Shown here: positions 1 to 232 of the stretch, piece by piece
How positions within the stretch are numbered: position 1 is the stretch's first letter
Layout of the letters: the number at the start of each line of letters is the position of its first letter
Assembly: GCF_003334405.1 (NCBI RefSeq)
Contig: NZ_QOWM01000074.1
Reading direction: 5' to 3' (one strand)
DNA: 232 nucleotides
DNA from: Escherichia coli
Lineage (GTDB): Bacteria; Pseudomonadota; Gammaproteobacteria; Enterobacterales; Enterobacteriaceae
The notes under the pieces: model-generated
Seen by the model: the letters and a program-made list of their open reading frames with translations, nothing else
Database searches by the model: none
Told to the model about the DNA's origin: nothing
Position numbers and translations under genes: made by a program

Positions 1-76
1 GTCCCCTTCGTCTAGAGGCCCAGGACACCGCCCTTTCACGGCGGTAACAGGGGTTCGAATCCCCTAGGGGACGCCA
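1..76 (+). tRNA. gltT/gltU/gltV/gltW family (paralog not resolvable): tRNA-Glu (anticodon UUC), complete gene with encoded 3' CCA; the spacer tRNA of a Glu-type rrn operon
   Basis: Cloverleaf verified by hand. Acceptor stem 1-7 (GTCCCCT) pairs with 66-72 (AGGGGAC). D-stem 10-13 (GTCT) pairs with 23-26 (GGAC), including one G-U pair. Anticodon stem 28-32 (CCGCC) pairs with 40-44 (GGCGG), with a 7-nt loop 33-39 (CTTTCAC) placing the anticodon TTC at 35-37. Variable loop 45-48. T-stem 49-53 (AGGGG) pairs with 61-65 (CCCCT), with T-loop TTCGAAT at 54-60. Discriminator G73, CCA 74-76. The sequence matches the E. coli tRNA-Glu gene as I recall it; no search was run. Confidence 0.96.
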
Positions 77-110
77 CTTGCTGGTTTGTGAGTGAAAGTC
101 GCCGACCTCA

Positions 111-148
111 ATATCTCAAAACAGACTGTTAAGTCTTGTTTGATATAT
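111..148 (+). other. Imperfect AU-rich RNA hairpin immediately upstream of boxA (boxB-like position)
   Basis: Inverted repeat paired by hand. Apical stem 123-127 (AGACT) pairs with 132-136 (AGTCT) around loop GTTA (128-131). Continuing outward: C122-G138 with T137 bulged, A121-T139, A120-T140, A119-T141, C117-G142 with A118 bulged, T116-A143, a C115/T144 mismatch, then 111-114 (ATAT) pairs with 145-148 (ATAT). No folding energy was computed. Confidence 0.55.
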
Positions 149-149
149 T

Positions 150-164
150 TGCTCTTTAAAAATC
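150..164 (+). promoter_or_regulatory. boxA-type antitermination element (spacer boxA; NusB/NusE binding site on the nascent transcript)
   Basis: TGCTCTTTAAAAATC at 150-164 matches the rrn boxA core (GCTCTTTAA-AA) at the expected place in the 16S-23S spacer, directly after a hairpin. Confidence 0.8.
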
Positions 165-186
165 TGGATCAAGCTGAAAATTGAAA

Positions 187-211
187 CACTGAACAATGAA
201 AGTTGTTCGTG
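187..211 (+). other. GAAA (GNRA) tetraloop hairpin in the spacer
   Basis: GAACAA at 191-196 pairs perfectly with TTGTTC at 203-208 (6 bp). The loop is TGAAAG (197-202), where T197/G202 can form a U-G wobble closing a GAAA tetraloop. The stem extends with C189-G209, A188-T210 and C187-G211, leaving T190 bulged. Confidence 0.55.
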
Positions 212-232
212 AGTCTCTCAAATTTTCGCAAC

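Follow-up and report, generated by a model that had tools for sequence, protein, structure and literature searches.

The gltW gene and its spacer in the rrnG operon

The window, by which we mean the whole stretch of 232 nucleotides that was analyzed, is the tRNA-Glu gene gltW of the Escherichia coli K-12 rrnG operon together with the spacer that follows it, a thoroughly known stretch of DNA that is rich in conserved signals for RNA processing and antitermination. The gene occupies positions 1-76 and the spacer positions 77-232 (156 nt), both on the plus strand, the whole lying in a 16S-23S internal transcribed spacer of the Glu type. The window opens with the first base of the tRNA, and a further 28 nt separate its end from the annotated start of the 23S gene. 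Using megablast against complete E. coli genomes, we found that 232 of its 232 nucleotides (100%) are identical to rrnG of K-12 MG1655, and that many other strains match it likewise. The genes flanking the rrnG spacer in K-12 are also the same, and there is no difference between this K-12 stretch and the window. A match was present in 5425 of the 5426 genomes, at a median of 7 places per genome, and 37972 of the 37982 matched places were chromosomal; in other words, this is a multi-copy sequence found once per rrn operon.

In K-12, the genes around the window run in the order clpB, rrsG (16S), gltW, rrlG (23S), rrfG (5S) and kgtP. A scan of the surrounding locus with Rfam models (L001, with the window at 6001-6232) placed the small-subunit rRNA, RF00177, at 4288-5829 and the large-subunit rRNA, RF02541, at 6261-9164, the first upstream and the second downstream of the window on the same strand, with the 5S gene also downstream. 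The initial annotation had predicted both the full-length matches within rrn operons and the 16S and 23S genes on either side, and all of these were found. The results that it had named as speaking against it were top matches outside rrn operons and flanks devoid of 16S and 23S; neither occurred.

That annotation had also expected a tRNA-Glu(UUC) at positions 1-76, and the gene was called there by ARAGORN (tRNA-Glu, anticodon UUC, ttc in the DNA, bases 1-76). RF00005, the Rfam tRNA model, scores 60.1 bits on the window, where the gathering score is 29, and NC_000913.3 carries the same gene in its annotation. The CCA end is encoded, and the anticodon loop, bases 33-39, reads CUUUCAC. All four Glu-type operons of MG1655 share these 76 bases, which are identical in gltW, gltT, gltU and gltV.

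The spacer is where the operons diverge. Compared with rrnB, rrnC and rrnE of MG1655, the window differs in a block at positions 123-136 and in SNPs at positions 101, 104, 105, 109, 144, 197 and 200. A 51-nt probe over the block (positions 100-150) matched 1750 of the 5426 E. coli genomes, with a median of one copy each, and in both of the other, unrelated strains that we examined the block allele sits at the clpB-kgtP locus, which is that of rrnG. The commoner rrnG alleles, represented by two other strains, have C108, G144 and C197, while the window has T at all three positions; by these differences it is the K-12-lineage allele of rrnG. The initial annotation needs refining on this point, since the spacer is a specific allele, that of rrnG in the K-12 lineage, instead of a generic E. 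coli spacer of the Glu type. Two of the substitutions fall in stems described below. T144 leaves a C115.U144 mismatch in the stem of hairpin 110-149, where the G144 alleles restore a Watson-Crick pair, and T197 makes a G.U pair in the side hairpin, where the C197 of other E. coli alleles gives C-G.

Variation continues directly past the end of the window, where the leader of rrnG falls 9 nt short of those of rrnB, rrnC and rrnE (ACUCUGAAGUG versus ACACGAUGAUGAAUCGAAAG; L005 minus strand, -28 to -1 of 23S). A comparable short version of the leader is found in Enterobacter hormaechei (L051) and in locus L110, and such sharing is consistent with a mosaic exchange of spacer blocks. On the far side of the operon, an IS1A insertion interrupts kgtP just downstream of rrnG in E. 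coli 2015C-3121 (L116, 9606-11681).

Two hairpins between the tRNA and boxA

We retrieved 110 loci from a collection holding one genome per species, using the pattern 'tRNA-Glu 3' end, 50-80 nt, boxA'; the loci cover the Enterobacterales and Zobellella. Two hairpins of the plus strand lie between the tRNA and boxA, and both are supported by predicted folds and by covariation across these loci.

The first, at positions 83-107, carries the loop GUGAAAG (92-98). Across the 68 distinct sequences of alignment A3, the loop never varies, and the stem pairs in 78% of cases, compared with 27-45% for slid controls. The covariation score of the stem is 0.545, as against 0.247 for shuffles and at most 0.18 for slid controls, and each of its three inner pairs forms in 98-100% of cases and is represented by 3-6 pair types. 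The hairpin was found in 103 of the 104 Enterobacterales loci. It is specific to spacers of the Glu type and missing from the Ile/Ala-type spacer of rrnA. The Zobellella spacer lacks it as well.

It is possible to read the loop as a GAAA tetraloop of the GNRA class, closed by the pair U93.G98. Read in this way, the hairpin resembles the boxB element of the lambda nut sites, whose GNRA-like loop is bound by the N protein; the likeness lies in U-GAAA-G. The boxB of lambda nutR is CCCU-GAAAA-AGGG, and the counterpart of the hairpin in Ile/Ala-type spacers, CCU-GAAA-AGG, is nearly identical to it. There are also differences, in that lambda boxB has a pentaloop whereas hairpin 83-107 has a tetraloop, and in that the order relative to boxA is reversed. 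E. coli is not known to make an N protein. What role boxB plays in rrn operons has itself been called 'puzzling' (PMC10250234).

The second hairpin, at positions 110-149, is built in two tiers and abuts boxA, the position that boxB holds in the leader. In alignment A2 (80 distinct sequences), 93.5% of cells pair, compared with 25-46% when the partner is slid. Changes on both sides are seen at 13 of the 16 pairs, and none of 500 shuffles reached any of the five observed measures. The window's own copy folds with -10.8 kcal/mol (z = -3.1), the weakest among 94 distinct sequences, as compared with -16.3 kcal/mol (z = -5.6) for the rrnB version. Its tip, positions 123-136 (AGACU-guua-AGUCU), is the cassette of the rrnG allele, and the exchange of the cassette keeps the pairing, with AGACU/AGUCU in rrnG in place of the UCAUC/GGUGA of rrnB. 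An identical tip stem is present in Escherichia sp. ESNIH1 and in Citrobacter braakii.

The loop of the first hairpin has a further property: GUGAAAG and the anticodon loop CUUUCAC are exact reverse complements, with 7 of 7 Watson-Crick pairs. This allows a reading in which, throughout the Enterobacterales, the loop, which lies 16 nt past the end of the tRNA gene, forms a 7-bp kissing interaction with the anticodon loop of the tRNA-Glu just transcribed, intramolecularly and within the pre-rRNA. It might then chaperone, mask or time the processing or modification of the spacer tRNA or, acting in trans, sense tRNA-Glu in the manner of a T-box. We regard such an interaction as improbable, even though several observations speak for it. 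The complementarity is confined to the two loops without extension into either stem, at -6.5 kcal/mol, and the loop is constant in 103 of 104 Enterobacterales loci though the stem covaries. The layout of GUGAAAG resembles that of an anticodon loop (xU-GAA-Ax), and in K-12 rrnA the hairpin that follows tRNA-Ala (L118, around 2376-2382) has a GCAA, within UGCAAAG, that complements the region of the tRNA-Ala anticodon loop.

Against these points, the match was spotted post hoc, and 2.2% of dinucleotide-preserving shuffles of the spacer contain a 7/7 match (a naive estimate gives about 0.4%). Both loops are invariant within the Enterobacterales, which leaves covariation uninformative for this pairing. 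Comparison across tRNAs and taxa shows that the complementarity does not follow the anticodon. Zobellella has an identical tRNA-Glu anticodon loop but no complementary loop in its spacer. Among seven distinct Ile/Ala spacers from a metagenome scan, three have GAAA instead of GCAA; two of them (L122 and L127) keep the tRNA-Ala anticodon loop as it is, while the third (L121) has C at tRNA position 32. E. coli itself carries both forms in its Ile/Ala spacers, with GCAA at 15431 places and GAAA at 504. The kissing loop was rejected as a general principle, and kept only as a reading of low probability, on the grounds of the GAAA spacers (two of them with an unchanged anticodon loop), of the two forms in E. 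coli and of Zobellella, which is without a Glu version. Overall, the evidence against a kissing interaction is stronger than the evidence for it. Because GCAA and GAAA alternate in Ile/Ala spacers, with E. coli holding both, the constraint common to the Glu and Ala hairpins looks like one on a GNRA-capped, lambda-boxB-like fold.

A literature search returned nothing on the GUGAAAG motif or on its complementarity to the anticodon loop. If real, the interaction would couple the folding, modification or release of tRNA-Glu to the folding of the spacer and the assembly of the 23S leader. The complementary loop is a testable curiosity and a by-product of this analysis. A comparable match was seen in the 16S leader, where UUAUCAG (L001, 4159-4165, between boxA and boxC) is the exact complement of CUGAUAA, the anticodon loop of tRNA-Ile(GAU); because a Glu-type operon carries it as well, this match is probably a coincidence.

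boxA, the 23S leader strand and StyR-44

Next to hairpin 110-149 lies the spacer boxA, UGCUCUUUAAAAA, at positions 150-162 of the plus strand, the putative NusB/NusE binding element of a second nut-like site. The 12.2-kb rrnG locus contains exactly two copies of its 10-nt core, TGCTCTTTAA, one belonging to the 16S leader and the other to the spacer, where 0.05 occurrences would be expected by chance. The core was built into our scan pattern, and its invariance across the retrieved loci is by construction. There is little variation at bases 160-162, where A57 never changes, conservation of A56 is at least 90%, and position 55 (160 in the window) is A or C and rarely T.

Two copies of boxA per rrn operon, one upstream of 16S and one upstream of 23S, have been described (PMC4807359; PMC10250234), and a second boxB-boxA-boxC set has been located upstream of 23S (PMC10250234; PMC8632103). 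The spacer has several features in common with the nut-like site (boxB-boxA-boxC) of the 16S leader, of which it is the second copy. In each, the boxA core UGCUCUUUAA is immediately preceded by a hairpin and is followed on its 3' side by conserved sequence that supplies the 5' strand of a leader-trailer helix. The spacer has two conserved upstream hairpins, 110-149 adjoining boxA and the GNRA-capped 83-107 farther 5', whereas the 16S leader has one. The segment that follows the spacer boxA, UCUGGAUCAAGCUGAAAAUU, is unlike the leader boxC, UCUGUGUGGG, in sequence, and it begins directly after boxA, while the leader boxC is found 18-19 nt downstream.

In the 16S leader, boxC follows boxA closely on the downstream side and belongs to the 5' strand of the leader-trailer helix (Warner et al., PMC10250234). 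In the model of Wahl, NusB bound to boxA keeps the leader boxC close to the RNA exit channel for as long as the trailer has not appeared (PMC10250234). By analogy, positions 161-182 of the window would be a functional analogue of the leader boxC. From the same literature we infer that Nus factors bind the spacer boxA and that an antitermination complex may assemble there.

The leader strand itself could be followed in some detail. Positions 161-182 (plus strand) form the distal 5' strand of the 23S leader-trailer helix, which is the processing helix, and pair with positions +34 to +55 after the 3' end of 23S. A second leader-strand segment, at 213-229 (plus strand), is seen in the cofold, where 214-229 pair with trailer positions +21 to +32, and in duplexes computed per operon; within it, GUCUCUCA (213-220) pairs with the trailer sequence GAGAGA(C), and 225-229 pair weakly with +21 to +25. 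Cofolding of the rrnG leader and trailer predicts 58 intermolecular pairs, with the partner about 2.9 kb downstream. For the window alone, the interaction energy is -22.7 kcal/mol, compared with -7.0 +/- 2.6 kcal/mol for shuffled trailers.

We used per-operon duplexes for the comparison among species instead of a concatenated alignment of leader and trailer, which was dropped for its large lineage-specific insertions. Segment 158-184 finds a partner in its own trailer in all 26 of 26 distinct operons (35 operons), at -18.6 to -30.8 kcal/mol, and the position of the partner in the trailer ranges from +26 to +98. In 24 of the 26, the pairing with the own trailer beats all 100 shuffled trailers. 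Compensatory changes are seen at position 169 (U-A in 11 operons, A-U in 15), at position 165 (U-A in 19, C-G in 4) and at position 160 (C-G in 11). Otherwise the 5' strand is near-invariant over both 161-182 and 213-229, and 173-182 is invariant. To test for co-evolution with the own trailer, we also swapped trailers for the variable part, 219-232, which pairs at -6.8 kcal/mol with its own trailer and at -6.0 kcal/mol with others, a modest difference (permutation p ~0.015). Because this swap test is weak, we claim no firm pairing for positions 221-232, whose pairing with the trailer is weakly supported. The 23S helix has been given as 27 bp (PMC10250234); the distal extension found in this analysis may lie within the accepted model of that helix or beyond it.

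In Providencia, Prodigiosinella and related loci (among L039, L040, L056, L057, L066, L067, L103, L114 and L115), the 23S leader is enlarged by some 150 nt, inserted where the distal segment of the helix gives way to the proximal one. In some trailers, an inserted hairpin splits the helix partner. The 23S genes of three loci (L019, L056 and L057) are 3010-3091 nt long, which suggests intervening sequences.

Between the two leader-strand segments, a side hairpin is formed by positions 187-211 (plus strand), which in the window has its short form and corresponds to the inner stem in the StyR-44 model of Rfam. All 57 distinct versions of this hairpin (from 76 loci) fold with z < -2, with a median of -4.7, although their sequences are unrelated and 25-58 nt long. 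In many genera (L011, L014, L036, L063, L078 and others), there is a long form of about 55 nt between GCUGAAAAUUGAAAC and GAGUCUCUC, with a strongly conserved apical loop, CUCCGUAAUAAG; the short form of E. coli K-12 has 25-30 nt. Conservation of the loop in the long form suggests a site of binding or tertiary contact.

The initial annotation had explained the whole window by a tRNA-Glu gene and a spacer. This is true, but it overlooked that positions 154-232 (plus strand) match Rfam StyR-44 (RF01830), known as npcRNA 44 of Salmonella Typhi. The match, which scores 91.8 bits where the gathering score is 54, covers model positions 1-79 of 107. The window is without the last 28 positions of the model; the full copy, at L001 6154-6253, scores 105.3 bits and ends 8 nt before the 23S gene, which starts at 6261. 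The likeness to StyR-44 thus consists of the match to the model and of the site directly upstream of 23S. The RNase III site known from the literature, near -7 of 23S, is outside the window, which ends at -29. The description of the spacer as an ordinary one leading toward 23S holds in that it is an rrn spacer, but it is not a passive stretch: it contains structured, conserved elements and overlaps StyR-44.

The Rfam model and the leader-trailer helix use the same bases. The outer stem of StyR-44, which pairs 173-182 with 221-229, is complete (9 of 9 pairs) only in the group of Escherichia, Enterobacter, Citrobacter and Klebsiella. Elsewhere it falls to 2-8 of 9 pairs without compensation, because positions 173-182 are invariant. 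Instead, these bases pair with the 23S trailer, and compensatory support comes from the flanking part of that helix, at positions 165 and 169. The outer stem competes with the long-range helix and probably does not represent the fold that matters biologically, a second by-product of this analysis. The structure annotation of StyR-44 in Rfam may need revision.

These results bear on whether 154-232 could be a stand-alone regulatory RNA with the Rfam fold and a trans-acting function of its own. The strength of the match (91.8 bits in the window and 105.3 bits for the full copy) favors this, as do the Northern blots on which StyR-44 was detected in both S. Typhi and E. coli, with regulation by growth phase (PMC2943607). 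On the other side, the region is part of the rrn precursor, no promoter-like site was found for it, its 3' end falls at the point where 23S is processed, and its outer stem is unsupported beyond close relatives, the 5' strand of that stem pairing with the 23S trailer. Regulation by growth rate is expected of any by-product of an rrn operon. StyR-44 was described at its discovery as 'part of ribosomal operon' and as processed from longer precursors, and its authors could not exclude that it is a metastable intermediate of maturation (PMC2943607). We consider an independent regulatory RNA very unlikely. StyR-44 is best read as an excised fragment of the 23S leader, and as a piece left by processing because its 3' end lies at -8 of 23S, next to the RNase III site.

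Reading frames, the rrnG transcript and mobile copies

There are four open reading frames of 20-30 aa in the window, a point in favor of a spacer that holds an internal promoter or a small coding gene (for example, the frame at 92-184, 30 aa). The frame at 92-184 is the longest of the four; it meets an in-frame stop in rrnB, rrnC and rrnE, and it crosses hairpins whose sequence is freely replaced across genera. A search of the window for promoter-like sites gave 0 hits, with no sigma-70-like promoter and no site resembling an intrinsic terminator, while the internal promoter that has experimental support is located inside 16S, outside the window. We give this explanation almost no credence.

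Taken as a whole, the window is almost certainly a piece of the primary transcript of K-12 rrnG, consisting of tRNA-Glu and part of the leader of pre-23S rRNA. None of the results speaks against this identity. The identity of the sequence, its operon context, the structures and their covariation are observed here, and they can be arranged in the order in which the RNA would be made and processed. The tRNA-Glu (1-76) would be cut from the precursor, leaving 156 nt as leader of pre-23S rRNA. During transcription, hairpins 83-107 and 110-149 would form first. The boxA at 150-162 would emerge next and bind NusB/NusE, and the rRNA antitermination and chaperone complex could be nucleated or renewed there. 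Positions 161-182 and 213-229 (GUCUCUCA and its neighbors) would then serve as the 5' strand when, about 2.9 kb further on, the complementary trailer past 23S has been made and a long helix closes. RNase III would cut the 23S-proximal part of the helix, outside the window, and release pre-23S; the excised leader piece would be the RNA that was cloned as StyR-44. The scheme agrees with the established picture of how rRNA precursors are handled; that Nus factors bind, that the leader strand is tethered and that RNase III cleaves are points it draws from the literature on rrn operons, by analogy with what is described there.

The locus was already known and is among the best studied in biology, and no new system is hidden in it. 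Every part of the spacer is an element of a known kind, and the initial annotation's denial of a novel system stands. As a scan result, the value of the window is that of a clean negative only; the main by-product is a coordinate-level map, supported by covariation, of the functional RNA elements in a Glu-type spacer.

The same annotation had left no reading frame, repeat array or mobile element unexplained, and this agrees with our results, which gave no conserved frame, no tandem repeats and no mobile copies; the repeats in the window are short and trivial. Matches in the plasmid and phage collections were considered as mobile copies and rejected, being either mis-filed chromosomes or short, unannotated contaminant records. 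Specifically, an enterobacterial rrn spacer is present in the short unannotated 'phage' records OR850364.1, OR844775.1, PV358070.1, PQ800148.1 and OR850889.1. One such record of the phage collection is labeled 'Staphylococcus phage', and a 249-nt contig labeled 'Chryseobacterium mucoviscidosis' (L076) is a similar case. These phage records and the L076 contig are probably contaminated or mislabeled.

Follow-up and report, generated by a model that had tools for sequence, protein, structure and literature searches.

The stem-loop at positions 110-149 of the 232-nt stretch of DNA analysed here (the window) is very probably the boxB-like element of the second, spacer-region nut-like antitermination site of the rrn operons, in the version carried by the rrnG operon of Escherichia coli K-12. 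The hairpin lies on the transcribed strand (+) between the tRNA-Glu and 23S genes of rrnG, and boxA (UGCUCUUUA, 150-158) follows directly 3' of it, giving the order boxB then boxA. Moreover, the potential to form a hairpin is conserved at this place without a consensus sequence: three unrelated versions are present in K-12 and 78 of 79 distinct enterobacterial versions fold. The element is already known and the allele is K-12's own rrnG copy, real but ordinary. The spacer box B was reportedly first described by Berg, Squires and Squires in 1989 (J Mol Biol 209:345), and the equation of the hairpin with that element rests on its position and on the summaries given in later papers.

The boxA consensus of the rrn operons, UGCUCUUUA, is located in both the leader and the spacer, and boxB has hairpin potential but no consensus (PMC6614797). 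A second boxB-boxA-boxC set is placed 5' of 23S, and that boxB should be present has been called 'puzzling', there being no host N protein (PMC10250234). The rrn elongation complexes are nucleated at the nut-like elements of leader and spacer (PMC8632103), where boxA recruits NusB/NusE and these, with NusA, NusG, S4 and SuhB, give the Rho-resistant, fast-elongating rrnTAC (PMC10250234, PMC8632103, PMC6614797). Growth and 30S activity were changed little or not at all by deletion of the leader boxB (PMC10250234); boxB is dispensable under most conditions (PMC8632103) and for antitermination in the assays done (PMC10250234, PMC8632103, PMC6614797, PMC2724277). In addition, single-stranded bases just 5' of the leader boxA can bind NusA-SKK (PMC2724277), and efficient synthesis of 23S is reported to involve the spacer boxA (Pfeiffer & Hartmann 1997, as cited in PMC6614797).

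Identity and fold of the rrnG spacer hairpin

Over its whole length the window matches E. coli K-12 MG1655 rrnG at 100%. The gene order at the matching locus (clpB - 16S - tRNA-Glu - 23S - 5S - kgtP) is that of rrnG, the tRNA gene being gltW, and the 3' end of the window falls 28 nt short of the start of the 23S gene. Among complete E. coli genomes the full-window query had a match in 5425 of 5426, with a median of seven places per genome, and 1080 records reached at least 99% identity. The features of the window are collected in Table 1.

Table 1. Position and basis of the features recognized in the window
Feature	Position	Strand	Basis
tRNA-Glu (anticodon UUC), rrnG spacer tRNA gltW	1..76	+	ARAGORN; Rfam tRNA 60.1 bits; K-12 annotation tRNA-Glu / gltW
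Spacer boxB-like hairpin, entire element (lower stem, internal loop, apical stem, tetraloop)	110..149	+	MFE fold, covariation, adjoins boxA
Variable apex cassette: AGACU 123-127 / AGUCU 132-136, loop GUUA 128-131	123..136	+	Seven-operon alignment, pair counts, loop census
C115, 5' half of the sole broken lower-stem pair (C.U, not C-G)	115	+	Columns 7-38: CG in 31 sequences, other in 1 (window)
T144, destabilising substitution (G in K-12 rrnB/C/E and O26 rrnG); found with either apex type	144	+	Alignments
Spacer boxA TGCTCTTTAAAAA, core UGCUCUUUA 150-158; NusB/NusE binding site of the spacer nut-like element	150..162	+	Invariant in 7/7 K-12 operons; consensus PMC6614797
23S rRNA 5' flank = Rfam StyR-44 (RF01830), match stops at window end	154..232	+	cmscan 91.8 bits, E = 3e-15

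The RNA 100-160 folded alone gives the two-tier hairpin with a minimum free energy (MFE) of -11.1 kcal/mol. Dinucleotide shuffles reached -5.4 +/- 2.2 kcal/mol (z = -2.63), and four of the 200 shuffles folded equally well. The lower stem pairs 110-114 with 145-149 and is followed by a C115.U144 mismatch and by a second stem (116-120/139-143); a small internal loop then leads to the apical stem AGACU/AGUCU, which is closed by the loop GUUA. This loop fits neither the UNCG/YNCG nor the GNRA tetraloop class. The hairpin starts 34 nt 3' of tRNA-Glu and its last paired base is at 148/149, boxA beginning at 150. An identical hairpin was obtained both from the whole spacer and from a cofold of the spacer with the trailer 3' of 23S. 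In the cofold the sequence 3' of boxA enters a long-range 23S helix, 110-149 remains local and boxA is unpaired.

A smaller hairpin (GGUU.GUGA...UCGC.GACC) is predicted at 83-107, between the tRNA and boxB. Its sequence varies among the K-12 operons (GCCGACC in rrnG and rrnB, ACCTGCC in rrnC and rrnE) with the pairing partly kept, and it is not conserved across genera.

In the Rfam scan of the window only the tRNA and StyR-44 (RF01830) were above the gathering score, and the hairpin 110-149 is not part of StyR-44 since that match is restricted to 154-232. Weak matches over the hairpin (6S-Flavo, E = 5.9; DnaX, E = 3; mir-8315; STnc410) were far below the gathering scores and were rejected as chance. 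Within 154-232 the cofold places a local hairpin with a GAAA loop, and this stretch also supplies the 5' strand of the long-range helix between 23S leader and trailer. The StyR-44 family was named 'Salmonella Typhi npcRNA 44'; its match begins within the spacer boxA and spans the 23S 5' leader, and its 3' part pairs with the 23S trailer in the cofold. Judged from this modelled pairing, the family looks like a piece of the pre-rRNA spacer rather than an independent sRNA gene. The local hairpin, AACAAU GAAA GUUGUU at 192-209, also differs between operons in a manner that preserves pairing: T199 gives a U.G wobble, the pair being C-G in rrnB/C/E/A/D and T being found also in rrnH, and the loop is GAGA in rrnB alone and otherwise GAAA.

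Hairpin versions in the operons of E. coli

The original prediction described the apex of this hairpin as different from the E. coli K-12 spacer. The apex sequence that it quoted is present in the window, at 117-143, and the K-12 hairpin given there for comparison, ATCTCAAAACTCATCTTCGGGTGATGTTTGAGAT, is exact for K-12 rrnB, rrnC and rrnE. The conclusion drawn was nevertheless wrong, the window being 100% identical to MG1655 rrnG. An exact match to a K-12 spacer, which had been expected to discredit that reference, was therefore found together with a valid reference, because K-12 has both versions in different operons. From the sequences compared, the difference is best described as variation between operons inside K-12 and not as a departure from K-12.

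When the seven MG1655 rrn spacers were retrieved and aligned, three hairpin versions were seen, each placed 5' of one invariant boxA; 'the K-12 spacer' is thus not one sequence but seven operons with three hairpin versions. The rrnB, rrnC and rrnE hairpin reads AAAAC UCAUC UUCG GGUGA UGUUUGAGAU, and its apex differs from that of rrnG at 13 of 14 positions. The operons rrnA, rrnD and rrnH, which have tRNA-Ile + tRNA-Ala spacers, carry at the same position an unrelated hairpin, ACUUCAGAGUGUACCU GCAA AGGUUCACUGCGAAGU.

A 71-nt query centred on the hairpin (window 96-166) had matches in 1820 of the 5426 complete E. coli genomes, 1046 of them identical and 704 at 95-99%; in this last band, among the matches listed (14), all were at 97.2%, and the one that was read, O26 RM8426, differs at two positions. 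The apex is accordingly present in about 1750 of the 5426 genomes (about a third), with a median of one place per genome. Up to seven places per genome were matched by this query, a number that includes partial matches to the boxA flank (e.g. H80) and is not proof of an allele present in all seven operons. Assigned by flanking genes, the allele is in rrnG of five sampled strains (MG1655, O26 RM8426, 720632, EC590 and CY706), in rrnB (murI...murB) of FDAARGOS_1248 and in rrnE (purH...yjaB) of CUVET16-321; rrnG of MS15047 and of BW2952, a K-12 subline, does not have it. Outside E. coli the AGACU-GUUA-AGUCU apex was found in no other species of the species-level scan described below, which used an exact anchor and did not recover the Salmonella Glu-type spacers.

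The substitution T144 has a distribution of its own. It is unique among 32 distinct Glu-type hairpins, yet it is carried by the 1046 E. coli genomes that are identical over 96-166. In O26 RM8426 the rrnG-type apex is combined with G144 and the pair is intact, and in MS15047 rrnG an rrnE-type apex is combined with T144. T144 occurs with both apex types, and its origin was therefore separate from the apex swap, unless recombination took place within 7 nt of the apex.

Gene conversion between E. coli rrn operons has been measured (PMC8022953), and the distribution of the allele fits such a process. A query composed of the rrnB-type hairpin and the rrnG-type flank CCTCAAT gave a 100% match in only 122 records and revealed a mosaic in BW2952. 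The rrnG spacer of this subline (L111 3673-3865 against window 77-232) has the rrnG-type flank CCTCAAT and is rrnB-type from the hairpin on, with the rrnB-only GAGAG and a 9-nt longer 3' part downstream of the hairpin. The mosaic pattern suggests that a gene conversion from rrnB to rrnG took place within the K-12 lineage.

Just 5' of the 23S gene and beyond the window, a 9-nt shorter variant, CTC---TGAAGTG, is common to rrnG and rrnD (L001 3733-3760; alignment columns 176-200), and the other five K-12 operons have CACGATGATGAATCGAAAG at this site. The short variant cuts across the Glu and Ile/Ala classes and may be taken as another sign of mosaic exchange.

The original prediction had also proposed the apex as an operon- or species-specific marker. 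The allele is indeed mostly found in rrnG and its apex in no other species scanned, but it occurs as well in rrnB and rrnE and is absent from some rrnG copies, so that it is a loose marker. Because gene conversion moves alleles, even between K-12 sublines, spacer alleles are unreliable as operon or strain markers.

Conservation of pairing across the Enterobacteriaceae

One genome per species of the GTDB set was scanned for an exact match to TGCTCTTTAAAAATCTGGATC, which consists of boxA and the bases that follow. As this anchor excludes the hairpin, the hairpins collected are unbiased toward any version; boxA is part of the anchor, and its conservation among the scanned loci is consequently not independent evidence. 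The scan gave 103 loci, almost all of them from Enterobacteriaceae. The 60 bases upstream of them comprise 79 different sequences, which belong to three spacer classes. A hairpin whose 3' end lies no more than about 4 nt from boxA is formed by 78 of these; the exception is the Citrobacter amalonaticus S646 locus described below. The hairpin is present in the tRNA-Glu, the tRNA-Ile/Ala and the tRNA-free spacer classes, with unrelated or varying sequence.

The Glu class was aligned as 32 distinct sequences with fixed columns and structure, the two longest apexes (L054 and L088) being left out. In this alignment 96.9% of cells pair, and five pairs, with 20 cells, have changes on both sides. In 500 column shuffles neither the paired fraction nor the covariation score of the real alignment was ever reached. 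When the 3' partners were displaced by 1-3 columns, only 16-52% of cells still paired and double changes almost disappeared. Column shuffling takes no account of phylogeny and related sequences can exceed it; more weight is therefore given to the slid registers and to the number of distinct pair types. In the Ile/Ala class, which has fewer sequences than the Glu class, 97.7% is paired, against 30-52% in slid registers, and the apical counts are slightly noisy on account of four sequences whose shorter apexes are out of register.

The two tiers of the Glu-type hairpin vary to different extents. The lower stem UAUCUCAAA/UUUGAGAUA is near-invariant, and the equivalent of 115/144 is the only conserved lower-stem pair that is broken among the 32 distinct sequences, in the window alone. 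The apical pairs all vary (UA/AU; GC/CG/AU/GU/UG; AU/GU; CG/UG/UA; UA/CG), with none of 160 cells unpaired. Compared with the commonest apical stem, UGACU/AGUCA, the AGACU/AGUCU of the window has a U-A pair flipped to A-U, a flip that is found also in Escherichia sp. ESNIH1 and Citrobacter braakii. The retained pairing that the original prediction claimed therefore applies to the apical stem, which is never unpaired, but not to the lower stem, where T144 gives the C115.U144 mismatch. Its proposal that a changed sequence with kept pairing points to selection on structure was borne out by the covariation over the 32 sequences, which collapses in the shuffled and slid-register controls. Selection on the RNA structure of the hairpin is thus supported.

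Moreover, several features argue for selection on the transcript over a strand-neutral process acting on a DNA palindrome. The non-Watson-Crick cells of the apical stem (11 of 160, from about five independent stem types) are all G.U on the transcribed strand, with no A.C. In 56 of 72 distinct sequences the more stable fold is that of the transcribed strand and not of its complement (mean -16.2 against -13.7 kcal/mol). Stable tetraloops are frequent: among the 40 hairpins assigned to the Glu type, 30 have a YNCG loop, and among the 23 of the Ile/Ala type, 19 have a GNRA loop.

Stability itself is only loosely constrained. The hairpin of the window is the weakest among 42 distinct Glu-type folds (-10.5 kcal/mol against -14.3 to -21.7 kcal/mol in a common 48-nt frame), most other Glu-type copies being more stable than the rrnG copy by about 4-6 kcal/mol. 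The window allele has the only GUUA loop of the Glu-type class and its only broken lower-stem pair. The K-12 rrnG copy thus tolerates a C.U mismatch, a loop outside the UNCG and GNRA classes and a weaker fold.

Some further observations were made in the scan. The loop class tracks the spacer class, with YNCG after tRNA-Glu and GNRA after tRNA-Ala, which may be due to shared ancestry or to a functional preference. In Citrobacter amalonaticus S646 (L049 10997-11069, at a scaffold end) the 16S 3' end is followed by about 30 nt and then by boxA, with neither tRNA nor hairpin; this locus may be an assembly join or a real deletion. The hairpin in the tRNA-free spacer of Enterobacter sp. 10-1 (L040 113-185) shares with the apex of the window the 10-mer ACUGUUAAGU, including the rare GUUA loop, and a neighbouring species has GUGA at the loop. 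The shared 10-mer could be a coincidence or a small exchange between spacer classes. Enterobacterial rrn spacers were also obtained from assemblies labelled Microbispora, Chryseobacterium, 'uncultured Desulfovibrio' and an Oxalobacter MAG (L075, L080, L087, L088, L092, L109). Some lie on contigs of very low coverage or have exactly the sequence of an E. coli K-12 version, and contamination or mis-binning is most likely.

Possible role and comparison with known antitermination sites

Since the constraint is on the fold alone and boxA is the neighbour that never changes, the hairpin is most likely a fast-folding local structure. It would form rapidly, usually capped by a stable YNCG or GNRA tetraloop, and could lock up the sequence 5' of boxA so that boxA emerges single-stranded from the polymerase. 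In this way it would insulate boxA from the tRNA and 16S-trailer sequences, and the insulated boxA may make it easier for the antitermination complex to be loaded, or loaded again, ahead of the 2.9-kb 23S gene. The apex, free of sequence constraint, would drift by compensatory change and gene conversion would shuffle apices among operons, a combination that could have produced the three K-12 versions and the mosaics of other strains. We infer this insulating, boxA-presenting role with considerably less confidence than the identity of the element. Only a slight probability is given to the idea that the hairpin versions are functionally non-equivalent, either in that the weakened rrnG hairpin loads or re-loads the complex less efficiently, with an operon-specific difference in 23S yield or folding, or in that the split in loop class reflects class-specific partners.

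The hairpin might alternatively be a processing or stability element that blocks 3'-5' exonucleases or directs the endonucleases by which tRNA-Glu and pre-23S are freed from the transcript. It lies 34 nt 3' of the tRNA-Glu end in a heavily processed transcript, most versions have the YNCG or GNRA loops of the stable tetraloop hairpins that are typical exonuclease barriers, and the rrnTAC has been linked to co-transcriptional processing (preprint 10.64898/2026.03.17.712431). However, the constant neighbour of the hairpin is boxA and not a tRNA, as it occupies the same place after tRNA-Glu, after tRNA-Ala or with no tRNA, at a distance from the upstream gene that varies. The long-range 23S processing helix moreover uses sequence 3' of boxA and not 110-149, and no processing site within the hairpin was found in the literature examined, all of which makes a processing role unlikely. 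Still more doubtful is a role in stopping or slowing transcription, in which the hairpin and the T-rich sequence 3' of it would form a weak intrinsic terminator or a pause site, to be read through by the antitermination complex. Hairpin-dependent pausing is a target of Nus factors and the stem is followed by TTTGCTCTTT, which would suit such a site. Nevertheless a consensus scan of the window for terminators and promoters found nothing, and with no terminator-like site in the window the reading as an intrinsic (Rho-independent) terminator was rejected. In addition the stem is A/U-rich, its apex having only two G-C pairs, the T tract is not continuous and coincides with boxA itself, and termination at this hairpin would abolish 23S synthesis in all operons; the terminator or pause reading is extremely improbable.

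A different kind of explanation is that the palindrome exists at the DNA level without an RNA function, maintained by template-switch (quasipalindrome) mutation and propagated through gene conversion, the compensatory changes then being a mutational by-product. Inverted repeats are hot spots for template-switch mutation, and the differences between apices, with 13 of 14 positions changed between rrnG and rrnB/C/E, resemble block replacements more than stepwise change. Gene conversion clearly moves alleles, as published (PMC8022953) and as seen in the mosaics, and the leader boxB can be deleted without a clear phenotype (PMC10250234). Against this stand the G.U bias of the apical cells, which a strand-neutral DNA process would not yield, the greater stability of the transcribed strand, the enrichment of the loops for RNA-specific stable tetraloops and the occurrence of three unrelated hairpin sequences at the same position relative to boxA. 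A purely DNA-level origin is accordingly regarded as very improbable. The mutational and selective accounts are compatible, and template switching could create the variants that selection then filters.

The boxB-like spacer hairpin provides a clean worked example of an RNA element constrained in its fold alone. It touches a question recognised in the literature, namely why rrn keeps a boxB-like hairpin that has no known binding protein or deletion phenotype. The importance of the finding beyond bookkeeping is little. The natural allele series (the strong UUCG loop; GUUA; with and without the C.U mismatch) is usable as ready-made test constructs.

The closest known system is the boxB of the E. 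coli rrn leader, of which the rrnG copy was used for the rrnTAC structure. Both sites belong to the same operon type and are read on the same strand, and both have a hairpin followed by boxA with a gap of 0-2 nt, the rrnG leader hairpin ending 2 nt 5' of its boxA. The two boxA sequences are near-identical (TGCTCTTTAACAA in the leader, TGCTCTTTAAAAA in the spacer), whereas the hairpins are unrelated, the leader having a G/C-rich GCCGC...GCGGC stem and the spacer an A/U-rich two-tier one. The spacer site also precedes 23S and not 16S. A leader-type boxC, TGTGTGGG, is present 3' of the leader boxA (L001 1671-1678) but was absent, at up to one mismatch, from the + strand between the spacer boxA and 23S, so that the spacer reproduces the leader site incompletely. 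As boxC marks the full leader site and not the boxB element, its absence does not bar boxB membership.

The other K-12 spacer hairpins share position, architecture and boxA with that of the window, and the Glu-type ones share the lower stem and flanks as well. The rrnB/C/E hairpins differ by the apex UCAUC-UUCG-GGUGA with its C(UUCG)G tetraloop and by an intact C-G pair at 115/144, where the window has AGACU-GUUA-AGUCU and C.U, and the rrnA/D/H hairpins have a different stem with a GCAA loop. Garcia-Martinez et al. reportedly described in 1996 (J Bacteriol 178:6374, cited in PMC4749711) a mosaic heterogeneity of the E. coli 16S-23S spacer and attributed it to recombination between operons; the mosaicism so reported and the variation seen here have in common a block variation of the tRNA-Glu spacer from operon to operon and from strain to strain.

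The boxB of the phage lambda nut site is likewise a short hairpin beside boxA in a Nus-factor-dependent antitermination signal (PMC10250234, PMC8632103). The order in lambda is boxA then boxB, however, which is the reverse of that in the rrn spacer. Moreover, the lambda boxB has a conserved GNRA-like pentaloop that is read by the arginine-rich motif of N, whereas E. coli has no N homologue and the spacer loop, GUUA in the window, varies freely among its relatives. With the loop varying and the order reversed, membership in the lambdoid nut boxB family was rejected, and the spacer hairpin is an analogue of the lambda element only.

Follow-up and report, generated by a model that had tools for sequence, protein, structure and literature searches.

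The element at positions 150–162 of the DNA analysed here, a boxA in the 16S–23S spacer of an Escherichia coli rRNA operon, is real, strongly conserved, ordinary and already known. The window, by which we mean the whole 232-nt stretch, matches the rrnG 16S–23S spacer of E. coli K-12 MG1655 at 100% identity, and a match at 100% was also obtained in many further E. coli genomes. The rrn boxA is a textbook cis-element of the best-studied bacterial operon and has been described since the 1980s. Hence the original prediction, which had called the motif an expected rrn spacer element and not a novelty, was borne out: this is the spacer boxA of K-12 rrnG, and its biology is known.

RESULTS

Locus and layout of the window

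In the annotated K-12 record the order of rrnG is 16S, tRNA-Glu, 23S and 5S, with clpB and kgtP as flanking genes, and the annotated start of 23S lies 29 nt past the end of the window. All features treated here are on the + strand, which is the transcribed strand, and are as follows.

1–76, + strand: tRNA-Glu(UUC), gltW of rrnG (ARAGORN; Rfam tRNA, 60.1 bits; RefSeq annotation)
110–149, + strand: boxB-like hairpin (fold; covariation in 22 Enterobacterales Glu-type spacers)
150–162, + strand: spacer boxA, TGCTCTTTAAAAA (consensus matched at 12 of 13 positions; no match in 200 shuffles)
154–232, + strand: match to Rfam RF01830 (StyR-44), the full match being window-equivalent 154–253 (covariance model)
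161–182, + strand: predicted 5′ strand of the 23S leader–trailer helix, AATCTGGATCAAGCTGAAAATT (duplex energies, covariation, mini pre-23S folds)
187–211, + strand: predicted leader-internal hairpin interrupting the leader–trailer helix (mini pre-23S folds, sequence comparison)
214–220, + strand: TCTCTCA, predicted next leader segment of the leader–trailer helix, with TGAGAGA in the trailer as partner (mini pre-23S folds)

A copy of the whole window at an identity of at least 99% was present in only 1,080 of 5,432 E. coli records. The number of matching spacer places per E. coli genome had a median of 7 and rose to 17 in some genomes, and 10 of the ∼37,700 E. coli spacer matches were plasmid-borne and not chromosomal. 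Between tRNA-Glu and the boxB-like hairpin there is a second small predicted hairpin, GGUUUGUGAGUGAAAGUCGCCGACC, at 83–107. The fold of 77–170 as a whole was only marginally better than those of shuffled sequences (z = −1.6).

The boxA motif and its leader counterpart

The letters at 150–164 are TGCTCTTTAAAAATC, and the original prediction had taken all 15 nt as boxA. This was confirmed for 150–162, where TGCTCTTTAAAAA differs from the rrn boxA consensus TGCTCTTTAACAA by one mismatch on the + strand, and it failed for the last two positions, since 163–164 are part of the strand that enters the pre-23S leader–trailer helix. No match to the consensus with at most two mismatches appeared in 200 dinucleotide-preserving shuffles. 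The first eight positions of the element, UGCUCUUU (150–157), match the core of the consensus UGCUCUUUAACAA at 8 of 8 positions. A crystal structure is reported in which NusB–NusE recognise 8 nt of boxA RNA, almost all of them through NusB (PMC3177189), and by homology to this NusB–NusE–BoxA structure the contacted core in rrnG would be approximately 150–157.

The spacer boxA of rrnG follows tRNA-Glu at 74 nt and precedes 23S by 111 nt. The whole 12.2-kb operon locus (L001) contains only two boxA matches at two mismatches or fewer, which are the leader and spacer copies. The leader copy (L001 4144–4156) is located just downstream of two promoter-like sites (P2-like promoter), and the comparison with it that the original prediction had proposed found an exact consensus 144 nt before 16S.

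Conservation among paralogues, strains and species

In each of the seven rrn operons of K-12 the leader boxA reads TGCTCTTTAACAA and lies exactly 144 nt upstream of 16S, and the spacer boxA, identical in all seven, lies 111 or 120 nt before 23S. Upstream of the spacer copies lie three unrelated hairpin sequences, of the rrnG type, the rrnB/C/E type and the Ile/Ala-spacer type, and homology between Glu-type and Ile/Ala-type spacers starts at the TTT before boxA (window ∼148) and is then unbroken to 23S. Because this homology is continuous, identity within the genome does not single out boxA. A 30-nt query covering 148–177, searched under the megablast rule of a 28-nt exact word, matched at 37,689 places, compared with 37,982 matching spacer places for the whole window, and of the 5,426 complete E. 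coli genomes 5,423 had at least one such place; therefore ∼99% of E. coli spacers have this block essentially unchanged. The entire stretch from boxA to 23S is invariant within E. coli, and thus conservation within the species does not by itself single out boxA either.

For the comparison across species, loci were anchored on the first 32 nt of 23S, which is independent of boxA, with one genome per species. This gave 120 loci from five gammaproteobacterial orders (Enterobacterales, Vibrionales, Alteromonadales, Pasteurellales and Aeromonadales), and boxA was counted in the 80 regions, from 42 species, that have 400 nt or more of sequence before 23S. The pattern TGCTCTTTAAMAA was present at one mismatch or fewer in 79 of these 80 spacers and in 41 of the 42 species, 105–380 nt before 23S. 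The original prediction had been staked on conservation at this spacer position in related genomes, and it held by a wide margin. When both strands of the 1.36 Mb were scanned, 135 matches at one mismatch or fewer were obtained; 129 of them were at spacer or leader positions (99 spacers and 30 leaders), all on the sense strand, and three of the other six were Photorhabdus leaders that the 16S pattern had missed. Over 77 unique spacers from 45 species, with species equally weighted, information per column rose from below ∼0.7 bits through the hairpin region to ∼2 bits across boxA, with the exception of boxA position 11, which is A or C and holds 0.92 bits.

No boxA within four mismatches was found in the short, tRNA-less 16S–23S spacer, ∼240 nt long, of Vibrio sp. 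Isolate32 (L063). The leader boxA is present at this locus, 2,297 nt upstream of 23S, and the scaffold contains an N, so that an assembly problem is possible. The locus of Pantoea sp. 1.19 (L080) has two 23S 5′-end anchors 219 nt apart (9870–9901 and 10089–10120), each downstream of the same boxA, which points to a local duplication of the 23S start or to an assembly artefact.

Viral contigs were scanned with the 23S 5′ anchor, which gave no match, and with the 3′ end of tRNA-Glu, which gave 10 contigs, only one of which (L008, IMGVR_UViG_651053022_000007) has an rrn spacer fragment with boxA. This fragment, at ∼10,200–10,500, comprises ∼290 nt of E. coli-type rrn spacer (tRNA-Glu, hairpin, boxA and the start of the helix strand) and lies between a gpJ tail gene and exo/dicB prophage genes. 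None of the 5,426 complete E. coli genomes contains this junction, and we therefore treat the contig as a probable draft-assembly chimera.

A boxB-like hairpin abuts boxA

The hairpin at 110–149 has a lower stem (110–120/139–149), an upper stem (123–127/132–136) and a loop (128–131), and its fold energy is −10.2 kcal/mol (z = −3.2), a value that was reached by 2 of 200 shuffles. Its closing pair is A110–U149 and boxA begins 0 nt after the stem, giving the order hairpin then boxA, as in boxB-then-boxA. The arrangement described at the outset, a hairpin followed by a short T-run and then boxA, is thus right as regards the hairpin directly upstream and wrong as regards a separate T-run (148–150), because T148 and T149 form the last stem pairs and T150 is position 1 of boxA.

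Covariation was measured in an alignment of 22 distinct Enterobacterales Glu-type spacers against a 16-pair structure. The pairs were formed in 97.7% of cells and six of them change on both sides; none of 500 shuffles reached the observed paired fraction or covariation score, and slid registers gave only 18–51% pairing. In the wider set, a stable hairpin ends 0–1 nt before boxA in 54 of the 77 unique spacers (45 species), with a mean z of −3.5. As expected of the boxB-like stem-loop, the shape of the hairpin is conserved and its sequence is free. The C115/U144 mismatch in the K-12 rrnG hairpin is the sole non-pair at that position among the 22 hairpins. The rrnG upper stem (CAGACU/AGUCUUG; window 121–138) is unlike that of rrnB/C/E and is the same as that of Escherichia sp. 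ESNIH1. Several sources describe the boxB-like stem-loop as dispensable (PMC10250234, PMC4807359, PMC6614797).

The 23S leader–trailer helix is predicted to begin at boxA

Conservation does not end with boxA in the spacer copy. The tail 3′ of it has a conserved T at both +13 and +15 and a conserved GGA at +16 to +18; the leader boxA is without this tail. The tail is explained by a long-range helix with the 23S trailer, in which the segment from boxA +9 to +11 onwards pairs with the stretch that immediately follows 23S. In rrnG the predicted partner of 161–182 is GATTTTCAGCCTGATACAGATT, nt 34–55 after the 23S 3′ end (L001 9198–9219), which is ∼3 kb downstream and outside the window. Since the 5′ strand is placed at 161–182, positions 161–164 of the 15-nt box belong to the helix. 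That the complementary flanks of 23S form an RNase III substrate is described as long known (PMC10250234).

Pairing was assessed in three ways. In a duplex test on short segments, with 18 unique leader/trailer pairs from 12 species, leaders paired with their own trailers at a mean of −26.7 kcal/mol compared with −13.9 ± 3.1 kcal/mol for shuffled trailers, none of 360 of which did as well. In an alignment of 15 Enterobacterales sequences, the 22 proposed pairs were formed in 84.8% of cells, against 25–45% in slid registers, and one pair showed a clean A–U/U–A swap (7:7). Position 11 of boxA in this alignment forms a C–G pair in all 8 sequences that have C, and is unpaired in the 7 that have A, E. 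coli included. Mini pre-23S constructs were then folded, in which the leader and the two 23S ends, joined by a tetraloop, were followed by the trailer. For 7 of 7 operons, from six species, the minimum-energy fold contained one long leader–trailer helix running outward from the 23S termini and ending at AUCUGG/ACAGAU, and the E. coli fold left the boxA core single-stranded, while in the remaining folds the core was for the most part unpaired. Most of the seven folds, that of E. coli rrnG included, also paired 214–220 with the trailer, and GAGTCTCTCAA at this segment is conserved in nearly all of 37 Enterobacterales spacers. The hairpin at 187–211 differs in sequence and length between genera. 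RNAduplex of the whole leader against the trailer was discarded, as it returned an uninterpretable all-paired result and one shuffle scored equally.

Both the comparative and the modelled evidence thus place the start of the 23S leader–trailer helix either right at the 3′ end of the spacer boxA or within its last positions. The portions of the literature on rrn boxA and 23S flanks available to us contain no mention of a helix start at this place.

Alternative explanations of the conserved block

The chance that the resemblance to boxA is accidental is vanishingly small: an AT-rich context is all that speaks for it, and it is ruled out by the 0 of 200 shuffles together with orthologous conservation across five orders. 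A more serious alternative is that the block is conserved only as part of the pre-23S processing structure and not for Nus binding. It would explain why conservation extends past boxA into TYTGGA...AAGCTGA, why the stretch 3′ of boxA pairs with the 23S trailer through compensatory changes, and why the helix reaches boxA positions 11–13. Nevertheless it is the core at 150–157 that varies least, although the E. coli fold leaves it unpaired and the other folds mostly do so too, and this core corresponds to the 8 nt reported to contact NusB–NusE (PMC3177189). Moreover, the 16S leader has the same 13-mer in other structural surroundings, and boxA shows identity without covariation, as expected for a sequence read by protein. 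We consider the structure-only explanation improbable, and a purely structural reason for the conservation of boxA itself is unlikely.

Another possibility is that the hairpin and the U-rich tract UUUGCUCUUU form an intrinsic terminator, an attenuator or a pause site inside the operon, as the hairpin is AU-rich and a U-rich stretch follows it immediately, which is the shape that lay behind the T-run of the original prediction. An intrinsic (Rho-independent) terminator has a G+C-rich stem and a U-tract; here the stem is AU-rich and weak, at −10.2 kcal/mol, the 110–149 hairpin was not flagged in a scan for terminator-like sites, and the total number of such sites was not above that in shuffles. 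In addition, 23S lies downstream in the same transcript and is needed in equimolar amounts, and the hairpin sequence varies freely while the supposed U-tract is conserved base by base, its non-U positions included. Such a signal is highly improbable, although a short pause that aids factor loading is conceivable. A further alternative is an independent small RNA gene. The Rfam model of StyR-44 (RF01830) scored 91.8 bits in the window, where the match runs past the window end, and 105.3 bits at full length (L001 6154–6253), above the gathering threshold of 54, and Northern signals are reported for S. Typhi and E. coli (PMC2943607); on this explanation, the motif would be the 5′ end of that gene. 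Against it, a consensus scan found no promoter-like site in the spacer, and the match begins at boxA position 5, covering only the 3′ two-thirds of boxA. StyR-44 is modelled with an outer helix (173–182/220–229) that is in competition with the long-range helix. Conservation of the 3′ strand of this outer helix is limited to close relatives and does not extend to Pantoea, Dickeya or Photorhabdus, whereas that of the trailer pairing does. The full match ends 7 nt before mature 23S, which we take to be the RNase III cut site. As the start inside boxA and the end 7 nt before mature 23S fit excision from pre-rRNA, StyR-44 is most likely an excised spacer fragment rather than an independent gene, and its describers themselves were unable to rule out a metastable processing intermediate (PMC2943607). 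We give an independent gene starting in boxA very little credence.

DISCUSSION

Proposed action of the spacer boxA

Having weighed these alternatives, we think it very probable that 150–162 is the rrnG spacer boxA and that it acts through Nus loading and strand tethering next to a boxB-like hairpin, in the following way. The transcribed single-stranded core (150–157) would be bound by the NusB–NusE(S10) heterodimer, which, together with NusA, NusG, SuhB and S4, would form or re-form the rrn antitermination complex on RNA polymerase before 23S is reached, and the modified polymerase would elongate faster and resist Rho. Because boxA would stay tethered at the RNA exit channel, the adjoining strand at 161–182 would be held ready for the trailer, which would emerge ∼3 kb later and pair with it, the resulting helix being the substrate of RNase III. 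The hairpin at 110–149 is the boxB-like element upstream of boxA. The identity, position, strand and conservation of boxA and the covariation of both the hairpin and the long-range helix are results of the present analysis. Binding of Nus factors and its functional consequences are taken from the literature, that on binding being for leader and consensus boxA, and we infer that at the rrnG spacer copy the tether would specifically promote formation of the pre-23S helix.

The published background for this scheme is as follows. E. coli rrn operons are described as having boxB–boxA(–boxC) sets in the leader and upstream of 23S (PMC10250234, PMC4807359, PMC6614797). The rrn antitermination complex, with NusA, NusG, SuhB and S4, is reported to be nucleated by boxA, which is both necessary and sufficient for this (PMC10250234, PMC6614797), and to be Rho-resistant and elongate faster (PMC10250234). 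In the delivery model, which is stated for leader and spacer, the tethered nut-like RNA holds the 5′ strand that follows it close to the exit channel for as long as the 3′ partner of that strand has yet to emerge (PMC6614801, PMC8632103). The helix results, comparative and modelled as they are, fit this model for 23S.

Opinions on what boxA contributes differ. Mutation of boxA is reported to lower rRNA synthesis from plasmid operons, with Pfeiffer and Hartmann (1997) cited for the spacer copy, and the same source argues that antitermination is not the main role of boxA (PMC4807359). According to PMC10250234, deletion of the leader boxA lowered 30S activity only ∼3-fold and left the doubling time of a single-operon strain unchanged, and boxA would therefore be helpful rather than essential. 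The share of the benefit that comes from antitermination as opposed to chaperoning is disputed. As to the role given to the motif in the original prediction, the loading of Nus factors on boxA agrees with the literature, and the processivity of polymerase through 23S that was ascribed to it reflects the classical view, recent work putting the emphasis on RNA chaperoning and on delivery of the strands of the processing helix.

A further idea is more tentative, and we think it rather unlikely: boxA would be both the loading site and the single-stranded anchor at the far end of a pre-23S helix that spans ∼3 kb and starts at boxA positions 11–13 (window 160–162), so that closure of the helix would be physically coupled to whether the antitermination complex occupies boxA together with its 3′ flank. 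The A/C polymorphism at position 11 covaries with a G in the trailer. If true, there would be a built-in hand-off from the transcription complex to RNase III.

Comparison with known antitermination sites

The element is the same as the E. coli rrn spacer boxA of Berg, Squires and Squires (1989) and Pfeiffer and Hartmann (1997), as cited in PMC6614797 and PMC4807359, and differs from it in nothing of substance; the rrnG hairpin has a variant of the rrnB/C/E sequence and one C/U mismatch. The leader boxA shares with the spacer 13-mer every position except position 11, the order boxB then boxA and, according to the literature, binding by NusB–NusE (PMC10250234). In Enterobacteriaceae the leader has C at position 11 and the spacer A. 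More widely, C is found there in leaders and in most other spacers, and A in the spacers of Enterobacteriaceae sensu stricto, Pseudoalteromonas and Pasteurella (window 160 in rrnG). An A at this position removes both an ACA and the C–G pair with the trailer; ACA is present in the E. coli leader boxA and absent from the spacer boxA, and the ACA of the leader copy is reported to be a MazF site (PMC12541390).

Downstream of boxA the two copies part. The leader copy continues with TTTATCAG and has boxC, TGTGTGGG, ∼14 nt later, whereas the spacer copy runs directly into the putative 5′ strand of the 23S leader–trailer helix, which takes the position equivalent to boxC; no leader-type boxC TGTGTGGG was found between boxA and 23S at one mismatch or fewer. 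BoxC is reported not to be required for rrn antitermination (PMC6614797). Delivery of the 16S leader–trailer strand with boxC is similar in that boxA lies 5′ of a strand whose partner, with which it has to build the RNase III substrate, is kilobases away downstream. The 16S strand is reported to start 18–19 nt after boxA in 98% of Enterobacteriaceae (PMC10250234); unlike it, the 23S strand is predicted to start inside boxA or right at its 3′ end.

The nutL and nutR sites of phage lambda also combine a boxA bound by NusB–NusE with a stem-loop and nucleate a termination-resistant polymerase. The order in lambda, boxA then boxB, is however the reverse of that in rrn (PMC10250234, PMC6614797), and since the hairpin in the window is 5′ of boxA, a lambda-type nut site was rejected. 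Furthermore, lambda is described as needing the N protein on boxB, whereas the host has no N and the rrn complex uses SuhB and S4 (PMC10250234, PMC8632103).

Significance

The discovery value of the element is small, and its use is as a clean positive control, because its sequence, its position, its paralogues, its conservation in the population and its conservation across orders all fit a protein-read motif beside covarying helices. Recent work has been almost entirely on the 16S leader copy and not on the spacer copy. What the present comparison adds, and it is mildly useful, is explicit evidence for a 23S leader–trailer helix that starts at the 3′ end of the spacer boxA or just inside it, and with this predicted start the delivery model would become directly testable for 50S biogenesis.

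Follow-up and report, generated by a model that had tools for sequence, protein, structure and literature searches.

The RNA hairpin at positions 187–211 of the Escherichia coli rrnG spacer is, with a probability of about 0.6, selected for its ability to pair with itself and not for its sequence, as the apical stem-loop of the rrnG pre-23S leader, in the StyR-44 region; its bases would thereby be kept out of the way of leader–trailer pairing. The hairpin as such is already known: it is part of the curated Rfam family StyR-44 and lies in pre-23S spacer RNA that is discarded. Four other accounts, in which it is a GNRA contact, part of an autonomous small RNA, a signal to RNA polymerase or a tolerated insert, are ranked lower and are taken up below together with the observations that bear on them.

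The window, i.e. the whole stretch of 232 nt that was analysed, is 100% identical (232/232 bases) to rrnG of E. coli K-12 MG1655, as a megablast search of 5,426 complete E. coli genomes shows. Its MG1655 counterpart is annotated in RefSeq as the gltW–rrlG spacer of rrnG. The window contains the tRNA-Glu (UUC) gene gltW at positions 1–76 on the plus strand (ARAGORN; Rfam tRNA model, 60.1 bits; RefSeq annotation) and 156 of the 184 bases that separate tRNA-Glu from 23S rRNA. Rfam RF01830, StyR-44, matches the plus strand at positions 154–232 with 91.8 bits (gathering score 54; E = 3.1e-15; model positions 1–79 of 107), and the match ends at its 3′ side solely through the end of the window. The spacer identity and the StyR-44 match bear out the sequence-only reading, which had placed the hairpin in the leader of the 23S precursor. 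The block at 150–232 is conserved ahead of 23S in each of the seven K-12 operons (MG1655 spacer alignment). Rfam matches to 6S-Flavo, mir-8315, DnaX and STnc410 are also found in the window; these score far less than their gathering thresholds and were dismissed as chance matches. In the E. coli genome collection, 10 of ~37,600 copies of the spacer block are on plasmid-annotated records, and the cloning strains XL10-Gold and Stbl4 have the block at nine places instead of seven.

The hairpin (plus strand, 187–211) has a lower stem in which CAC (C187, A188, C189) pairs with GUG (G209, U210, G211), a bulged U190, and an upper stem in which GAACAAU (G191 to U197) pairs with GUUGUUC (G202 to C208) around the loop GAAA (G198 to A201). 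RNAfold gives the structure (((.(((((((....)))))))))) at −8.1 kcal/mol, with U197·G202 as the closing pair. An inverted-repeat finder returns GAACAA (191–196, plus strand) and UUGUUC (203–208, plus strand) as the 5′ and 3′ arms of a perfect 6-bp stem; at the DNA level the arms GAACAA/TTGTTC are 100% complementary with 6 nt between them. Inverted repeat and RNAfold thus agree with the original description of a 6-bp stem, a GAAA loop and a U-G closing pair, and its coordinates are correct. The fold has a z-score of −3.09 against 200 dinucleotide-preserving shuffles, of which 2/200 are equally stable, and it corresponds to the apical helix of the Rfam StyR-44 consensus structure. Folding of the precursor leader had been proposed as a check, and the hairpin forms in each context tried: in isolation, in the fold of the whole spacer, and in the ensemble of leader plus trailer, where its pair probabilities are ≥0.90. 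The minus strand folds more weakly (−6.1 kcal/mol, with a hexaloop), and G·U pairs are found at several hairpin positions in the alignment of 28 variants described below. The constraint therefore acts on the RNA of the plus strand.

Two enzymatic or regulatory roles that a short stem-loop might suggest were tried and rejected. The hairpin does not resemble an intrinsic terminator: only 4 of its 10 pairs are G-C, the next bases are AGUCUCUC, and neither a terminator-like nor a promoter-like site was found on either strand of the window. RNase III substrates need more than ~10 bp of duplex, and the hairpin, with only ~10 bp, is too short to be one. A search of the literature for chemical probing or mutational data on the 187–211 hairpin found none, and papers on RNase III and RNase E targets do not mention it. 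Strings of the hairpin and flank sequences gave one irrelevant match in the literature, apparently a primer, and a time-resolved DMS study deals with mature 23S positions only.

The closing base at position 197 (plus strand) is polymorphic within K-12. It is U, in a wobble pair with G202, in rrnG and rrnH, and C in rrnA, rrnB, rrnC, rrnD and rrnE (MG1655 alignment). The sequence-only reading gave K-12 a C at this position and took T197 as a substitution. This is right for the five operons with C and wrong for rrnG and rrnH, and the idea of a substitution relative to K-12 has to be given up: the window itself is K-12 rrnG, and reference spacers that have T thus already exist. Since the C version and the window are both K-12, the difference is one between operons of a single genome.

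Allele frequencies were obtained from exact 59-mer variants in complete E. coli genomes (~5,430 matching records, ~37,600 copies). C197 with GAAA is found in 4,893 records, C197 with GAGA in 3,871 and T197 with GAAA in 2,241, and an exact copy with a U-A closing pair is present in 2. A197 and G197 occur in one record each of the ~5,430 (NZ_AP027764.1, 4925856–4925914, and NZ_CP104077.1, 530256–530314), neither with a compensating change at 202; they may represent new mutations or sequencing errors. In E. coli the position is therefore almost always C or T, which is the toggle that had been proposed as a check.

The predicted energies are −10.3 kcal/mol with C at 197, −8.1 with U, −6.3 with A and −7.1 with G, and the core hairpin is predicted to form still with A or G. 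Both C197 and U197 have G202 as partner, with closing-pair probabilities of 1.00 and 0.95, and the C to U change was correctly judged to be neutral for structure. T197 is a common K-12 allele, and the change from C-G to U·G, at a predicted cost of ~2 kcal/mol, leaves the fold as it is. Relatives that share the same stem have a closing C-G pair in E. coli and Mangrovibacter, U-A in Kosakonia and S. enterica diarizonae, and U·G in rrnG and rrnH; with the U-A pairs of Kosakonia and S. enterica diarizonae, the classic series C-G, U-G, U-A is seen at this pair. The C/T alternation might be an old transition polymorphism that was spread by gene conversion, rather than the result of selection alone against A and G. 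Another toggle between K-12 operons, from U·G to U-A, is found in the first hairpin after the tRNA (window positions 82–107), which has GUGA...UCGC in rrnG and rrnB and UCAC in rrnC and rrnE.

Self-pairing is supported by comparison with other genomes. Species-representative genomes were scanned with a pattern in which only the flanks are fixed, CAAGCTG-N6-GAAA ... GAGTCTCTCA, and 60 stretches were returned; because the flanks are fixed in the pattern, the sample is biased toward spacers that keep them. Three of the stretches (L017, L051 and L052) are chance matches. Two from metagenome-assembled genomes (L059 and L062) have a spacer identical to that of E. coli and add no variant. These two lie on contigs labelled ‘uncultured Desulfovibrio sp.’ (L059, 13647–13697) and ‘Oxalobacter sp.’ (L062, 12855–12905), the spacer is of the C197/GAAA type, and contamination or misbinning is the probable source.

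Between the flanks there are 28 distinct variants from 12 genera, i.e. Escherichia, Enterobacter, Klebsiella, Citrobacter, Kosakonia, Mangrovibacter, Pseudenterobacter, Franconibacter, Salmonella, Providencia, Xenorhabdus and Photorhabdus. All 28 fold to a single hairpin, with stems of 7–12 bp and energies of −5.7 to −19.2 kcal/mol, and the distance between the conserved flanks ranges from 21 to 35 nt. For 11 representative variants, two of them metagenomic, the z-scores are −2.8 to −5.3. When the 28 variants are aligned with MAFFT and the E. coli pairing scheme is imposed, 83.8% of the cells are paired compared with 67.5% in shuffled alignments, and none of 500 shuffles reaches this value. 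Two-sided changes are found at 9 of the 10 hairpin pairs, and the covariation score is 0.503, compared with 0.224 in shuffled and 0.06–0.15 in slid controls. It should be pointed out that the alignment is blind to structure and misaligns the inner stems of long variants, and was kept as a conservative test. Stem substitutions that disrupt pairing without compensation had been named as evidence that would count against a structured element; in the 28 variants pairing is maintained.

A metagenome scan with different flank requirements gave five loci, of which three are 16S–tRNA–23S spacers from more distant gammaproteobacteria. Each of the three carries a hairpin at the corresponding site, flanked by AAGCUGA and (G)UYCUCAA. 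Identity to E. coli is 91% in 16S (1,247 nt, measured for L068 alone) and 81–85% in the first part of 23S, where Providencia has 93%. In these spacers (L068, 1942–2004; L071, 577–647; L069, 511–597) the order of boxA, AAGCUGA, hairpin and (G)UYCUCAA is kept, and all fall short of the StyR-44 gathering score. The L068 hairpin, AUAUCAUU-GAAA-GAUGAUAU, has a U·G-closed GAAA loop as well. No operon that lacks a hairpin at the 187–211 position was found among the sampled lineages.

The loop behaves differently from the stem. In rrnG it is GAAA (198–201, plus strand), a tetraloop of the GNRA type closed by U197·G202, and in rrnB it is GAGA (MG1655 alignment). Among the 28 distinct variants a GNRA loop (GAAA, GAGA, GCGA or GCAA) is present in nine and UCCG in one, that of S. 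enterica diarizonae; the other variants, among them those of Klebsiella, Citrobacter, Providencia and Enterobacter, have loops of 3–6 nt with unrelated sequences. This bears on the proposal, put forward in the sequence-only reading, that GAAA docks specifically into a tertiary receptor or onto a protein, a contact through which the hairpin would serve processing or assembly. GNRA loops do recur on at least five stems (those of the E. coli type, E. albertii, Enterobacter sp. EA-1, Pseudenterobacter/Franconibacter and Photorhabdus), a GAAA loop closed by U·G is found again in one distant metagenomic spacer, and within the family with the GAACAA stem the loop bases vary yet remain in extra-stable tetraloop classes. 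However, with GNRA in only 9 of 28 variants and with UCCG or unrelated 3–6-nt loops in the others, a conserved GNRA-specific contact is unlikely. The UCCG loop of S. diarizonae belongs to the UNCG type, which is incapable of contacts of the GNRA kind, and the presence of both GAAA and GAGA in one K-12 genome, as in thousands of E. coli genomes, argues against a receptor specific for GAAA. In addition, an excess of GNRA and UNCG loops is expected from selection for hairpin stability alone. A specific docking function thus appears very improbable.

The presence of GNRA loops on several unrelated stems suggests that stable tetraloops are favoured, and the loop pattern fits selection for a stable hairpin that forms fast. 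The recurrence of GNRA on at least five stem backgrounds is a hint that more than pairing as such may be preferred. Like the GNRA and UNCG tetraloop hairpins of rRNAs, the element has a four-base loop, GAAA, on a Watson–Crick stem, and its relatives alternate between GAAA, GAGA, GCGA, GCAA and UCCG. Swaps among stable tetraloops are a known feature of hairpins in mature rRNA. Unlike the rRNA hairpins, this element is in a discarded spacer, no receptor for it is evident, and many of its relatives have caps other than tetraloops.

The second line of evidence concerns the surroundings of the hairpin in the precursor. The leader was co-folded with its own 23S–5S spacer for 18 operons, seven from K-12 and 11 from five other genera (the genera being Escherichia, Enterobacter, Pseudenterobacter, Citrobacter, Klebsiella and Providencia). 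Two leader strands, both on the plus strand, are predicted to find partners there: 161–182 in the distal trailer and 214–229 in the proximal trailer. Within the first, AAUCUG (161–166) is predicted to pair with trailer CAGAUU, UCA (169–171) with UGA, and GCUGAAAAUU (173–182) with GAUUUUCAGC; within the second, UCUCUCA (214–220) would pair with UGAGAGA and UUCGC (225–229) with GCGGA. The hairpin at 187–211 has no predicted trailer partner and is almost wholly internal to the leader, although a few co-folds have 1–4 bases at its foot paired with the trailer. In the co-fold of Providencia rettgeri the second proximal helix is AUCUC:GAGAU, with both strands changed. It should be noted that 214–229 lies inside the block GAGUCUCUCA that the search pattern requires, and the leader flanks cannot show covariation on the leader side.

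At the junction the trailer has a single unpaired base in the co-folds, and the hairpin would therefore be the third arm of a three-way junction that extends the 23S leader–trailer helix outward. From these minimum-energy co-folds and the preserved complementarity we infer that the long 23S leader–trailer helix contains a three-way junction, one arm of which would be the hairpin, formed by the leader alone; a functional role of the hairpin is putative as well. The literature on the 23S leader–trailer or RNase III stem includes the work of Young and Steitz in 1978, Brosius and coworkers in 1981, and Liiv and Remme in 1998. On either side of 23S, leader and trailer pair into helices on which 50S biogenesis depends (Gemler et al., 2024, PMC11404451; PMC10250234), and the RNase III site is near the 23S ends (PMC11404451), outside the window. 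Compared with that helix, the flanks of the hairpin (161–182 and 214–229) are predicted to pair with the 23S–5S spacer as its outward extension, and the hairpin itself would be a leader-only side arm outside the duplex, with the RNase III site further downstream. The side structures of the pre-16S leader–trailer helices of Enterobacteriaceae (Warner et al., 2023, PMC10250234) share this design, a conserved long helix with diverse, lineage-specific extras; their system is 16S, whereas the hairpin discussed here would be an arm of the 23S leader. The leaders of rrnG (L001) and rrnD (L003) are 9 nt shorter than the others and are without a small CGAUGAUGAAUCG side hairpin. In the other five operons (L002 and L004–L007) this hairpin lies between the window block and the RNase III stem, just past position 232.

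A different structure for the flanks is given by the Rfam family. StyR-44 was described as S. Typhi npcRNA 44 (Chinni et al., 2010, PMC2943607), and the window matches it in sequence, hairpin and position. That account places StyR-44 immediately upstream of 23S in all operons and treats it as a 109-nt growth-regulated fragment that is possibly just a metastable maturation intermediate (PMC2943607). In the local Rfam model 173–182 pairs with 221–229, and this outer helix is present in the window as an inverted repeat. It has all 9 pairs and is invariant in Escherichia, Enterobacter, Klebsiella, Citrobacter, Kosakonia and Salmonella. In Providencia, Photorhabdus, Xenorhabdus and Mangrovibacter only 4–6 of the 9 pairs can form, and 173–182 is unchanged there. 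Since the outer helix is lost in four genera in which 173–182 stays the same, the leader–trailer context is preferred for the full precursor. The outer helix, which competes with leader–trailer pairing, probably does not describe the full precursor, and the family structure may describe the excised fragment only. In Escherichia and its close relatives the local fold is as possible for the flanks as trailer pairing, and it might prevail as long as no trailer has been transcribed or once RNase III has cut.

These observations also bear on whether StyR-44 is an autonomous small RNA that includes the hairpin, with the local fold 173–182/221–229, the hairpin atop it, and a trans-acting function of its own. 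There is a Rfam family with just such a local structure, its outer helix has 9 of 9 pairs in six genera, and a growth-phase regulated Northern signal is reported for S. Typhi and E. coli (PMC2943607). The discoverers themselves, however, allow for a mere metastable intermediate of rRNA maturation, and the passage on StyR-44 in their paper names no target or phenotype (PMC2943607). The outer helix is almost invariant where it is intact and hence has no support from covariation, it falls to 4–6 of 9 pairs in the four genera named above, and all co-folds predict trailer pairing for its bases. An independent small RNA is therefore quite unlikely as an explanation of the hairpin. The leader–trailer reading is retained for the full precursor.

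The hairpin adjoins the rrn nut-like element of the 16S–23S spacer, which was reportedly described by Berg, Squires and Squires in 1989 and which here comprises a boxA-like sequence at 150–162 and a boxB-like hairpin at 110–149. The boxA-like sequence, UGCUCUUUAAAAA (plus strand, read from the sequence), is the same in each of the seven K-12 operons, has a single mismatch to the rrn leader boxA UGCUCUUUAACAA and lies just upstream of the leader–trailer strand; it may be the second boxA. The long boxB-like hairpin upstream of it (110–149, plus strand, apex at 123–136) is seen in the spacer fold and is putatively called boxB from position alone. It occurs in three unrelated versions in the seven K-12 operons, each of which is self-complementary: AGACU-GUUA-AGUCU in rrnG, a UUCG-capped stem in rrnB, rrnC and rrnE, and a third version in rrnA, rrnD and rrnH. 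A second boxB–boxA–boxC set has been placed upstream of 23S (PMC10250234; PMC6614801); boxC is described as a linear motif, and boxB is 5′ of boxA in rrn nut-like sites (PMC6614801; PMC10250234). The 187–211 hairpin starts 25 nt 3′ of the boxA-like sequence, and by order it is therefore not boxB.

This proximity raises the question of whether the hairpin is a co-transcriptional signal to RNA polymerase or the antitermination complex, i.e. a pause, an anti-pause or a part of the spacer nut-like site. That it begins 25 nt past the boxA-like element (150–162) would suit such a role, as would the second box set upstream of 23S and the proposal that the leader is tethered by the complex close to the RNA exit channel, within reach of the trailer (PMC10250234; PMC6614801). 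But boxB precedes boxA and boxC is linear, and a hairpin that follows boxA fits neither. A stem that varies from 7 to 12 bp and a flank distance of 21–35 nt are hard to square with precise placement, and the window has no terminator-like site. A polymerase signal is thus highly improbable.

The following course of events would be consistent with the hairpin as a self-paired arm. The 25 nt would fold right after transcription, just 3′ of the spacer boxA. Having no partner in the trailer, they would be kept aside by folding on themselves, and 161–182 and 214–229 would be set side by side. The trailer, made ~3 kb later, could then pair with both leader segments almost continuously and give the three-way junction with the hairpin as its third arm. 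RNase III would then cut nearer to 23S, outside the window, and the leader piece would be freed and decay. The stable hairpin plausibly prolongs the life of this piece, perhaps enough for it to have been cloned as StyR-44.

Close to this is the view that the hairpin has no positive function and is a tolerated palindromic insert, whose self-complementarity is kept since mispaired versions would disturb neighbouring pairings. The sequence, the stem length and the loop all vary freely, and the bases are discarded after processing, as might be expected of such an insert. The CGAUGAUGAAUCG side hairpin, missing from rrnG and rrnD, indicates that arms of this type can be dispensable. On the other hand, the hairpin is at the exact position in every lineage sampled, including those with 81–85% identity in the 5′ part of 23S, and no sampled operon is without it. 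This account overlaps the preferred one and differs from it only in whether the arm helps or does not hurt; it can be given a minor share of the probability.

Perhaps the hairpin has a more specific part to play, as a hinge that stays in place while a co-transcriptional switch sets the timing of 50S biogenesis. The local StyR-44 fold (173–182/221–229, with the hairpin on top) would form first, and invasion by the trailer ~3 kb later would convert it to the three-way junction; until then the local fold would shield both leader–trailer strands from mispairing with nascent 23S domain I. This extension is speculative and, on present evidence, rather doubtful.

As a discovery the hairpin carries little weight: it belongs to a curated Rfam family, and the role of the spacer in leader–trailer pairing, RNase III processing and antitermination has been studied since about 1980. 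What is useful are the corrections, i.e. that the window is K-12 rrnG, that T197 is a frequent allele, that the GNRA loop is not conserved, and that the outer helix of StyR-44 is doubtful for the full precursor. If the arm is required for 50S biogenesis, it would offer a small, defined handle for the mutagenesis of pre-23S RNA, which Warner et al. (PMC10250234) want revisited. Should the switch prove true, the persistence of the hairpin at 81–85% 23S identity would mark a required cis-acting element of ribosome assembly and not a tolerated insert.

Follow-up and report, generated by a model that had tools for sequence, protein, structure and literature searches.

We put at roughly 85% the probability that the segment at the downstream end of the window is the middle of the leader strand in an extended helix between the two flanks of 23S rRNA, and that it is released by RNase III within the StyR-44 fragment. 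The window is the whole stretch of DNA that was analysed, 232 nt long, with its positions written as w1 to w232; the segment is w209-232. By leader we mean the spacer just upstream of 23S, and by trailer the sequence just downstream of 23S; minus and plus signs mark positions in leader and trailer, respectively. The 23S processing stem has an outer extension that starts at w161 (-100), and the segment very probably takes a central place in it. A preliminary description of this DNA had taken the segment for the possible start of the processing stem. That idea was correct in outline but not in its details: the segment is neither where the stem starts nor where RNase III cuts, and half of it is unpaired or in a local hairpin.

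Position of the segment in the rrnG spacer

The window matched, at 100% identity, the spacer that runs from tRNA-Glu to 23S in rrnG of E. coli K-12; the rrnG operon is located between clpB and kgtP. In the rrnG locus (L001), the window corresponds to positions 4501-4732, and the annotated 23S start is at 4761. The window end and the 23S start are separated by 28 nt, in agreement with the earlier estimate of a few tens of nucleotides, and the segment spans -52..-29. The letters that had been given for 209-232, GTGAGTCTCTCAAATTTTCGCAAC, were also found at that position. Of the 5,426 complete E. coli genomes, 5,425 contained related copies, with a median of seven sites in each genome, and the 24-mer w209-232 was unchanged in 7/7 of the K-12 rrn operons. 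The only coding or antisense features in the window were chance ORFs of 20-30 aa, and neither promoter-like nor terminator-like sites were found in the window, the StyR-44 region included. The features of the window are listed here; the leader-trailer pairings among them are thermodynamic predictions for rrnG, with pair probabilities given as P.

1-76, + strand: tRNA-Glu(UUC) gene, gltW of rrnG (ARAGORN; Rfam tRNA, 60.1 bits; RefSeq annotation)
112-147, + strand: boxB-like hairpin with the core AGACU-GUUA-AGUCU at w123-136 (-8.8 kcal/mol, z -2.6)
150-158, + strand: spacer boxA, UGCUCUUUA, the NusB/NusE site of the antitermination complex (exact consensus match)
154-232, + strand: match to RF01830 (StyR-44), ended by the window end (91.8 bits)
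161-171, + strand: outermost 5' strand of the leader-trailer helix, AAUCUG..UCA, with trailer +55..+45 (P 0.81-1.0)
173-182, + strand: 5' strand GCUGAAAAUU, with trailer +43..+34, GAUUUUCAGC (P 0.82-1.0)
187-211, + strand: leader-internal hairpin at a three-way junction (P 0.9-1.0; -9.2 kcal/mol, z -3.1)
214-220, + strand: 5' strand UCUCUCA, with trailer +32..+26, UGAGAGA (P 0.86-1.0)
221-224, + strand: internal loop AAUU between two helices in E. coli (pair probability about 0)
225-229, + strand: 5' strand UUCGC, with trailer +25..+21, GCGGA (P 0.92-0.96)
230-232, + strand: junction, then the first bases of a small variable leader hairpin running past the window end

The rrn boxA consensus is UGCUCUUUA (PMC6614797), and both boxB and boxA occur in the leader as well as in the spacer of rrn operons (PMC10250234, PMC6614797). 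The position of the w112-147 hairpin suggests that it is boxB. Pairing with the trailer is predicted to begin at w161, right beside this boxA, which runs to w163 in its extended form. The segment lies downstream of boxA and is not itself boxA. By analogy with 16S, one would place a spacer boxC in the leader strand with which the helix opens after boxA, hence at w161-182 and not at w209-232.

The outer leader-trailer helix in E. coli

The rrnG leader and trailer were cofolded with a strand break or a linker standing in for the 2.9 kb of 23S. In these predictions the two flanks form one long interrupted helix. Its inner part consists of 23S helix H1 followed by pairing of -20..-1 with +1..+19, and the outer leader-trailer pairs total about 31 bp. 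Both the cofold and the partition function place the segment on the trailer in antiparallel orientation, in register with H1 and the RNase III helix. The preliminary description had expected the partner of the segment in the 3' flank of 23S, outside the window; on the full operon, extended complementarity was indeed found there, w214-220 pairing with +32..+26 and w225-229 with +25..+21. Trailer-paired bases account for 12 of the 24 bases of the segment, and for these the description of 209-232 as a trailer-pairing segment is supported. It does not hold for the first three bases, GUG at w209-211, which are the 3' base of the local w187-211 hairpin, or for the loop and junction bases w212-213, w221-224 and w230-232. 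Among the latter, w231-233 pair with w238-240 at a probability of about 0.5. Further, while the segment does belong to the stem, the stem does not start there, since pairing with the trailer begins already at w161, about 50 nt upstream. The RNase III site is outside the segment, the cut falling between -8 and -7, 21 nt beyond the window end.

The seven K-12 operons differ slightly around these helices. The trailer partner is GAUGAGAGA in rrnB, C, D and G, and GAUUGAGAGA in rrnA, E and H, one U being different; the extra trailer U in rrnA, rrnE and rrnH makes the UCUCUCA(A) helix 8 bp instead of 7. In rrnG, the trailer partner of UCUCUCA is located at L001 7685-7696. The w230-232 region reads CUCUGAAG in rrnG and rrnD, and is replaced by a longer ACGAUGAUGAAUCG hairpin in the other five operons. 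A comparison of L001 4733-4746 with positions 364-385 of the rrnB locus (L125) showed that rrnG and rrnD carry CUCUGAAGUGAAAC between the segment and the inner helix, whereas rrnA, B, C, E and H have a longer ACGAUGAUGAAUCGAAAGAAAC mini-hairpin there, a paralogue-specific indel at the helix junction. The trailer also has a hairpin of its own, UCAGAACGCAGAAGCGGUCUGA, at +59..+80 (L001 7723-7744), between the outermost leader-trailer pair and the 5S gene. This hairpin sits in the 5' extension of the 9S pre-5S RNA.

The complementarity of the 24-mer to the trailer was compared with chance using RNAduplex and 1000 dinucleotide shuffles of either strand. The 24-mer gave -15.2 kcal/mol with z -0.9, and 16-18% of the shuffles, as well as 20 of 378 genomic background windows, were as good. 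By itself, then, the trailer complementarity of the 24-mer is no better than chance, and the segment cannot be judged in isolation. For the outer leader, w161-232, against trailer +20..+60, the ddG was -24.3 kcal/mol with z = -5.5, shuffled trailers giving -7.0 +/- 3.1 kcal/mol. Non-random complementarity appears only in the context of the whole outer leader.

Conservation of the pairing among Enterobacterales

GTDB genomes were scanned for the 23S 5' end, and the 120 loci obtained yielded 36 distinct leader/trailer pairs. Nineteen enteric leader+linker+trailer sequences were aligned with MAFFT, the alignment not being fitted to any structure. On this alignment the long-range model was 86% paired, versus 42-46% for a slid control. 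Compensatory changes were seen at 11 pairs, in 36 cells, a level reached by 0 of 500 shuffles. The w225-229 helix, which includes five of the trailer-paired bases of the segment, had compensatory changes at 4 of its 5 pairs. Compensatory support was also found for the inner helix and for the outermost, w161-171, helix, in which two pairs were compensated (U-A to C-G in 3 sequences, A-U to U-A in 7); in the w173-182 helix 87% of the cells were paired across the 19 sequences. RNAalifold, run on the same alignment, recovered the inner helix only.

Separate cofolds of about 15 species again placed the equivalent segment on the trailer. The UCUCUC core was on the trailer in 16 of the 19 enteric pairs; the UCUCUCA:UGAGAGA helix was missing from the MFE structures of Ca. 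Pantoea persica and of two Tatumella operons. Upstream of the segment, GCUGAAAAU (w173-181) was found on the trailer's AUUUUCAGC in essentially all enteric cofolds. At the w225-229 position, Pantoea sp. IMH has AAUGCUUAC:GUGAGCGUU, Xenorhabdus has AAACUCCAA:UUGGGGUUU, and P. asymbiotica has CUG-ACA:UGU-CAG. In Pantoea sp. IMH the equivalent of w221-224 is paired as well, and the two helices merge into a continuous 17 bp. A hairpin of 29-66 nt, differing in sequence, was present at the w187-211 position in 16/16 distinct enteric leaders, with z from -2.0 to -6.8.

The w214-220:trailer helix is the weakest link of the long-range model. On the MAFFT alignment UCUCUCA:UGAGAGA was 60% paired, the (GA)n island being out of register because spacer lengths vary, and the helix displayed no covariation because both of its strands are conserved. 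An alignment-free longest-helix test of w214-220 gave shuffle P values of 0.007-0.76, which are confounded by purine/pyrimidine composition. A GAGAG island was found at the co-linear trailer position in every enteric species, with variable flanks.

Pairing across orders was also compared. Enteric outer leaders against enteric trailers gave mean energies of -17.7 to -21.9 kcal/mol, whereas the same leaders against Vibrionales, Alteromonadales and Pasteurellales trailers gave -8.7 kcal/mol (P = 6e-20 versus enteric). It is this between-order contrast that is usable; ranking cognate against non-cognate trailers species by species told nothing within Enterobacterales, whose members have these elements in common, and leaders with long hairpins, such as those of Citrobacter, are truncated by the fixed -115 cut-off of that test. 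Several of these other lineages had strong outer extensions of their own, for which the cognate trailer ranked first (z -4 to -12). In Vibrionaceae, GAGUCCGGC:GCGGACUC was considered as a positional homologue of GAGUCUCUC:GAGAGAC. It was rejected because in Vibrio the internal hairpins have the element on their opposite side; the two are analogous and cannot be aligned.

Some loci from the scan had peculiarities of their own. In Pantoea sp. 1.19 (L017) the 23S 5'-end pattern occurs twice on one strand, at 9882-9901 and 10101-10120, 219 nt apart, which could reflect a local duplication or an assembly artefact. A 3.3-kb contig labelled as a Candidatus Saccharibacteria MAG (L085, CAMJKD010000023.1) carries a 23S with a gammaproteobacterial-type 5' end; the leader and trailer of this contig show no relationship to those of enterics and still form a helix, and the label or the binning may be wrong. 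The 23S genes of Providencia, Grimontia, Pasteurella atlantica and Photorhabdus asymbiotica (loci L006, L023-L025, L028-L030, L106 and L108) are 3007-3086 nt long, compared with about 2904 nt in E. coli, and probably contain intervening sequences.

StyR-44 and the maturation of the 23S flanks

The segment corresponds to model positions 56-79 of RF01830. Full-length StyR-44 matches were found at L001 4654-4753 in rrnG (105.3 bits) and at L125 276-384 in rrnB (122.9 bits), both above the gathering threshold of 54 bits. In rrnG and rrnB alike the 3' end of the match is at -8, the last base before the RNase III cut. In length, the rrnB copy (109 nt) equals the cloned RNA. Since this 3' end and the RNase III cut coincide, we take StyR-44 to be the 5' strand that is excised from the 23S processing stem. 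At its other end, the model, which begins at w154, starts inside boxA, which points to an RNase III-independent cut or a protection boundary there.

StyR-44 has been cloned, detected on northern blots and found to be growth-regulated (Chinni et al. 2010, PMC2943607), and together with the strong Rfam scores, including the truncated match in the window, this could suggest a stand-alone small RNA gene acting via the local fold drawn in Rfam, in which w221-229 pair with w173-182 and nothing pairs past 23S. Indeed, when the leader is folded alone its MFE structure is exactly the Rfam structure, at -20.1 kcal/mol for rrnG and -25.4 kcal/mol for rrnB, but with z values of only -1.6 to -2.2. The alignment speaks against the outer stem of that structure, w173-182/w221-229: it was 73% paired with 0 compensatory changes, 500 of 500 column shuffles were as good, as many as 9 of the 19 relatives break it, and the trailer offers its 5' arm a better partner that is conserved. 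The inner hairpin of the Rfam structure was comparatively supported, and the third hairpin is built from bases that the inner helix pairs with the trailer. Moreover, the presumed gene lies inside the rrn transcript with neither promoter nor terminator, it ends at an RNase III cut, and its discoverers themselves allowed that it may be a 'metastable intermediate' in the maturation of rRNA (PMC2943607). We consider such a gene very improbable. In short, membership in the StyR-44 family holds by score, and the consensus structure fails as a description of the precursor. The local fold might instead serve transiently, as a timed switch added to the extended helix rather than replacing it. Here w221-229 (AAUUUUCGC) would mimic the trailer's GAUUUUCAGC and hold GCUGAAAAU until displaced by the real trailer, in Escherichia, Enterobacter and Citrobacter. 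The leader, which alone adopts just this structure, is made about 2.9 kb before the trailer, and the two partners of GCUGAAAAU are mutually exclusive, with the trailer winning by about -24 kcal/mol once present. A switch of this kind is nevertheless unlikely, given that the local pairing has no covariation, that the fold is only marginally better than shuffles, that an A/U-rich 9-mer match easily arises by chance, and that Pantoea IMH, Xenorhabdus, Photorhabdus, Mixta and Dickeya have lost the local partner and kept the trailer partner. On thermodynamic grounds, a transient Rfam-type fold before the trailer exists is plausible in E. coli; the comparative data lend it no support.

A different reading starts from the block GAGUCUCUCAA (w211-221), which is nearly invariant across Enterobacterales while its trailer partner slides, pairing over 5 to 9 bp. 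The block is more conserved than pairing requires. The segment might then be single-stranded, with GAGUCUCUCAA read by sequence, for example by a protein or nuclease of the transcription or assembly machinery in a boxC-like role, and the complementarity incidental, a pyrimidine-rich leader meeting a purine-rich trailer. The chance-level score of the 24-mer, the omission of these pairs by RNAalifold, and the boxB-boxA-boxC set placed upstream of 23S in the literature (PMC10250234) would agree with this. Yet the adjacent w225-229 helix has compensatory changes, the helices on both flanks are supported, the helices of Pantoea sp. IMH fuse into a single 17-bp duplex, and the GAGAG island is kept co-linear in every enteric trailer. 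Nor was a paper naming the GAGUCUCUCAA block found, an exact-sequence literature search returning unrelated eukaryotic primers only. An unpaired, sequence-read segment is thus very unlikely in our view; a sequence-specific role of GAGUCUCUCAA could coexist with pairing. We also give little chance to a combination of three elements, namely GAGUCUCUCAA as a sequence-specific site for a factor of rRNA transcription or assembly, AAUUUUCGC as a trailer mimic holding GCUGAAAAU, and StyR-44 annealed over about 31 bp to the 9S RNA. If it were true, the annealed StyR-44 (100-109 nt) could affect when RNase E processes 5S.

Under the extended-helix reading, which we prefer, the leader would be transcribed first and could fold locally while alone. 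The trailer, emerging about 2.9 kb later, would zip onto it from the inside outward. The inner pairs, -20..-1 with +1..+19, leading into H1, would form first, followed by w225-229 with +21..+25 and w214-220 with +26..+32, and w173-182 and w161-171 would be the last to pair, with +34..+55. The conserved w187-211 hairpin would protrude as a three-way junction. RNase III would then cut the inner helix between -8 and -7 and near +8, and the leader strand upstream of the cut, segment included, would be freed as the fragment of about 100-109 nt that is StyR-44, and then discarded. The thermodynamic and comparative results suggest that the outer pairs form in vivo. They would add stability and help join the 23S ends for 50S assembly, a role that the literature shows for the inner helix only. 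The excised fragment may stay annealed to the 5' extension of 9S pre-5S RNA until it is unwound or degraded. RNase III is known to leave 7 extra nt on the 5' end and 7-8 nt on the 3' end of pre-23S (PMC7261194, PMC8708148). According to a review, pre-23S of rnc mutants retains as many as about 100 additional nt on both sides, which fits the outer boundary at -100, that is, w161.

All of this is known biology, since both the 23S processing stem and StyR-44 as a family have been described before. The 23S leader-trailer helix (Bram, Young & Steitz 1980; Liiv & Remme 1998; both as cited in PMC8708148, PMC8782170 and PMC11404451) is the same helix system in the same transcript. In PMC8782170 the E. 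coli helix is called '~30 bp'. The requirement for 50S formation is known from mutagenesis of the inner helix only (Liiv & Remme 1998, as cited in later papers). A helix of about 30 bp corresponds to 23S +8 to -20, i.e., to the inner helix; the segment, in contrast, is in the outer extension, which is interrupted by loops and a three-way junction and lies outside the RNase III binding site. The 1980-81 papers on the 23S flanks are said to have drawn an extended structure already. Rfam types StyR-44 as a gene with a purely local fold, whereas we find an excised strand whose drawn outer stem lacks comparative support.

The 16S leader-trailer helix with its boxA-boxC arrangement (Young & Steitz 1978; Warner et al. 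2023, PMC10250234) follows the same logic with a different rRNA and a different sequence: boxA, then the leader strand of a long helix, an RNase III cut, and leader hairpins branching off. For the 16S helix, mutagenesis shows a need for at least 17 bp, and for structure rather than sequence; mutagenesis comparable to this was not found in the literature for the outer 23S pairs. StyR-215 (PMC2943607), found in the screen that yielded StyR-44, is likewise an rrn-derived 'small RNA' with seven copies, processed from a longer precursor, but it comes from the 16S leader, upstream of 16S, and not from the 23S leader.

The residual interest of these results lies in the unexplained over-conservation of GAGUCUCUCAA and in the curation of StyR-44, which concerns the 5' strand cut from the 23S stem, with a drawn outer stem that the comparative data do not support. 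In Enterobacterales, the 23S helix appears to reach -100, well past the ~30 bp usually quoted, where it adjoins the spacer boxA. A helix reaching boxA agrees with the notion of a leader strand handed to the trailer by the antitermination complex.
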